From a virus, in IMG/VR virus record IMGVR_UViG_3300044770_000059, positions 19,323 through 83,322 of that record: a stretch of 64,000 nucleotides of DNA, one strand, 5' to 3'. The notes beneath the pieces are model-generated. The model saw only the letters and a program-made list of their open reading frames with translations. It was not told where the DNA came from and did not search any database. A program made the translations under genes and the position numbers. This document shows positions 1 to 64,000 of the stretch, in pieces. How positions within the stretch are numbered: the first letter of the stretch is position 1; each line of letters opens with the position of its first letter.

Positions 1-606
1 TGGAATCACCATAACCGAACCCACAAAATCTCTGACCTGATCCCAGTCGCCGTGGCGATGGAGAAACATCTCCTCATGGCGGACGGGCGCGGCTGAATAC
101 TTAAATAACCCGAGCGCACCGATGCGAGGCATCGCTGGCTCTTGATCCTCAAAGTAGTGCTGTCTGCGGTTGTGCTCCAGGATCTCCGCGCTCCGTCGAA
201 GCCAGCCCTGCTCGAACAACATGTCCTGATCCATCTTGACGATCGGGTCGCCCTTGGCCATGTGGAACATTCGGTTCAGAGCTATGCCCTGACCCTGGTT
301 CCAGCCCGGTGGGTTGGAGATCAGCGTGGAGATGATCCCGTTGTCGGTCAGCTCCTGAAGGAGAGCACGTAGGGACTCGTCCTTGGACCCGTCGTCGTGG
401 ACGATCAGCTCAAACGGGTAGTCGGCGGTCTCGATGACCGACGTGATGCACTCCCGCAGGAACTGCGGCCGCTCGTAGCTGAGAATGCAGACTGAGGCGA
501 ACCGCTCCCGGTCTGGCTCGGCATCCTGCTGTGCTTCCAACTCGGGCTCGGGCACGGGCTGGATGAGGGGCTTGGCCATCTCGTTCTCCACCATCACGGC
601 ACTCAT
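1..606 (-). CDS. GT2-family glycosyltransferase (runs off the window edge; absent from the ORF track)
   Basis: Manual translation from ATG at 606 (ATGA overlap with upstream stop): ASVCILSYERPQFLRECITSV...FELIVHDDGSKD...KMDQD (DxD); open to position 1. Confidence 0.85.
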   Translation of the reverse strand, partial: MSAVMVENEMAKPLIQPVPEPELEAQQDAEPDRERFASVCILSYERPQFLRECITSVIETADYPFELIVHDDGSKDESLRALLQELTDNGIISTLISNPPGWNQGQGIALNRMFHMAKGDPIVKMDQDMLFEQGWLRRSAEILEHNRRQHYFEDQEPAMPRIGALGLFKYSAAPVRHEEMFLHRHGDWDQVRDFVGSVMVIP

Positions 607-845
607 CGGGGCACCGCTTTGACCATCACCGGCGGGATCGGACTGCCGAGGATGGTCAACTCGACAAGCAGGCTCCCTGTCTCAGCGTCGATGAGGCCGG
701 AGGCAACCTGGTCCAGCTCCTCTGCGGACAGCTCGAAGTGGGATGTGAAGCTGCCATCGTCGTTGCGAATGCCGGTCAGGTCGCCGACCGACTCGCCGTC
801 GCCCCTATACGTAAAGTTGTGGGTGGATAACGTCACCGGGTCCAT
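603..845 (-). CDS. Small hypothetical protein (80 aa)
   Basis: GGAGG SD and TGATG overlap at 845; MDPVTLSTHNFTYRGD... Confidence 0.6.
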   Translation of the reverse strand: MDPVTLSTHNFTYRGDGESVGDLTGIRNDDGSFTSHFELSAEELDQVASGLIDAETGSLLVELTILGSPIPPVMVKAVPR

Positions 846-1570
846 CACTCCTCCTTCGGTATCAGGCTGAATGGGTCGGGTTCCTCCTGCTGATCCCCAT
901 GTTTCCAGAGGGTAACTCGCATCTCTCGCGCGTCCTCCGTCGTCCACTGTCTCTCCGGATCGGTGGGCGGGGAGTAATCCTCATCCAAGATCTTGAACCG
1001 GCACTCGTTATAGGGCTCGGCGAAGCCATCGGTCCAACGCTGGTTGTTGACCTCGGCGCAAAACCCCATGAGGGTGCCCTCCATGAAGTAGCGCTTGTGG
1101 TCGTACTCCGCGACAGCCGAGTAGGAGGGGAACAGTGGGGTGATGATCCGCATGATGCCGCCGACCTCCAGTACCCGGTAGCTCTCCTCCATCAGTCGCT
1201 CGAACCCGTCGCCGATGTGCTCCAAGCAATGGTGAGTGACGATGGATCTGATCGAGCCCGTCGGGAAGGGGAGCCGACGCGGTTGGTCGAGCCGCTTATC
1301 CTCACCCGGAACGCCGATCAACACATGCGAAAGCTGCATTGTCTTGTCGTGGGAGTTCTTGTTACGATCCACGATCATCGAGTCGAGGTCCATCACCAAA
1401 TCGACTCCTCTACCGGCGTGATGGTCGATTCCCATCCGGGCCTTCGGCACCCGGCCGCAGCCGAGGTCCAGGTGGAAGTCGAGCTGATCCCAAACCTTCT
1501 CACCCTTCGTAGCCGGTGCCCAGTCATAGGGCCACCCGGAGGGGAGCGCATCGTATTCCCACCACTTCAT
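845..1570 (-). CDS. Class I SAM-dependent methyltransferase (Methyltransf_11-like)
   Basis: Motif I HLDLGCG; LPFPTGSIRSIVTHHCLEH; SYRVLEVGGIMRIITP. Confidence 0.85.
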   Translation of the reverse strand: MKWWEYDALPSGWPYDWAPATKGEKVWDQLDFHLDLGCGRVPKARMGIDHHAGRGVDLVMDLDSMIVDRNKNSHDKTMQLSHVLIGVPGEDKRLDQPRRLPFPTGSIRSIVTHHCLEHIGDGFERLMEESYRVLEVGGIMRIITPLFPSYSAVAEYDHKRYFMEGTLMGFCAEVNNQRWTDGFAEPYNECRFKILDEDYSPPTDPERQWTTEDAREMRVTLWKHGDQQEEPDPFSLIPKEE

Positions 1571-2004
1571 CCGCGTGTCTCCTCCTGCCCGGGGTCGCGA
1601 GGATCTCGGCCGCTCGTTGGTCGGCGTGACTCCTGGCGATCACGTTCATCCAGAGCGTAATCGAGATACTTGGTGATCTGAGGAAGGATTTCGTCTGTGT
1701 ACCGCTTGACATTTTGGTCGATGACCGCGCGCGTCAGGCTGTCCGACATCAGATGCTGTGCTGCCGCGACCATCCCCAACATCGTCACCATCGGCATGCG
1801 CGTCGAGCTACCAGCGAATCCAAGCTGACGAACACCATCCTCGTCTTCAGCCTCGAACAGCACAAGAGCCGAAGCCAATCTCTGATCGGGATACTCACGC
1901 TCGAAAACATGGAGTGCCCAGTTGGCAGCTCTCTCAATGGCGTTGTCTCCAACGCAGGCTTCGACATCAGTCGCTCGGTCACTCCGGCGGCGGAATAGGC
2001 TCAT
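1567..2004 (-). CDS. Hypothetical protein
   Basis: ORF from ATG 2004, coupled to the methyltransferase by an ATGA overlap. Confidence 0.55.
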   Translation of the reverse strand: MSLFRRRSDRATDVEACVGDNAIERAANWALHVFEREYPDQRLASALVLFEAEDEDGVRQLGFAGSSTRMPMVTMLGMVAAAQHLMSDSLTRAVIDQNVKRYTDEILPQITKYLDYALDERDRQESRRPTSGRDPRDPGQEETRG

Positions 2005-2017
2005 CGTTCTCCTCTCG

Positions 2018-2812
2018 TTACCAATTTGGCACCAGCCCGGCGAAGCTCTGTCTCTCATACTTCATCGCCAAACGATAGAAACTCTTCGCTTGCCACGCCT
2101 TTATCTTCTCGGATGGACGACCTCGGAACATGTACTCGAAGTGATATGCCCTCACCCGGGGGTTGTAGATGCATTGCTCTTGCGAAAGAAAGACTCGAAG
2201 ACAATAGTCCACATCTTCCCAACCCATGAAGAACTCTTCGTCGTAAATTCCGACCTTTTCCAGGGTCGAGTGGCGAATGAACTGAAAAGCACCCGTTACC
2301 GGACAGGCATTCATTCTCAACGCCTCTGGCAGATCCCCCGGCCCGTACTTGTACAGGTGGTCAAAAGTCCTGGTTAAGGCAGAAAAGTAGACCCCGGCAT
2401 GCTGGATCGTCCCGTTTGGGTAGTAGAGCAACGCCCCAACGACGGCCGCCGGCTTCATGTCCTGATCCTTGGTCCGGATGAACTCGCCGAGCCAGCCTGG
2501 CGTCGAGATCTCAACGTCAGCGTTCATCAGAACCGCGTGGCGTCCTTCGTCCAACGCTCTCTGCAATCCAATATTTATAGTTTTAGAAAATCCCGTGTTC
2601 TCTTCCTTGCGGTGGACCTCGAAGGCGAACTCCGGGCTGGCCTGCTCCAGTCTGTCGGCCAGATCCTGGTCGGGCGAGAAGTCATCGACGCAAAGGATGT
2701 CCACCTTCTCGCCCTGGGTATGGCGAACGCTTCTGATCGCGTCAAGCGTGGTCACCAGGTCCTCCTCCTTCGACATGAAGGTCGGGATCACGACGAGGGC
2801 TTTCGGCTTCAC
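2018..2812 (-). CDS. GT2-family glycosyltransferase
   Basis: LVVIPTF...ILCVDDFSPD...NTGFSKTINIG...LMNAD...GAFQFIR...FFMGWEDVDYCLR; GTG start overlaps the upstream stop. Confidence 0.9.
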   Translation of the reverse strand: MKPKALVVIPTFMSKEEDLVTTLDAIRSVRHTQGEKVDILCVDDFSPDQDLADRLEQASPEFAFEVHRKEENTGFSKTINIGLQRALDEGRHAVLMNADVEISTPGWLGEFIRTKDQDMKPAAVVGALLYYPNGTIQHAGVYFSALTRTFDHLYKYGPGDLPEALRMNACPVTGAFQFIRHSTLEKVGIYDEEFFMGWEDVDYCLRVFLSQEQCIYNPRVRAYHFEYMFRGRPSEKIKAWQAKSFYRLAMKYERQSFAGLVPNW

Positions 2813-4506
2813 AGGAACAGGTCCTCCGATACTCGGAGCATCTTGCCCGGGAGATCCTTGATCAGGCCGTTGATCCGCAGTGTCGAGAGCGCGTTGGCGA
2901 AGGTGCTGGAGGTTTGGGAGTAGCCGGTGTGATCGCTCAGGAGATCCCGCGTGTAGTCCCGGGGGTAGCCCTCGATCAGGGTCTCCAGGATCGTCCGGGG
3001 CGCGAGGGGGAGCGAGTCCAACCACTGCATCCGGACCTCCTCCGGCGTCTTCGGGCTCGCCGGCATCTCCCCGACATGCTCGAAGCTGGCGTCGTTGCAG
3101 GCGAACAGCTTCGAGTCGTCGTCCATCAGCCCGTTCGTCCGCAGCTCACTCAGCGCGTTGGCGAAGGTGCTGCTCCTCGGTTTGTACCCGGAGAGGGTTG
3201 AGACCTGAGCGCGCGTCAACGCCATCGGGTGACGTTCGACCAACGTCTGGAGGATCTTCCGCGACGCCCTGCCCAGTCTGATGTCCCCATCCACGCCCGC
3301 CACGGATGGCTCCAGCCTGCGGGGCTGAGGAGTTTTGGCCGCTACTTTGACCGGCCTCATGTCCGTCTGTCTGGGCATTGGCCGGATCTCCAGCATGTCG
3401 AAGTTTGACTTCGCCAACTCGATCAGGCTCCCCGAAGTCTCCAGCACCTTGCCGGCCTGGTCCCCAACCTTCTCCAGGAGCTTCACGACCTGCTCCTTCA
3501 ACTCGTCGGGGAAGACGGGGACCTCGACCTCGACCCTAACCTCCTTGGGCTCTACCCCAGGACGCTCTCGAAGCTCCTTCTCCAATCCGGCGATCCGGCT
3601 GCGCAGTTCTCTGGGGTCCTCGGCCTTGGCCCGCTCGATCGTGTCGGCGATCGCTGCCTCTATCTCACCCAGGTCCACATCGGCCAGACGTGCGACATCA
3701 CGATCCTCCCAGTCCGGCGTCGCACCCGAGTCGAAAGTCCGCCTCCTCCTGAACCGCATCCGCTCCATCATTCTCAGCTTGTGGGGAGACCAGAGCCAGG
3801 CTTCGCCATCGTCCAAACGGGGGAGCGAATCGAACATCTCCTGCCCGATGTCGTGCTCGACCACCCATTCCTTCAGCGCTCTCTTGTCCCGTGGATCGCC
3901 GACCCGCATCGGGATCAGAGTGTCGATCTGACTCAGCGCGTCCTTGCTGAGGGAGGCGGAGCGCTGGGTGACCAGCGTCACGAAGATCCCACGGAACCGC
4001 CCGCGCTTGACGAGCTTGGCCCAGGCACCTACACACTGCGCCTCCCTTCTCATCACCCGCTGAGGCAGGTACTCGTCTGCCTCCTCGGCGATGACCTGAA
4101 GCGGCGATCGGTTCTTTCGTAGGAGCGTTTCGGCGAAGTCGGTGAGGAAGCGGAGCTGCTGCCCCTTGGTCATCTCGCTGATGTCGAGGACACAGGTCAG
4201 ACGCTTGTCGGCGACCAACTCGGCCATCATCTTGCCGGCCGTTTGCTCCAGCGGGACATCGCCATGAAGACCGCCGAAGATCGGAACGTTGAGGCCCGGC
4301 CCCTTACCGCTCGCCGAGGACCGCACCCCCCACCAATCCCCCTTCGGATCGACGGCAACCCAGGGAATATCGGCGTCGTACATCTCCTCCGCCATGACGA
4401 CAGCAGCATTCGACTTGCCAGCACCGCTCATGGCAAGAATGCCGAAACGCTGAAGCATCGCCTCCGGTGGCAGCTCCACTCCTGGGGCCAGCTTCAGACC
4501 CGACAT
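2809..4506 (-). CDS. HerA/FtsK-family (DUF87-like) ATPase with two C-terminal winged-helix repeats
   Basis: Walker A GILAMSGAGKSN, VAVDPKGDW, Walker B IAEEADEY, LVTQRSA; duplicated SSTFANALSxLRxNGL helix. Confidence 0.8.
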   Translation of the reverse strand: MSGLKLAPGVELPPEAMLQRFGILAMSGAGKSNAAVVMAEEMYDADIPWVAVDPKGDWWGVRSSASGKGPGLNVPIFGGLHGDVPLEQTAGKMMAELVADKRLTCVLDISEMTKGQQLRFLTDFAETLLRKNRSPLQVIAEEADEYLPQRVMRREAQCVGAWAKLVKRGRFRGIFVTLVTQRSASLSKDALSQIDTLIPMRVGDPRDKRALKEWVVEHDIGQEMFDSLPRLDDGEAWLWSPHKLRMMERMRFRRRRTFDSGATPDWEDRDVARLADVDLGEIEAAIADTIERAKAEDPRELRSRIAGLEKELRERPGVEPKEVRVEVEVPVFPDELKEQVVKLLEKVGDQAGKVLETSGSLIELAKSNFDMLEIRPMPRQTDMRPVKVAAKTPQPRRLEPSVAGVDGDIRLGRASRKILQTLVERHPMALTRAQVSTLSGYKPRSSTFANALSELRTNGLMDDDSKLFACNDASFEHVGEMPASPKTPEEVRMQWLDSLPLAPRTILETLIEGYPRDYTRDLLSDHTGYSQTSSTFANALSTLRINGLIKDLPGKMLRVSEDLFL

Positions 4507-4964
4507 TCGACGGCCCTCCACCTGGTCATCATCCGGCCGGTCGAGCCCCGCACCTTGTCGTAGGCAGCGACCAGGCGCGCGTCTACCAGCTCTTTGCGAC
4601 GTGTGCGAATCCCCGACTCCGACTGCTGAGGCAGGTTCATATTGTTGTGGGAGTTGTGGGTGTAGGCCCGGACTAGGGTCTCGTCGGTGATTGGCCCGCT
4701 GTTCTTCAGCACCCGCAGCACGGCGGCCTGGTTGGCCGTCGGGTTACGGACTGATGCCGCTGCCGCGTGTGAGGTCTCCGGGTCCGTGGTCCTCGCCCTG
4801 GGTTCAGCCCTGACACCAGAGGCCCGAAACCGCATACACGAGCAGTCCGAATAGCGGCAGTCGCCTCTGCCTCCATTGGAGTGGAGGTTCCGGTCGTGGC
4901 TGCAATCGCAGACCAGCTCTCCGACCGGCTCCGCGAACATCCCCATCTGTCCAGCGTCGGGCAT
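4494..4964 (-). CDS. Winged-HTH DNA-binding protein with N-terminal Cys/His cluster
   Basis: ARTTDPETSHAAA...AVLRVLKNSGPITDETL...SGIRTRRKELVDARLV, a pattern typical of actinophage HTH proteins. Confidence 0.6.
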   Translation of the reverse strand: MPDAGQMGMFAEPVGELVCDCSHDRNLHSNGGRGDCRYSDCSCMRFRASGVRAEPRARTTDPETSHAAAASVRNPTANQAAVLRVLKNSGPITDETLVRAYTHNSHNNMNLPQQSESGIRTRRKELVDARLVAAYDKVRGSTGRMMTRWRAVECRV

Positions 4965-5530
4965 CAGAACGGGATGTCGTCATCCCCTCCGAACTTCGCG
5001 GAGAGAGACTCATTCTCCGGAGCCGGAACCACCGGGGTCTCGGTGGACTGAACCGGGGGCGGACTCAGCGGCGGAGGCTGCTGCTGAGCAGGGGGTTGCT
5101 GGGAGGGAGGAGCTGCCGACAGCGGGGGTGGACCCTGCGCCGGAGGCGGCTCGACCGGCGAGCCCTCGGGGATCGGGGGCCTGGGCGGCTGCGAGGAGAT
5201 CCCGAGCTGGCGCTCCACCTGCTCGATGCGCGCCAGGAGGTTCGGGTAGATGATCTCCTCCAGATACTGCACCCGGGGACCGAGCTTCGGCCGGATCTGC
5301 TTCAGGGTGTAGCTCCACCCGTGCTGCCCACCGTCGTAGGGGTCGATCTCGAACTCGGCCGACAGCCCGATCGCCAGTTCATCGAACGACTTCAGCGTCT
5401 GCTGAATGATCTGGCCGGCTTCGTCGGTCGCCCCGATCTCATAGATCGTGTAGGGATCGCCTTTTCTGTTCGTGCCCTGGTACACGGATCTGCACCCGGT
5501 AATCGTCAGTCTGCGTTTCACATCGCTCAT
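4964..5530 (-). CDS. SSB-like protein
   Basis: Beta-rich N-terminus, Pro/Gln linker, acidic C-terminal DDDIPF tail; lies in the replication module. Confidence 0.55.
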   Translation of the reverse strand: MSDVKRRLTITGCRSVYQGTNRKGDPYTIYEIGATDEAGQIIQQTLKSFDELAIGLSAEFEIDPYDGGQHGWSYTLKQIRPKLGPRVQYLEEIIYPNLLARIEQVERQLGISSQPPRPPIPEGSPVEPPPAQGPPPLSAAPPSQQPPAQQQPPPLSPPPVQSTETPVVPAPENESLSAKFGGDDDIPF

Positions 5531-5724
5531 GTCAGCTCCATTTGTCCAGGCATTGGTTTTGTCTCGAACTGCCTCGGGTTTGGACCACCACGCTCTTTGT
5601 GCAGCTCATTCATCAGGTCCAAGACTTGACCCCTCGGCCCACTCGCCCTGACGCTCAACTCCCCGTCAGACCAGTAAGCCGAGAGGCGGTTGTTCTTTGC
5701 CTCCTGTTGCCAGTAGTCAGCCAA
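5527..5724 (-). CDS. Small hypothetical protein
   Basis: TTG start overlapping the upstream stop. Confidence 0.4.
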   Translation of the reverse strand: MADYWQQEAKNNRLSAYWSDGELSVRASGPRGQVLDLMNELHKERGGPNPRQFETKPMPGQMELT

Positions 5725-6433
5725 AATGAAGAGACATATCCTCCTTCTGCTTCGGCTTCTCGCTGACCACATGACTGCGGAAGTTGCGATCGGGGCACAC
5801 GGCAATACCGATCTCGCCGCCCTCCGGTGCGTACATCCGGTAGGCCATCCTCATGGCCCGATCCCAGTTTGTGGCCTCGATCAGGATTGGCTTGGGCTCC
5901 GGGGCTTCCTCACCCTCTGCGACCTCGGACACCGGCTCCATCTGCTGGTGCATGACCGAAGGCGTGCTCTTGTCGAAGAGGAGCACGCAGTAGGCGCGAG
6001 TGTCGTTGCCCTGGCTTTTTCTCACTTTTGTTTTTCTCGCTTTCGCTCTCGACTGTTTGGCTGGTCTGGGCTTCGGCGCGGGGGCTGGTGCCGGCTTGGG
6101 CTCCGGCTTGGGCTCCGGCTTGGGCTCCGGTTCCGGTTCCGGGTCTGGTTCCGGATCTGGGGCTGGGGCTGGTGGCTCCGGCTGTGGTGGCGCGGGAGTC
6201 GGCTCAGGGGTGGGTTCCGGGGTGGGTTCCGGGGTGGGGGCTTCCTCCGCCAGAATGTCCCCGGGGTCGTCCTTGGGTAGGTCGTCCTCCGGGTCGTAGC
6301 CACCAAGGCGACCCTCCTCAGCATCGCTGAGGTCGATCACGTTCTCGGTATCGGCGGGCTCGAAAGCCTCATCGCGCTCGAACTCGCTTTCCGCCGGTAC
6401 ATCCTCAAAGACATCGCCTGGGCTGTCGTCCAT
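5717..6433 (-). CDS. Acidic, Pro/Glu-rich hypothetical protein
   Basis: D/E-rich N-terminus, PEPT/PEPK tandem repeats, short folded C-terminal domain. Confidence 0.6.
   Translation of the reverse strand: MDDSPGDVFEDVPAESEFERDEAFEPADTENVIDLSDAEEGRLGGYDPEDDLPKDDPGDILAEEAPTPEPTPEPTPEPTPAPPQPEPPAPAPDPEPDPEPEPEPKPEPKPEPKPAPAPAPKPRPAKQSRAKARKTKVRKSQGNDTRAYCVLLFDKSTPSVMHQQMEPVSEVAEGEEAPEPKPILIEATNWDRAMRMAYRMYAPEGGEIGIAVCPDRNFRSHVVSEKPKQKEDMSLHFG
6075..6240 (-). repeat. Coding tandem repeats (6-12 bp units) encoding PEPT/PEPK
   Basis: ggcttgggctcc x3 and ggggtgggttcc x2-3, in frame within 5717..6433. Confidence 0.8.
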
Positions 6434-6442
6434 TACTGCCTC

Positions 6443-7813
6443 CTATTGAATTCGCATTTGGACCGCATCGAAGTAAAACGGCACGATCCCATCGAAGCTG
6501 TGCCGGCTCTTGCGGTAGATCATTTCGGCATCGGTTTCCCGCACCTTGCCACCCATTTTTGTGTTCTCGTCCGCGTACTTGTATGGGCGATAGACGAACG
6601 CCACGAAGTCGGCGTGCGCCGCAACTTGGTAGGAACCGCGCAGATGGGTCAACTGAGGGCGACGATCGGGAGACTGCTCGATTCCCTTCGTCGTGTGCGC
6701 GATGCAAATCACCGCAACGTTCAGATCCTTCGCAATCTGCTGGGAGAGGAACTCGGCCTTCTCTTCGTCTTCCTGCACTGGGTTGGAGAGTCGTTTGTCC
6801 AGGTGCCAGTGCTTGAAGTGGTCGATCACCACCAGGCCGATGTTGTGGTGCAGGATGGCGTCAACGATCAGTGCTCGGAGCTGGCTCGCACGCAGCGTCG
6901 AGGCGAAGTTGAACCACAGCGGGATCTCCTTGCGCTTCCCCCATTCCGTTTTAATCGCCTGGATGTCCATGTCGGTGACCCGGGCCTCACGGAGCCGGCT
7001 GCCCTCGATGCCGGTGATCGTCTGCGCCAAGCGAGCGTTGGTCGAGGACATCCCCATCTCCAGGCTGAGCACCAACGCACCGACGCGACGATCGGGTGGT
7101 TTGCGCATCTGACGCTCGGCAAAACGCAGGGCCGCCGTCCACATGACTGCGCTCTTCCCCGCTCCGGGCTCGCCCGCAACGATCAGCATCTCGGTCGGCT
7201 TCAACCCCTTCATGTAGTTGTCGAGGAAGGGCAGCCCGAAGTAGGCCCCAGTCTCGATTCCCATCAAACGAAGTTTCCGCTGCTGAATGATCTCCGGGAT
7301 CAACTCCCGCCCCATGTCTCCAAAGCTGACGACCTCCCGGGTAATCAGCGTGGAGGTTGCGAGCTGCATCGCGGTCTGGCTGGCCATGCCGGCTATCTGC
7401 TCCGGCGTCTGCTCCTCGCGCGCAACCTCAGCTTTGATCGAATCCGCCAGCCGCAGAAGGCCACGACGATCGGCCGCGATCTTGATCAACTTCGCGTGGT
7501 CCACCACGTCGCCGGCGAACTCAACCGATCGCTCGATCTCGGCGACGCGCGCCAGCACGTCCTGCTCAGGGCAGTGCCAGAGCTTGGTCAGGCGCGGGGC
7601 AGTCGCCTCCCCGATCGACAGCGCGTCCAGCGGCTCGTCGGCGTAGTAGGCGTCGTAGAGCGCCTGGTAGAGCGTGCGGAGACCCACGTCGTGGAAGTCG
7701 CCGAACTCCAGCGTCCCGACGACGCGGCCGGCGAGTCTGTGGCCACCGCGCATGACCTGGCCGACGACGGATCTCTCTGCCTCCGGCGCTTGCGGGATGA
7801 GCGCGACGTTCAT
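6443..7813 (-). CDS. dnaB: Replicative DNA helicase
   Basis: PQAPEAERSVVG N-domain, Walker A AGEPGAGKS, LSLEMG, VVIDHF, LRGSYQVAAHADFVAFVYR; start 7813 overlaps the initiator stop. Confidence 0.93.
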   Translation of the reverse strand: MNVALIPQAPEAERSVVGQVMRGGHRLAGRVVGTLEFGDFHDVGLRTLYQALYDAYYADEPLDALSIGEATAPRLTKLWHCPEQDVLARVAEIERSVEFAGDVVDHAKLIKIAADRRGLLRLADSIKAEVAREEQTPEQIAGMASQTAMQLATSTLITREVVSFGDMGRELIPEIIQQRKLRLMGIETGAYFGLPFLDNYMKGLKPTEMLIVAGEPGAGKSAVMWTAALRFAERQMRKPPDRRVGALVLSLEMGMSSTNARLAQTITGIEGSRLREARVTDMDIQAIKTEWGKRKEIPLWFNFASTLRASQLRALIVDAILHHNIGLVVIDHFKHWHLDKRLSNPVQEDEEKAEFLSQQIAKDLNVAVICIAHTTKGIEQSPDRRPQLTHLRGSYQVAAHADFVAFVYRPYKYADENTKMGGKVRETDAEMIYRKSRHSFDGIVPFYFDAVQMRIQ

Positions 7814-8790
7814 TGGCCCCGCGCCTGAAACGTCGGGTACCCGTCGTTGCCGCGAATGGTCTCTATCCCGTGTTGCTGTAGCCAACTCTCGGCCTCCTTG
7901 GCCTTTTCCACCGCGTCCGGCGCTCCGGATTGGTGGCCGCGCTGTACGTCTTGTTGCTTCTGCTGGACAATTACAGGATCGACGGACGTAACCGACCCGC
8001 CGGGGCCAGAAGACTCCGCAACCTGGATAAAAAACGAGATCCGATCCGCCAGGGTCTGCCCTCCGGGGTAGGTCGTGAAGATCGAGCTGATGCTTCTGTC
8101 GCCCGGCTTGTCTCTTCGCCACAGGAACAGCCCGAGGACCGCGAGTCTCAGGTCGTCCAGCGTGAACTCCTCCTTGAAGCCCTTGCGAATGGCCCTGGCA
8201 CGTGAGGGAGTGAGGCGCGAGCGCGACGGTCTGAAGACGGACACGTAGTAGTCCCACAGAACCGCTACGTCGTCATCTCCAACGTCTAGCCCTAGCTGCC
8301 CTCTCCCACCCAGCCCCGATACGGCATCGGACTCCGCAGACTTCTCGGAGGGCTCATCGGAAACGTCAGGGCCATCATCCGTACTTCTACCGATTTCTAT
8401 AGCTGTTCTTTTTGACGTTTCAAATGACGTTTCTCTAATAAGGGAAGTCTCCCTGGGAGAATTTTGAGTGGCTGAGGGAGAATGAGAAGCGGTCTCATTC
8501 TCCGTGGGAGAATCGTTTACCGATCCGAAGTTGTCCGGAACGGCCAACTGGTAAGCAGGATGCCCCTCCTCGGTTATCGTGTCTGTCATCAGGCCGAGGT
8601 CCCTGAAGCGACTCAAAGCCTTATAGACCGTCGATCTGTCAAGCCCCGTCTTCAGCGCCGTTCTATGCGGCCTCGGCCAGCAGAGCCCGTCGTCGTGTGC
8701 GTTATCGGCCATTGCCACCAGGATGTATTTCTCTGTGGGAGAAAGACCGACATCAACTCTGAACGCCCAACCCGCTACTAAACCGCTCAT
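7810..8790 (-). CDS. Phage replication initiator (N-terminal HTH, lambda O/replisome-organizer type)
   Basis: LSPTEKYILVAMADNAHDDGLCWP...TGLDRSTVYKALSRFRDLGLM; directly upstream of DnaB. Confidence 0.8.
   Translation of the reverse strand: MSGLVAGWAFRVDVGLSPTEKYILVAMADNAHDDGLCWPRPHRTALKTGLDRSTVYKALSRFRDLGLMTDTITEEGHPAYQLAVPDNFGSVNDSPTENETASHSPSATQNSPRETSLIRETSFETSKRTAIEIGRSTDDGPDVSDEPSEKSAESDAVSGLGGRGQLGLDVGDDDVAVLWDYYVSVFRPSRSRLTPSRARAIRKGFKEEFTLDDLRLAVLGLFLWRRDKPGDRSISSIFTTYPGGQTLADRISFFIQVAESSGPGGSVTSVDPVIVQQKQQDVQRGHQSGAPDAVEKAKEAESWLQQHGIETIRGNDGYPTFQARGQ
8391..8520. promoter_or_regulatory. Putative replication origin inside the initiator gene
   Basis: GGGAGAAT at 8455, 8476 and 8506; inverted ATTCTCC at 8497; TGACGTTTC x2; adjacent AT-rich tract. 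Confidence 0.55.
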
Positions 8791-8936
8791 CACATCCCCT
8801 TTACATTCGCGGCCCCCCAACGTTGTTTTCCGACGGGGCTCGTGCTACGTTTTGAACGCCAGAGCGTCCGCCTCTCGGATTTATCCGCTGGGAGGGGACG
8901 GGAATACAGTCAGGAATCTCTGGCGCAAGCAGAAGT

Positions 8937-8975
8937 CGAAGGCCGGCCCGTCATCAGCCAAGGTGCCGGCCTTCG
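8937..8975 (-). terminator. Stem-loop, putative terminator
   Basis: Perfect 11-bp inverted repeat CGAAGGCCGGC/GCCGGCCTTCG just after the SLOG gene, followed by a U-rich run on the minus strand. Confidence 0.55.
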
Positions 8976-8980
8976 GCGTG

Positions 8981-9349
8981 TCAGAGGGCCATAGCGGCCT
9001 CCTCCCGGCCTACGACCTCGACTGGTATCCCGCGCCTCCGCGCCTCGTCAATACAGTCCTGAGTCCCTCGTGAGCCCAGGGAAAAGGCGATCACCCTGTC
9101 TGGCTCCAGGTCGAGCATGGCTCGGTTACGACGTGGGCCGGCAGACTTGCCATAGCGATTCCACATCGCGTAAACAACGGCGGTGTGCAGCCCACCAAGG
9201 GTGGCCGCCTTCATCGCCAGTTGGTCTGCCCCGTCGGCCGCACCAGCGATCACTATGCAGTCCGGAGGCAGCTCCTCGATCCGCCTCGCGATCGTCGCCA
9301 TGTCGGTCCAGCCCCGACTCCCGCAAACGACCACACGCGACGGCCTCAT
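8981..9349 (-). CDS. YspA/DUF2493-like SLOG-family protein
   Basis: RVVVCGSRGW...VIAGAADGADQLA...GKSAGPRRNRAML...GSRGTQDCIDEARRRGIPV. Confidence 0.85.
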   Translation of the reverse strand: MRPSRVVVCGSRGWTDMATIARRIEELPPDCIVIAGAADGADQLAMKAATLGGLHTAVVYAMWNRYGKSAGPRRNRAMLDLEPDRVIAFSLGSRGTQDCIDEARRRGIPVEVVGREEAAMAL

Positions 9350-9514
9350 GGAGCCTCCCTCTGCTCGCGAAGCGCCCTCGCCTCTCGGGTAGGGCGCGCG
9401 TCCTGCCTCCTCCCGGGCAGGGACTTCTCGCATAGGTAGCAGCAAGGTCGCCAGGCGACTCGCCGGCGGCGCAGAGTGCGCCTGGAGCCGGGGTGCCTCG
9501 GCGGCCTCACTCAA

Positions 9515-9730
9515 TCAATCCTCGTAGTGGATCGGGGTGGTCGTTTCGCTGAGTGACTCATCTTCTGGCGATCTCGGGACCGCGCCATCGAAGCCGCCCA
9601 TCAGCTCCATGTCGGGCTTTGGATACAGCGGCACCAATCTCGTGGGAGCCGGGGGGTTGGTGGGCGTCTTCAACGCTGAGAGCGCGCCTTCATTCAAGCG
9701 CGGGAAACGACGGCGGCCGAAGAGCCTCAT
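9515..9730 (-). CDS. Small hypothetical protein
   Basis: ATGA overlap with the nuclease stop. Confidence 0.45.
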   Translation of the reverse strand: MRLFGRRRFPRLNEGALSALKTPTNPPAPTRLVPLYPKPDMELMGGFDGAVPRSPEDESLSETTTPIHYED

Positions 9731-10962
9731 CTTCTGATCGCCACCAAGGCCGGATTGCTTTTCGCCTTCGTGGCCATCTTCATTACGGCCTCGCGATCGG
9801 ACTCGTCAAGCTCGGCCTCTTCCAGTTTCCCCTTGGTGAGCGAGATGAGCTGGAAGAAGATCGGCCCGAGCAGATCGAGAGCCGCGCGCATCGACTCCGG
9901 CTCCCACTTATCCCGGCTTCGCTCGGAGAGCCGGTAACCCAGCTCCTCGCGCGTCGTCTTCGGGAGGGAGCGCAGCACACCTTTGACCTGTCTCTCGTAC
10001 TCCTCCAGGGCCTTCTTGCCGTCGCCGGCGGGCTTAAGGAGGTTGACGAAGCGAGAGAGGTCACTGGCATCGACCAGGGTATCGCCTAGATCAAGCCCGT
10101 CGATCTCCTCGCGCTGCGCCTTGATTTTGGTCTGCGCAAAATCCGACAGCCGGGGGACCACCGGGCAACTCATCAGGATCTCGCAGTAGGCGCACCACTG
10201 GTTAAAGCGGGCTCTCGGCAGACCGTCCTCCTCGACCTCCTCGTTCTTCAGGATCGTCGTCACCTGGCGGATGAGCCAGCGCTTGATGCTCTTTCGCTGG
10301 GCCTCGGCCTTGCGGGTATAGAGCGGCCCGTGGACGAGCTGGTCATAGACCTGTTCGAGGCGCTCACACTCTGGCCAAATCTCGTGGATCGCCCAGTTGT
10401 AGGCCCACATCTGAGTGTCCTCGTTGACCTCTTTCTGGGTCTTCGCCCACTTGCTCGACTTGTAGTCGATCGCAAGGAAGGCACCCGGGTCGTCAATCCG
10501 CTGGTAGAGCCGATCCAACTTGAAGCGGAAGTAGATCTGGATCTCACCGGAGCCTCTGCAATCGTCGCAACCCGGTGTCTCCATCTCCGTGCCGACGCAA
10601 TTGCAGGGCCATTTCATCAGCGGCACGCGGAAGTCTTGCTCGGCCGCGACCGTTCTGACGCCGAGGTAGTCGCGCTCGTGGTAGGTGGCCAGGTCTCTGT
10701 CCATGCGGTCCACATCGTCGGGCTCCAGCCACTTCCCGTACTCATCGAACGCGGCCTGGGCAGCCTGCTCATCGGTCAGGTCATCGGCCTCGACCAAGTG
10801 CAGGGCCTTGTGAATCGCCGACCCGTAGGCGCTGTTTGGCCCCTCGGCCTCGGGGCGCTCCCCCTCCTCGGTGTGGCGGTCCATGCCAAAGGCCATGCGC
10901 CTTCTGCAATCCCGGTATTGGTTGATATCGGAGATTCCAATTGCATCACCTGGTAGTCGCAT
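9727..10962 (-). CDS. PD-(D/E)XK exonuclease, AddB/RecB/Cas4-like
   Basis: YRDCRRR...YGSAIHKALH...FKLDRL...IDYKSS...QMWAY...QWCAYCEILMSCP. Confidence 0.85.
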   Translation of the reverse strand: MRLPGDAIGISDINQYRDCRRRMAFGMDRHTEEGERPEAEGPNSAYGSAIHKALHLVEADDLTDEQAAQAAFDEYGKWLEPDDVDRMDRDLATYHERDYLGVRTVAAEQDFRVPLMKWPCNCVGTEMETPGCDDCRGSGEIQIYFRFKLDRLYQRIDDPGAFLAIDYKSSKWAKTQKEVNEDTQMWAYNWAIHEIWPECERLEQVYDQLVHGPLYTRKAEAQRKSIKRWLIRQVTTILKNEEVEEDGLPRARFNQWCAYCEILMSCPVVPRLSDFAQTKIKAQREEIDGLDLGDTLVDASDLSRFVNLLKPAGDGKKALEEYERQVKGVLRSLPKTTREELGYRLSERSRDKWEPESMRAALDLLGPIFFQLISLTKGKLEEAELDESDREAVMKMATKAKSNPALVAIRR

Positions 10963-11083
10963 ATGCCTCCGTCCGATCGCGTGTTTAGGTTGCTTCCTCC
11001 TGACGGGCGGTCGCCTCCAAATCCCCGGCCGCCATCCCGTCCCTGAAGTTGAGCCTCCGCCAATCCACATCCCCGGCGGGGGC

Positions 11084-11446
11084 TCAACTCGTTTCGAGCT
11101 TGATCCTCGTCACCGCCTCTCCGGTTTCTCTCTCGAAGACCAGCTCGCCGAAGGTGAAGAACTCCGGCGTATCGTCCTCAATCCAACCGCCTCCGTGGAG
11201 GGCATCGCCCAGCGCCTTCTCCAGGATGGCCCGGAAGTTGCCTTCGTCCCGCCGACGGCGGGCGGGGAACCGAAGGCTTGCCGTAGCGTGCGCCGCGCCG
11301 AGTCCCTTCGGCACCCGTCTGTGGAGCAGGGCGATCATGCAGAAGCCTTCCCACGCCTGCTTCTCCCTACGCCATCTGGTCCAATGCGCATGGGAGAGGT
11401 TGTTGATCGACGGCGGGGTGCCGGGGATCTCGATCTCGTAGATCAC
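11084..11446 (-). CDS. rusA: RusA-like Holliday junction resolvase
   Basis: IPGTPPSINN...RRRRDEGNF...KALGDAL...IEDD. Confidence 0.8.
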   Translation of the reverse strand: MIYEIEIPGTPPSINNLSHAHWTRWRREKQAWEGFCMIALLHRRVPKGLGAAHATASLRFPARRRRDEGNFRAILEKALGDALHGGGWIEDDTPEFFTFGELVFERETGEAVTRIKLETS

Positions 11447-12381
11447 CCTCGTTCGAGTTTCCTGATGATCGTCTTCAGCGCCGGCAGGTCGAGCGTGTCG
11501 AGGGTGCCCATTCTTCGCTGGGTAGCCCACCCCTGGAACTCGACCCGCTTGTCGTCGGGCAGGGCTCTCAGGAGCTGAGCCGCCTGGTTGCGTAGCTCCG
11601 CCTCTTGGACCTCCAGCGGCCGGGTGTCGTTGGCCTCCATCAGGGTCGGCTGAGGCGTGCTGCTGCCGGTGCTGGCGGCCATTTCCTGAATGTCCTCGGC
11701 GCTCGCGACGCCGGACCCGGGCACGACTAGCATGCCGGCCAGGCCCAGGGCTCGGCCGATCGCGCCAGTCTCCGCCTTCATCAGCGCGTTCTCATCCGCG
11801 CCTCGTTTGCCGATCGTCGGGATCTGCTTCGTGGCCGGTGTCCCGCGCATGATGATCTTGCCGGTGAGGACGAACTGCTCCTCGCCGGTGCGCTTGTCGA
11901 TCGTCGTCCGCTCATACTTCACGGAGTCCCTGTCGTAGATGATGGCCTGCATCGAGCAGCAGACGAAGTTGGTCTGGGTGCTGCCGTTGTGGACGGCCAT
12001 CGAGAAGAAGCCCTTCGGCAGGCGGGGATCGGATTGCTCGGGCTCGACCGGCTCGATCATCCCCAGCCAGTCCTCATGCTGGGCCAGGTAGTCGTGCCAG
12101 TAGAGCATCCTGGTCTCGACCTTCGGGTAGGGCGTATAGACCTCATGCCAGACCTCCTCCTTCACCGGCTTCGGCCCGTTCCAACCGAGGATGACGTGCT
12201 CCTTCTCGCCCTGGGAGATCAGGGTGATGCCGGGGATGTAGCGGCCGACGACCATCCCGTCGTGAACGGGAACGTTGGCCTTGCACCATTCCCCGAACTC
12301 CTCCGGTGTCGGTCGCTGATTGAACCATCTCGATCCCTCGCGACCGATGCGAGGCGATGAGGTCGGCGGCGTTCCCTCCAT
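11443..12381 (-). CDS. Single-strand annealing recombinase (Rad52/Sak-like)
   Basis: ALMKAETGAIGRALGLAG...ASAEDI motif; next to the exonuclease and resolvase. Confidence 0.6.
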   Translation of the reverse strand: MEGTPPTSSPRIGREGSRWFNQRPTPEEFGEWCKANVPVHDGMVVGRYIPGITLISQGEKEHVILGWNGPKPVKEEVWHEVYTPYPKVETRMLYWHDYLAQHEDWLGMIEPVEPEQSDPRLPKGFFSMAVHNGSTQTNFVCCSMQAIIYDRDSVKYERTTIDKRTGEEQFVLTGKIIMRGTPATKQIPTIGKRGADENALMKAETGAIGRALGLAGMLVVPGSGVASAEDIQEMAASTGSSTPQPTLMEANDTRPLEVQEAELRNQAAQLLRALPDDKRVEFQGWATQRRMGTLDTLDLPALKTIIRKLERG

Positions 12382-12483
12382 TTTGCGATCTCCTTTCGGT
12401 GTACGTGGCCGCACACCCTACGCTCGTCTACGGACACTGGTAGCCTGGCCCGCGTTCTATCAAATCCCAACCAGGAGGATCAA

Positions 12484-12732
12484 ATGGAGACACCAGAAGG
12501 CGGTCAGCCCGCCGAGCCGCAGGAGCCCGAGGCTCCCGAGGTCGAGTCTCCACAGGGACAGCCCGAGCCGGAGGCCCCCGTGTCGCCGGCCGAGGGGGAG
12601 GGGCAGCCCGCCGAGGGTCAGCCCGAGCAGCCGAGCGAGCCGGAGACCCCTGAGTCTCCCGCCGAGCCGGAGGCCCCCGCCGAGCCCGAGGCTCCCAGCG
12701 AGCCCGAGCCGGAGGCCCCACAGGGGGAGTAA
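12484..12732 (+). CDS. Acidic low-complexity (E/P/A/Q/G/S) protein, the only plus-strand CDS
   Basis: AGGAGG SD upstream, followed by a terminator; no Lys, Arg or aromatic residues. Confidence 0.75.
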   Translation: METPEGGQPAEPQEPEAPEVESPQGQPEPEAPVSPAEGEGQPAEGQPEQPSEPETPESPAEPEAPAEPEAPSEPEPEAPQGE

Positions 12733-12756
12733 ACGCCCCCTCCCAGCGGATTGTAC

Positions 12757-12786
12757 GAAAGAGGGGGGCGAACGCCCCCCTCTTTC
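12757..12786. terminator. Bidirectional intrinsic terminator
   Basis: Perfect 14-bp inverted repeat GAAAGAGGGGGGCG/CGCCCCCCTCTTTC between convergent genes. Confidence 0.85.
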
Positions 12787-12836
12787 TGTGTGAACGGCGC
12801 AGCGGGACTTGCGGCTGCTATGTCCGGGGAACGCTA

Positions 12837-13973
12837 CTAGGACCGTCCGCCGGAAACTCGGGATCTCTTGTGCAGGCTGCCGGCGGAGTAGCCCAGCGGG
12901 GCGATTCTTCCCGTAGGTGGGGTCACGCCATCACTCGCGGTCGTTAGATCGAAATCCGAATTGCCAAAAAACCGCCCTCCCGCTGCGCCGTGGCCGGTGA
13001 ACGGGTTGGCGTTGAACTCATCCTCGGAGTTGAAATAGGTTTCGTCGGTCATCAACCAATACTGGCTGAAATCACCTGGGGTCCGGCCTGGCATCTCTAG
13101 CTTGACCACGGTACAGGCAAGAAACTCCGTGTAATTCGGGACAGGGATCGTCTGATTGGGGCCGTCTAGCAGACCTTCGTATCTTGAGATCGAAATTTCG
13201 TCCCAAGTGCTTCTGCCAGGGTCGATCCAGAGCACCCAAACAACATCAGGTTTAGGGAGGGTGTCGCTTGGGACCACAGAAACCGGCGTTCCTGGGGGTG
13301 GACCAAACTCATGGAAGCTGAATCTAAATGGCTGAAAACCAGGGTGAAGTATGTTCTGGTGTGGGTAAGACTCAGGGTCAATGGAATAAACTTCAAGCAG
13401 TGAGAGATATGAGGGGAGGCTCGGGTAGTCGATCGACAAAACATGTGGCTCCCGGAATATGACCCTGAACTCGGGGTAGCGACTGATTGAGATCCGCTTG
13501 TTAGTGCGGTTCGTGAATCTGCGATACCGAGCAGGGAGGAAGGCGTCCTTGAAGGTCTCGGCGATGCCCTCGATAATGCGATTTCTCCATTCCGTCCCGC
13601 TGGGCTGAAGCTCATCGAGGTCGTCGCTGGCGGCTCCGAACATTTCAGCGATCACTACCCGCGAGGCTCTAGGCAGAGCGGCGTAGAAGGCATGGCCCAG
13701 CTCATGTGCGAAGACCTCCTGGAGGAAAGCCATCCCTCTATATGGACCGCCCCAATTCGGCGCGATTGAGGCGATTTTGATAGTGGCCTGTGTCGATCCA
13801 TAGCCCCACTCGGTTGCTGCAAACTCATTGTGCTGTGCGGGGTCCGGGTTGTCTACGAACTCGATCGTCAGGTCGAGCGGGATCGCGTCGAAGGGGAGGT
13901 TCAGCAGGTTGTGCGCAACGTTTTGACAAGCGCTCTTCTGGAGATCGTTACCGTTGACGAAGGTGAGGTCCAT
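12837..13973 (-). CDS. Gluzincin-type metallopeptidase-domain protein, last gene of the tail module
   Basis: EVFAHELGH (HEXXH) plus downstream EGIAET. Confidence 0.65.
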   Translation of the reverse strand: MDLTFVNGNDLQKSACQNVAHNLLNLPFDAIPLDLTIEFVDNPDPAQHNEFAATEWGYGSTQATIKIASIAPNWGGPYRGMAFLQEVFAHELGHAFYAALPRASRVVIAEMFGAASDDLDELQPSGTEWRNRIIEGIAETFKDAFLPARYRRFTNRTNKRISISRYPEFRVIFREPHVLSIDYPSLPSYLSLLEVYSIDPESYPHQNILHPGFQPFRFSFHEFGPPPGTPVSVVPSDTLPKPDVVWVLWIDPGRSTWDEISISRYEGLLDGPNQTIPVPNYTEFLACTVVKLEMPGRTPGDFSQYWLMTDETYFNSEDEFNANPFTGHGAAGGRFFGNSDFDLTTASDGVTPPTGRIAPLGYSAGSLHKRSRVSGGRS

Positions 13974-14819
13974 CTACATCCCGCGCGGGACAAGCTGACC
14001 GGTCGAAGGCGGTGGGGTGCCTTCTTTGACCGTGACCGTTTCCACGTCCCTGCCATAGGTTATTGGCGGCGGCTCCAAGAGGACTCTCGTCCCCGAGCGC
14101 GAAGTCTGGTCAGCCCCATTGCCGGTGATGTCCTCGACCTCAGTAGAGATATTCGTCTGGCCGAACATCCAGGCTGCAACGGGCGTTTTAAGCTGGATTT
14201 GCCCATCGTCAACGTCCGCCCATCTACGCAGTTCATCGACGGCGACCAGTGATTTGATGTTTGCCCCCGACACTTCGGTTGGCCAAACTGCGGCAGCGGC
14301 TATGTCAAGTCCGAGGGGCCGCGTCCCACCGTCATCCTGGCCGAATACGAACAGGCCGTCACTGTCAAGGAAGAGGGTTCCAAGGGCACCCACAAGCCCC
14401 TCACCGTCGTTATCCCATTGCTGGTCCGTGAAGTCATATACCCAGAAGTCACCCTCGGTCACGACGATAAGACGCCAGTGGTCATCGAAGTCGATCGGCA
14501 ACGAGGAAACCCCGTCCTGACCGCCTACTATAAACATGACATGGCCATCGCTGCGAATACCGAGGATGAGGTCATCTAAGTCACCATCGCCGAATGCAAG
14601 AATTGCACTGTCCTCTGATGGTTGTGTCTGAATACGGACAATGGCTGCAATGGTGACCGACTCGGGAGCCTGCGTCATCGCGCCCTTGGCGCATCTGATG
14701 TAGTCGCCGCTTGTGAACCTTCGAGTTGGCTCGAAAATAGGGCTGTCTGTTGCGTCCGGCCCCAACCCCATTCTCAGTGGGGACTGATCTGGGTCTATGA
14801 CAATTCTAGGCCAGGCCAT
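13974..14819 (-). CDS. Minor tail protein with ConA/LamG-like domain
   Basis: SVTIAAIVR...AILAFG...WRLIVVT...DIAAAAVW beta-sandwich pattern. Confidence 0.55.
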   Translation of the reverse strand: MAWPRIVIDPDQSPLRMGLGPDATDSPIFEPTRRFTSGDYIRCAKGAMTQAPESVTIAAIVRIQTQPSEDSAILAFGDGDLDDLILGIRSDGHVMFIVGGQDGVSSLPIDFDDHWRLIVVTEGDFWVYDFTDQQWDNDGEGLVGALGTLFLDSDGLFVFGQDDGGTRPLGLDIAAAAVWPTEVSGANIKSLVAVDELRRWADVDDGQIQLKTPVAAWMFGQTNISTEVEDITGNGADQTSRSGTRVLLEPPPITYGRDVETVTVKEGTPPPSTGQLVPRGM

Positions 14820-15682
14820 TAGGCTTCATGGGGAAGGCAAATGTTTTCATTGGTGAGGGTCAGAGCACCCACATAACTGTAGCCTTGCATTGTAAACGTA
14901 ACCGGAAGTCGCAAATATTCGATGTCCCCCTCTACGTCAGGGATAATCCCCGTGTCCCCAGACCCAACTATCCCAGAACGAAACCCCGCATACACACGAA
15001 CAGGTGAACTTGGTTGTGGATCGGCCAGCCGCATTCGTGTTGGGCATACATGACCATTCACTCCGGCAACCGTTGATGCCGTGTGGACAAGGGGTTTATC
15101 GGAGGCCCACACTCCACTCGTCATTACCTGGGTACCGACGTAGGGATTCGTGCTTTGTGATTTTCCTACAATCAAAGCATTTATGTACGCCCCACCCGGG
15201 TCCCGGAGGCGCTCAACCCAAAGCCAGTTAAGGCGATCCGCACCAGATGTATAGCCAGTAGAAAAAATGCCAAAAGCCCCTTTATAGAAGTAAATATAGA
15301 TATAGCCCGTGCCAGAAGGGTTGTTGGCGCACGCCCCGGTCATCTCGGTGCTGGGAGTAGTCAGTGTTCCCGACCCGTCACTACCAAGGCCAACCGTGAG
15401 CCTAATGACGAAAACGGTACTCGGATTCCCAGTGTAGTATGCGACCTTGAGAAAAACCGGCTGTGTCGCTTGTAGGGCGTCATCGAAGCGCCAAATCTCA
15501 TATCCGATGAGCGTGAGGGTAGTTCTGGGATTCACCGCTCTACTGGGGTCAATCTGTCCGGTATCAGCGGTCTGAACAAGACCTACAGCGGCTATCCCGT
15601 CATGGATTTTCTGAATCAACGCCTGGATGTCGGCATCAACTGTGATGTTGTGGACCAGAGTGTTGTCCTCGAAGTAGGCCAT
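14819..15682 (-). CDS. Minor tail / receptor-binding protein
   Basis: Position; G/T/S-rich beta protein; lower GC than its flanks. Confidence 0.5.
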   Translation of the reverse strand: MAYFEDNTLVHNITVDADIQALIQKIHDGIAAVGLVQTADTGQIDPSRAVNPRTTLTLIGYEIWRFDDALQATQPVFLKVAYYTGNPSTVFVIRLTVGLGSDGSGTLTTPSTEMTGACANNPSGTGYIYIYFYKGAFGIFSTGYTSGADRLNWLWVERLRDPGGAYINALIVGKSQSTNPYVGTQVMTSGVWASDKPLVHTASTVAGVNGHVCPTRMRLADPQPSSPVRVYAGFRSGIVGSGDTGIIPDVEGDIEYLRLPVTFTMQGYSYVGALTLTNENICLPHEA

Positions 15683-17295
15683 TACGTTACCTCCGTTGGG
15701 ATATAGAGGAATGCTACGACGACATCCCCGTCTGCGTCGTAGTTGGTTATATTCAAATAGATCTGATTGACCTCTGGCTCATCAAGGTTCGCCACATCGA
15801 CCAGCGGAGTAATTCGGTGGATGCCGCCACTGGCAGTCGTCGTGTTCGCGTAATCCAGTTGGACTCCGTGGTCGCCGGCGGGGTCGGTGCCGATCGCCCG
15901 GGCAACATCGGCCAAGAGGGCTTCCTCATCACCGTAGGCTCGCACGCGAGCCCGCTTATTCGTGCTGACCCTCATCAGACGAATACCGGCACCGCCCTCG
16001 AAGGGGGTGCTTCCCGACGCGCCAGACGCAAGGTTGAGGGTCGCCGAGGCCCAGGCCCGCTCCTCCATCGCTCCTCCGGCCCCTCCGATCGTAATTCTCG
16101 CTACCCCGGCCAGGGGCTCTGCCACCCCAACGGTGATGCCCCCTGACCCGATGAACTCCAGGATCTCGGCGGGATCAACTACGTTCGTTCCATCCTCGAC
16201 GCGAATCGCGGCCGAGGTCCCAGAAGCACCACCACCGCCGGCTATCGGGTCCCAGTCCGCTGCATCCTCGGCTGTCGCGCCGAACACCCCGTAGAGTTTG
16301 CGTTCGCTAAGAGAGAGGCGGACATCGCCTTGCTCCCCGTCCGCGAGCATAGATGCTGAGGCAACTGGCCGTTTCCAATGCCAGTCAAGGATCTCAACGT
16401 CAGGGTCGATCTTCGGAGCACCACCGTAGGAACGATTCGTATCCGGCGGGCTGGAGTCGAGGAAGTCGAGGGTCTCAAAGATCACGCTTTCGCCGGCCGA
16501 GGCGATCGGGTACTGAGCGAGTAGGGCCGCACCCGTGAAGTCGCCGCTGATCGTGCCGTACAGGTTGATGAAGCTCGCGCTCTGAGAGATCTCGGGCAGC
16601 GTGATCTCGACACGACTCGTACCGAGGGTGGTGTTCACCCCATCGGCGGGAGGATGCACATTGCAGTCGGGGGCAGGCGTGCCGTCATCCAGATAGGAGT
16701 CCTCGCCGATCCCGCCGGTCGCGAGCAAGCCGTAGAGGCCGCCGCCGATCGAGCGGTAGAGCCGCCATCCGACCGCGCCAGCTTCTGCCATACCCTCATC
16801 CAGGTTCGTCAAGAGCACCTGACCGGAGGCGAAGCCGGGCTCTCGTTCAGCCGCAACCGGCGGACCCAGGGGAGTCTCACCACCGTCACCATCAGCGAAT
16901 GTGGTCGCGTAGTAGTAGCTGTTCGCCATCAACGTCCCGCCGCTGTACTGGACCTCGGCCGAGGGGGCATACTGCGGGATCTCAATGGGTGGTGGCGACG
17001 AAATCGTGACCGCTGGAGACAGCTCGGTCTCACCCTGCTGGTCATCCTGAAGCGTGTACCCGAAGGTCATAATCAGGTCAGGGGGGATAACCCCGCCCGA
17101 AGCCAGCGTCGCTGCACTCGGTGCCACGTCTGGATTCAGCAGCCCGTCAGCGCCTGTATGACGATGGGTCTTGATCCCAATCCGCATCCCCCGGTCGATC
17201 TCCAACCGATCACCGTGAAGGAAAACAGCATTCTCGTCGTAGATGCTGTCTGTCGGGTCGAGGGCGGTCAGCCCCATGAACGATGTTTTCTGCAT
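15682..17295 (-). CDS. Tail fibre/spike-associated protein
   Basis: Repeated YYYATTFADGDGGETPLGP / FGYTLQDDQQGETELSP modules and YLDDG motif typical of tail proteins. Confidence 0.6.
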   Translation of the reverse strand: MQKTSFMGLTALDPTDSIYDENAVFLHGDRLEIDRGMRIGIKTHRHTGADGLLNPDVAPSAATLASGGVIPPDLIMTFGYTLQDDQQGETELSPAVTISSPPPIEIPQYAPSAEVQYSGGTLMANSYYYATTFADGDGGETPLGPPVAAEREPGFASGQVLLTNLDEGMAEAGAVGWRLYRSIGGGLYGLLATGGIGEDSYLDDGTPAPDCNVHPPADGVNTTLGTSRVEITLPEISQSASFINLYGTISGDFTGAALLAQYPIASAGESVIFETLDFLDSSPPDTNRSYGGAPKIDPDVEILDWHWKRPVASASMLADGEQGDVRLSLSERKLYGVFGATAEDAADWDPIAGGGGASGTSAAIRVEDGTNVVDPAEILEFIGSGGITVGVAEPLAGVARITIGGAGGAMEERAWASATLNLASGASGSTPFEGGAGIRLMRVSTNKRARVRAYGDEEALLADVARAIGTDPAGDHGVQLDYANTTTASGGIHRITPLVDVANLDEPEVNQIYLNITNYDADGDVVVAFLYIPTEVT

Positions 17296-17756
17296 TAGCT
17301 CACATCCGGGAACGTGCTCGCGGGCTGGCCCCAACCCTGGAAGGTGGCATGAAGACTGCCCCGAAATTTAGTTGCGCGATCGGTCGCCAAAAGACCAATC
17401 GCCAGTTTGCACCCAACGGTCTCACCGCGATCGTTCGTGTTCCACTCCATCACGGCTGCGATCAGACCCACCGGCGTCGGCGTGTCGATCTTGCAGCCGT
17501 AGGTGAAGTGCGGCAGGACCAGCTCGGAGTCGCGGTCGCCGGTGCCGTCAATGAAGACCAGGCCAAACTTCAGGACTGCGTACTGCCAGGCAACGAACTC
17601 CTCGGCTCTTCCCGACACGGCGATCTCGAACTGCTCCTCCATCTCCTGGAGCCCGTCGGCGGCCATCTCCTCGTCGCGCCGGCGAAGATCCTTGACCGCA
17701 CCGATCGTCAGGCCATCCATCGCGCGGCTGAGCTGGTTGGTTCGTGCCCCCGGCAT
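17295..17756 (-). CDS. Minor tail protein
   Basis: Position, translational coupling. Confidence 0.5.
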   Translation of the reverse strand: MPGARTNQLSRAMDGLTIGAVKDLRRRDEEMAADGLQEMEEQFEIAVSGRAEEFVAWQYAVLKFGLVFIDGTGDRDSELVLPHFTYGCKIDTPTPVGLIAAVMEWNTNDRGETVGCKLAIGLLATDRATKFRGSLHATFQGWGQPASTFPDVS

Positions 17757-19891
17757 CAGAAGAACCTCGGATCGGTCCAGGGGCCGCGCGCGATCGGCGC
17801 GGGATCGAAGCCCCGGTCGTTCATCACCTGTTGAAGCTCAACCCGGGTCTCCTGCACGTCAGGCGTGTCGAGCAGCGCCCCACCGATCGTCATGCTGAAG
17901 TCTGGGTCGTCGCCGCCTTTGATGCTCCAGTTGCGCATCGCCACCCAGATCCGCGTCGAGAGGCCGGTCGAGCCCTCATAGATCAATACATGGTCGTCCA
18001 ACTGGAGGTAGGGCCAGAAGGGCATCTCGACCTGGGCCTGGGCACCGCTCAGCGCATAACGCAGCGCGATCATCAGGCAAGCCACCTTGCACTGGAAAAC
18101 GCTGGTCAACTGCGGCTCGTGCTTCAAGACCGGCTTGCGCAGGTGGGCGGAGACTCCACCGCGAGCCCAGACAGGCCGGTAGCTGTACTGGTAGCGGAGG
18201 CTGCGGTCCTCCCCCAGGGCGTGGATGAACTCTCTATTCACGTTGGCCAGCTTTTTCCGAACAACCTTGCCCCGGGCTCGAATTGAGTCGGGCATGTCGG
18301 TCTGGCTGAATTTCGCGTCGATCCCCGTCAACAGTGTGGTGTCCTTGACCGACTCGACTGCGACCTGCCAGGGGTTGATCTGGATTGGCTGCTCCTTGGC
18401 GGCACTCGACTGCCGGAAGACCGGGATGCCCATTCTGCGATTGGTCTCGTTCTCCGGCGAGAGATCGTCTAGGTCGAACTCCGCCGGTGGCTTGATGAAG
18501 AAAACGTAGTTGGTCAGCTCCGCGATCCGCTTCGGAATGTCGATGAGGAAGGATTGCCGATCGAAAACAGCCTTGTCGGAGAGCCGGACCCCCGTGCTCT
18601 CGACTTCCCACTGCTCGAAGCCCGCCCACTGGAGGACGATTTTCACAATGTCGGCCACATCATTTACGAGAATCCAGTGCTTCTGTCTCGCCTCTCTGGA
18701 GAGGTTGCGGCGGAAGACCTTCAGCTCGCGGACGCCGGCCCGGTAGTCGCGGCCTTTGGTGTTCGCGGCGTTGAAGAGCCGACGGAACCAGATCCTCACT
18801 CGGGAGTTGTCGCCGATGAGGAACCCACCGCCACCGTTCTTCACCCCATACCGAGTGGCTTTGTTCTTCACGGTCCCGACATGGTTCGTCAGAGGAATAC
18901 TCGTTCCCGGGATATGACCGATACCTGGGTTGATCCAACCCGCTCCGTATCTCGTTCCGTCGGTTCCACGTGCAACCCCTCTGCCGGGAATGTTGTCATT
19001 GGTCGCGAAGACCGACACGAACATCTCCATGTTCGGGTAGGCGGTGTAGATCTCGAAGTCTTCATAGCGACCGGCTGGCAGGATGATCTCAACCCACTCC
19101 AACTCCTGCGGGTCGTTGTGTGCGGCCGAGATCCAGGCGGTGTCGTCGTCATCATCAATCGCAAAGCGGGCAGGGTGGTTGTCGCTACGACTCTTCGCTT
19201 CGGCGTGGGTGGCCACGTCCTCCTGGTTGTCGGCCTTCAGGCGATCGCAGAAGGTAATCGGGTCGCGGACCCACAGGTGCTTGGCGTCCATGAAGACGTG
19301 CTGGTCTGTGAGGAAGACGCCCATTGACCGGCAGGTGAGCTTGATGATGTCCGGCGCAGAGGTCAGGTCGGCGTCATCCAACAACCCCATGTGGATCGGG
19401 ATCGTTGCCTCTCCGAATCCGGCCAGAACCACGATCTGGGTGCCCTTTTCCTTGAAGCGCTCGAACCACTCATTCGCCTCGTCGGCAATCTGGCCCCGCA
19501 CTCCCTGCCCCCCGCGCAGCGGCGCGAGATACCCACGCTTAACGGTGTGGAAGAGGCCGGCCAATCCGGTCTCCTCGGCGAGCACCACGTTGTCGGCGGT
19601 GATGGTGATGTTCTCCACACCGTTCTGGTCGAAGTCCCCGTCGCCGCTGATCTCCAGGACGTTGGGAATCTCCAGCCAGTCGTCGTCGGCGACCCAGCGT
19701 GCATACCAGACGGCGTTGGGTCCTTTCAGCCCGGGGATGAAGCCATAGACCTCGCTGTCGGGGAGGATCTCGTATTGGCGCTCCAGATGTCCACGGCGAG
19801 CCAGAACCCGAAATGCCGGCTTGTTCGAGCCGACGTACTTCCCGGTGAGCCAACGGTTACGCTGGGTCGTGTAGACGGTCTCCGCACTCAT
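17756..19891 (-). CDS. Baseplate hub/Tal-like protein with inserted discoidin (F5/8C)-like domain
   Basis: Second gene after the tape measure; HPARFAIDDDDDTAWIS...EWVEIIL. Confidence 0.6.
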   Translation of the reverse strand: MSAETVYTTQRNRWLTGKYVGSNKPAFRVLARRGHLERQYEILPDSEVYGFIPGLKGPNAVWYARWVADDDWLEIPNVLEISGDGDFDQNGVENITITADNVVLAEETGLAGLFHTVKRGYLAPLRGGQGVRGQIADEANEWFERFKEKGTQIVVLAGFGEATIPIHMGLLDDADLTSAPDIIKLTCRSMGVFLTDQHVFMDAKHLWVRDPITFCDRLKADNQEDVATHAEAKSRSDNHPARFAIDDDDDTAWISAAHNDPQELEWVEIILPAGRYEDFEIYTAYPNMEMFVSVFATNDNIPGRGVARGTDGTRYGAGWINPGIGHIPGTSIPLTNHVGTVKNKATRYGVKNGGGGFLIGDNSRVRIWFRRLFNAANTKGRDYRAGVRELKVFRRNLSREARQKHWILVNDVADIVKIVLQWAGFEQWEVESTGVRLSDKAVFDRQSFLIDIPKRIAELTNYVFFIKPPAEFDLDDLSPENETNRRMGIPVFRQSSAAKEQPIQINPWQVAVESVKDTTLLTGIDAKFSQTDMPDSIRARGKVVRKKLANVNREFIHALGEDRSLRYQYSYRPVWARGGVSAHLRKPVLKHEPQLTSVFQCKVACLMIALRYALSGAQAQVEMPFWPYLQLDDHVLIYEGSTGLSTRIWVAMRNWSIKGGDDPDFSMTIGGALLDTPDVQETRVELQQVMNDRGFDPAPIARGPWTDPRFF

Positions 19892-20331
19892 GGACTCACA
19901 CCCGACGTGGCTAGGGGGCCTGAGATGATGCGGATGACTTCCATCTCTATCTCATATGTCCAGTAGTGGTTGGGAGCGTTGGTTGGATCTTTCGGGTTGC
20001 GGAGCACACGTTTGCGCGTCGGCTCAAAGCTCGTGAAGATGACCTCATACTCGTCACCGGCGAAGTCGCGGAAATAAATAGTCTGGCTCTTACTGAGCTG
20101 CCACCATCTCCAGATCTCGATCAACATTGCTTCGGTCAGGATCGAGCCTCGCACCTTCCAGATCAACGGTTCATCGTCACCTTGCTGCTTGACGAGCCCG
20201 GTCTGGCCGGTGTTCGCACCATGCGTAATGTTGCGGCGCTTGCCGAACCCCTCCTCCTCACTGTAATTGAGTGGCCAGTCATATGAGGCTGCTGTTCTAG
20301 GGTCTGTGAATCGGTTCGCTATCCGTGTCAT
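19888..20331 (-). CDS. Distal tail (Dit-like) protein
   Basis: Directly after the tape measure; IYFRDFAGDEYEVIFTSF...WTYEIEMEV. Confidence 0.55.
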   Translation of the reverse strand: MTRIANRFTDPRTAASYDWPLNYSEEEGFGKRRNITHGANTGQTGLVKQQGDDEPLIWKVRGSILTEAMLIEIWRWWQLSKSQTIYFRDFAGDEYEVIFTSFEPTRKRVLRNPKDPTNAPNHYWTYEIEMEVIRIISGPLATSGVSP

Positions 20332-23300
20332 GCGGCCACCATCCCTGCTGAGCGCCGCGCCGATCTGTTACGGCCACCGACTGCTTTGAGCACAGCACCG
20401 GCTACCGCCTGTGGGTTCGCCCCGTAGATGTACATGTTCACGTTGTTCTGCGAGTAGGCGACCGGGTTGCCGCCGCCGCCTCCAGCGATCGCACGCTTGA
20501 TGTCGTAGATCGTCGGCAGGTTGATGTCGCCGACAGCCAAATCGAAGTCACCTTCCTGGTCGGCTTCGTTCTTCAACTGGTAGATCTTGCGGCGAAGATC
20601 TCGGCGAGTGTCGAGGCTGAGTCTCTGCGTCTTCAACAGCCGCTGGTAGGCCGAGATCTCCTGATCGGTCGTCAGTTTGCCGATGTCGGCCTCGAACTGA
20701 ATGCTCTCGATCCGTCTTTGCGCGATGGTGTCTCGGAGATCGCCACGCCGTCGGATAACGTCGGCTCGTCCAGTGCGCCGCTCGGCTACCGTGTCGGCTT
20801 TGCGCAGTTCAAGCTGGGCCTGGCGCAACTCAGCGCGAGCCACGCCCACGTCGTTACCTCGGAACTCAGCCCGAGCCGCAACCACATCGAGCGTTGCCTG
20901 CTTGGCCTCGATCGCCTGGTCTCGAACATCCTCCGCGAGCTGCTGCTGCGCGTCAACGATCTGGGCCTGGAGGTCGGTGATCTGGGTGGGCTCGAAGCGG
21001 TTGGCGTGAGCCTGCATGTAGGCGAGGAGGGCTTGGTCGCGCTGGACCTCCGCCCGCGCCTGGCCAACCTCATCACTCGGGCCATAACGCCGTGCGATGC
21101 CCAGGTTCAGTCTGGACTCCAGCCGGCTGTACTGCGCGGCCGCGAGTTCGCCGAATGCCTGCTGGCGCTCGGTCAGGAGGTTGAGGACCTCTTCGCTGTT
21201 GTGACCGTAGATCTCGATCGCGCGCGCGAGAAGACGGTTGACACCCTGAATCGCGAGTCTGGCCTGTGCCGCCGGATCTGCCGTCCGAGCGGAGCGGAAG
21301 TCCTGTTGCGCGTTGGTCAATGAGGAGATCTCCTCAAACTGCTGCTCATCTAGTTTTTGGAGAGCGAGTCTGAGTCTTCTGAGGTTCTCGACCTTTTCTT
21401 TCGTAAGCTGACCCAACACACCCCGGCTTGACTGGATCTTCTCCATCAACCCACCAATAGCATCCCGCGCTCTGCCGGTGGTGTAGTGCGCCCCAACGTT
21501 GCCGAGGAGCTTGCCAACGTCGATGTCAACACCACCGATCTCGATCGAGCCAACGCCCTCCGTGACCCCATGAATTCTTCTCTCGATGTCGCCAATCCCC
21601 TCGCGGGACTGTCTGAGAACCTCGCGAAGCTGGCGAACACGCGCCCGCTGATCCTGAATCTCTTTGTTGACCTGCTTCGTGTACGCCTGTCGATATTGCC
21701 CTCGCGCCTGCCGATAGAACCGTGCGCGCTGTGAGGGGGAGCGGGAGAGAGCCAGATTCTGTTCCAGCTCGTCGCTGATGAGACTTTCGATCCCATCGAA
21801 GTATTGGTCGCGTGCCTCCTGAAGGGCTTTGATGTCCTCTTTGGAGCCGCCTTGCCCGAAGCGCACACGTGCGGCCGAGTAGGCGATTGCCGCCCTGGCG
21901 ATGTCTTTGCCGTTGATCCCAAGCGAAAGAGAGGAGAGCTGGGACTCGATCAACCCTGTGACCTGGGTTGGATCACGAACCTGGAGCAGGCTGCGGAAGA
22001 GATCTCTGTCAGGGGCGCTAGCCAGTCGGGCATCGCGGATCTGCTGCTTAATTTTCTCGACCGCGCGACGCTGCTTATCTCCGGTTCCTTTACCGAGGAA
22101 TTTTGCTTCAGCGGAGAGGACCAACTGCTCATCCAGGCGAGCCAACTGTTTTTGCAGCTCTGCCCGAGTTCTTGACTTGTCCTCGGCCCTCTCTACACCA
22201 CCTTGAATGTCAGCGGCATAGCGATACGGAATCGCCCGTCCTTCGCGTCGGGCATCTTCCTGCGCACGTCGCATGCCCCGGAGTTTCCCCGCTGTGATCG
22301 CGGCTTCTTCCCGACGCGCGTCGCCAGTGCCCTGCTCAGAACCAAGCCCAAACAAACTCTCCAATGGTCCGTGGAACTTCCCCGACCCAGTTATGAAATC
22401 GGTGAACCCCTCGGTGAAGCTATCCCCGCCGGTGGCTTCTGCGTCAAGCTGGCGCAGCTTCTCAGCTACCTGCTTCTGGCTTGAGAGGCCAGCGTGGATT
22501 CTCTCGCTACGCTTGCCAATTTCTTCGGCCATCCCCTGGAGAACATCAAGGGCAGTGAAGAAGGCAAATGCACCGAAGGCGATCGTCCCCAGGCGGCCAA
22601 CCAACGAAGACGCGGCACCGCCGAGAGAAGAACCAACACTGCGCATCCTTCCGGTGATATTTCTGAAGCGCCCAGTGAAACGATTCGTCGCCACCCGGGC
22701 TCGAAGAGTTTGCTTCTCAGCCCCGCTGAGGTCGATCGCTGAGGCTGGGATACCCGGGGCCGGGATAGCACTGCCGTAGCGTGTCGCGCCCGGGAGCGTC
22801 TGCTGGGCGGGCACCCCCGGTGGGACCGTGGTGGGGCGCTCCCAGGTGAGGGGCGTCGCCATCCCCGTTCGTTCTAGATAACGATTCGCGGCTGCCACAT
22901 CGGTTCGACCGAAGCGCCCGCGAATCGCCTTTTGGGCGGCTGCATTTGCTTTGAGCTGATCCCGCGATGCCTCGGTATCAAGAGAAGCAAGCTCTGCACG
23001 CTGGCGTTGGACAAGGAGGGAATCGCCCGAAGCCTTCATTTGGTCGCGGGTGACTGCTGCCTCCGCTGTCGCGCCTGCCTTTTCCTGCTGGATGGCTCTT
23101 GCCTCCAGGGCAGCCATCCGATTGGCAGCCAGGTCAGACGAATAGGAAGCACCTGCCGCCTCCGACGTTGACCGCATGAATCTCTCTTCAAGGAACAGGC
23201 GTTGGCGTTCCAACCCGCCCTTGACGGAAGCGGCCGAGGCCCGGCCTCCCTGCGGCTGGAGGAACCCGGCCACGGCACCGCGTGTGGCACCGGGCTGACC

Positions 23301-24878
23301 AGTTGGACCGCCGGCAACAAACTCGCCGAACTGCAAGCGCCGCATCAGAGCAAGCACAAGTCGAAGCTGAACCGCGTAGGAGAGTGTCCGTCGGACAGGC
23401 TCGGAAAGACCGTTGAACACTTCCAACAGATTGTTAGTCAGGCTGAGCATCCCCTTCAAGAGGCCCGCGCCAGCCTTCAGTGAATCTAGAAATCCACCTT
23501 GCTCAAGATTGGAGCCCATGATGCCGAGCTGGGTGACGATGGATTTGATCTGCTCCGCCGTCGCGCTGAGGATCGAGTTCAGCTCCTTCTGGGCGGAACC
23601 GCGAGATGCCTCGGGGCTGGTTTTGGCCAGCACTTTTTTGTAGAGGTCATACTGCTGAAGAATCGGAGTGAACACACGAGGGCCGTACTGTTTGCCGGCG
23701 AGAGCAGAACCGAGCTGCTGGACCTTCTCTCCCGACAGGCCCTGGGCAACCTCGAATGCCTTGTTGATGATGTCTCTGAGCGGTGCGGTTGGATCAATCC
23801 CCAGCGACTCCAAGAAGGCTTTGTTGTCCGGCTGGCGGAGCTGACCCGGGATTCGCTGGATCGCTGTGCCGATGACGTTGCCACTCTGGCCGGTGGCTTT
23901 GGAACCCGTGGTGATAAGTGCCAGAATCGTGTCGAAGTCGGCCCCGGCCGCGCGAGCGATGCCGGCCGCACGAGCGATGCCGGCGAAGGTGCCTGGTATG
24001 TCAGCGCCAAATCTGTTCTGGGCCTGGTTGATCTGGTCGAAGACCGTCGCCATCTCATCTGCGGGGATCTTGAAGCCCTGGATGATCGAGATCAGGTAGC
24101 GGGACGATGTGGCAACGTCCAACTGGCCGGTCCTGACGGAGTAAAGGACAGCGCGCGTGGCCAACATTGCGTCGTCCTGGTTATGGAAAACTTTCCCCAT
24201 CTCGGTGCCGGCCTCCGACACGTCAGAAATCGGCACGTTGAAGTCTTCTGCGAGCTGGCGGAAGCTGGCCTTGGCTTTATCGGTGTCGAGGTCGTTGACC
24301 GTCCGCTGCATCTGGCTGACGCCACGGTCAGCCTCAATCGCGCCCTGGCCGACGGCATAGAGAGAGCCGATCGCTCCATAGACTGCCGCGCCGGCACCGA
24401 TCCACCCACCGAACTTTCCAATCGTGTCGCGGACCTGGAGACCCAACTCCCGAATCGTTACCCGACCACGAGCCGCCTCGTTGATGAACTCCGTCGTGAG
24501 AGCGCCATAGCGACGCAGGGCATTGGAGGCGAGAGCCTCCTGCTGAACCAGATACTGGGTCTGGCTACTGAGCCCCCGGGTGGCACCCTCAGCTTTGGAG
24601 AGGCGTTGCGTGTAGCGGGGGTCATCCGGCCCGCCTCCACCCGCGCCATAGCCTCCACCGCCGACCGGAGGACGTGTAGGAGGCAGCTCACCGCCGCCAC
24701 CGACCCCGCCGGTCGGACCAAGGAGGGGTGTCCGCCTGACCCGACGGGAGGCTCTCTCCAGCCGACGGTCCAGCTCGCCCGCGTTGGCAATCGAATTCCT
24801 CAGCCGTGGGCCAAGACGATTCAGCTCTTTGTTTAGAGCATCGAGATCGCCGTAGAGCCTGTCGCCGCCGTCAGCCAA
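20328..24878 (-). CDS. Tape measure protein
   Basis: 1516 aa, helical A/Q/R-rich; TP901-type N-terminal core (ATGQSGNVIGTAIQ); follows the chaperone. Confidence 0.92.
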   Translation of the reverse strand: MADGGDRLYGDLDALNKELNRLGPRLRNSIANAGELDRRLERASRRVRRTPLLGPTGGVGGGGELPPTRPPVGGGGYGAGGGGPDDPRYTQRLSKAEGATRGLSSQTQYLVQQEALASNALRRYGALTTEFINEAARGRVTIRELGLQVRDTIGKFGGWIGAGAAVYGAIGSLYAVGQGAIEADRGVSQMQRTVNDLDTDKAKASFRQLAEDFNVPISDVSEAGTEMGKVFHNQDDAMLATRAVLYSVRTGQLDVATSSRYLISIIQGFKIPADEMATVFDQINQAQNRFGADIPGTFAGIARAAGIARAAGADFDTILALITTGSKATGQSGNVIGTAIQRIPGQLRQPDNKAFLESLGIDPTAPLRDIINKAFEVAQGLSGEKVQQLGSALAGKQYGPRVFTPILQQYDLYKKVLAKTSPEASRGSAQKELNSILSATAEQIKSIVTQLGIMGSNLEQGGFLDSLKAGAGLLKGMLSLTNNLLEVFNGLSEPVRRTLSYAVQLRLVLALMRRLQFGEFVAGGPTGQPGATRGAVAGFLQPQGGRASAASVKGGLERQRLFLEERFMRSTSEAAGASYSSDLAANRMAALEARAIQQEKAGATAEAAVTRDQMKASGDSLLVQRQRAELASLDTEASRDQLKANAAAQKAIRGRFGRTDVAAANRYLERTGMATPLTWERPTTVPPGVPAQQTLPGATRYGSAIPAPGIPASAIDLSGAEKQTLRARVATNRFTGRFRNITGRMRSVGSSLGGAASSLVGRLGTIAFGAFAFFTALDVLQGMAEEIGKRSERIHAGLSSQKQVAEKLRQLDAEATGGDSFTEGFTDFITGSGKFHGPLESLFGLGSEQGTGDARREEAAITAGKLRGMRRAQEDARREGRAIPYRYAADIQGGVERAEDKSRTRAELQKQLARLDEQLVLSAEAKFLGKGTGDKQRRAVEKIKQQIRDARLASAPDRDLFRSLLQVRDPTQVTGLIESQLSSLSLGINGKDIARAAIAYSAARVRFGQGGSKEDIKALQEARDQYFDGIESLISDELEQNLALSRSPSQRARFYRQARGQYRQAYTKQVNKEIQDQRARVRQLREVLRQSREGIGDIERRIHGVTEGVGSIEIGGVDIDVGKLLGNVGAHYTTGRARDAIGGLMEKIQSSRGVLGQLTKEKVENLRRLRLALQKLDEQQFEEISSLTNAQQDFRSARTADPAAQARLAIQGVNRLLARAIEIYGHNSEEVLNLLTERQQAFGELAAAQYSRLESRLNLGIARRYGPSDEVGQARAEVQRDQALLAYMQAHANRFEPTQITDLQAQIVDAQQQLAEDVRDQAIEAKQATLDVVAARAEFRGNDVGVARAELRQAQLELRKADTVAERRTGRADVIRRRGDLRDTIAQRRIESIQFEADIGKLTTDQEISAYQRLLKTQRLSLDTRRDLRRKIYQLKNEADQEGDFDLAVGDINLPTIYDIKRAIAGGGGGNPVAYSQNNVNMYIYGANPQAVAGAVLKAVGGRNRSARRSAGMVAA

Positions 24879-25196
24879 TTAGGAGTCTCGCCGCGTCGTT
24901 GTCTACGGGGTCATCAATCGGCCCAGAAGCTCTGGGGTCCGTCATCTGTTGACGCCGTTTTCTCACGGCTCTGAAGTGCTCCTCCAGCGCGTCGCCGTCG
25001 TGCCAGATCCGCTTCTTCGGCTGCTCATCTTCCGGGAGATCCTGGAAGCCAATGAAGACCAGCCCCTGGCGAATCGCGTCGAACAGCCCGTGGGGAACGT
25101 CTTTGAGGGAGTACCCCTCCGGCAGGAGCTGGGAGATGTCTCCGAAGTCCCGAGCGATGCGCACCGTGTCAAGCCATGCGTCATCACTCAGGAGCC
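24871..25196 (-). CDS. C-terminal extension of the tail assembly chaperone (-1 frameshift product)
   Basis: Open -1 frame RLLSDDAWLDTVRI...AARLLIG begins at the slippery site and has no start codon of its own. Confidence 0.8.
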
Positions 25197-26075
25197 TTTT
25201 CCCGAGGCGAGTGTCGCTTCCAGGTTGCCGAAGGTGTTGTCGAGGGCGTTCAGTACCTCGTCGGCCGCCGACTCCATGTGCTCGATCGAGCTGAAGGAGC
25301 GCTCGCTCGGGAAGCCGGGCTTGTCCGGGTCCTTCGGCTTCATCGTCCCGAAGAACCATTCCCAGCGGCTGAAGGCATCCATGAAGGCCCGTGCGCCGTC
25401 TTTCTCAATCCGGTCCTGGCGGGCCATGTCGATCAGAGCCTCCATGTCATTCTGCTGGAGGCCCTCCCGCATCGGAGCTTCGATCTCATCCCTTCTCTGC
25501 TTGATGAGAGCGTCGAACTCCGCCACATGCTTGGCCAGCTCGTTGTACTCGTCGGCCGGCCGGGACTCCTCCGGCATCTCTTCGAGCGCGCGGAGCCGTT
25601 CACGGTCCTCATCGGCCGTCTTGAACTCCTCTTCGTCTTTGAGTTCGTTGACGACGGCCATGAAATTTCTGAAGGTGTCCTTCTGGATTACCTCCTCGAT
25701 CAGGGTTTCCCGGTCGCCGGTCGCCCGCAGCTCATCCAGGGCGAACTCGACAATCGTGTAGGCGTCGGACTCGGGGTCCTTCAGCACGCGGATGCGCCGG
25801 GCCTTGGCCGCCAGAGCCTTCTCCCGGATCGAGTCGTGCTGGAACTGGTTGGGAAGCCGGCACCAGGCGTGGAAGTGCTGAGGGTCTTGGCATTTCCCGT
25901 CCTCACGGTGCTCGCACTCCTCCGCGCCGACGCCGACGTGCAGGTAGGTGGAGAGGCGGAAGATTCTGTCCGGGGTGCGCTGCTCCCCTGGGCTGTGCTC
26001 TGCGGCCGCTACCTCTTGCGGGGCGGGGGGCTCCTGAACGAGAGCCGGCTGATCGGGTGTGGTTGCTGCTTCCAT
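25188..26075 (-). CDS. Tail assembly chaperone
   Basis: Between tail tube and tape measure, with slippery site. Confidence 0.8.
   Translation of the reverse strand: MEAATTPDQPALVQEPPAPQEVAAAEHSPGEQRTPDRIFRLSTYLHVGVGAEECEHREDGKCQDPQHFHAWCRLPNQFQHDSIREKALAAKARRIRVLKDPESDAYTIVEFALDELRATGDRETLIEEVIQKDTFRNFMAVVNELKDEEEFKTADEDRERLRALEEMPEESRPADEYNELAKHVAEFDALIKQRRDEIEAPMREGLQQNDMEALIDMARQDRIEKDGARAFMDAFSRWEWFFGTMKPKDPDKPGFPSERSFSSIEHMESAADEVLNALDNTFGNLEATLASGKGS
25197..25203 (-). promoter_or_regulatory. Programmed -1 frameshift heptamer G GGA AAA
   Basis: TCG GGA AAA GGC TCC TGA at the chaperone end; canonical XXXYYYZ as in actinophage chaperones. Confidence 0.85.
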
Positions 26076-26114
26076 GTTGCTCCTTTGCCGTGTGATTTGC
26101 CGTTGCCATTACGT

Positions 26115-26140
26115 AAAAACGACGGCCCGAAGACCGTCGC
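26115..26140 (-). terminator. Intrinsic terminator after the major tail gene
   Basis: GACGGTC-UUCG-GGCCGTC then GTTTTT; two further hairpins at about 26161-26206. Confidence 0.75.
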
Positions 26141-26214
26141 CTGATGAGCCGTAATACGCCTGCTCCTCTTCGGAGCGCCGAGTCCTAGTTCGCCACCGAA
26201 GCGGCTATGTCTTC

Positions 26215-27480
26215 CTACGCGGGCTCGCCCTTGAACTCGGAGAAAGTCCCGTCCCGTGACTCGAAGCCGATGGAGAAGTCGGTCGGGCTGTTAACCCGAG
26301 CCGGCGTCCCCGGCACCTGGAACATCGCGTCTTTCACGCGGAGGGTCTTCAGGATCTCGCCGGGGTTCTTCGGGTTCTCGATTTTGATGTCGAGGAGGCA
26401 GTCGTTCTGGTTGAAGAATCCGAAGACCTCATCCCGATCGACTCCAGTGATGTCTTCCAGCATTGCGAAGAAGGCGTCTTTGTCCTTGGCCCGGATGCTG
26501 ATCGTGCCGTTGCAGTCGGTTCCAGTCACCGACCGACCCACGATGTCCTCCGAGCCCAACTCACGCTCGACCTCGCCCTCGACGGTGGCCTCCAGCTCAG
26601 CCGTCTGGATGCCGCCCAGCCGTTTCGCGCCACCGCCATTGACGGGGGTGATCTCGACGCGGATGTTGCGACCGCGCACCGCACCCGGGACGGTAACCGT
26701 GGAGGCATGAACCGACTGCGGGTAGTCCTTTGCCGCGCTGGTGAAGTAGCAGACCTTGACGATCGCGCCGACTGCCGGCTCGTTGCCGACGGTGAAGGTG
26801 ACTCTGGCTCTCGCTCTGTCGCCGCCGGCGACGTTGTAGTCGATCTCCTCGGTCTGGAGCACGCCATCGACCAAGACGCCGAAGACATTGCGGAAGGTCG
26901 TGCCAGTAGAGCCGCCCCGGCGATATTTGATCGTGACATCCGTCGTTTCGTACTCGGCGTCGCCGGAGCCGGTGCCGACAAACTCCTCCTCCTCCGGCGC
27001 GTACTCGCCGTAGAAGTAGGAGCCACCCGCCAGCTCGACCGTCTGCTGGGCGTTGTTGGTGACTCCGAAGCGGTACTGAAGGCGGGTCGGGTAGTAGCCA
27101 GGGACCAGGTGGCCTGCCTCGACTACGCCGGCAGATCCCGTCACCGGGTCCTTCCAGGGTGAGGGAACGTTGACGAAACCGCAGTCGAGCCAGTTGTACT
27201 CGGTGCCGTCGGGATCGGCCGCGCCCGGGAATGAACCCGAAGCCTCGGCGGTCCCACCGGGCGCGCCGGTGAGCCAGGCCATCAGCTCCGTGGACACGTT
27301 GAGGCTCTCCAGGCTGAAAGTGAAATCGGGCTCGGTCGCGATCTTGTCCACGACCTCCCGGTTGCCGACCTCGCGGATGGTCTCGGTCGGGAGCCGCACG
27401 TCGCCGAGTCCGGCGCTCTGGATGCGGTCGATGACGTTCTGACCGGCCAGGTGAAGGATGGAACCAGCCTGGATGCTCAT
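26215..27480 (-). CDS. Major tail (tube) protein
   Basis: 421 aa upstream of the chaperone; VIDRIQSAG...EPDFTFSLES; terminator follows. Confidence 0.75.
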   Translation of the reverse strand: MSIQAGSILHLAGQNVIDRIQSAGLGDVRLPTETIREVGNREVVDKIATEPDFTFSLESLNVSTELMAWLTGAPGGTAEASGSFPGAADPDGTEYNWLDCGFVNVPSPWKDPVTGSAGVVEAGHLVPGYYPTRLQYRFGVTNNAQQTVELAGGSYFYGEYAPEEEEFVGTGSGDAEYETTDVTIKYRRGGSTGTTFRNVFGVLVDGVLQTEEIDYNVAGGDRARARVTFTVGNEPAVGAIVKVCYFTSAAKDYPQSVHASTVTVPGAVRGRNIRVEITPVNGGGAKRLGGIQTAELEATVEGEVERELGSEDIVGRSVTGTDCNGTISIRAKDKDAFFAMLEDITGVDRDEVFGFFNQNDCLLDIKIENPKNPGEILKTLRVKDAMFQVPGTPARVNSPTDFSIGFESRDGTFSEFKGEPA

Positions 27481-27767
27481 TTACCCCTCCTCGTTTCCGA
27501 GGCCGGGGGCACTACGCGCGGACGCCCGTTCGGGAACAGGCCATCCTCAATGCTCTGTGCGTGTGCGTTTAGCCTCTGTCCGGTTCGTTTCATGCCTAGT
27601 AACTCGCAGATCTCGTTCTCGAACCGATTGAGCTTTTTCCTGTAGATGGCCTTGAACTGCTCAGCCTTGGCCTTCGGGACATGGGGCTCGATTAGCTCCT
27701 CGAACGCCTCCATCGTCATGGCCATACAGATGCCCTTACGATTCTTGACGTAGCCGTACTCGTCCAT
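27477..27767 (-). CDS. Hypothetical protein
   Basis: ORF below the late motif at 27799; start may be TTG 27797. Confidence 0.5.
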   Translation of the reverse strand: MDEYGYVKNRKGICMAMTMEAFEELIEPHVPKAKAEQFKAIYRKKLNRFENEICELLGMKRTGQRLNAHAQSIEDGLFPNGRPRVVPPASETRRGK

Positions 27768-27850
27768 GCCGTGGGAACCACCGTTGCCGCCTACCAACCT
27801 AATATACGGGCGATCCCAACCAAGGCCGGTAATGGCTCTATGACGCGGTT

Positions 27851-28618
27851 CTACAGCCCCCGGAAGCCGGCCCCGGAGCCGACCACACGCCTTGCAGCCC
27901 TGATGCGGGAGTGCGTTCCCTCGCGAATTGCACGGATCTCAGAGGCGAGTCGTACATCAAGGCGGTCGAGGCGCTGTTTGCGTTTGATGCCAGCGACGAC
28001 AGTGCCGGTGCGCAGGTAACCGCGAGGCGTGACCTCGTTTCTCACGAGGAGCCGCAGTCCCTCGCCGGTACGAAATATTGGGTGGACCCGGAACTCTGCG
28101 ATGTTGGGTGCGGCGTCGCCAGGCTGGAAAGCTCCATAGACATTGAGGCGATGAGTCATCTCGACCAAGTGAGTCGAACCCAGCTCCTGGACGCGCCACC
28201 CGGGGTGTTTGGAGAGAGTCTCGATCTCGCCGATGCCGACCTCCGCCAGCGGCGGGAACTGCTGGATGGCGCGCGCGGTGATGAGATCCTCCAAGTGGAT
28301 ACCGCCCCTCCCCGGACCCTGCGGGCGCTTGCGCGTTGCCTCCAGGGTCCGCTTGGCGGCTGTCTCGGCCGCCTCCGCCGCCAGAACTCCGATCTGCTCC
28401 ATCGAGCGGGCTAAGTCCCGGGTTATCGTGTCGAGCGCCAGGGTGTGAGCTTTGCCCAGCAGGCTGCGGTTCGCGGAGGCCAAATCCCGAAGAGCAGCCA
28501 GCTTCGTGTAGGCATCGACCGCTCCGTGCGGCCGGCCAAGGACGGCGAAGAAGCGGGAGCCACCGCGCTCGATCCCCTCGGCGTTCCAGTAGCGCTCGGG
28601 CAGACCCAACTCAGCCAT
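27851..28618 (-). CDS. Neck/tail-completion region protein
   Basis: Position; TACACT -10 box 6 nt before the ATG (leaderless-type). Confidence 0.5.
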   Translation of the reverse strand: MAELGLPERYWNAEGIERGGSRFFAVLGRPHGAVDAYTKLAALRDLASANRSLLGKAHTLALDTITRDLARSMEQIGVLAAEAAETAAKRTLEATRKRPQGPGRGGIHLEDLITARAIQQFPPLAEVGIGEIETLSKHPGWRVQELGSTHLVEMTHRLNVYGAFQPGDAAPNIAEFRVHPIFRTGEGLRLLVRNEVTPRGYLRTGTVVAGIKRKQRLDRLDVRLASEIRAIREGTHSRIRAARRVVGSGAGFRGL

Positions 28619-28641
28619 GCCCAGAGTGTAGGGTGCCCGCC

Positions 28642-28744
28642 GGGGGCGTAGCTCAGACGCCTGTGGACGAGGCTTTTGGTTCTCGCGTCACGAAAGAGTG
28701 GAGGGTCGCGCCCTCCGTCGCCGGTCGGCAGCCGGCCGCCCCCT
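28642..28744 (+). ncRNA. tRNA-Lys-derived structured RNA (remodelled paralog of 37613-37685)
   Basis: First 16 nt identical; colinear to CTTTT; acceptor GGGGGCG/CGCCCCC, T-stem GCCGG/CCGGC, extra hairpin GGAGGG/CCCTCC. Confidence 0.6.
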
Positions 28745-28932
28745 ACAAAGCCGAAGACCCCGGGAGGGGGTGCCTTTCGCGCGGCCGCGCTCCAGGTCCA
28801 TTCCTACCAGGGTCGTTCGGGCAAAGGCTCCCTTGCGCTGCCCGATGCACCGACGGTCCAGCTACATCGGGAGTGGTTGATCGGGAAAACCGTTCCCGCC
28901 CAGCGCTACACGTCGCCTTGTCGGAGAGGCTA

Positions 28933-29430
28933 TCAGGAAAAGCGATCGAAGTAGATGTCGCACACTTTGAGGGTGACCAGCCAGATGTGCTCCTGCCAGG
29001 GTGCCGGTCTTGGGATTGGCTGGCGCTCCGCCGACACGTATTCCACAACCAAGGTGTCCATCCGAGGGCGGTCTCTCTCCCGGATGTCGAGCAACGGGAT
29101 CAGATCGCCCTCGGACTCCAGGCTGAATTTGATCGCCTGTGCCAGGGCCTTGCCCCAGGTGGCGTCCTTCCCGAGAACGAAGAACTCGATCGTGTAGAGC
29201 CGCTCCTTCAGGCTTGAACCCAGCTCTGCCTGTCTGCCGCCGTCATCGAAGTCGTAGCCGGTGGCCACGTAGTTCATGTCGAGCGGGGTCGGTTTCCCTT
29301 CAAAGTTGGCCGGGTCGAAGGACTCCACGATCTCGATCTGGGATCTCGGGTAGCCGTGAACGTTGAAGAGCTGCTGGCGCAGGAACGCCTGCACGCTCTC
29401 CGTTACAAAGTCTTCCCTAGTCAGAGCCAT
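28933..29430 (-). CDS. Tail terminator/completion protein
   Basis: Position and size; YTIEFFVLG...LVTLKV pattern. Confidence 0.55.
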   Translation of the reverse strand: MALTREDFVTESVQAFLRQQLFNVHGYPRSQIEIVESFDPANFEGKPTPLDMNYVATGYDFDDGGRQAELGSSLKERLYTIEFFVLGKDATWGKALAQAIKFSLESEGDLIPLLDIRERDRPRMDTLVVEYVSAERQPIPRPAPWQEHIWLVTLKVCDIYFDRFS

Positions 29431-29875
29431 CGTCCACCTTCTCCACGTGGATCAGCTTGCGATGCGGGGTGTCGCCGAGCCCGTCGATGTCGGTATCCCG
29501 GATCGCCCAGGTCTGGCCGAAGGTCTCGACCAAGGTCGCTCTGCCAGGGTCGTCGTCGGCGTCGATCGAGAGGACCATGTGCCCCTCCTCGAACCAGCCC
29601 GGGGGGAGCCGCACTATCGCGTCATCCTGGGTGATTGGATTGTCGATGACCAGCGCACGGATCGTCGCCGAGGCAAAACCGCCACCACTGGCGGGCTCAA
29701 TGGTGGGATCGAAAGGTCGGCCGGTCTCGGTGTTGAGGGGAACATCCGGCCAGGCAACAGACAGAGCCGTCAGGAAAATACAGTCCCGACCGAATTTCTC
29801 ACGAAGAGTGACTTGTGCCTGCCTGAATCCTTCAAGGTCCGGTGATGGCATGTCATCCCCAAAATCCCTGTTCAA
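29417..29875 (-). CDS. Head closure (stopper)-like protein
   Basis: Position after the adaptor; TFGQTWAIRD. Confidence 0.5.
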   Translation of the reverse strand: MNRDFGDDMPSPDLEGFRQAQVTLREKFGRDCIFLTALSVAWPDVPLNTETGRPFDPTIEPASGGGFASATIRALVIDNPITQDDAIVRLPPGWFEEGHMVLSIDADDDPGRATLVETFGQTWAIRDTDIDGLGDTPHRKLIHVEKVDDGSD

Positions 29876-30059
29876 TCATCTCGGTGACCGCCGCCTCTTT
29901 GTCTAGCCGCAGTGCCAGTTTGCGCCACCATTCCCGTCCCTTTGCGACCCGAAACCAGTAACGCTCAGCCTCTCCAAGATGCATTTCGTGAGCAGCATAA
30001 GCCCTACAGAAACAGTCAGCCTCTCCGCGAACCAGCCACCGGGCGAGGCGCTTCCTCAC
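29853..30059 (-). CDS. Small basic protein inserted between neck genes
   Basis: GTGA overlap; VRKRLARWLVRGEADCFC... Confidence 0.4.
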   Translation of the reverse strand: MRKRLARWLVRGEADCFCRAYAAHEMHLGEAERYWFRVAKGREWWRKLALRLDKEAAVTEMIEQGFWG

Positions 30060-30628
30060 GGCCCCATCACCTGTCCGCCAATACCGCCGGCCACCCAGGG
30101 TTCGATCAACTGATCCGTGTAGCGGTCTCGTTCCAGCAGGAGGTTGATCCAGTCCTCGGCAACGAAATCCGGGTCGAGCAGGGAGAGGGCGCGGTCTCGA
30201 TCGGCGCGTAGCGCCTCCAGGCGTTTGTTGAGCACCGTGGAGGAGATCCCGTATTCCCACAACTGGCCCTCATCCTGGATGCGCTCCGACACCTTCATGC
30301 CCTCCAACACGTTCATGTAGTAGTCGAGCGCGGCCTGGTAGGCGATCACCATCTGCTCGGGCTCCGTCAGCTCCTGACTGGTGAGCCAGGCGTCGGGGGC
30401 CATGTAGAACTCATCGCGGCTGGCGACCTCCAGCTCTTTCCCGAACAGCCCCCCGGAGAGCAGGATCACGCTCGCGATCGCGTCGGCGACCATCGAGTTG
30501 ACCTGCTCGTCCGTCATGTTGCCGGCGGGGACGCCCGCCGATCCGACGATGGCATCCGGCCCCTCAATCGCGCGACGAGCCCTGGGGATCAGGACACGGG
30601 TATCGCGAAGATCGGTGACCGGCTCCAT
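30056..30628 (-). CDS. Head-tail adaptor/connector
   Basis: Helical 190-aa protein downstream of the capsid genes. Confidence 0.55.
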   Translation of the reverse strand: MEPVTDLRDTRVLIPRARRAIEGPDAIVGSAGVPAGNMTDEQVNSMVADAIASVILLSGGLFGKELEVASRDEFYMAPDAWLTSQELTEPEQMVIAYQAALDYYMNVLEGMKVSERIQDEGQLWEYGISSTVLNKRLEALRADRDRALSLLDPDFVAEDWINLLLERDRYTDQLIEPWVAGGIGGQVMGP

Positions 30629-31174
30629 TTATTTCCTGGGCGTCGGCGGGGTTGGGACCGGGGTGCCGGTCTCCTCTTTCGGAGCGCGCTGCCCCTGGGG
30701 CGGCTTTCCCTGGGGCTCGGTGGCTGCGCCGGTCTCCCGGGTGTCCGCCTCGATGGCTCTCTGTGCGGCCTCTTCGGCCGTGTCGGGCTCGCCGGCTGTA
30801 TCGGGAACCTCGGTGGGCGCGGGCGCGTCCGAGGCTGTCGAAGGAGCGGAGACCGGCTCTGCGGCCGCCTCGGGCTCGACGGCAGGCTGTGGTGCCGGGG
30901 GCTCGACAGGGGGAGCAGGAGAGGAAGGGTCTCCGATCGGCCGGCGGTTGGACAACTGAGCCTCGGCGGTGATGCAAACGAGCGAGCCATTGGCGAAGGG
31001 GTTGTCGTCATCCTTGGTCGGCGCGTTGGCCGTGGCCACGCGCTCTCTCTCCGTGAGGAGCACCAAGCCACCTGGCGACACCGCGAGCGCTCTGCGCTTG
31101 CCCTCATCGTCAAATTTGACGACCCCGACCTGGCCGCTGGTGTTGTTCTTCCACTCACTGACTTGCTGACCCAT
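30629..31174 (-). CDS. Hypothetical virion-region protein with A/P/E-rich tail
   Basis: AGGAGG SD; late motif at 31211. Confidence 0.6.
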   Translation of the reverse strand: MGQQVSEWKNNTSGQVGVVKFDDEGKRRALAVSPGGLVLLTERERVATANAPTKDDDNPFANGSLVCITAEAQLSNRRPIGDPSSPAPPVEPPAPQPAVEPEAAAEPVSAPSTASDAPAPTEVPDTAGEPDTAEEAAQRAIEADTRETGAATEPQGKPPQGQRAPKEETGTPVPTPPTPRK

Positions 31175-31304
31175 TGCCGTGTCCTCCTGAAGTAGCTGTT
31201 GCCGTAGCCTCTAATTTACGGCCAGCATATGCCAAGGACCGGCACTTTCGCCCCGGCCCTCTGGCAAACGCAGCCGCCGCCGGCCGCAATTTAGGGAAGA
31301 TGGC

Positions 31305-32243
31305 TCAGGTCAGCTTGATGCGCCCGATGCGGCCCTTGTCCGCACCGTAGAGCAGCATGCCCGCGTCGCGCGCGGTCTCCCACCGGCCCCGGAAGGACGG
31401 AAGCTGGAGCTGCTGCACCTTGGCTGTGTCGCCGTAGTAGGTGAGGCGACCTGCCTTTTTGCCGACGATCCATAGCTCGTCATTCGGGAGCACGAACGTC
31501 CCCTCGAAGTTCTCGAAGTTCTGGATCTGGGCGACCTGGTAGCCCTTGTAGACGCCGATCGCGCCGGTGCGGAAGACCTGCTCGGAGATGTTGTCCCCGA
31601 ACTCCAGTCCGACGCCGGCCAGCTTGCGAGTGGCGACTCGGGTGCCGATGATCGTGATCGCCCCGTCGGAACGGAGTGCCACCGGCTCCACGATCGAGTC
31701 CACCTGGTCGTCGCTGAGCGTCGCGGCCGCAAACTGGCCGAAGGTGGAGCCGCCGTTGATCGCCGACTGGATCAACTCGACCAGTCGGGTGACCGGGAGC
31801 GTCCGCAGCTTCTCGCGAGCCTGCGCGGTCAGCCGGTCGAACGCACCCCAGAAGTTGGTCCGCAGGTCGTCTACGTGGTAGTCGAGGGCTGCGACCATCT
31901 CCTCGCGCGGCATGGCCGACCGGCCGTACCGCAGGATGTCGCTGAAGATCTGGCCGCCCTTGCCCTGCCAGTAGGCACGCATCCCGCGAAGGTTCTCCTC
32001 CACGAAGTCGTTCTCCGCGAGGCCGACGTTCTTGACCTCGATGATCGACCGCAGGAAGTCCTCTTTGAGGGCATCGCCCCAGGCGATGTTGAGCAGGTCG
32101 TAGGCCAGCTCCTCCAGGTCGATCCTGTGCCTGGCGAAGTGGTCGCCGAGTTCTTGCGCGGTCTCTCTGCGCAGCTCTACTCTGACATCCGCGTCCTGCT
32201 CACCAGCGACGCGCGCCAGGAGATTCTCGATTGCTTGTTCCAT
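31305..32243 (-). CDS. Major capsid protein (HK97-fold, inferred)
   Basis: 312 aa after protease/scaffold and decoration genes; strongly biased codons; hairpin downstream at about 31225-31266. Confidence 0.8.
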   Translation of the reverse strand: MEQAIENLLARVAGEQDADVRVELRRETAQELGDHFARHRIDLEELAYDLLNIAWGDALKEDFLRSIIEVKNVGLAENDFVEENLRGMRAYWQGKGGQIFSDILRYGRSAMPREEMVAALDYHVDDLRTNFWGAFDRLTAQAREKLRTLPVTRLVELIQSAINGGSTFGQFAAATLSDDQVDSIVEPVALRSDGAITIIGTRVATRKLAGVGLEFGDNISEQVFRTGAIGVYKGYQVAQIQNFENFEGTFVLPNDELWIVGKKAGRLTYYGDTAKVQQLQLPSFRGRWETARDAGMLLYGADKGRIGRIKLT

Positions 32244-32258
32244 CGTCGCCGGCCTCCT

Positions 32259-32801
32259 CTACATCTGGGTCCGGAGGGACCTGACAGTCAGGATTCCCTC
32301 TTTGTCATCGTTGATGGGACGCCACAGGTGGACCTCGAACAGAGATCTGATGTCTGCGGCCGCGTCCTTGGACCACGCACCCGTGCCGGTCTTGCCTCTG
32401 GCGCGTCTGCCGTCGGCATCCCACCCGATCAAGTCGCCCGGGTTGTAGTCGTCCGGCACGACCAAGGTCAGGTGGAAGCCACCGGAGTAGAAGGCATGGA
32501 CGTACTCGCCGTCCTCGATCTCCACGTTGTAGATCTCGTTCGGCCCCAGCGCCGTCGGCCCGATGTTCTGGTCCGGGGGCTGCCAGGTGCGCATGGCGAT
32601 CGCGGTCTGAACCGCGAGGGCGGCGTCGCCGGCCCCGGCCTTGCGCATGAACATTTTTCCAGCGGAAGCTGTGGGCACGACGGCCTCGCCCGGCGTGATT
32701 GCGCCGGAGGCGTAGCGGTCAGACCAATGCTCGCCCGGGAAGGCCAGCGAAACGTTCGGCAGATCGCCTACACCAGTTAGCTCGAAGGACCCAGCTTCCA
32801 T
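32259..32801 (-). CDS. Capsid decoration/cement protein
   Basis: Between scaffold and capsid; ITPGEAV...YNPGDLIGWDADG. Confidence 0.55.
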   Translation of the reverse strand: MEAGSFELTGVGDLPNVSLAFPGEHWSDRYASGAITPGEAVVPTASAGKMFMRKAGAGDAALAVQTAIAMRTWQPPDQNIGPTALGPNEIYNVEIEDGEYVHAFYSGGFHLTLVVPDDYNPGDLIGWDADGRRARGKTGTGAWSKDAAADIRSLFEVHLWRPINDDKEGILTVRSLRTQM

Positions 32802-32825
32802 GTCTCTCGCTCCTTAGCTCTCTGC

Positions 32826-33389
32826 TCAGTCGGTGGTTTTGTCTGAGCCCATCAGGGCTCCGATCACTGAGCGCTGGGACTTCGGCTTGCCGCCGCCGTC
32901 GCCATTGCCATTGCCGGCCTGGGCCGCCGCGATCTCCTCCTTGGAGAACTCGCCGCCGCCGGGCTTCTTGCCATCGCCCCCGGGCTTTCCGTCCTTGTCG
33001 GCATCGGGCTTGACGCCGACCATCTCCGAAAGCTCCTCCAGCCGGCCTCTCCAGTCATCGTCGGAGAACTCGCCGGCCTGGTCGCGCAGACGCTTCTTCG
33101 CGGTGTCGCCGAGCTTCTCCATGAAGCCCTCGCCCAGCGCCCCGAGGCGCTCGTCGCGAAGCTCGTTCTTGCGCGTGGTTTCCTCGGCCTCTTCGACCTT
33201 TCTGGTCGCCTCGGCGAGTCTCTCATCGGAGCCCTTTTTCTCGGTCTCCACACGCTCCAGATCTCTCTCCGCCTTCTCGGCACGCTCGATCGCCTCGTCG
33301 GCGCGCTTCTTCTCGGCGGCCATTTCCTCTACGGATGGACGCTTCTGAAGCTCTGCGTACTCGGTCTTGGGGATTTCGATCTGGTCCAT
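32826..33389 (-). CDS. Nested in-frame scaffolding protein (187 aa)
   Basis: GAGGAG-AAAAACTTCA-ATG at 33389; late motif at 33545 inside the protease CDS. Confidence 0.6.
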   Translation of the reverse strand: MDQIEIPKTEYAELQKRPSVEEMAAEKKRADEAIERAEKAERDLERVETEKKGSDERLAEATRKVEEAEETTRKNELRDERLGALGEGFMEKLGDTAKKRLRDQAGEFSDDDWRGRLEELSEMVGVKPDADKDGKPGGDGKKPGGGEFSKEEIAAAQAGNGNGDGGGKPKSQRSVIGALMGSDKTTD

Positions 33390-34112
33390 TGAAGTTTTTC
33401 TCCTCGGCTTGCCCTGATCCTGGTGAGTTCGCTCGTGGTATTCCGCTACTTCGTCCTCAAACACATCCAAGTGGGCCTTGTCATATGCCCCTCGACTTCC
33501 CCTGGTTCCGAATATCAACCCGGTGCCGGTGAAGACGACGCCCCCTAATATACGGGCAGCCTCAACCGACCCGTTACCGCGCAGGTGCTCACACCACTGA
33601 GACCGCTCCGCTCCATCGGGCAGCTTGTGGAAGAGTTGGCTACACACCGAGCATTCGTAGTGGGGTGACGTGCACTCCATGCTCTGCATCAGCGAACCGG
33701 CCTCATAGTTCGCGTTGATCTCCTCCGCGACCTCGGGGAAGCGGTGCTCCCAGATCCCCAGCATTGTGTCGATACGTGCACGCGGCACACTCGCTGCCTC
33801 GGGCGTCAGCAGTCTCGCGTCGGCGATGAGCCCCACGGCTGTCCGGGGATCATGCATGACCGTGACCGGCATGAACACCGGCTGAAGGCTTTTGATCGCC
33901 AGGTCATCGGCCCGCCACATCTGTCTGTTGGCGTTGGCATTGTCAGCTTCGACATAACGACCTTGGAGCCACATCAAGCTCGGATTCGGAGCCACCTGCT
34001 TGATCTTCTGGGCGAAAGCCAACTCATCAAACTGCCCCTCATCGAGAGAGATCGGAGTGACGGGGGCGACGAGGAAGATCTTGTCGCCGCGCTCGAAGAC
34101 GTAGGGTTCCAC
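32826..34112 (-). CDS. Prohead maturation protease fused to scaffold
   Basis: YVEADNANAN...TVMHD...SMEC...FTGTGL; coiled-coil C-terminal half. Confidence 0.75.
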   Translation of the reverse strand: MEPYVFERGDKIFLVAPVTPISLDEGQFDELAFAQKIKQVAPNPSLMWLQGRYVEADNANANRQMWRADDLAIKSLQPVFMPVTVMHDPRTAVGLIADARLLTPEAASVPRARIDTMLGIWEHRFPEVAEEINANYEAGSLMQSMECTSPHYECSVCSQLFHKLPDGAERSQWCEHLRGNGSVEAARILGGVVFTGTGLIFGTRGSRGAYDKAHLDVFEDEVAEYHERTHQDQGKPRRKTSMDQIEIPKTEYAELQKRPSVEEMAAEKKRADEAIERAEKAERDLERVETEKKGSDERLAEATRKVEEAEETTRKNELRDERLGALGEGFMEKLGDTAKKRLRDQAGEFSDDDWRGRLEELSEMVGVKPDADKDGKPGGDGKKPGGGEFSKEEIAAAQAGNGNGDGGGKPKSQRSVIGALMGSDKTTD

Positions 34113-34148
34113 TCCCTCTAATTTACGGAGGGCCGGGTACCGCAGGGA

Positions 34149-36191
34149 TCAGTCGTCCTCTGGAGGCTTCGGGAACTCGCCGAAGCCCCAGCGGATTGAG
34201 CGGTCCTCGGCATCGTGACGTGCGAACTCAGGTTCGCGGAAGCAAAGAAGCCTCGCCACCAACGCCTTCGTTCCACGCCGTCTACCGACAACCATTGACA
34301 GACCGGGAGCCAACCTCACGGCCTGCTCGTTGGTCGTTTCGTACTCGCGGTTGACCGGCACATACATCACGGCTGCGATCTGTTTCGGCTCGCCACCATC
34401 CAGAACCTCGCGCTCGGCTCTCGTGATCCGGCCGACGCTGTACTCGGCGTACTCCTCCAGAATCGCGTAAGTCAATTCGCCGACTCGAACCACATCGTCC
34501 AATTCGGGATCGAAATATGCTCTGACGGTCTCCCCCGAATTGCGCGCGATCCGTCTTCTTGGACGCGCGTTATCCGGCGGCCGCCCATCCTGAGATCCCG
34601 GCGGGCGGCCTGCGGGATTGTCCTGCGGGCCGGCCTCAGCCGAAGAGAAGGGGACCGACGCCGGCTGCATGATCTCGTCGTCGCCATTCTCCATCTCGCG
34701 ACGGCGCTCCTGGACAGCCGACTCCCACGGGAAACCGGCTACACGAGTTGCCCAGGACCGTGGGATGTCGCCACGGTCACGAAGTTTCAGCACGTAGTCA
34801 TCGAAGAACTGCCCGCCGGTGAGGACGATCTTTGGGAACCACAGGCTGGCTTGGTCCGTCAGCACCGATGGGTTGCGTCGGACGACCTCGGGGTAGATGA
34901 AGTTCTCGATGTGGCGTTGGATGTCGCGGCGATCGAGGCTGACGACTCGGCCGAAGAGATCCGTCCCCAGTTTCGCCCCCTCGGTCCCGGGCTCCTCGGT
35001 CGCCGACTCCGGTGTCCGCATCAACGCCATCGAGAGCTTCCGACCGATCAGCCGACGCTTGACCGGCGAGAGCAGTTCTCTCAGATCCGGGGTGATGATG
35101 TCGAAGTTCAGTCGATGGTCGCCGATGATCACGCCGGTCCTCGATGCCTGGCGAACCAGTCGGCCAAGGTTGGCGATCTCGGGCCGTGTCGCCGGCTTTT
35201 GGTCCGAGCCCTTTTTCGCGACGACGATGAAGTTGCTGCCGCCCTGGAGGAGAGCGAAGTCCATGATGTTGAGAAGCCGCTTGGCCTCCAGGAGGGCGAA
35301 GTCCCGAGTCAGCGGCGGACGGGGGTACTTCCAGGAGCCCTTCGGCATCGTGGAGCGATGCACCATGCGGGGGTTGAGCAGGTAGAGGGTGCCGCTCCAG
35401 GTGCCGTAGCCGTCCATCTCCTCATAGCCGACTTCCCGTTTGCTGATGAACATGTTGGCGCTGACCCGATCCTGGCGGCCCAGCTCCGCTTTCTTCGATG
35501 GGGTGGTCTTCTCGCCGAAGAACTCCTCCAACCAGGCTTGCAGCTTGGGCTGGCCACTCGGGTCATAAGCCAATTCGGCGGTGCCGAAGATGTCGTTGCC
35601 AAGCACCCGGATGTTCTCCGCCGGCAGGACGCCGCATACCGGCGCGGCGACGCTCTTCTCGATCGGCTTCTCCCGACCGGAGGGCAGGTAGCTGATCGTG
35701 GTCCGGGTGAAGAGAGTGGCGCTGTTGATCTGGCCGGAGATCAGCCACTCGCGGTAGAACTCCTGAACCACATGGTCCATCCGCGCCTCGCGGGAGAGCT
35801 TGTTGAAGACGGCCACGGTGTCTTCGTCGCGGTGGAAGTTGTCCATCCCGTCCGAGAAGGCGATCGCCAGCATCGAGCCCAGGACCGCTGACACGTCGTC
35901 GTCGCGTTCGGCCAGATCCCGGGCCAGTCTGATCTCCCCGATCACATCGGTCGGGGTAGTGAACTTGCTGCGCGCCAACAACGAGCCTTGACTGTTCGCG
36001 TAGGTCTGGAAGCTATTCGGCTGGACGCCGGCGAGAGAGGCATTCTCCACGAAGTAGTCGAAGACAGCACCCTCTACCAGCTCGTCGGCGAGGCCGGTCT
36101 CATTGACGATCATGCCCTGCGAGCCGGGATCGAAGCTCCCAATCGGGGGGAGCATGTCGCCGTTGGGGCCTGCTAGGCCAGCCTCATCCAT
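34149..36191 (-). CDS. Portal protein
   Basis: 680 aa between the terminase region and the protease; own late motif. Confidence 0.7.
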   Translation of the reverse strand: MDEAGLAGPNGDMLPPIGSFDPGSQGMIVNETGLADELVEGAVFDYFVENASLAGVQPNSFQTYANSQGSLLARSKFTTPTDVIGEIRLARDLAERDDDVSAVLGSMLAIAFSDGMDNFHRDEDTVAVFNKLSREARMDHVVQEFYREWLISGQINSATLFTRTTISYLPSGREKPIEKSVAAPVCGVLPAENIRVLGNDIFGTAELAYDPSGQPKLQAWLEEFFGEKTTPSKKAELGRQDRVSANMFISKREVGYEEMDGYGTWSGTLYLLNPRMVHRSTMPKGSWKYPRPPLTRDFALLEAKRLLNIMDFALLQGGSNFIVVAKKGSDQKPATRPEIANLGRLVRQASRTGVIIGDHRLNFDIITPDLRELLSPVKRRLIGRKLSMALMRTPESATEEPGTEGAKLGTDLFGRVVSLDRRDIQRHIENFIYPEVVRRNPSVLTDQASLWFPKIVLTGGQFFDDYVLKLRDRGDIPRSWATRVAGFPWESAVQERRREMENGDDEIMQPASVPFSSAEAGPQDNPAGRPPGSQDGRPPDNARPRRRIARNSGETVRAYFDPELDDVVRVGELTYAILEEYAEYSVGRITRAEREVLDGGEPKQIAAVMYVPVNREYETTNEQAVRLAPGLSMVVGRRRGTKALVARLLCFREPEFARHDAEDRSIRWGFGEFPKPPEDD

Positions 36192-36340
36192 TCCCTCTTA
36201 ATTTACGCGCCCGACCGGCTAAGAGGACGGAACCCCGACCTAAAACGAGCGCCGGGGGGCCTTGTCGCGTTCTCATCCGATTCAGAATAGGAATTAATGT
36301 TCATTCCTTGGACAAAACAAAAGGCGGGGGCGGGACTGCT

Positions 36341-36727
36341 CTACGACGCAGAGTACAACCGGCCGCAACGACGGGAGCAAGTCAGCCCAGATCTCTTGCG
36401 CTGTTCACGCTGACGCTTGACATGTGCGGCCAGATAGAAATGAGCACCACAGGGGCAGGTTATCTCGATGCGCTCACGGGGAGGGTGGTGGATTCGTGCG
36501 TGCCCAGCCTTGGTTGTGAGCACCAGGTTGGACACGACATCGTTGGTCTTATCTTCGTCTTTGTGGTGGACCTCCTCCTCTGGATATAAAAGACAGCCCA
36601 GCTTGTTCTCCATGAGAACGCGGTGGAGCGGGTAGAGATCGTTGGCATTCCGCCGAGGATGAGGCGGCTCGGTTCGCGCATAGCGGTATCCGCCGCCTCT
36701 GCATGTGGAGAGGACCTTGAAAAGCAC
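36341..36727 (-). CDS. HNH homing endonuclease
   Basis: LHRVLME...EEVHHKDEDKTND...SNLVLTTKAGHARIH; CPCG and CSRRC. Confidence 0.88.
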   Translation of the reverse strand: MLFKVLSTCRGGGYRYARTEPPHPRRNANDLYPLHRVLMENKLGCLLYPEEEVHHKDEDKTNDVVSNLVLTTKAGHARIHHPPRERIEITCPCGAHFYLAAHVKRQREQRKRSGLTCSRRCGRLYSAS

Positions 36728-36845
36728 CCTTTTACTCTACCCCGCGACACGCTCACGATACCATCCCGCGTCAGACCCTTCAATGGGTTTAGGGAGGTCC
36801 AAGCGCCCCGCCGCAACTGCGTGCGGTCGGCTGCTGGATCTCCCG

Positions 36846-37004
36846 CTACTTCTTGCCTCTACCCCTCGCTTGCGCGTAGGCGATCCGGTTCTCGATCATC
36901 CGGCGAGCGACCGCCGACACCGATCGGTCCTCCTCCTTCGCTATCCGGTCGAGGATCTTGCGATCGGCGTCCTCGATGTAGATGATGAGAGCGCGGCGGG
37001 CCAT
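36846..37004 (-). CDS. Ribbon-helix-helix (CopG/Arc-like) DNA-binding protein, 52 aa (absent from the ORF track)
   Basis: MARRALIIYIEDADRKILDRIAKEEDRSVSAVARRMIE. Confidence 0.75.
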   Translation of the reverse strand: MARRALIIYIEDADRKILDRIAKEEDRSVSAVARRMIENRIAYAQARGRGKK

Positions 37005-37288
37005 CAGAGAAGCCCCGCCCAGTCGCGAGTTTCGTGGTATCCGCAGCCTTCGACGGGCTCAACCTCACCATTGAGCATCCGACGTTCCTCATCGGGATCG
37101 CCCGTCTGATTGAAGGCGAGGCTGTGATCAACGCTGGCACGACCATGAAGCTGATCGTCGTCAATGTCGGCCCATCTCCCACAGCCGGGGCAACGCAGTT
37201 TCCAGACGGTCACTCCATCCCGAAGGATGCAGTGAAGAGCCCCTCCTCCATCGACCTCGATCACCCCTCCATCGAAGTCGGCCGCCAT
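37004..37288 (-). CDS. Small Zn-finger protein
   Basis: CPGCG...H...CGYH. Confidence 0.5.
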   Translation of the reverse strand: MAADFDGGVIEVDGGGALHCILRDGVTVWKLRCPGCGRWADIDDDQLHGRASVDHSLAFNQTGDPDEERRMLNGEVEPVEGCGYHETRDWAGLL

Positions 37289-37530
37289 CAGACCTTCTCG
37301 AAGGTGGCGTAGAACTCGTCGCCGGGCTGGAATTGCTCCAGGGCCGCCGGGTTCGTCACCGTCAGCTCGACTCTTCCGCTGGGCGTCGCCTTCGTGAAGC
37401 GGTAGTTCTCCGACCCGGGCTCTGTGTCATCGAACACGGGAGCCATGACGAGCGTTGCGTTGCACTCGTCCTCTCCGTAGGACGGGCGGTTGATGATTTC
37501 GTTGATTCGCAGCTTGGCTACGACGCTCAT
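37288..37530 (-). CDS. Conserved small phage protein
   Basis: SENYRFTKATPSGRVELTVTNPAALEQFQPGDEFYATF. Confidence 0.65.
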   Translation of the reverse strand: MSVVAKLRINEIINRPSYGEDECNATLVMAPVFDDTEPGSENYRFTKATPSGRVELTVTNPAALEQFQPGDEFYATFEKV

Positions 37531-37612
37531 GTGATTCCCTCCAATTTAGACCGATTTGGACCGATTTGGACAGATGTGCCCCTAATATACGTATGAGATA
37601 AATACGTATCGA

Positions 37613-37685
37613 GGGGGCGTAGCTCAGATGGCAGAGCACCGGGCTTTTAACCTGGAGGACGCTGGTTCGACGCCGGCCGCCCCTA
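37613..37685 (+). tRNA. tRNA-Lys (anticodon UUU), no encoded CCA
   Basis: Full cloverleaf: GGGGGCG/CGCCCCT, D-stem GCTC/GAGC with G18G19, CCGGG-CTTTTAA-CCTGG, GCTGG-TTCGACG-CCGGC. Confidence 0.93.
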
Positions 37686-38123
37686 TCCGGTGATGACCGT
37701 GTAGACCCGACTCATCGCTTCGTGGTCCTTGTCGAGGCGTTCGAGCTGGTCCCGAATACGAGCGATCAGGTGCCGGGCGCTGTCGATCGAGGAGCAGATC
37801 TCCGGCGCAGCTCGTCGTCTGGCGGCCGCGACCTGCGCCTGCGTCGGTCTCTTGGACTCCAGGTAGTTCTCCCAGGGGGTCTCACGGGCCTGCTCGATCA
37901 GTCTGTACAGCGACTCCTCCAAGACCAGGCGTTGATGCTCCAGCTCGCCGCGCGCTTCGGCGACCTCGACCATGTAGTCCTCGATGTGGGTGACTTTCTC
38001 CTGGCTCGTGAGAGGAAGTAGCTCGCCCGAAATTTCATTCTGCCTACCCCGCCGCAGAGCCGCCGGCACTCGAACCTCCCGGGCGATCCGGTGGATCGCG
38101 CCCTGAATCTCAATCAGCTCCAA
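37683..38123 (-). CDS. Helical hypothetical protein
   Basis: Follows TerL; its stop codon overlaps the tRNA 3' end. Confidence 0.6.
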   Translation of the reverse strand: MELIEIQGAIHRIAREVRVPAALRRGRQNEISGELLPLTSQEKVTHIEDYMVEVAEARGELEHQRLVLEESLYRLIEQARETPWENYLESKRPTQAQVAAARRRAAPEICSSIDSARHLIARIRDQLERLDKDHEAMSRVYTVITG

Positions 38124-39913
38124 GCCGGCTCTCCCATCACTGCCTCGCCCTCCATCGAGAGATCCATCGTGAAGTCGAACACATCCTCCGGCTCCTGGGA
38201 TAGGGCCTTCTCAATCTTCGAGGACTTGCGGGCCATCTCCATCGCACGGAAGGAGTCCAGGATGTGGAAAGCGTTCTGGGGCTTGCTCCGTCCTTTGTGT
38301 TGGCCGACGCGACGGATGCGCTGGTCGGTCTCGCCGTACATGTCCCGCATCACGAATCTGTCGAAGGGAAGGAGGAGGTAGCCGCTGTCCACGTCCTCTC
38401 GGATGTAACGGGTAGACGCCTCAATGAAGGGCATGTAGGTGACGTAGCGCTTGATGCCGGTGAGGGGATCTTCCTCCAGTCTGACCATGTTGCCGAACTG
38501 ATCCTTCAGGTTGCCGGCGGGGTCCTGGTTGACGAACGATCTATCCACCGAGACCGGCACTTTGGCGTTGAAAAAGTAACCACGCGATACATCGAGCAGA
38601 TGTCTCGGCACATTCTCGTCGTCCTCAATCTCCTGCCAGATCGGAAAACCAAGTCCGGTGATGTCGAGACCGAATGTCTCAAGACTCGTGCCGAAATGGT
38701 TGGCCAAGCGATAAAGGATCATGCGGATCTGTTTCGTTCTCAGGCGATCGAGTTGGTAGCGCCGCAGGAGCTTCAGCCGCTCGATGCGCTCATGCTTAAC
38801 CCGGGTGAACATCGAAATCATCGTCGGCGAATCCGTGAGCCCGAGGTCCATTCCTCCATGCATCGGGCCGAAATCGAAGGGCAGGTCGAGAAGGTCCTCC
38901 GCCGGCACCCCGCCCTGTTGCACGTCCTCATAGCGAAACTGCTGGGCGACATACTCAATCTCGTTGTAGCGTGAGTCGCGTTTCTGGTCCATGCAAGCGA
39001 CCAAGCGCGCGCGCACAAAAAAGGCCGTGGCTGGAGAGCCTGCCTCACCAAGGACGTTGCGCCGGTAGTCGGGAGAGTCGGTCGAACCAAATGCCGACTT
39101 CGACGCATCCTTCTGGGCTCTGTCCCAGTCGGCCCGCATCAGTGCCGTAACTGTGACGACATAGAAAGCTCCGCCTTCGACCCGCTCAAAGAAGCCGGAA
39201 TCCCGAGCCCCGCTATGCACTCCGTAGAAGTGATAGTTGAAATCAGGGTTACCATAGGCGTCGCGCTTGTCAGTGTTAACTGTCGAGTGGACCTCCGCCC
39301 ACCCGGCCTCCGGGTAGTCCTGGGCCTCATCAATCATCAGGTCCGGCTGATGCTGCCCCTTCACCCCGGTCCCCGTCTGCTTTGGGATTCGGCCGACAAC
39401 TTTTGTGCCGTCTTTGAAGTTCACCCCGAACGGGCGATGTGTGAATCCAGTTTTGCCGCCGCGCAGATCGAGGAACTCTCGCGTGAGGCGACAGTTGCGA
39501 ACGCGATCCTCGATTCCATCCGCCAGGGGGAGCAGGTGGATCAGTTCGGGGGCCGTGATGAGCAGGTTCTCGCGCAGCCGGCGGAAGGGATGTGTAAAGC
39601 CGCGCGCGCCAATTGATTCCGTCTTGCCAGTCTTCCTCGCACAGGACGCGCCACCATAGCCCGGCCTCATCCTGAAAAGCGGGTATTGGTAGTCGCGCAC
39701 CCGGTAGCAACCCTCGTACTCATGGTTCGACGTGTCCTCCCAGCACAGCTCCGTGCCGTAAACCGGATCGGCGAGCATCGCCATCAACAGGAAGGCGTCC
39801 TCATCCAACACCCACCCGTTCTGCTCCTCCATAATGTCGCGGCCCTCGCCGAGACCTTCGATCACGCCGAGGACGGGATCTGGCGCTAGGGGCTGTTCCT
39901 TCTCGTCGCTCAC
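38114..39913 (-). CDS. terL: Terminase large subunit
   Basis: CARKTGKT, LMIDEAQD, GGMDLG (RNase H-like), HILDSFR. Confidence 0.9.
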   Translation of the reverse strand: MSDEKEQPLAPDPVLGVIEGLGEGRDIMEEQNGWVLDEDAFLLMAMLADPVYGTELCWEDTSNHEYEGCYRVRDYQYPLFRMRPGYGGASCARKTGKTESIGARGFTHPFRRLRENLLITAPELIHLLPLADGIEDRVRNCRLTREFLDLRGGKTGFTHRPFGVNFKDGTKVVGRIPKQTGTGVKGQHQPDLMIDEAQDYPEAGWAEVHSTVNTDKRDAYGNPDFNYHFYGVHSGARDSGFFERVEGGAFYVVTVTALMRADWDRAQKDASKSAFGSTDSPDYRRNVLGEAGSPATAFFVRARLVACMDQKRDSRYNEIEYVAQQFRYEDVQQGGVPAEDLLDLPFDFGPMHGGMDLGLTDSPTMISMFTRVKHERIERLKLLRRYQLDRLRTKQIRMILYRLANHFGTSLETFGLDITGLGFPIWQEIEDDENVPRHLLDVSRGYFFNAKVPVSVDRSFVNQDPAGNLKDQFGNMVRLEEDPLTGIKRYVTYMPFIEASTRYIREDVDSGYLLLPFDRFVMRDMYGETDQRIRRVGQHKGRSKPQNAFHILDSFRAMEMARKSSKIEKALSQEPEDVFDFTMDLSMEGEAVMGEPAWS

Positions 39914-40605
39914 ATTTTCCCGATGAACAAGTGACCGACTTCTCTCGCATACTTCTTGTCTTGCTCTTCTATTTTCATCAACTGAACTTCGACATACTCA
40001 ACAATGGTCTCCGGCGTAATGTTGTGATAGGAGCGGTCCTCGGCGTCGCCGTTACGTAGCAAACGAATTTGCCAACGTGCCCCCATCGCCATCTCTTCGT
40101 ACATCTTGGTGCGCTCGGTGATGTGGACGCCATATTTGTGCGCGGCTTTCTTCGCTGTCATCACAAAGTCGGCCACGGTGTCTTTCCCGCCGGCCTCCCG
40201 ACTTCTTTTGTCGATACCAAGTTCGACCTCGATCTCGGCAATCTGTCTCGACGCCTTGATGACGCGCGCGTGGGCCTTGTCCAGGTCGGCGTCGCTCATC
40301 TCGGTCTCGACCCAGCGCCCGGTGGGATGGCCCTCTTCGTCGGTCTCGGCCTCCATGCCGTTGAGCTGGTGCTGTGCGCGCTCCAGGGTCACCGCCTGCT
40401 GAAGGATCACGCTGAGGCGAATCAGGTCGTTCTGTTTCGAGAGGGAGAAGTCGCGGATGTAGCGATCGCGGAGGCCCTCATACATCTCAGCTTCCTCGGC
40501 GGTTTTCAGCATCAACTTCCCGCCGGAGGGCGTGTCTACCTCAAACCCGCCCGGATCGTAAGACCCGGATGAGTTGCCGAAGGACTGCTGGTTCCTACTG
40601 CTCAT
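39910..40605 (-). CDS. Terminase small subunit (putative)
   Basis: Helical protein directly upstream of TerL. Confidence 0.55.
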   Translation of the reverse strand: MSSRNQQSFGNSSGSYDPGGFEVDTPSGGKLMLKTAEEAEMYEGLRDRYIRDFSLSKQNDLIRLSVILQQAVTLERAQHQLNGMEAETDEEGHPTGRWVETEMSDADLDKAHARVIKASRQIAEIEVELGIDKRSREAGGKDTVADFVMTAKKAAHKYGVHITERTKMYEEMAMGARWQIRLLRNGDAEDRSYHNITPETIVEYVEVQLMKIEEQDKKYAREVGHLFIGKM

Positions 40606-40975
40606 TCACCATCGCCTCGAATCGTGAATCGGTCCCCTTGTACTTCCGTAGAAGGTAGTCGATCGCCTGGTCGCCGAGAACCTCGAACGCATAGCGCAGA
40701 TTGTCGTCTGTCAGACAGCGCATTGGAATCTGGCCCACCCCCGACGTATGGCCGGCATGGATGGAGGTCTTGACCCGGAGGGCGTTGCGCTCGTCATAGC
40801 GCTTCAGCTTCGGGATTCCCATCCTCTTCAGCTCCGCCTTCTCAACAACGTGGTGGGCCTCCCAGTCGAACTCGTGCCTATCGCCGGTGACGGCGCAGCG
40901 GACCTGCTTCGCGGCCGCCACCTTGAAGGCCCACAGCACCGCTTCGAGCTGCTCTCTCTCAGAAAAACTCGCCAT
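40595..40975 (-). CDS. HNH-like packaging-associated nuclease
   Basis: CAVTG...EAHHVV...NALRV...IHAGH upstream of the terminase. Confidence 0.65.
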   Translation of the reverse strand: MASFSEREQLEAVLWAFKVAAAKQVRCAVTGDRHEFDWEAHHVVEKAELKRMGIPKLKRYDERNALRVKTSIHAGHTSGVGQIPMRCLTDDNLRYAFEVLGDQAIDYLLRKYKGTDSRFEAMVNEQ

Positions 40976-41408
40976 AGAGCCTCTCCAGGATCGCATCCCC
41001 CATCTGCCGGCGATCGTCTTCGCGCCAGGGCCGCACTCTGTAGACGGAGACCTCGACCAGCGGCATGAACTTCCTCCGCTCGCGGCGCATCCAGTAGCGA
41101 CGGAAGTCCTCGAAAGATCTGAAACCCTCGGCCGCGAGCGACTCTGGCGAGATCTCCATCAGCTTCTCCCGCCACGTTCCCTCCAGAACCATCAACGTCG
41201 AGTCATAGCCGACGGCCCCTTTCTTGTAGGCAACCACCGGCGTCGGGCACTGAACGTTCCACAGCGATGTGACGTTCCCGCTCGCCGATCGGAACTCGCC
41301 TTTGCGCCCACGTTTGACCGAAGCCCAGTCCAGCGTCGGCACTCGAAGGAAGATCGTGCGGAGCTTGACCTGCCGATAGGGCTTCGGCCCGTTGCCGTTA
41401 ACTCCCAT
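40959..41408 (-). CDS. ASCH/PUA-like domain protein
   Basis: DWASVKRGRKGEFR...LAAEGFRSFEDFRRYW. Confidence 0.6.
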   Translation of the reverse strand: MGVNGNGPKPYRQVKLRTIFLRVPTLDWASVKRGRKGEFRSASGNVTSLWNVQCPTPVVAYKKGAVGYDSTLMVLEGTWREKLMEISPESLAAEGFRSFEDFRRYWMRRERRKFMPLVEVSVYRVRPWREDDRRQMGDAILERLYGEFF

Positions 41409-41727
41409 GCAGCTTGGCTGCCAGGACGGTGGAGATACGCTCCTGCTCGCGGCCGACTGTGCAGAGCGGCTTCATGTCGTCGTCCCGGCCGAACAGCGGG
41501 CAGGCTAGGCAGGTGGAGTCCGGCATCTCCTTCAGAGAACAGGTGACGCCCTCGCTGAACAGGATGCGCTCCCTGTCGAGCAACTCCCTGGAGATGCGCT
41601 CCAGCTTCGGCTCCGCCGTTGTCAGGTCGATCGGTGGCATGGCCTCCAATACTGAAGGTGCGAACGGATCGACTTTTGCTTCGGACCCAAGATCAAGGTC
41701 CTGGAACCAGTTGGCGCGAGCAGTCAA
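41398..41727 (-). CDS. Cys-rich hypothetical protein
   Basis: C-x8-CLACP-x9-C. Confidence 0.5.
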   Translation of the reverse strand: MTARANWFQDLDLGSEAKVDPFAPSVLEAMPPIDLTTAEPKLERISRELLDRERILFSEGVTCSLKEMPDSTCLACPLFGRDDDMKPLCTVGREQERISTVLAAKLHGS

Positions 41728-41845
41728 AGAACTTCCTCTCGACCCCTTGCGGGGCTCGTCATCAGCTCGTCAGTTCTACCACTCGGCGGGAGAACCCGCA
41801 AGCGCAGAAGCCGCTCTTAACGAAAATCAAGGAGGCTAGCTGCCT

Positions 41846-42403
41846 TCAGGCGTTTTGGAAATAGGCGACGAAAGAGGCGAGAACGGCAGCCCCGGCGAGT
41901 AGACGGGTGATCACTTCGGCCGACCCCGCCTTCGCGCCACCACTGATCTTGTCTGCGTCGCGCAGCTCACGGATTTGATCCTCCAGGCGCTTTGTCGTTT
42001 CGGCGGTTTGCTTCTCCAACGCCTTGCGCGTTTCCTCGGCCGCCTTCTCAAGCGCCTCGCGTGTCTCATCCACCCGCCGTAAGAGCGCCTGCTGTGCGGT
42101 GGCCTGCTCCTTGACGTAGGACTCAGCCGCTTCGCGGGGCCAGTAGTTGGCCTGGATCGTCCGCAGGCGCTCTGCCTCACCGTTGAGGTCGTGGAGGCGT
42201 CGCAGGAACTCCGTGTGCTGGAGTTTCAGCGCCTCAGCGCCGGCCCTGAACTCCGAGCGCACGCGCTCAAACTTACTTTCCGTAAGCTCACGGTCGGCGG
42301 CGTCGAGTAGTTCGATGTGCTGGACCAGCCGCTCGTTCTGGTCGTGCAGCAGCTTCCTGATGTAGTCGAGCGGGGGGATGCCGTTGATCTTCTCGGGTGT
42401 CAT
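41846..42403 (-). CDS. Coiled-coil protein with C-terminal transmembrane helix
   Basis: Heptad-rich; ends ITRLLAGAAVLASFVAYF. Confidence 0.65.
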   Translation of the reverse strand: MTPEKINGIPPLDYIRKLLHDQNERLVQHIELLDAADRELTESKFERVRSEFRAGAEALKLQHTEFLRRLHDLNGEAERLRTIQANYWPREAAESYVKEQATAQQALLRRVDETREALEKAAEETRKALEKQTAETTKRLEDQIRELRDADKISGGAKAGSAEVITRLLAGAAVLASFVAYFQNA

Positions 42404-42468
42404 TGGATGACGAGGGCTGATTGCTCGGCGGGGGTCAAAGGTTCCTCGGGGTCCAACGACTCGGGCAT
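42400..42468 (-). CDS. 22-aa upstream peptide coupled to the coiled-coil gene
   Basis: ATG 5 nt after the TAAATT of the late motif; its TGA overlaps the next ATG (ATGA). Confidence 0.45.
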   Translation of the reverse strand: MPESLDPEEPLTPAEQSALVIQ

Positions 42469-42471
42469 CCC

Positions 42472-42945
42472 CTAATTTACGCGATGCTCATGCCCATCCT
42501 CTTCCTCTTCGGGCTCTTCGATCGCATTCCCCAGTAGAACACAATCTTCGAGAGGCCAGTACCAACGCCCACACCCGCAGTTGCCGAAGTAGAACATGGG
42601 GATGGTGGGCTGCTCCCCGCAAGGACAAGCAACAACCACCAACTTGCCGGCGGAGTCACCGTCCAGCGTCCAAAACTCATCGGGGACATGCTCCGTCCAA
42701 AACTCCCGAATCATCTGCGGGAAGATCTTCACCGCCGTCAGCGGGCTGAAGCGTCGGGGTTGGATTCTCCCCAGCCGGCGCGGCGGATCTCCGCGATCGC
42801 CTGGCAAGTAGAAGGCCCTCGACGGGACCGATCTGATCTCGCGCCGAACGTGGGCAGGGACTGCCGCTTCAAGCTCCTCGGGGGAGCCCTCTTCGGATAC
42901 CGACTCCAGCTCGAAGCGATCGAGAATCGTCTGGTGCTCGTTCAC
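42472..42945 (-). CDS. Hypothetical Zn-ribbon protein
   Basis: CPCG...CGCG. Confidence 0.55.
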   Translation of the reverse strand: MNEHQTILDRFELESVSEEGSPEELEAAVPAHVRREIRSVPSRAFYLPGDRGDPPRRLGRIQPRRFSPLTAVKIFPQMIREFWTEHVPDEFWTLDGDSAGKLVVVACPCGEQPTIPMFYFGNCGCGRWYWPLEDCVLLGNAIEEPEEEEDGHEHRVN

Positions 42946-43139
42946 TTGATCCGGAAGTCGTCGTAGACGGTCGAGCGAGAGATGCCAGCGAGCGTGCAGG
43001 CTTGGCTGATCGGGATCTTGCCTTTGGCCTGGCGCATCAATCTCTCCGTGTCCCTGCGCAGCTTCTCCTGGTCGCCACGCAGCTTCAGGCGTCGGTGGCC
43101 GACCCTGCGCAGGGCTTTCCGTAGCTGGGCCTCGCTCAT
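42942..43139 (-). CDS. Small HTH protein
   Basis: ISQACTLAGISRSTVY. Confidence 0.7.
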   Translation of the reverse strand: MSEAQLRKALRRVGHRRLKLRGDQEKLRRDTERLMRQAKGKIPISQACTLAGISRSTVYDDFRIK

Positions 43140-43366
43140 GGCAGATCTATCCGTTCGCCCGGGCCAGCGCCGGAGGCGCAGGTCAGGCGGTGCTCGGTGT
43201 GCCCGGCGGCATCCGCGTAGGGATCGAGGGGCTCTACTCTGCCATCGTCGGAGAAGACCCAGCGGCCCTGGCCGGCGTAGGACTCGTACACATCGACCGG
43301 GAAGCGTCTGCCCTCCACATCCTCCACAAATTCGACCTCCGCTCCACAGCGGTAGCAATCAGCCAT
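43136..43366 (-). CDS. Small Zn-finger protein
   Basis: CYRC...H...C. Confidence 0.55.
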   Translation of the reverse strand: MADCYRCGAEVEFVEDVEGRRFPVDVYESYAGQGRWVFSDDGRVEPLDPYADAAGHTEHRLTCASGAGPGERIDLP

Positions 43367-43880
43367 TCTGGGGCCTCACAGCGTTTTCGATCAGGTAGCG
43401 CATCTTGTTCTGCTCCTGGTGTTGGGCAAGGCGGTTCGGGCGATCCTCATCAAATTCGACCACGGCCACGATCATGCCATCCTCCTCCATCTCGGAGACC
43501 TCTTCGAGGAGCCAGACCGCCTTGCGGATCAGCGGGTCGATGTCGTCGTGCATCACGTCCTGCTCGAACATCAGTGACCCGACCGGGTTGTGGGTGAACA
43601 GCAGGATGCTGGAAAGGATCATTTTCGATGCCGCAATCAGCTCCTCCCCCCCAGGGTCATCGGAGTAGGTGAACTCCAGGCTGTTGCGCAGCTCAGCCAT
43701 CGACTGAGCGCAGACGGCTTGGTTGCCGGCGAAGGCCATCGCCACCTTGCTGTAGCCATCCCACCAGTTCTCCAGGGTGGGGTCTGGCAGCATCCGGCGG
43801 GTGGCCTGGCCGAGGACCCAGCGCGCAGCATTGATCCCGACGCGCTCCTGGCCCAGCAGCTCCTCAATACGCTCGTGCAT
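43359..43880 (-). CDS. Hypothetical protein (leaderless-type start)
   Basis: TATGCT 7 nt before ATG 43880. Confidence 0.55.
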   Translation of the reverse strand: MHERIEELLGQERVGINAARWVLGQATRRMLPDPTLENWWDGYSKVAMAFAGNQAVCAQSMAELRNSLEFTYSDDPGGEELIAASKMILSSILLFTHNPVGSLMFEQDVMHDDIDPLIRKAVWLLEEVSEMEEDGMIVAVVEFDEDRPNRLAQHQEQNKMRYLIENAVRPQNG

Positions 43881-43893
43881 GTCCGTAAGCATA

Positions 43894-43930
43894 CAACGGG
43901 GCGCGGGTTCTAAAGGCCCGCGCCCCGTTG
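43894..43930 (-). terminator. Stem-loop terminator
   Basis: Perfect 14-bp inverted repeat CAACGGGGCGCGGG/CCCGCGCCCCGTTG. Confidence 0.75.
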
Positions 43931-43975
43931 ACCCAAGGAGACCCCCGGTCGAGAACAGGAGCCGGATCGAAGGTA

Positions 43976-44302
43976 TCAGGCGGCCAGGCGCTCGCGACGA
44001 CGCCGAACCCGCTCCTTGCCCCCCACGATTCGCGAGGACGACAGGAAGCCAGGGAGGCCCTTGTCGATCTCCGCGACGTTTGCCGGTCGCCCGACTCCGG
44101 GCTGGTCGGCGGGTAGGGGTGCGCCCGTCACGGGGGGGGCGGAAAGGCTGGGCTCGGGAGCCTCTTGGGGCAGCTCCTCGCCACCCTCCTCCTCGACCTG
44201 GACCTCGGGCTCGGGAGCCTCCTGAACCTCCTCGGCCGGCTGCTCCGGTAGCTGGAAGGTTGGGGCCGAAAACTCTTCTGAAACGCCGCCATGCTCGTCC
44301 AT
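43976..44302 (-). CDS. Acidic E/P-rich small protein with basic tail
   Basis: GAGGAGG SD; late motif at 44329. Confidence 0.65.
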   Translation of the reverse strand: MDEHGGVSEEFSAPTFQLPEQPAEEVQEAPEPEVQVEEEGGEELPQEAPEPSLSAPPVTGAPLPADQPGVGRPANVAEIDKGLPGFLSSSRIVGGKERVRRRRERLAA

Positions 44303-44339
44303 CGGGGACCTCCTCTTGCGGTTTCCCCTTAATTTACGT

Positions 44340-44876
44340 CTACCGCATCCCCTCGCGCCGTAGAGTCCGCTTCACGCGCCTGCTGATCCGCCTGGCGTTC
44401 CAGCGCAGACGGACGGAGTAGGCGGTAGCCGCCGCCCCGGACCCGTTGTAGCGAGCGACCCCCGTGGCACGGCCATTCGTCCGAATCAACTCGACCATCA
44501 ACTTGAAGCCGACATAGCGATTCACACCCTGCCGCCAGCAGCCCCCTAGCTTATCTGCCTCATCCTGGTAGGCGAACCAAGTGAGCTGCGTATCGCCGAC
44601 ACCCTGCATCCCCAGCCCGCGCTTGCGATCAGGCAGGTAGACCCCCAGATAGTTGGCCTTGGTGACCTCCCCGCCCTTTGGCGCGCGATTCGCCACCGCG
44701 TCGTGGCCGTAGATCATCCGTCCGCCGGCAGTCTCCATCAGCAACAGCGCGGCCGCCGTCGGCACATCCAGCTCAGCCCTCTTGGCGGTCACGAGACACA
44801 GGGCAGGGTGGATGATCCCCTCGCGCGCAAGCACTCCCGCGATGACCTGCTGGCGATCCGTCAGCGTGTGCTTCAT
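44340..44876 (-). CDS. Endolysin, lysozyme/lytic-transglycosylase-like
   Basis: AALLLMETAGG (catalytic E), GVGDTQL, ARYNG; next to the holin. Confidence 0.75.
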   Translation of the reverse strand: MKHTLTDRQQVIAGVLAREGIIHPALCLVTAKRAELDVPTAAALLLMETAGGRMIYGHDAVANRAPKGGEVTKANYLGVYLPDRKRGLGMQGVGDTQLTWFAYQDEADKLGGCWRQGVNRYVGFKLMVELIRTNGRATGVARYNGSGAAATAYSVRLRWNARRISRRVKRTLRREGMR

Positions 44877-45280
44877 AAGATGCTGTTCTGCGGGAGGGGA
44901 TGTCTCAGCTCGTCGTCAACAGCCCCCGGTACCGGCACGGCAGCCGCAGGCGCGTTGCGAGCAAAGAAAACCGGGAAGAAGCTGAGCAGCGCCAAAACTG
45001 CCACCGTCACCTTGGCCTCTGTCCCCGCCGGAATTGTAGTGAGGAAGCCCAACGCCGTGAAGACTGCACCCTGTAACTGCGAGATCGCCTTGGAGGCGTC
45101 GTCGTAGGTGAAGTTCTTCTTCGTGAAGACCGCCACCACGCCGAAGATCGAAGTGACGAGGACGATCAGTGCCTGGGTGATGTTGGGGTCATAGACGACA
45201 AAGATCGTGACCAGCGCGGCCCCGAACATCACCGCCGAAACCACTGCCTTTTTGGCTTCCGCCAGGGTGTATCCAAACAT
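44873..45280 (-). CDS. Holin
   Basis: About four hydrophobic helices in two repeats; lies between two lysins. Confidence 0.75.
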   Translation of the reverse strand: MFGYTLAEAKKAVVSAVMFGAALVTIFVVYDPNITQALIVLVTSIFGVVAVFTKKNFTYDDASKAISQLQGAVFTALGFLTTIPAGTEAKVTVAVLALLSFFPVFFARNAPAAAVPVPGAVDDELRHPLPQNSIL

Positions 45281-45290
45281 CGTTCCTCCT

Positions 45291-46022
45291 TTAGGGGCCG
45301 CCCACGAGGCTGATGCCCACGTGGATATGGTCATCATGCCCGATCGCCGCGCCCCAGAGGATCTGGAGGCGGAAGGTGCGTTGGCCTACGCTGAAGTCGA
45401 AGGTCGCGTAGCTGTTGGGCTGCCAGTCCTTCCAGCCGAAGAGTCGAGCCAGTGCCCGGGCCGCTGCCTCACCATCCCAGGTCGGGAAGTCGCGGGCGAA
45501 GGTGAAGAGGTTGGTCGTCAAGTGGTCACTGGTCGGGCTGCCACCGATCGACTTGTTGTAGGCCGGCGTGCGCTTGCCGGAGCCGAGCGGGAGCCCGTAT
45601 CTACCGACGAGGAAAGGAGCGACAAGCTGGCCCATTATGTCGGTCGTGCCGCCATAGTGAGGAGCACCGCCCTCGGCACTGTGGATCTTGACGGATCGCA
45701 GGTTGAGTCTGCCCTGGCGGTGCCGGCGACGGAGCTTGGCCGCCTCATCGCGGCGCTCCCGGTCCCTCTTCTTCATCGCCGGAGGCCGCTCTTTCTGGCG
45801 AGTCATAGTCTGGAAGACGTGGGGCGTGACGTTCCCTCTGTGGATCTTCCGGAGCTGCCCCTCACTGAAGCCCATCAGCCAAGCGGCCATATTGATGGCG
45901 TCGAGCGTTCTTCTACTGAGATCGCCGTTTACTTCGACCTTCCGCCAGTCGAATTTCCGGCGGCCGAGGACACCGTTGGCGGCCTTCTGAAGTCGCTCGG
46001 TCTGCTGAACGCTGCCGGACAT
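45291..46022 (-). CDS. Endolysin: peptidoglycan-binding-like domain plus M15 Zn peptidase
   Basis: SGKRTPAYNKSIGGSPTSDH...ARDF...DHIHVG. Confidence 0.78.
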   Translation of the reverse strand: MSGSVQQTERLQKAANGVLGRRKFDWRKVEVNGDLSRRTLDAINMAAWLMGFSEGQLRKIHRGNVTPHVFQTMTRQKERPPAMKKRDRERRDEAAKLRRRHRQGRLNLRSVKIHSAEGGAPHYGGTTDIMGQLVAPFLVGRYGLPLGSGKRTPAYNKSIGGSPTSDHLTTNLFTFARDFPTWDGEAAARALARLFGWKDWQPNSYATFDFSVGQRTFRLQILWGAAIGHDDHIHVGISLVGGP

Positions 46023-46032
46023 TCGCGTCAGC

Positions 46033-46443
46033 CTAGCTTTCTCCCGGCGGCGCGTCAACCCAGTTCTCGCTCCCTCCGCGTTTTCGTGCCTCGATCGCAT
46101 CGTATTCCCACTGGTCGCTGAGGTTCTCGTCCTTGACCTCAAACAGGTGGAAGCAGAACTCGTGGAGGTTGAGCCAGTAGGCCCGATGGGGGAAAGGCAT
46201 CGCGAAATGCACGTCCTCCGGTAGGAGCTTCCGGGCCTCGCCTACCTCCTCCCACGTCGGTAGCCGGCTGTGATGGGCGATCGACAGATGCCAGCGGAAG
46301 TCGCGGTCGGCTCTGCGCGCGTCAGCAAGATCCTCTCGGGCGATAATGATTCTGCACTCACCGAGCATCCATGCTTCGACATGGAGCGCCGACCCCTCCA
46401 AGCTCTTAAACGACCGGGGGAGATCTATCTTGTGGGGTCTCAC
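46033..46443 (-). CDS. Conserved phage hypothetical protein
   Basis: WHLSIAH...RLPTWEEV...NLHEFCFHL. Confidence 0.6.
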   Translation of the reverse strand: MRPHKIDLPRSFKSLEGSALHVEAWMLGECRIIIAREDLADARRADRDFRWHLSIAHHSRLPTWEEVGEARKLLPEDVHFAMPFPHRAYWLNLHEFCFHLFEVKDENLSDQWEYDAIEARKRGGSENWVDAPPGES

Positions 46444-46628
46444 TCCTCCCCCTGCCGAGCCTGACGGCGATTGAAGGCCATCGTCATTCCAACGGCCTGC
46501 TGCGGGGTGATGAAGAAGAGAACGGCTGAGGCGATGTTCTGCGGGGTGTCCTTAAGCCCCTCGGCCAACAGGTCTTCTTGAAGACGGCCCAGAGCCTCCC
46601 TGGCCTTCGGGTCGATCGTCAGCCTCAC
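46440..46628 (-). CDS. Small hypothetical protein
   Basis: Coupled ORF. Confidence 0.45.
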   Translation of the reverse strand: MRLTIDPKAREALGRLQEDLLAEGLKDTPQNIASAVLFFITPQQAVGMTMAFNRRQARQGEE

Positions 46629-46855
46629 AGGTGAGCCAGCCGGCGAACGGTCTCCTGCGTCCGATACTCCAGCGGGATCAGAGTTCGCCAGTCATCGACG
46701 TAGCTGCCGTCATCCTCGATGACTTGATCCACCCTTGGCAGCCTCGTCTTCTCGACCCGCCGCTGACCCAACCAAACCCAAGCCAAGAGTGCCAGCGCCA
46801 AAACGACGACACCAACAACGGCCAGAATCTCCTCAGAACTCAGTTGCTCGAACAT
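46625..46855 (-). CDS. Single-TM membrane protein
   Basis: ILAVVGVVVLALALLAWVWLG. Confidence 0.6.
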   Translation of the reverse strand: MFEQLSSEEILAVVGVVVLALALLAWVWLGQRRVEKTRLPRVDQVIEDDGSYVDDWRTLIPLEYRTQETVRRLAHL

Positions 46856-47013
46856 TCGTGCTCCTCTGGTATGTGATTCGCGCACCACGACATTCCACAT
46901 CTGGTGCAGTGCATTACGTTCTCCTGTTCCTCAAATCTGCGGCCACAGGTCTCGCAGTAAACGACCTTCCTTCTCTGCTCAACATAGGGGCCGGTCCCAT
47001 TGAGCTTGCTCAC
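46840..47013 (-). CDS. AN1-like zinc-finger microprotein, 57 aa (absent from the ORF track)
   Basis: CETC-x12-CTRC-x4-C-x2-H-x4-H-x-C; GTGA overlap. Confidence 0.65.
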   Translation of the reverse strand: MSKLNGTGPYVEQRRKVVYCETCGRRFEEQENVMHCTRCGMSWCANHIPEEHECSSN

Positions 47014-47237
47014 AGTGCCTCCTCCAACGGGCAGAGAAATCCCTCCTGATTGAAGGCAGCAACCTCATAGGTGGTCGCAAACTTTTTGATCCGAACCAAC
47101 CAAGGACCTCTTTCAAAGACCGTCAACGAATAGCCTGGCCTAGTGAAGTCCATCCCCCGGCAGGTATATCCAGCCCCCTCAATCCGATCCGACAGGTCAT
47201 AGGGCTCGCCCTCGAAGGTTTCGATGTCGGAGATCAA
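47010..47237 (-). CDS. Small hypothetical protein
   Basis: Coupled ORF. Confidence 0.45.
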   Translation of the reverse strand: MISDIETFEGEPYDLSDRIEGAGYTCRGMDFTRPGYSLTVFERGPWLVRIKKFATTYEVAAFNQEGFLCPLEEAL

Positions 47238-47509
47238 ATCCCACCAATGACTCCGACATGCTTCCAGTGCTCGCGCAGCTCCCCTGTGGTGCGATTGATC
47301 TGACGAGGACCGCCGTGCATTTGGTTTCCTGTCTGCGCCAGCATCTCCATGCTCTCTCTTACGTCGTCCCCGAGCGGGTACAGCCTCCAGGTGTGCTCAC
47401 CAATTTGAGCGACAACTTCCCACCTTCGTCCGGTTCTCGATCGACCGGCGACGTAGATCGCACCTATGTAGGGCGGCCTACGCTTCTGCTTCTGGCGGCT
47501 GGGGCTCAT
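47234..47509 (-). CDS. Small hypothetical protein
   Basis: ORF from ATG 47509. Confidence 0.45.
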   Translation of the reverse strand: MSPSRQKQKRRPPYIGAIYVAGRSRTGRRWEVVAQIGEHTWRLYPLGDDVRESMEMLAQTGNQMHGGPRQINRTTGELREHWKHVGVIGGI

Positions 47510-48152
47510 TGGGCGGCGGCGGTTGCTCGATGGGGGGTTCCTCGACGGGAGGAACAGCGGGCTCCGGGTCATCGGTGTTGATGAGCGCTGGCAGCACCTT
47601 GATCGGCATAACGAGCCCATCCCCGTTGTACTGCTCGCCGGAGGGGCCGGTGTAGCGCCTCACCGCGACCGGGGAGTTGTAGAGGAGAGGGCCACCGTCG
47701 GTCGGAATCGCCTTGGAGAGATCGAAGACCAGCTCGACCGCCGTGTCGCCCATTGCGCGCGCAAGGTTGCTCAACAGGCGCGTGTCGATCGCGAAGCGCA
47801 TCGGCTTCTCGGGCTCGGGAGGAACCAGGTCCTGGAGATTTGGGAACTCCATTTGGCCCTGCCGGCGGAAGCTCGCGTCGGTGCCGACCATGACGTGTCT
47901 CTCGGCGAGTCTGATCGGCAGCTCCATGTCCTCGGCATAGGCGAGCGCATCGTGGGGCACCTGGCCCAGCGCGTGCTCGAAGCCCTCCGGAGGAGCACCG
48001 ACGGGCACCCTGACGAAGGCGTAGCTGTCGGTGGCACAGAGCAGCAGTTGGCCCGGGCGGTGTGGATCTTCCGCGATCCAAGCGTGATGGATGGGGCGCT
48101 CTGGCGCTTCGCTGGTGACCTGCGAGGGCTTGCCCTCAATTTGAAACTCCAC
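47478..48152 (-). CDS. Truncated beta-clamp (DnaN)-like protein
   Basis: LCATDSY, EFPNLQDLVP, FAIDTRLL, GLVMPIK resemble clamp domain 2/3 motifs. Confidence 0.5.
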   Translation of the reverse strand: MEFQIEGKPSQVTSEAPERPIHHAWIAEDPHRPGQLLLCATDSYAFVRVPVGAPPEGFEHALGQVPHDALAYAEDMELPIRLAERHVMVGTDASFRRQGQMEFPNLQDLVPPEPEKPMRFAIDTRLLSNLARAMGDTAVELVFDLSKAIPTDGGPLLYNSPVAVRRYTGPSGEQYNGDGLVMPIKVLPALINTDDPEPAVPPVEEPPIEQPPPPNEPQPPEAEA

Positions 48153-48440
48153 CTAGTCTCCGATCTGAACGTTGTATGCCTGGCGAGCCTGGTCCGCGTA
48201 GATCACCCAGGGCCAGTCTTCGTCACGCATCCCGGGCGGCGTCCCCTGAACGTCGGGGATGAAGAAGGCGAAGGTATTGACCAGGATCGTATCGGTGCCG
48301 ACGATCTCGCCCGCGAGGTTGAACCGAATCCGAGCGGGCAGCAACTGGCCCTCCTCGAATGCGTTCGTCAGGTGGTCGGCGGCTTTGATGACAGCTTCCG
48401 GATACCGGCTTCTGTCAATGCGGGAGCTGCTCGCTTCCAT
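48153..48440 (-). CDS. Hypothetical protein
   Basis: ORF from ATG 48440. Confidence 0.45.
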   Translation of the reverse strand: MEASSSRIDRSRYPEAVIKAADHLTNAFEEGQLLPARIRFNLAGEIVGTDTILVNTFAFFIPDVQGTPPGMRDEDWPWVIYADQARQAYNVQIGD

Positions 48441-48483
48441 TGGCGTGAAGCTATCACGGATTGTCCGCTGACCTACGATCCTT

Positions 48484-50172
48484 CTACGGATCTTGCGGAG
48501 TTCGTCTGGAGAGGAACTCCTGCGCGAGCACCCTGATCCGGTCGTCGGCTGAATGGGAGGTTTCGAGGATCTCCATGCCTGGATCGAGGAAGGGATCGCT
48601 CTGCATCCGCTTGACGCTGAGCACATCCGACATCATCGGATCGGTGCCGTGTTCGCTGACCAGGAAGTAGCCCAGGATCTGCTCCGTCTGCCCTGGCCGG
48701 TCGAAGCGGCCCAAGCACTGATCGTGCAACTGAGGACTCCAATCCAGCTCACCGAAGATCCCAATGTGGCAGGCGCGCTCCAGCCCATCGAGCCCGGCAC
48801 CCGACCGCAGCGACATGATGAGCACTCGCGAGTCGCCGCTGACAAAGGCGTCCTTGCTGCGGTTCTTCTGTCTCGGGGTCTCCTCGCCCGTGTAGAAGAC
48901 CGGGTTGTATCTTCTGAGCTTCTCCCGCCAGATGTCGTAGACGGCGTGGTGCCAGCCGAAAATCGTCACCTGTTCGCCGCTCTCCACGATCAACTTGGCG
49001 AAGTCGGCAACGTAAGGGGCCTTGGCGACGCCGGTAGCCCGCCGCAGCTTCCAGTTGAAGTTGCCGCGCATCTGAAACAGCTCCTCGCGGCTGGCCTGCC
49101 GGCTGACGATCAGCTCCGCCATCTGGACGGCATCTCTGGTCAGATCATGGAGGACCTCTTCGTCGGACTCGATCATCACCGGGACTTTCGCCGGCTTGGC
49201 TCTGATGATTCCCCGGTCTTCCCAGGTGTGGCGGATCATCAGCCGCTCCTCGACCAGGTAGGAGGCCAACTCGCCGGGCTCCTTCACCCCCAGGTGACTG
49301 CCGTACTGCATCCCCCACTCGCGCGCGAACTCGTCGCGGGAACCGAGCGCGTCCGGGGAAAGAACCGAGTAGATGTTGTGGACCTCCTCACCGTAGTTGT
49401 AGATGGGGGTCGCGGTCAGCCCGACTTTGATGAGGCAGCTATCGGCGAGCAGGCCGGCGGCCGTGTGCTTCTGGGAGCCATTCCGGCGCAGCTCCTGGAT
49501 CTCATCGAAGATCACAACCTTGACCAGGCCGGCGAGCGACTTCGCCCAACCGTCGAGCTTGGAGTAGGGAAGGATTAAAACGTCCGGCGATCTTCTGTCG
49601 GGCATGTAGTTCGCGAGGCGGTAGGGATTTGTTCTCCGCGCGATGTGGCCGCTCAGCGGTGTCCACTCGTTGAGCTGGGCAAGCCACTGGTCGGGCAGGT
49701 GGGTCTGACAGACGACGACCGCCGGCAAGTTCTCGTAGCGGCGCAGCGTCAGCAGGCCGGTGAGACTCTTTCCCATCGCGATCTCGTCGGCGATCAGAAG
49801 CTGATGCGTCGTCAACGCGAGGTCGGCGCTTTGTAGCTGGTCCGGGTGGACTTCGGGTGGAGCCGGCCAGGCCCCATCACCGTGGTCGAGGACTTTCCCC
49901 TCGATGATGGCCTGGGCCGCCGCCTCATTCTCGATGTGCTTGGTTGACTCCTCGGAAAGCAGCGACTCCGCCCGCGCGTCGAGATCCATCGGGTAGCGGG
50001 TGATGAACCACTCCAGGTCACGGGAGACCTCCGGGGTAGCGGTCAGCAGCACCTGCCCTTTGCGATCGGACTTGATTCGGGGGAAGTGACGCTTCAGTTT
50101 CATCGTCACCGGCGGGGTAGCGTCAATTACCCACTGACGACCGGCCCGCCGAAGCGAGCCGTGGCGCTTCAC
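48484..50172 (-). CDS. SNF2-family helicase
   Basis: LIADEIAMGKS, IFDEIQ, LTATPIYN, GAGLDGL, ELDWSP, QCLGRFDRPGQ. Confidence 0.9.
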   Translation of the reverse strand: MKRHGSLRRAGRQWVIDATPPVTMKLKRHFPRIKSDRKGQVLLTATPEVSRDLEWFITRYPMDLDARAESLLSEESTKHIENEAAAQAIIEGKVLDHGDGAWPAPPEVHPDQLQSADLALTTHQLLIADEIAMGKSLTGLLTLRRYENLPAVVVCQTHLPDQWLAQLNEWTPLSGHIARRTNPYRLANYMPDRRSPDVLILPYSKLDGWAKSLAGLVKVVIFDEIQELRRNGSQKHTAAGLLADSCLIKVGLTATPIYNYGEEVHNIYSVLSPDALGSRDEFAREWGMQYGSHLGVKEPGELASYLVEERLMIRHTWEDRGIIRAKPAKVPVMIESDEEVLHDLTRDAVQMAELIVSRQASREELFQMRGNFNWKLRRATGVAKAPYVADFAKLIVESGEQVTIFGWHHAVYDIWREKLRRYNPVFYTGEETPRQKNRSKDAFVSGDSRVLIMSLRSGAGLDGLERACHIGIFGELDWSPQLHDQCLGRFDRPGQTEQILGYFLVSEHGTDPMMSDVLSVKRMQSDPFLDPGMEILETSHSADDRIRVLAQEFLSRRTPQDP

Positions 50173-50534
50173 AGGCTATGCAGGGTCAGATATACGACCT
50201 CTAGGGGTTTTCCACACAATTCGTGTGGAAATTGATGCCTCAGCTTGTTTGTCACGAGGACCAGCCCTTCGATCGCATCGAACCCCGCATATCGGGTGAG
50301 CTGCCGCAGCACCTTATCCGTGCCGCCGGCAGTCTTGATCTCAACACCGATGCTTTCTACCAGGAAGTCGATGCGAGATCTCTCCCCAAGCCGGTGTTCG
50401 CGAGAAAAATCGAGGGCGTGCATCTTCAAGACCATCTCCACGCCGTCCTGTAGGACACCCTCCTTCCAGTAGTGGAAGCGATAGTCGCGGAAGAGATCCG
50501 CCAGTTCAGCCGCCGTCACACGATCAGCTCGCAC
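50169..50534 (-). CDS. PD-(D/E)XK nuclease-fold protein
   Basis: REHRL...RIDFLV...VEIK...QLTRY. Confidence 0.7.
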   Translation of the reverse strand: MRADRVTAAELADLFRDYRFHYWKEGVLQDGVEMVLKMHALDFSREHRLGERSRIDFLVESIGVEIKTAGGTDKVLRQLTRYAGFDAIEGLVLVTNKLRHQFPHELCGKPLEVVYLTLHSL

Positions 50535-51298
50535 TCGATCGAGGCCGCCAACCTGTCCTCATCGCTCGCTCTGATCCGGCGCTGAAGGGGAGTTGCTCTC
50601 GCGTTACGGATTGTCTGCATCTCCAGCTCCGGGGACTCCAGGGAGAGCTTCGTCGCCAGTGCCACATCGGCGTCAGGAATCCAATACTCGGGGTGGAGGC
50701 AGTAACTCCGCACGACCTCGCCGGTGAACGGGTCCACACGACGAAAGCCGTCGCCGACCTGGACTTCGTAGATGTCGCTGGTGATGCCGCCACGAACTCT
50801 GAAGCGGTTGTGTGCGGCCTTCTCCACTGCCTGGAATGCGTTCAGGTTCTCGGCGAGTAGCTTGTCAGCCCGTTTGTTGGCCTCTTCCATCGGCGGGTGA
50901 AGGAGATACTGAACCTGCTCCTCGATCTCGCCGTAGATGACCTCCTGTATCTGTTTGAGGCCAGCACGCCACGCAATCTCTGTCTGACTCCCGAGTCGTC
51001 GCCAGTAACCGTGCATGCTGCGGTCGTAGATCGCCGGCCGATAGGTCCACCTTGCCTCGGGGCTGTGGTGCAGAGGCACCAGATCCTCGGGCGCAACGAT
51101 GGCGGCCGTGCCGTACCACCGTGATAAAAGCATTGCCCCACCTGTCTTTTGGAACTGGACCACCTGGAGGTCGTAGACAACAAAGCCGCGCCCCTCATCC
51201 TCATAGGACGGCATTCCGCCTCTTACTGGATCGCCAAGGCAGTCAGCGGGTCTACCCCCCCTGACGATCCAGCGGCTCGGGTCTCTCCCGTAGTCCAA
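50516..51298 (-). CDS. Conserved hypothetical protein
   Basis: FRVRGG...YCLHP...DVALATKLSLE. Confidence 0.55.
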   Translation of the reverse strand: MDYGRDPSRWIVRGGRPADCLGDPVRGGMPSYEDEGRGFVVYDLQVVQFQKTGGAMLLSRWYGTAAIVAPEDLVPLHHSPEARWTYRPAIYDRSMHGYWRRLGSQTEIAWRAGLKQIQEVIYGEIEEQVQYLLHPPMEEANKRADKLLAENLNAFQAVEKAAHNRFRVRGGITSDIYEVQVGDGFRRVDPFTGEVVRSYCLHPEYWIPDADVALATKLSLESPELEMQTIRNARATPLQRRIRASDEDRLAASIECELIV

Positions 51299-51580
51299 CT
51301 AGAGAACTGGCCGTGCGTTCGGCCCGCCGGACATCGCCTTCTTGCGCGTGCCTTCCTTCTTGTCCTTCGCGGTCTGCACCCCGGGCGCGGCGATCACTCG
51401 GCCGAGTTTCTTGCTGAATCGTTTGACCCGTCTGCCCTTGTCCCCCGGGTCGAAGAACTCGTAGCCGTCCTCCTTCAGGCGCTTCCACTCCGCTCTGGCT
51501 TTCTTCACCGAGCCGGCGTCATCGGCATCCCACTCGATCACGATGTCACCTTCCGGCCCCATCACATTCATCCGTCCCAT
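51299..51580 (-). CDS. Small conserved protein with near-terminal GG
   Basis: GDIVIEWD...AMSGG-PNARPVL. Confidence 0.6.
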   Translation of the reverse strand: MGRMNVMGPEGDIVIEWDADDAGSVKKARAEWKRLKEDGYEFFDPGDKGRRVKRFSKKLGRVIAAPGVQTAKDKKEGTRKKAMSGGPNARPVL

Positions 51581-52104
51581 CAGAACCTCCCGTTCAGCGA
51601 GTCAACGAACTCGCGTTTTGCTTTGTTGCGGTTGCGGATCGCACCGCCCAGGTCAGGCGCGCCCAGAGCCCACTCCCGCATCTTCGCGATCGCGTCTTCG
51701 GGCAATGCATCTATGAAGTCCGTGTAGACCCGATCCGGATCATCGCCGGCGAGCCTCATCGCGGCGACCATGATCTCCAGCCCCTCACGATCGCTCAGCA
51801 TTCTCTCCGGCCGGCACCCCTGCGGGCAGGGCATTGACTCGACCGCGCCCCAGAGCCGGCAGATCACCGGCCTGATCGAGTAGACGGTGCAGCGCCCGTT
51901 CTTCAACATCGAGCAGGTAAGGCCCGGTGGCCTCGCTTCGAGCGGCCGCCCCGTTCGCTCCTCGATCAGCCGGCGCTCCTCCGAAGAGCATTCGATCGGG
52001 CCGCAGGAGTTGGCGCAGAGGCCCTTGCAGTCCTTGACCGGCGGGATCTTCGCCCACAGCTCCCGCAGCCCTCTTGGCGGAATCTGCTTACGGGCTCGGC
52101 TCAT
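51580..52104 (-). CDS. YkgJ/FliB-like Cys-cluster (Fe-S or Zn) protein
   Basis: CKGLCANSC...CSML...CTVYSIRPVICR. Confidence 0.8.
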   Translation of the reverse strand: MSRARKQIPPRGLRELWAKIPPVKDCKGLCANSCGPIECSSEERRLIEERTGRPLEARPPGLTCSMLKNGRCTVYSIRPVICRLWGAVESMPCPQGCRPERMLSDREGLEIMVAAMRLAGDDPDRVYTDFIDALPEDAIAKMREWALGAPDLGGAIRNRNKAKREFVDSLNGRF

Positions 52105-52432
52105 AATCCTTGTACCCGGGGCTGGGGATCGAGTCTTCCCGCAGCGCGTCGTCGGGCACGCCCCCGGGCGGCGGCTCCTCCGGATCGACCTCGCCGACTG
52201 AGAATGAGATCAGGAGGGCGTCGATTTTCCGCTCCATCGACGCGAGGCGGTACATCACGTATTTCCTGTACCCCGCCTGCCGCTCGAAACCCAACTGCGG
52301 GATGAGTGAGTTCGCCTTTACCTTGTAGGTCTCAGCTTCATCCAGAAGGTCGGCGATCTTCTTCTCGCGGCGCTGGTGGTCGAGCAGGTACTTCTCCGCG
52401 ATGCCAGGGTCCTGCAAATCCTTTTCAGCCAT
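52088..52432 (-). CDS. Hypothetical protein
   Basis: ORF from ATG 52432. Confidence 0.5.
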   Translation of the reverse strand: MAEKDLQDPGIAEKYLLDHQRREKKIADLLDEAETYKVKANSLIPQLGFERQAGYRKYVMYRLASMERKIDALLISFSVGEVDPEEPPPGGVPDDALREDSIPSPGYKDYEPSP

Positions 52433-52634
52433 TATCGGCTTCCTCCATCTCGACGGCGGCGATTGCTGCGTCCCTGGCATCTTGATACTCCTCGCTCAGG
52501 ACGCCATCCCGGCGGTAGGTGGTCCAAACGTCGTCGCGCAGGGGTCTGGGCACCATGTACCAATGCTTTCTGCACATCACCCTACTCCTCGCGATCCTTG
52601 TGTCGCAGCCGTCGATCGGGCAGCGATTCGACAT
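52425..52634 (-). CDS. Small C3H Zn-finger protein
   Basis: CPIDGC...MCRKHW. Confidence 0.6.
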   Translation of the reverse strand: MSNRCPIDGCDTRIARSRVMCRKHWYMVPRPLRDDVWTTYRRDGVLSEEYQDARDAAIAAVEMEEADNG

Positions 52635-53746
52635 CAGAACCCGACCTTCGGCCTTTCCATCTCGGCCTTGACCCGGCCCTCCAGCTCGGCATAGAGATCC
52701 GCCAGAGTCCAGGTGCGCTCGATGTTCCGGCCGGGACCACGGACCTCACCATCCGTATGCGCCTCCAACCATTTGAGCCCCTCTTCCCAGGTGAAGGGCT
52801 TGAACTCGACCTGCGCGGCGGCGCGGCCGTGGCGGGTGACGGCTCTATGCGCCGACGTGAACTCCTCGTTCGTCGTGAGCAGCGTCATCACTCGCAGCCC
52901 CTGGCCGATCAACCCATCCACCGCGTTGAGGAAGCGGCTAAGGGCCTGGCCCTGTGCCACCTTCGCGTCGGGCTGAATCAGCTCGCCGGAGTCCTCCAGA
53001 ATCAGAATGCGCCATCTGGCCTTCTCCCCATTCTCGCTATCGCCGAGCATCACCCTCAGCATGTAGTCGGCGTGCTCCCCGAAGAACTTGTCGGGATCTG
53101 TCACGTAGCTAAAGTTCGCCCATTTCCGCCAGGACTGCGCGAGCGCGCGGATCGCTGTCGTCTTGCCGGTGCCAGGCTCGCCATGCCACAGCAGGAGCTG
53201 CCCACTGTTGTCCGGTGTGTACCCGGGCTCCATCAGTGACTTCAGCTTACGGCTGACATCCTCTGTGTAGTTGTCGGCAATGTCTCTCCAGACCGGCGCA
53301 TCAAGCTCCCGGCGATGGAATTCCGGCCCATGCTGGCCATAGGCCCAGAACGAGATCGGGATGAGATCGGGGTCGCTGTGCTGGTTCCTACCAATGATCT
53401 CCAGCACCTGCTGGATAATATCCTCCGCGTGACTTGGGGTCTTCGCATAACCGATGCAGTTCGCAGTCCCGTTACCGATTGCGCAATAAGCAAGACCGTA
53501 GTTAACATTCTCCTCCTGCCCCTTATTCGCATAGCTCGGCCCAAACTCATAGAGCAGAAAAGCATCCCCCGAATCACGCTTCTCCGAACAAATCAGTTTG
53601 TCGGAATAGTGGTCGATGTCGAACGGATCTCCGTCATAGCTCCAGGTTCGACGGCAACAGTGGTTAAGGCCCGTGTCCCAGGCTAGTCGCGCCGCGAGTG
53701 TTCCTGGCGGCGTGGAGTTATCCAAGCCCCATACAACATCCAACAT
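52634..53746 (-). CDS. AAA+ ATPase (actinobacterial DUF5925/BCS1-like)
   Basis: LLLWHGEPGTGKT, LILEDS, LSRFLNAVDGLIGQG, LLTTN, RHGR. Confidence 0.85.
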   Translation of the reverse strand: MLDVVWGLDNSTPPGTLAARLAWDTGLNHCCRRTWSYDGDPFDIDHYSDKLICSEKRDSGDAFLLYEFGPSYANKGQEENVNYGLAYCAIGNGTANCIGYAKTPSHAEDIIQQVLEIIGRNQHSDPDLIPISFWAYGQHGPEFHRRELDAPVWRDIADNYTEDVSRKLKSLMEPGYTPDNSGQLLLWHGEPGTGKTTAIRALAQSWRKWANFSYVTDPDKFFGEHADYMLRVMLGDSENGEKARWRILILEDSGELIQPDAKVAQGQALSRFLNAVDGLIGQGLRVMTLLTTNEEFTSAHRAVTRHGRAAAQVEFKPFTWEEGLKWLEAHTDGEVRGPGRNIERTWTLADLYAELEGRVKAEMERPKVGF

Positions 53747-54324
53747 CAGTCGCCCTCCAGGGCCTTGTGGGCCTCCGCGATCGCTTCCGAACGCATCGCT
53801 TCAAGCTGCTCGTGCGCCTCGCTCCCCTCGAACTCCCCGCACTCCAGGAAGTCGATGAACTCCCCTATGTCGTCGGGTTCCAGAGAAACCCTGAAAAGAC
53901 CATCGTCATCTGCCGCCCCACCGAGGTCGTCAAAACGCTCGGCGAGATCCTCCCACTCAACTTCCCTAAGAGCGTCAGCGACCCGCTGTATCTCCCCATC
54001 GGAATCGTTCGTCACGATTACGACGTTCTTCGGGTGTCTCTCTCCGGTAATCTCCGCTTGCAACATGCTGGGCCTCCTGTATTTGAGTAAGTGCTTGACA
54101 GCACCACGAATTTGAATTTTCTCCACTTCGTAAAGCAGCCGGTAGGGCTCCTCGCGCAGCACCTTGCAGTGGTAACTGACGTTTCCAAGCAACTCGTCAA
54201 TCAGGCGGGAGATCTCCAGGGGGGACGCAACCTTGCCGTCCTGCATCAACTCCAAGATCGCTATCTGCGTCGGATGCAGCGCTTGTTTGGCAATGCTGGC
54301 CCAATCGAGGGTGCTAGTCGTCAT
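53746..54324 (-). CDS. ArsR-type winged-HTH regulator with acidic C-terminal domain
   Basis: ALHPTQIAIL...ASPLEIS...LGNVSYHCKVL...RGAVKH. Confidence 0.8.
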   Translation of the reverse strand: MTTSTLDWASIAKQALHPTQIAILELMQDGKVASPLEISRLIDELLGNVSYHCKVLREEPYRLLYEVEKIQIRGAVKHLLKYRRPSMLQAEITGERHPKNVVIVTNDSDGEIQRVADALREVEWEDLAERFDDLGGAADDDGLFRVSLEPDDIGEFIDFLECGEFEGSEAHEQLEAMRSEAIAEAHKALEGD

Positions 54325-55571
54325 GTTTGACTCCTTTGCGGCGACGGTAGAGGGAGATCGCTGACCGGAGCCCTTCATCCTGAAGCTCTCTCAGCTCGCG
54401 CGCGAGTCTCACGTCGTCTATCTCGGACGCTGCTTTCTCCAGCTCCTTGCGCGTCATTTTTTCGACTGGCTTAAGACTCATTTGTCGCCCTGCCTTTCGT
54501 GGAGCTTCTTCATCAAGATCTCCACCTGGCCCCGTTCCTCTATCGAGAAGCGTGGGGCCTGATCCCATGCATATTCGAGGATCTCCCGGGTGCGTTCGTC
54601 CATCTCCTCATCCTCGCAAGCGTTCCGAAGCTCCCCCAGGCTCATGCAAATGAAGATGAAGCTCTCAGGCATGGTGACTCCTCTGGACCCCAGTGATAGC
54701 TGCTCTATGTGCGGTGGCCGCCTCACTCACGATGCCCACTGATGGCAGCCTGGGCGATCGTTTCGGTCTTGTCTTGCGCCGCCGAGTTGGTCAGCGAGTC
54801 GTCTTCGTAGACGGCGATGATTTCCGGCAGCGCTCCCTCGAACTGAGCTTCCCGACTTGGCTGACGTTCAACCGTGCTTGGGTTGATTCCCAGCGCGCGC
54901 AAAATGGAAGCACAATGTATGCAAGCGGGGTCGGTGCCGTCGGTCTCGTTAGACATGATCTCAATCAGGTGCTGACGTGTATCCGCACTCAACTCCATGA
55001 GGAAGTCCGGCTCAGGCATAGTTACCCTCGTCCTCAGAGATAGCCTCGAAGGTGTGATCCTGATTCAGCCTGGCGAGCCCCCGGGCACGCTTAGCGGCAG
55101 CGGCTTTTCTTCTGAAGACCGCCGCGCTTTCCCCGTGACCGAATACTGGTCCTCTGTCGATCGTCCCGAGGTAGAAGTGGCCGTCGTCGCGGATGATTAC
55201 GTAGCCGCCCCGTGCATTACTCATAGATAACCAGGACCTTCCTCCATGTCGATAGCCAGGGACTTCCTGTCGGCGTCGGGCCAGAGGTAGGCCCCGACGA
55301 TTATGTCTGCCCAGTTGCCATCACCCAGCTCCCACTGGGCGCGCTTCACCGCAGCGGTCATTCGTTCCTCGTGGTCGTCGGGGCGGATGTCAGGGCGCTC
55401 CTTACTCATTAGCTCCTCCTCGCTGGACAGCGCCCACAGAACGGAAGGTGGTTCCCGACCCCCCGGCACCACTCGCCCTTTCGCGTCAGGCATTCGTAGC
55501 GGGCGTGGTGGCCGATGTAGACCCGATGCGTGTAGGGCGCGAGGTCGCTTGCGGGCACTCGGCGCGTTCTC
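54314..55571 (-). CDS. Run of about five small hypothetical genes (54314-54481, 54478-54726, 54723-55019, 55012-55224, 55221-55493)
   Basis: Overlapping start/stop codons; plausible residue composition. Confidence 0.5.
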
Positions 55572-55907
55572 TCAGCCACCGGCTCCTCCTTGTTCTTGGG
55601 GCTGGCGTTCTCGCCTCGCGATGCGGTCACAACGCCGCTCGTAAGAACCGTCTTCCGTCCGCATCAGCACGTCATCGGGGATTTCACTTAATTCGATGGG
55701 CTGAGCGCCCGCCTGAAGCGCGAGGTCGCGCTTGCTCCGCGTCAAGTCGTAATGGGCAAAGGTCGAGTCACCCTGGAACCAACTGCGGCGGAGCCCGATC
55801 TGCTCGGCCACAGCGTGTAACTCATTGAGATCGTTTCCCATCATGTGCGCGCCGCCGTTCCAGCGGCCCCAACCTGACGACGGAAGCTGATCGACGTAGA
55901 CCGTCAC
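55572..55907 (-). CDS. DUF4031-family protein
   Basis: MTVYVD...HMMGNDLNELHAVAEQIGLRRSWFQ...HYDLT. Confidence 0.85.
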   Translation of the reverse strand: MTVYVDQLPSSGWGRWNGGAHMMGNDLNELHAVAEQIGLRRSWFQGDSTFAHYDLTRSKRDLALQAGAQPIELSEIPDDVLMRTEDGSYERRCDRIARRERQPQEQGGAGG

Positions 55908-56224
55908 CGCTCCTCGCCCTCTCTCTCCTGGGATGGGAAGACGACATAGCTAACAGCGTCGAGAAGCCTGTCCACGTCACCCTCATAAGGCGGGATGCAG
56001 CCCTTCAACTCCCGCCAGCCGACCTGAACTGCGGCTTCACTCGACAACCGCTCCCTGACCTCCTCCTCCCAGCGCTTACGTTCGATGGCGAGGACCGCCT
56101 CCGCGATGAACTCGACCATTCTGCGGCGGTCGAACTGGCCCCCACTTTCTTCGTAGGCGATCTCCATGTCGATCAACTTCCGCTCACCCGCTGCCACCGC
56201 CTCCCTGCTCGGTTGATCAGGCAT
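55904..56224 (-). CDS. Paralog-family small protein A
   Basis: MPDQPSREAVAAG...EEEVRERL. Confidence 0.6.
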   Translation of the reverse strand: MPDQPSREAVAAGERKLIDMEIAYEESGGQFDRRRMVEFIAEAVLAIERKRWEEEVRERLSSEAAVQVGWRELKGCIPPYEGDVDRLLDAVSYVVFPSQEREGEER

Positions 56225-56429
56225 CAGCCTCTCCCTCGGATAGCGTCACACGCACCTGCTCGGCCTCGATCCCGTTAAGACTCCGGCATCCATGCACCCC
56301 GCAAACCCAATGGAGGCGCTCCATCGTCACCACCGCCAAGTATTCGCGACAATTGCAAATACGCCGTGGTGGTAAGGCTGGCCCGGGTGGGCCTACAAGG
56401 TCTTTGGGCTGGTAGAAAGACATTCCCAT
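56217..56429 (-). CDS. Small Zn-ribbon protein
   Basis: CNC...CGVHGC. Confidence 0.45.
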   Translation of the reverse strand: MGMSFYQPKDLVGPPGPALPPRRICNCREYLAVVTMERLHWVCGVHGCRSLNGIEAEQVRVTLSEGEADA

Positions 56430-56875
56430 CAGTCTCTCCCTTCCTGTAGGGGTAGGGCGTGGTCGAGGGTCAGCTTCAGCGCCAAGCGTGCGTCCATGCA
56501 GAAGCGGTGCTTGACGTTCCGCTCGACCCCCTCCCAAAGCGCGTCTACTTCGGCGACGGATTTGCCGGAGCGGCTCTTGTGCCGCCCATATTGATGGCGA
56601 GCAAGCGCCTCTCGACCTGCCGGCCCCAGCAGTCTCTCCCTCAGCTCTGCCTCTATGCGAGGGCGAAGGATCGGCTCGATGTCTCCAAGGTCGCGCTCTG
56701 CGCGGTTGAACTCGGCAGCTCGAACATCGTGCCCATTCTGGGGATTGGGTTCGATTTCGTCCCATTCCCTGCCGGGATCAGCGGCGGTTCCGCTTCCGCA
56801 GATTTCAGCGCGGCGAGCATTCCAACGCTTACGCGCTAGGGCCTCCACCGCCTCCTTGCTCGGTTGGTCAGTCAT
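56429..56875 (-). CDS. Paralog-family small protein B
   Basis: MTDQPSKEAVEAL...RPRIEAELRERL. Confidence 0.6.
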   Translation of the reverse strand: MTDQPSKEAVEALARKRWNARRAEICGSGTAADPGREWDEIEPNPQNGHDVRAAEFNRAERDLGDIEPILRPRIEAELRERLLGPAGREALARHQYGRHKSRSGKSVAEVDALWEGVERNVKHRFCMDARLALKLTLDHALPLQEGRD

Positions 56876-57240
56876 CGGATCTCCCCTTCCTGTTTGAGTA
56901 GGGCTTGACCGACTTCGTAAGCGATCCTCAGCGCGTCGCCGCATTCGACGCGCTCCGCGAAATCCTCACGGTCTTCGCCCGGCGCTGGCAACCCGCCAAT
57001 GCGCTCGAAGGGCTCGGTCAGCCGCTCCCTCAGTTCTGCCTCTATGTGGGGACGAACCGACCCCTTCAGCAAGCGGCGAGCCACGATTCGCCAGCTTCCC
57101 TTCACTCTGTCATCCCGTGACTCCCAGGACCACTCCCCTTCGGGGTTTAGCAGGAGGCTTGAATGGCGCTCACCCATTGCGGTTCTGTACAACTCCATCG
57201 CCATCGCCTCCACCGCTTCTTCCATGTGGCTGCCAACCAT
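56872..57240 (-). CDS. Paralog-family small protein C
   Basis: MEEAVEAM...RPHIEAELRERL. Confidence 0.6.
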   Translation of the reverse strand: MVGSHMEEAVEAMAMELYRTAMGERHSSLLLNPEGEWSWESRDDRVKGSWRIVARRLLKGSVRPHIEAELRERLTEPFERIGGLPAPGEDREDFAERVECGDALRIAYEVGQALLKQEGEIR

Positions 57241-58868
57241 CAGACCACCAGCCCATAGGTGAAGAGGAACCCATCGTCCTGGCGCGCGGCCGAACCCACG
57301 ATTCGGTAATGCGCCACCTGAAGGTCGCCATCCGGAGCCGCCCCGCATGCCGTGCATCGAACGATGTCGCGGCCGTGCTCCACGAAGCTGTGTGCCCCAT
57401 CGGGGCTCTTACGGCAGTTGCCGGCGATCGACTCGAATGGATCGAAGATCATCCACCACTCCGAGCCACCACGCTGGAGGAACCAACGATCCTTCGTCGG
57501 CGGAACGACCATCTTAATAACCTGGCTGATCGCCGGGCCGTCGAGAAACTTCAGCTCGTATCCCTCCGTCATACGTGTTCCACCCTCACCACAGCGTCGA
57601 AACCAACAGACTGGAATGTGGACTTATCCTCTTCACATATCAGCAGGATCGGCTCGCCATTGCCAAGGTCGGTTGCCACACCGATGAATTCACCCTCCAG
57701 GGTTTCCTTTTTACGGCCCTCGTTGTAGAAAACGACCCTCACCATGTCGCCGGTCTCGATGTATTTTGTCGCTAGATCAATCATGGCTTCTCCAGTTCTT
57801 CAATCAGAGCCTGCCGGCCCCACTCGGTGATGTAGGGCTCGTACTCCCCGCTCTGCCCGACCTCAGCGCGTTTGACGTAGCCTTTTCTATATGCCTCGTC
57901 CCAGGCCGAATGAAGAACCTCAGACTCAGCGATAGCACTATCCGGAAAAACGCAAAAAGCAAGCACAATTAGTAGTTTCGGGTCCATTAGTCGTTATGTC
58001 TTCTGATTGTGAGCTGGACCGTTCCGCTTTTCGGGAAGACCTGCTCGTGGGCAATGTAGTAACTCGGCCCGCAGACAATCACATAGGAAGAAGTCGGCCC
58101 CATTTCCTTCTCTCCGAGGATCTTCCCGTTCTTCGCATCCGTGGTGATTACCACCACCCGCTCCGGCGCTTGCAGGCGCGGCAGTTCAATCTCTCTCACT
58201 CTGGCTCCTCTGGATCGTGTTGGAACCCACATCTCCCACAAACCCCGTCCTCATCCACAACATTGTGGTCGCAAGCCTGACACTCGTCGGGGTACACGGG
58301 GTCGGGCTCGTGGAAGTGGGGATGTGCATTGCTGACGCCGACGGGATAGCCGTCCTGCTCTCCGAGGTTGCCCATCAGATCTCCTGGATTCTGATCGTCA
58401 GCGGCGCGCGAAAACCGAAACCCTTGTTCAGCCCCCATCTCCGGTGCTCCTCGGCCATTTCCCCCGCGAACTTAGCCATGACCTCCAGCGCCGTCGGCTC
58501 ATCATCACCAGGCTCCATGAAGTCCTCGGGCAGTTCAGCTCCGATCTGCTGGCCGTTGCCGGCCTCTATCCATATCTTCCAGCCCATCACTGATCCTCCG
58601 GACGACCCTGCTCAATGATCGCCAAATCCCTGCCCTGGCTCCGCAGAAGCGCACGAGCATGACTGAGCATGTGCTTGACGGCGATGTCCTCTTCATCTTT
58701 CTCATAGCCGTACAGCGAGGCAGCGGCCTGGTTCCCCTCGCTTAACAGGACGATCGCTCTCACGTCCTCGGCGTCATCGCCCATCTCTTCGAGGACTTCA
58801 AACATGAGATCGCAAAACGCGGTAAGGCGATCCACGGGGTCCTCCTCTGAGCGAATCGGCTCACTCAT
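57240..58868 (-). CDS. Run of small hypothetical genes (57240-57572, 57569-57784, 57781-57987, 57987-58241, about 58196-58378, 58375-58590, 58587-58868)
   Basis: Chained overlaps; SH3-like (57569) and Cys-containing members. Confidence 0.5.
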
Positions 58869-59227
58869 AGCTGCTCCCATTCTGGGAACGGAACTTCGAC
58901 CTCTCGTCGCCACCAGCGGTATCGGTATCCCTGGAAGCCTCTGACCCCCAGCGGGATCGTCACCGCTACCGCATCGCCACGACGAACGAGGGCAAAGCTA
59001 CCTGGCGATCCGCCGAACCGATCCGCCAGGTCAAGCCGCACCAGTGGGGAATACCCGCGCAGTTTGCCGCCGGCGACGACATAGATCCGATCGCCAAGCG
59101 TCACCTGGAGCGGGTGCCTGACCACGTAGAAGCCGTACTCCCTTCCGCTCCACTCCTCACCAGCCAGGTCGCCTTCGCTGAGCCAATTGGCCCACTCGCC
59201 CTTCGGAACTGTGACAACTACATCCAT
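58865..59227 (-). CDS. ASCH/PUA-like protein
   Basis: GDRIYVV...LRGYS...VRGFQGYRY. Confidence 0.5.
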   Translation of the reverse strand: MDVVVTVPKGEWANWLSEGDLAGEEWSGREYGFYVVRHPLQVTLGDRIYVVAGGKLRGYSPLVRLDLADRFGGSPGSFALVRRGDAVAVTIPLGVRGFQGYRYRWWRREVEVPFPEWEQL

Positions 59228-59327
59228 CAGCGTTCCCTTCGGCGCACGTTGAGGGTGATCTCCCTGGCCGGCCGGCGCGGGCCGGGCTCGGCTGGGGAGA
59301 GGAGAAGTTTGAGGATTCGGCGGAAGG

Positions 59328-59672
59328 TCATGGCTCCACCCGATCAGCACCTGTGTCGTGTTGGAACCGCCTAGCCCACCGATCGGCGATGCCTTGCGCA
59401 GCCGCCTCGCCGCAGTCGGGCCTATCGGCGCAGTAACGGACGCAGATTGTGAGCTTGGCCCCGGCGTCCTCACCGTACTCCTGTTTGAAAACCCGGATCA
59501 TCCGGTCGGGCCGTGCGTCGCCGCAAACGTGGCAGGTCCAGGTGACCCCCTGCTCAATCGCCTCGGCAATGACATTTTCGAGGGTGGCTCTCGTGTCTGG
59601 ACGGAACTGACCGACGAACTCCTCTTCGGTCTCCGCAACGATTTTCGCAGCCTGTCGGTGAGCCAAACTCAT
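59328..59672 (-). CDS. Small Zn-finger protein
   Basis: CHVC...YCADRPDC. Confidence 0.5.
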   Translation of the reverse strand: MSLAHRQAAKIVAETEEEFVGQFRPDTRATLENVIAEAIEQGVTWTCHVCGDARPDRMIRVFKQEYGEDAGAKLTICVRYCADRPDCGEAAAQGIADRWARRFQHDTGADRVEP

Positions 59673-60340
59673 GCTGGCTCCGGGAGGTACTTATTGAAGA
59701 GTTCGCGGTCTTTGCATAACTGCGCGACCGCCGCCTCCCCCTCTTCTTCGGCCAGCTTCAATAACTTTGGGAAGCCCCGCTCGATCGCCGCCTCGACGCC
59801 CTCGCGAGTCGCCGGCCCACCCTTCTCGAACCAGAGGACCCCCGTCGGCGCGCCCATGCTGAAGAGCACCCCATCATCCGCGTTGACCGACATGAAGGCT
59901 TCCGTAACCCACACCATCGTCACCCCCGGGTTATCGAGGATAGGCTCACCGGCCATCTCCAGATCCTCGGGCAGGTTGTTGTCCCGACGGCGCGCGTGTG
60001 GCCTGGCAAGGAAGGGGCAGGCAATCGCCGCGAACGTGGCGCAGTTCAGGTGAGAGGGGGGCTCACTGCTGATCCGGTTGATTCCGCACATTGGGCCGAC
60101 GACGAATGCTTTGTAGCGACCCATGCGCTGGCCGCAGATCCAGCAGCGCTGACCCCGCACGGCCCTGACAATCGCGTCAGGACGGATGATCCGGAAATCG
60201 GGCTTGCCGTGGCCTGGGAAGACCTCCTTATCGCCGTCGAGCCAGGTGACGAACCAGGGCACCGGGTAGCCCCGATCGTCCACCGGCAGGGCCTTGATTC
60301 GATCGGGGAGCGGCGGAAGATCTCTACGCAGCTCAGCCAT
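59669..60340 (-). CDS. Conserved phage hypothetical protein (Cys/His cluster)
   Basis: RGYPVPWF...CWICGQ...GPMC...EPPSHLNCA..A..ACPFL. Confidence 0.65.
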   Translation of the reverse strand: MAELRRDLPPLPDRIKALPVDDRGYPVPWFVTWLDGDKEVFPGHGKPDFRIIRPDAIVRAVRGQRCWICGQRMGRYKAFVVGPMCGINRISSEPPSHLNCATFAAIACPFLARPHARRRDNNLPEDLEMAGEPILDNPGVTMVWVTEAFMSVNADDGVLFSMGAPTGVLWFEKGGPATREGVEAAIERGFPKLLKLAEEEGEAAVAQLCKDRELFNKYLPEPA

Positions 60341-60719
60341 GTGTCGCTCTGATCCAGCCGTGCTTATCGAAATTCCGCAACGCCCGGCCGAGGGCGATCT
60401 GAATCCCGCGCCGCCGATCGAAGTTGTCATCTTCCGAACACTCGGCATGCCCGACGACGAAACCATTCCCTTCAACGGTTCTGATGATGACGAGGGTCTC
60501 GCCGCCTTTGTGTGCGTACCGTATGTCCCGTCCCTCATTCCGACGCCTCTGAAATTCCACCCCACTAATGACTTTGAGCGAATAGGTATTGGAGTAGCGG
60601 TCGGAGTAAGCTGGCCGTCGATGAGTTACCTCGACATCGACCTTCATACAGCCCAGATGTTCAACCTCCTCGTCGGTCGCCGCCTTCCCCAGTACCTGTC
60701 CGATCTCGTCGGCGGTCAT
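60333..60719 (-). CDS. Conserved phage hypothetical protein
   Basis: AECSEDDNFDRRRGIQIALGRA. Confidence 0.55.
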   Translation of the reverse strand: MTADEIGQVLGKAATDEEVEHLGCMKVDVEVTHRRPAYSDRYSNTYSLKVISGVEFQRRRNEGRDIRYAHKGGETLVIIRTVEGNGFVVGHAECSEDDNFDRRRGIQIALGRALRNFDKHGWIRATHG

Positions 60720-60994
60720 CGGCTGCCCTGTAAGTCGAAGACGTGCCAAACGAAGACCCCATCCCTCATCGGTACCGTTGCAATGTGGTCTCTGCCCTCA
60801 ATGATTGAGGGGATGGAGTGACCTGTCCCGAAGATGTGGAACATGCGCTCCTCCAGGGACTCGTCGGGATCGACAAGCGCCCAGATCGCCAGACCGGCGG
60901 CTTGCTCTCCGACGTACAGAACCTCAGCGCCTCTGGGCATTATGATCGTCACGTCATCGGCGATCTCTACCGGGAATTTCCAGATCTGCCTCAT
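60716..60994 (-). CDS. Conserved small phage protein
   Basis: IWKFP...WALVDP...IFGTGH...VWHVF. Confidence 0.65.
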   Translation of the reverse strand: MRQIWKFPVEIADDVTIIMPRGAEVLYVGEQAAGLAIWALVDPDESLEERMFHIFGTGHSIPSIIEGRDHIATVPMRDGVFVWHVFDLQGSR

Positions 60995-62575
60995 CGCATC
61001 TCCTTGTCGAGTTCAACTCTCATGGCGTCGGCTACCCGCCCTAACGATTTCGCCTTATCAGCCAGACTCTCCGACAAAGCTGGATCTCTCTCGTTCTTCG
61101 AGTCCTCTTCGCACTCGGCCGCATCGGAGTCCAGCCAGAACTGCGCGACGCTCGCATCCTCGCGACTGATCGTGATGGTGATCTCAGTCATCTCTACCCC
61201 AGGGCGCGAGCGAGACACAAATTGGTCCCTTGCCTGCCAGGAGTGTTCGGTTCTCAACACCGGCAATCGAACTCCGAGCCCAAAAAGCCAGCCTGAGAAT
61301 CGCGTCATACTGAGTGGCGTCGTTATCGAGCTTACCCGCGCCGATGACATCGAGTTTCAGCCCGGGGTTGCCCTCCGGAAATTCCACCTGGAGCCTCTTA
61401 GCCACTACAGCCCACACCCCTCCATGCAGTCGTCAGAGCAGGGCCGGCCGGCGATCATCCGCTGAGTCTCCTCGTCCTCGGGGATCGGGAAACCATACTG
61501 CTCGCAGATCCGTGCCAGAACCGGAGCGCCATACTGCGCGTAGGGTTCGTCGTCCAGGTCGTCCCCCATTAGCCACATCCAGGCCCTGAACTTCATCAGG
61601 CTGCGGCTGGCCGAGTTAGCCCGGTGGTCGAGCACCTTACCCCAGGCGAACTCCATATATCTGCTCATTCGCTTAATCACGGCTTCGCGGGTGAGGGGTA
61701 TGGACTCCTCGTCCCACTCCTCCTGGGTGACGCCTTCCTTGGCGATCTCCTTGCCGGCGTCCCAGGGGAGGAACTCGACCAGCGCCTCCTGCTCGAACTG
61801 CGCGAAGGGGCCGAGGTTGATGTTCGGTTTTTTGATCCGCTCCAGGATCTCTGCTCCGGTCTTCATCTCAGACACGATTACCCCTTCCCTTCCCGCCGGC
61901 GATTGTTGCCGGGTCGGATGAGGTTGGCTGACCGAGTGCGATGTAACAGGAGTCGCAGACCACGGTCTCGCCATCCCACGTGCCGTCGTCGGCCATCCCC
62001 TCGTCGGAGTCGTATATGCCCGCCACCGACTTGCCGTCATAACAAGATGGGGCCGCTCTCGCGCGGCAACGGATTAGCTGCGATCTTTTAGCCATCGAAC
62101 TCACCGTCCTGCACGCGAACCGATAGAGCTTGGTGTCCATCCTGCTCCAGCATCTCCACCAGCGTTATCTTCGGGAACGGTATTGAGCTTCTGAAGTCAG
62201 ACCAGTAGCCGTCGTACGCTTTGCTCACCACCGACGCCGGGTATCCGACCTCCTTCATCGCTTCGGCCAGCCGCTGGTTGTGGTCTCTGGTCACAGCAGC
62301 TCCCCCTCGGGGCTCAGTACGTCGGGCTGGGTGGTGGCGTCGCAGATCTCACATTTCTCCCCCTGCATGCTAAAGACGTGCGCGCCATGTAACTCGCAAG
62401 TGTTCCTATTGGTCGCCAGGGTGACGGCGTTGGACATCGCGATGTCGCTGCTGAGCATGCCGACCTCGAACTTCTTCGGGGGGAGGTAACCCGTGCGATC
62501 GACCACCGAGTAGTAAGGAGGTCGCAGGGTCGAGTGATCCTCGACGTAGAAGCGGCGAATAGCGTTGATGCTCAT
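60991..62575 (-). CDS. Run of small hypothetical genes (about 60991-61200, 61405-61875, 61868-62091, 62088-62294, 62291-62575)
   Basis: Chained overlaps. Confidence 0.5.
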
Positions 62576-62577
62576 CC

Positions 62578-62913
62578 CTACCTCGCGCTCTCAGGAACCT
62601 CGATCGCGTACATCCCGGTGCCGCCCCGAAACCCGCCACGGCGGTTGTACTTCTCGGCACGCACTGTCTCGACCGTGCTGTAAGGCGTCGCCAAGTCAAC
62701 ACGAGCGAGGTCAATCACCACCTGGGCTATGTCGGCCAGCTCTCCAACGCACGGGTCGATTAGGTACTCGGCGACCTCTTCCATCAGCTTCTTGCGCAGA
62801 AGCTCAGCGTGCTCGTGCCCGACTTCCACCGGGCCGAAGGAGACCTCGTGTGTGTCATGGATGAAGTCCTTCTCCACCTTGTCGCGGACCAGCTTAATGA
62901 GATAGCCACTCAC
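62578..62913 (-). CDS. MazG-like / PRA-PH-like NTP pyrophosphohydrolase
   Basis: KLVRDK...LRKKLMEEVAEY...ELADI...EKYNRRGGF. Confidence 0.8.
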   Translation of the reverse strand: MSGYLIKLVRDKVEKDFIHDTHEVSFGPVEVGHEHAELLRKKLMEEVAEYLIDPCVGELADIAQVVIDLARVDLATPYSTVETVRAEKYNRRGGFRGGTGMYAIEVPESAR

Positions 62914-63997
62914 GCCTGCCCCCGTTCGGCCGCTTCCTCCATCGAGTTTCTGTGGGCCTCCTCGATGTAGCCGCGCAACTGGTCGGGGATGAAGCCTCTG
63001 AAGCGCAGCTCCTCGAACAGATCCGCCGCCAGCAGCTCGGAGCGGTTCTCGCCGAGGATTAGTTCGAGCGTCATGCGCGCGCCGTGGCTCATCCCGTCGT
63101 GGTAATCGACCTTGGCGGCGCGGCCCGTCACGACTCCACCGCCTCGTCATACCAATCCTCCGCCCTCCGCAGGGCGACGTAACGATCTCGATCCTCTTCG
63201 ACCACTTCACGCATTCCCGGCTGGCCCGGCACCGCGCGCATCTTGATCTCCCCCAGCTCTCCGCCCGGGGGTTTCCCTGTCTCGCCCCAGTAGCACGGCA
63301 TCCGCCCGTAACCGAGATCCTCGATCGTCCAGATTGGCCCGACGATCTTCATTCGTGGCCTCCGAAGGGATGTAGGGTGGCGCGGCCTCGGGGCTCCAGG
63401 TGCTTGCGCAGGACGGGTTCCGCCGAGCCGCCCCCTCCATGTCGTGCCCAGGCGACGAAGCAGATGTCGTCAGTCGATGGGCTCCCTGGTCTGGCCGGCA
63501 TCCAGTGTTCAACCAGGCCGACAGTCCCCTGCGGGATTAGCTGCGCGTCGGAGGCCATCCGCACCACGTCGATCGCCAGTCGTTCGGCTGGCGCGCGCGC
63601 AGCGCGGCGAACGCGAAAACTGATCTCGAACCCAGCGACCTTAGTCATTGTGACCACCGAAGAAGTACGGGTTGGTGGACCCTCCGGTTAGGGCGCGCGT
63701 CACCGCGTCGCGGGCCTCGCGCCAATCTCTGAGTTGACCCGCAATCAAGTGTGGGTCCCACTCGATTACTGGCGTCCCGGCGAGGTTCTTATCCAGCCCA
63801 TCGCCGACCTCGACCAGATCGGTCACAACCTGCCCGAATGTCTTCATCGAGCCACCCATTATTGGCTCACCCTGAGAGATCGTCGCGAAGCCGAGCGCCA
63901 TGACATCACTGCACAGGACGGGCTCCGCCCGGCCGCCGCCACCTGGCCTCACCCAGGCGATAAATAGGTATTGACCGTCAGCCGAAATATTCTCCAC
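62910..63997 (-). CDS. Run of small hypothetical genes (62910-63131, 63128-63352, 63349-63657, 63641-63997)
   Basis: Chained overlaps. Confidence 0.5.
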
Positions 63998-64000
63998 TAC

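Follow-up and report, generated by a model that had tools for sequence, protein, structure and literature searches.

A non-decoding, tRNA-like element derived from tRNA-Lys, with a rebuilt structure kept in two related phages

Phage T4 makes two stable, tRNA-shaped RNAs that do not decode, species 1 and species 2 (rnaC and rnaD), which are matured within the T4 tRNA cluster and for which we know of no function. The element described here is unrelated to them in sequence and context, and it stands alone and antisense to structural genes.

Phage tRNAs are now tied to both escape from tRNA-cutting defences and tRNA-dependent lysogeny. They were reported to counter tRNA-cutting defences (PMC10264068, PMC11555353), and in the tRNA-dependent lysogeny of actinobacteriophages a phage tRNA replaces the host tRNA-Lys that is destroyed by integration (PMC10865867). 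The variant tRNAs that evade defences resemble the present element in belonging to a phage tRNA-Lys lineage with an altered anticodon-loop region, but they are functional tRNAs whose loops or stems are changed only subtly, whereas the element cannot decode and its loop is not conserved. YrlA is a tRNA-mimicking non-coding RNA, known from phages too, whose processing involves RNase P and the CCA-adding enzyme (PMC4201824). Both YrlA and our element are non-coding RNAs of about 100 nt that imitate part of a tRNA (PMC4201824); however, YrlA keeps canonical D and T arms together with a Ro-binding stem, whereas in the element both loops are rewritten and a long terminal stem is missing. Identity with a Y RNA was rejected, as there was no Rfam match and the 86-kb genome contains neither a Ro (TROVE) nor an RtcB gene.

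The window, that is, the whole stretch of 64,000 nt analysed here, comprises bases 19323-83322 of an uncultivated virus record of 86.2 kb (~98% complete, G+C ~62%) from soil or sediment. The phage was considered temperate because a tyrosine integrase is encoded outside the window (G000:10797-11279), and every relative examined encodes a tyrosine integrase as well. Exactly one recognisable tRNA was found in the genome, the tRNA-Lys(UUU) at 37613-37685 (ARAGORN; Rfam 61 bits), whose last three bases are the complement of the stop codon of a minus-strand ORF (37683-38123). By analogy, its antisense position, the stop-codon overlap and the tyrosine integrase match the pattern of tRNA-dependent lysogeny (PMC10865867). 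A further ARAGORN call, 'tRNA-???' at 6063-6158 with a 4-base anticodon, was a false positive in a coding GGCTCC/GGTTCC repeat.

The structural genes flanking the element, among them the tape measure protein gene (20328-24878), are located on the minus strand, and PHROG and Pfam gave almost no annotation for the neighbouring genes. The element is located inside a 313-nt non-coding gap between a head-completion gene and the gene that opens the tail module (Table 1), and its tRNA-sense strand is opposite to both. We found no prophage relatives in 185k species genomes, and no relative of this phage among cultured phages. The same strain was detected in eight other metagenome runs with 0-2 differences per piece; every run that contains this DNA is registered as DNA, none as RNA. 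A contig of a second metagenome study (X6) has the element without any change, whereas three of the four runs examined gave no contig over it, so that no informative strain variation was obtained.

Table 1. Position of the tRNA-like element, its parts and the features around it (window coordinates, except for the L016 element)
Feature	Coordinates	Strand	Basis or remark
tRNA-Lys-derived, non-decoding tRNA-like RNA gene, 104 nt	28642..28745	+	segmentation; covariance models R2, R3
Acceptor stem, 5' strand	28642..28648	+	pairs with 28737-28743; 7 Watson-Crick pairs; 3 pairs changed on both sides in L016
Unpaired UAGCUCAGACGCC, former tRNA positions 8-20, without D-stem partner	28649..28661	+	identical in L016 save one C/U
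Anticodon-like arm: 5-bp stem CGAGG/UCUCG, 8-nt loop CUUUUGGU	28668..28685	+	segmentation, comparison with L016
Extra variable-region hairpin, 6 bp, 5-nt loop	28700..28716	+	terminator-like pattern on minus strand
T-like arm: 5-bp stem, loop UCGGCAG, without TTC	28720..28736	+	loop AUGGCAG in L016
Acceptor stem, 3' strand, then U73	28737..28743	+	segmentation, comparison with L016
Candidate -10 hexamer TAGGGT, 7 nt before G1 of the element	28629..28634	+	read by eye; inferred promoter
TACACT, leaderless-type -10, 6 nt before ATG (28618) of the 255-aa gene	28625..28630	-	TANNNT kept in relatives
255-aa gene, first of the tail module	27851-28618	-	bounds the gap; ATG at 28618
165-aa head-completion gene	28933-29430	-	bounds the gap
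Conserved small-RNA gene, ~94-100 nt, convergent with the tRNA-like element	28820..28918	-	conservation, compensatory pairs
TGATAGCCT preceding the small-RNA gene	28927-28935	-	sequence
Working paralogue tRNA-Lys(UUU), antisense to structural genes	37613..37685	+	ARAGORN; Rfam 61 bits
Rebuilt tRNA-like element of L016	L016:3068-3161	-	segment comparison, covariance models

The element has common descent with the canonical phage tRNA-Lys(UUU) (RF00005). BLAST and side-by-side reading against the working tRNA-Lys at 37613 showed that the first 16 bases at the 5' end are identical (16/16), that CTTTT is held at positions 32-36 in both, and that the 3' acceptor strand is identical as well. A covariance model made from the element (R2) matched the same tRNA with 43 bits (E 5e-8), far beyond chance. 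All pairs of the acceptor stem (7/7) and of the T stem (5/5, with the 7-nt loop TCGGCAG) are Watson-Crick, and the two stems have the lengths of a tRNA. The anticodon-like stem of five pairs carries a C:G to G:C swap at 28:42.

Compared with canonical tRNA-Lys, the rest of the molecule is rewritten. The D stem is reduced to two of four pairs with AGACGCCU as D loop, G19 and A37 are replaced by C and G, respectively, and the T loop has lost its TTC; an elbow composed of a D stem with G18G19 and a T loop with T54-Psi55-C56 is therefore missing. The anticodon loop is 8 nt and departs from the canonical 7-nt loop with U33 and a purine at 37, residue 73 is U, and the variable region comprises 34 nt instead of 5, its ~30 extra bases including the inserted hairpin. 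An earlier sequence-only reading of this DNA had claimed the likeness to the tRNA at 37613 with its 16 identical bases and CTTTT in register, the perfect acceptor and T stems, the anticodon stem CGAGG/TCTCG with its swapped pair and 8-nt loop, and the loss of the D stem, G19, TTC and A37 beside a new 6-bp hairpin, and our segmentation and comparison bore out all of these. That reading also expected the tRNA finders and Rfam to make no call, and this was indeed the case: ARAGORN reported nothing for the element at default settings or with the intron option, and Rfam gave no match in the 451 nt searched, even at E<=10. When the ARAGORN thresholds were lowered to 70-80%, a 'tRNA-Ala with intron' and a call with a 4-base anticodon appeared, which were rejected because obvious false calls came alongside.

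To place the element among related phages, homologues of the 165-aa and 255-aa proteins (~77 clusters) were used to find related loci, of which about 25, from IMG/VR and other metagenomes, were compared. The gap between these two genes is a variable slot: it holds only a GC-rich hairpin in L003, L006 and L011 and other inserts in L004 and L012, and it is absent from L005. The element was lacking in the closer relatives L003, L004, L005, L006, L011, L013 and L014 (60-81% amino acid identity in neighbouring genes), so its distribution is patchy. In two more distant relatives the slot contains a true tRNA-Lys(UUU) antisense to the structural genes, at c[3538-3610] in L020 (79 bits) and at c[3211-3284] in L036. 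The L020 copy is the sole tRNA of a 71-kb record and lies 127 nt from the downstream gene, which is homologous to the 255-aa gene (E 9e-22). In L036, 23 nt separate the 5' end of the tRNA from the complement of the start codon (ATG) of the 255-aa homologue, and the window element has the identical spacing; it agrees with this real tRNA-Lys in slot, strand, the 7-bp acceptor stem and the 5-bp T stem too. The element thus occupies the place of a tRNA-Lys gene in sister phages. In L003 a sense tRNA-Met was seen at 2219-2293 (+), between the 146/148-aa gene and the portal gene, which is roughly the site of the antisense tRNA-Lys in the window; both the identity and the orientation of tRNAs are therefore subject to turnover in this group of phages.

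A second rebuilt element was found in L016, which comes from a complete phage of 78.6 kb with terminal repeats and is a distant relative. The only tRNA of its genome is a tRNA-Leu located elsewhere; as it has no tRNA-Lys, the L016 element is not a fresh duplicate. The parts follow one another in the same order in the window and in L016: acceptor stem, UAGCUCAGAYGCC, a 5-bp arm, a purine-rich spacer (GAAAGAG in the window, GAGAAGAG in L016), the extra hairpin, GUC, a T stem with an NNGGCAG loop, and U73. A single base differs within UAGCUCAGAYGCC, and the D stem is missing in both, whereas other parts differ in sequence. In the anticodon-like arm of L016, a 5-bp stem that differs in sequence closes the 7-nt loop CCUAGAU (probability 0.75), and its extra hairpin, at the same place, has 5 bp and a GGAA loop and is unrelated in sequence to the window hairpin. 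Set against three real tRNA-Lys genes, the two elements have four derived characters in common, namely the change of G19 to C, the GGCAG T loop, the inserted hairpin and U73. The GGCAG is a shared derived feature because the loops read UCGGCAG and AUGGCAG in the elements but TTCGA in the three real genes, and residue 73 is A in all three of the latter.

The helices of the two elements are kept while their sequences change. Among the 17 pairs shared in three stems, 8 are identical, 7 differ at both partners and 2 at one partner only, and no pair is broken. In an Infernal alignment of the two elements 100% of the cells were paired with 8 double changes, as against 40-57% and 0-2 double changes for slid partners, these counts coming from two rows only and from an alignment fitted to the structure. 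The reciprocal searches agreed: among the single-sequence covariance models, R2 matched the L016 element (33 bits, E 1.5e-5), and the best non-self match of the L016 model R3 in 195 kb was the window element (36.5 bits, E 3e-8), with true tRNAs at 24, 20 and 20 bits. All four helices of the L016 element are thermodynamically favoured (probabilities ~0.5-1.0); its folding energy was no better than that of shuffles, and neither ARAGORN nor Rfam made a call for it. Viral, metagenome and genome collections were also scanned with exact and degenerate patterns of the element, of its ends and anticodon arm, and of the phage tRNA-Lys, without a useful match. Three matches to the anticodon-arm pattern were not tRNAs, a single match in a Fimbriiglobus MAG was rejected for want of an acceptor stem and with a count at chance expectation, and no progenitor tRNA carrying the anticodon stem of the element was found.

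Taken together, the element descends from tRNA-Lys, is equivalent in position to real tRNA-Lys genes, and has a rebuilt secondary structure that is kept in two phages. We consider it somewhat more probable than the opposite that it is the gene for a small non-decoding tRNA mimic, made from a phage tRNA-Lys(UUU) and under selection.

The most serious competitor of a selected RNA is a decaying pseudogene, in which the tRNA-Lys of the slot became redundant once the copy at 37613 was established, and few hits together with easy GC-rich pairing left the stems intact. A real tRNA-Lys does stand in the slot of relatives, tRNA content turns over in the group, and tRNA pseudogenes are routinely reported in phages; in addition, the loop changes are clustered and possibly go back to few multi-base events, and a thermodynamic signal is absent. 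The G:U pairs are also compatible with it. Three G:U pairs of the tRNA-Lys (1:72, 29:41, 51:63) are Watson-Crick in the element, which confirms the differences noticed in the sequence-only reading, but the direction that was read into them, a repair of the helices, did not stand: two sequences leave these differences unpolarised, and the element has a new G:U pair (G31:U39). The stems themselves speak for constraint. None of the 6 stem differences from the paralogue breaks a pair (p ~0.001-0.007), and in simulations placing 6 random substitutions in 34 stem bases all 17 pairs were kept in only 0.06-0.7%. More important, L016 shares the derived features and has all helices kept through 7-8 double changes, in a genome without any tRNA-Lys. 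We ranked the selected RNA above the pseudogene because a neutral relic would not keep the design through so many compensated changes, and the earlier claim that the helices are under constraint and are not simply decaying was strengthened by the L016 element and the reciprocal model matches. A pseudogene is accordingly judged unlikely, although it deserves more weight than any of the alternatives below.

It had been proposed earlier that the element acts as a decoy, presenting the anticodon loop of tRNA-Lys to anticodon nucleases (PrrC/RloC-type, with PARIS added here) or to LysRS. CUUUU is held in register, tRNA-Lys(UUU) is the only tRNA these phages carry, and tRNA-cutting defences, which phage tRNAs can counter, are known to attack tRNA-Lys (PMC10264068, PMC11555353). 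However, the 8-nt loop has G37 for A37, A73 is replaced by U73, and the loop of the L016 homologue is CCUAGAU, which puts a Lys-type loop outside the conserved design. The stem that would present the loop has an ensemble probability of only ~3% on the plus strand, where it is disfavoured because CUUUU prefers pairing with the 5' region. The decoy has thus lost most of its appeal and we regard it as quite improbable; a use of CUUUU as a decoy that is specific to the window copy or its lineage is possible.

The folding of the element does not by itself choose a strand. All stems are Watson-Crick save one pair and can fold on either strand; the acceptor stem has a pair probability of ~1.0 on both, and the complement of the anticodon-like stem reaches 0.53 on the minus strand. 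The folding energy of the 104-nt element was no better than that of shuffles on either strand (z ~ -1.5), and for the whole gap z was ~0. The function might therefore be sought on the other strand or in the DNA, as a terminator or insulator of several hairpins that separates the head unit from the tail unit, or as a structure of read-through late mRNA. The inserted hairpin together with ACTCTTTCGT fits the pattern of a minus-strand terminator, and a GC-rich hairpin occupies this place in relatives that lack the element. Nevertheless, this was the single match to the pattern, with 0.6 expected from shuffles, and the G:U pairs of both members (G31:U39 in the window, G3:U70 in L016) fit the tRNA-sense strand only and would turn into A-C mismatches if read from the other one. 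The L016 element is found on the far side of the small-RNA gene, ~115 nt away from the tail-gene promoter, so that the two members do not hold the same position with respect to the operon boundary, and the 13 conserved unpaired bases UAGCUCAGAYGCC would be left unexplained. A role of the other strand or of the DNA is improbable in our view.

The TANNNT before the ATG of the 255-aa gene is found in 10 of 11 relatives at 6-7 nt (once 9 nt), a spacing which suggests, as far as sequence can tell, that the mRNA is leaderless and that the head and tail modules belong to separate transcription units. With a promoter of this leaderless type the element would fall outside the 255-aa mRNA. Together with the G:U pairs, this weakens another proposal of the sequence-only reading, that a minus-strand late mRNA presents AAAAG in a loop. 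On the plus strand, the candidate TAGGGT was not reported by the consensus promoter scan. Hexamers reading TAGTAT are present on the antisense strand of two relatives, in L016 at 7 nt upstream of the small RNA and in L036 at 10 nt upstream of the real tRNA-Lys. The hexamer region of the window is partly palindromic (GATAGTATC) and could hence fire in both directions.

Since the phage encodes a tyrosine integrase, we also considered a recombination site, either an attP or the relic of an integration into a host tRNA-Lys gene. Phages of this kind often integrate into tRNA genes (PMC10865867), and the integrase is found in the phage and in all relatives examined. But the integrase gene is ~37 kb distant from the element, the identity to the tRNA is found at both ends instead of in a single 3' core, and the covarying helices point to an RNA. 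Such a site is very improbable.

The tRNA-like element has a small-RNA gene as its neighbour in the gap. This second gene, which reads GGGCGAUGGUGUAGC...GCAACCUAGCCC, was found in the slot of 13 of the loci examined, including the window, L003:9786-9897, L016:3166-3260(-) and L036:3047-3141(-). Compensatory changes were found in 8 of its 19 predicted pairs among 12 sequences, and a TANNNT hexamer is always located 6-9 nt upstream; no Rfam match was obtained for it. Its orientation relative to the flanking genes can be either, depending on the relative. In L016 the small-RNA gene is followed 4 nt further on by the tRNA-like element on the same strand.

For the selected mimic we propose the following course. 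The plus strand would be transcribed from TAGGGT, with G1 as the first base; as for the antisense tRNA-Lys, this would probably take place in the lysogen. The RNA may take an L-like fold, in which the acceptor stem and T arm stack and GCC of the D region pairs with GGC of the T loop in place of the canonical elbow. These two trinucleotides are complementary in both elements, with 3 pairs in the window and 4 in L016, and judged from this complementarity the earlier wording of a destroyed elbow may be too strong. An RNA of this shape could be handled by enzymes or factors that read the acceptor/T-arm half of tRNAs, and it might titrate, or be sensed by, a tRNA-binding partner; it would not act through a lysine anticodon.

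We might speculate further that the two elements represent an undescribed class of phage tRNA mimics, with a rewired elbow (GCC-GGC for G18G19-Psi55C56) and an extra arm. Such a prophage-strand RNA would be made with the neighbouring small RNA and would belong to the same circuit as the lysogenic tRNA-Lys, blocking a tRNA-directed host defence or tuning tRNA-dependent lysogeny. This full proposal is a long way from certain, and we put it forward as a tentative and rather unlikely extension of the selected mimic.

The case illustrates how a working tRNA gene can be converted into a different structured RNA. One slot, always antisense to the structural genes, provides a comparison set composed of a true tRNA-Lys (L020, L036), a rebuilt RNA (window, L016), a T-arm element (L013, L014) and a small RNA (13 loci), and the elements of the slot are constructs with which the roles of tRNA mimics in temperate phages can be tested.

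The T-arm element is a different tRNA-like element of ~115 nt, which occupies the slot in L013:3500-3613(-) and L014:824-938(-), again on the antisense strand. It comprises a 15-bp terminal stem, a hairpin with a GNRA tetraloop (GCGA/GUGA) and a T-arm-like GGGUUCRACUCCC. ARAGORN and Rfam made no call for it and the models of the window element did not match it. Homology to the window element was rejected, as model R1, built from the two copies, had no match in the window at E<=10, and the MAFFT similarity between the two kinds of element was not significant. The L013 and L014 copies differ by two compensatory changes and have several G:U pairs. In L012 a GC-rich hairpin unit of 18 nt, CTCGGGGGCCGCCGCCCC, is tandemly duplicated at ~330-365, just before the tail-gene promoter.
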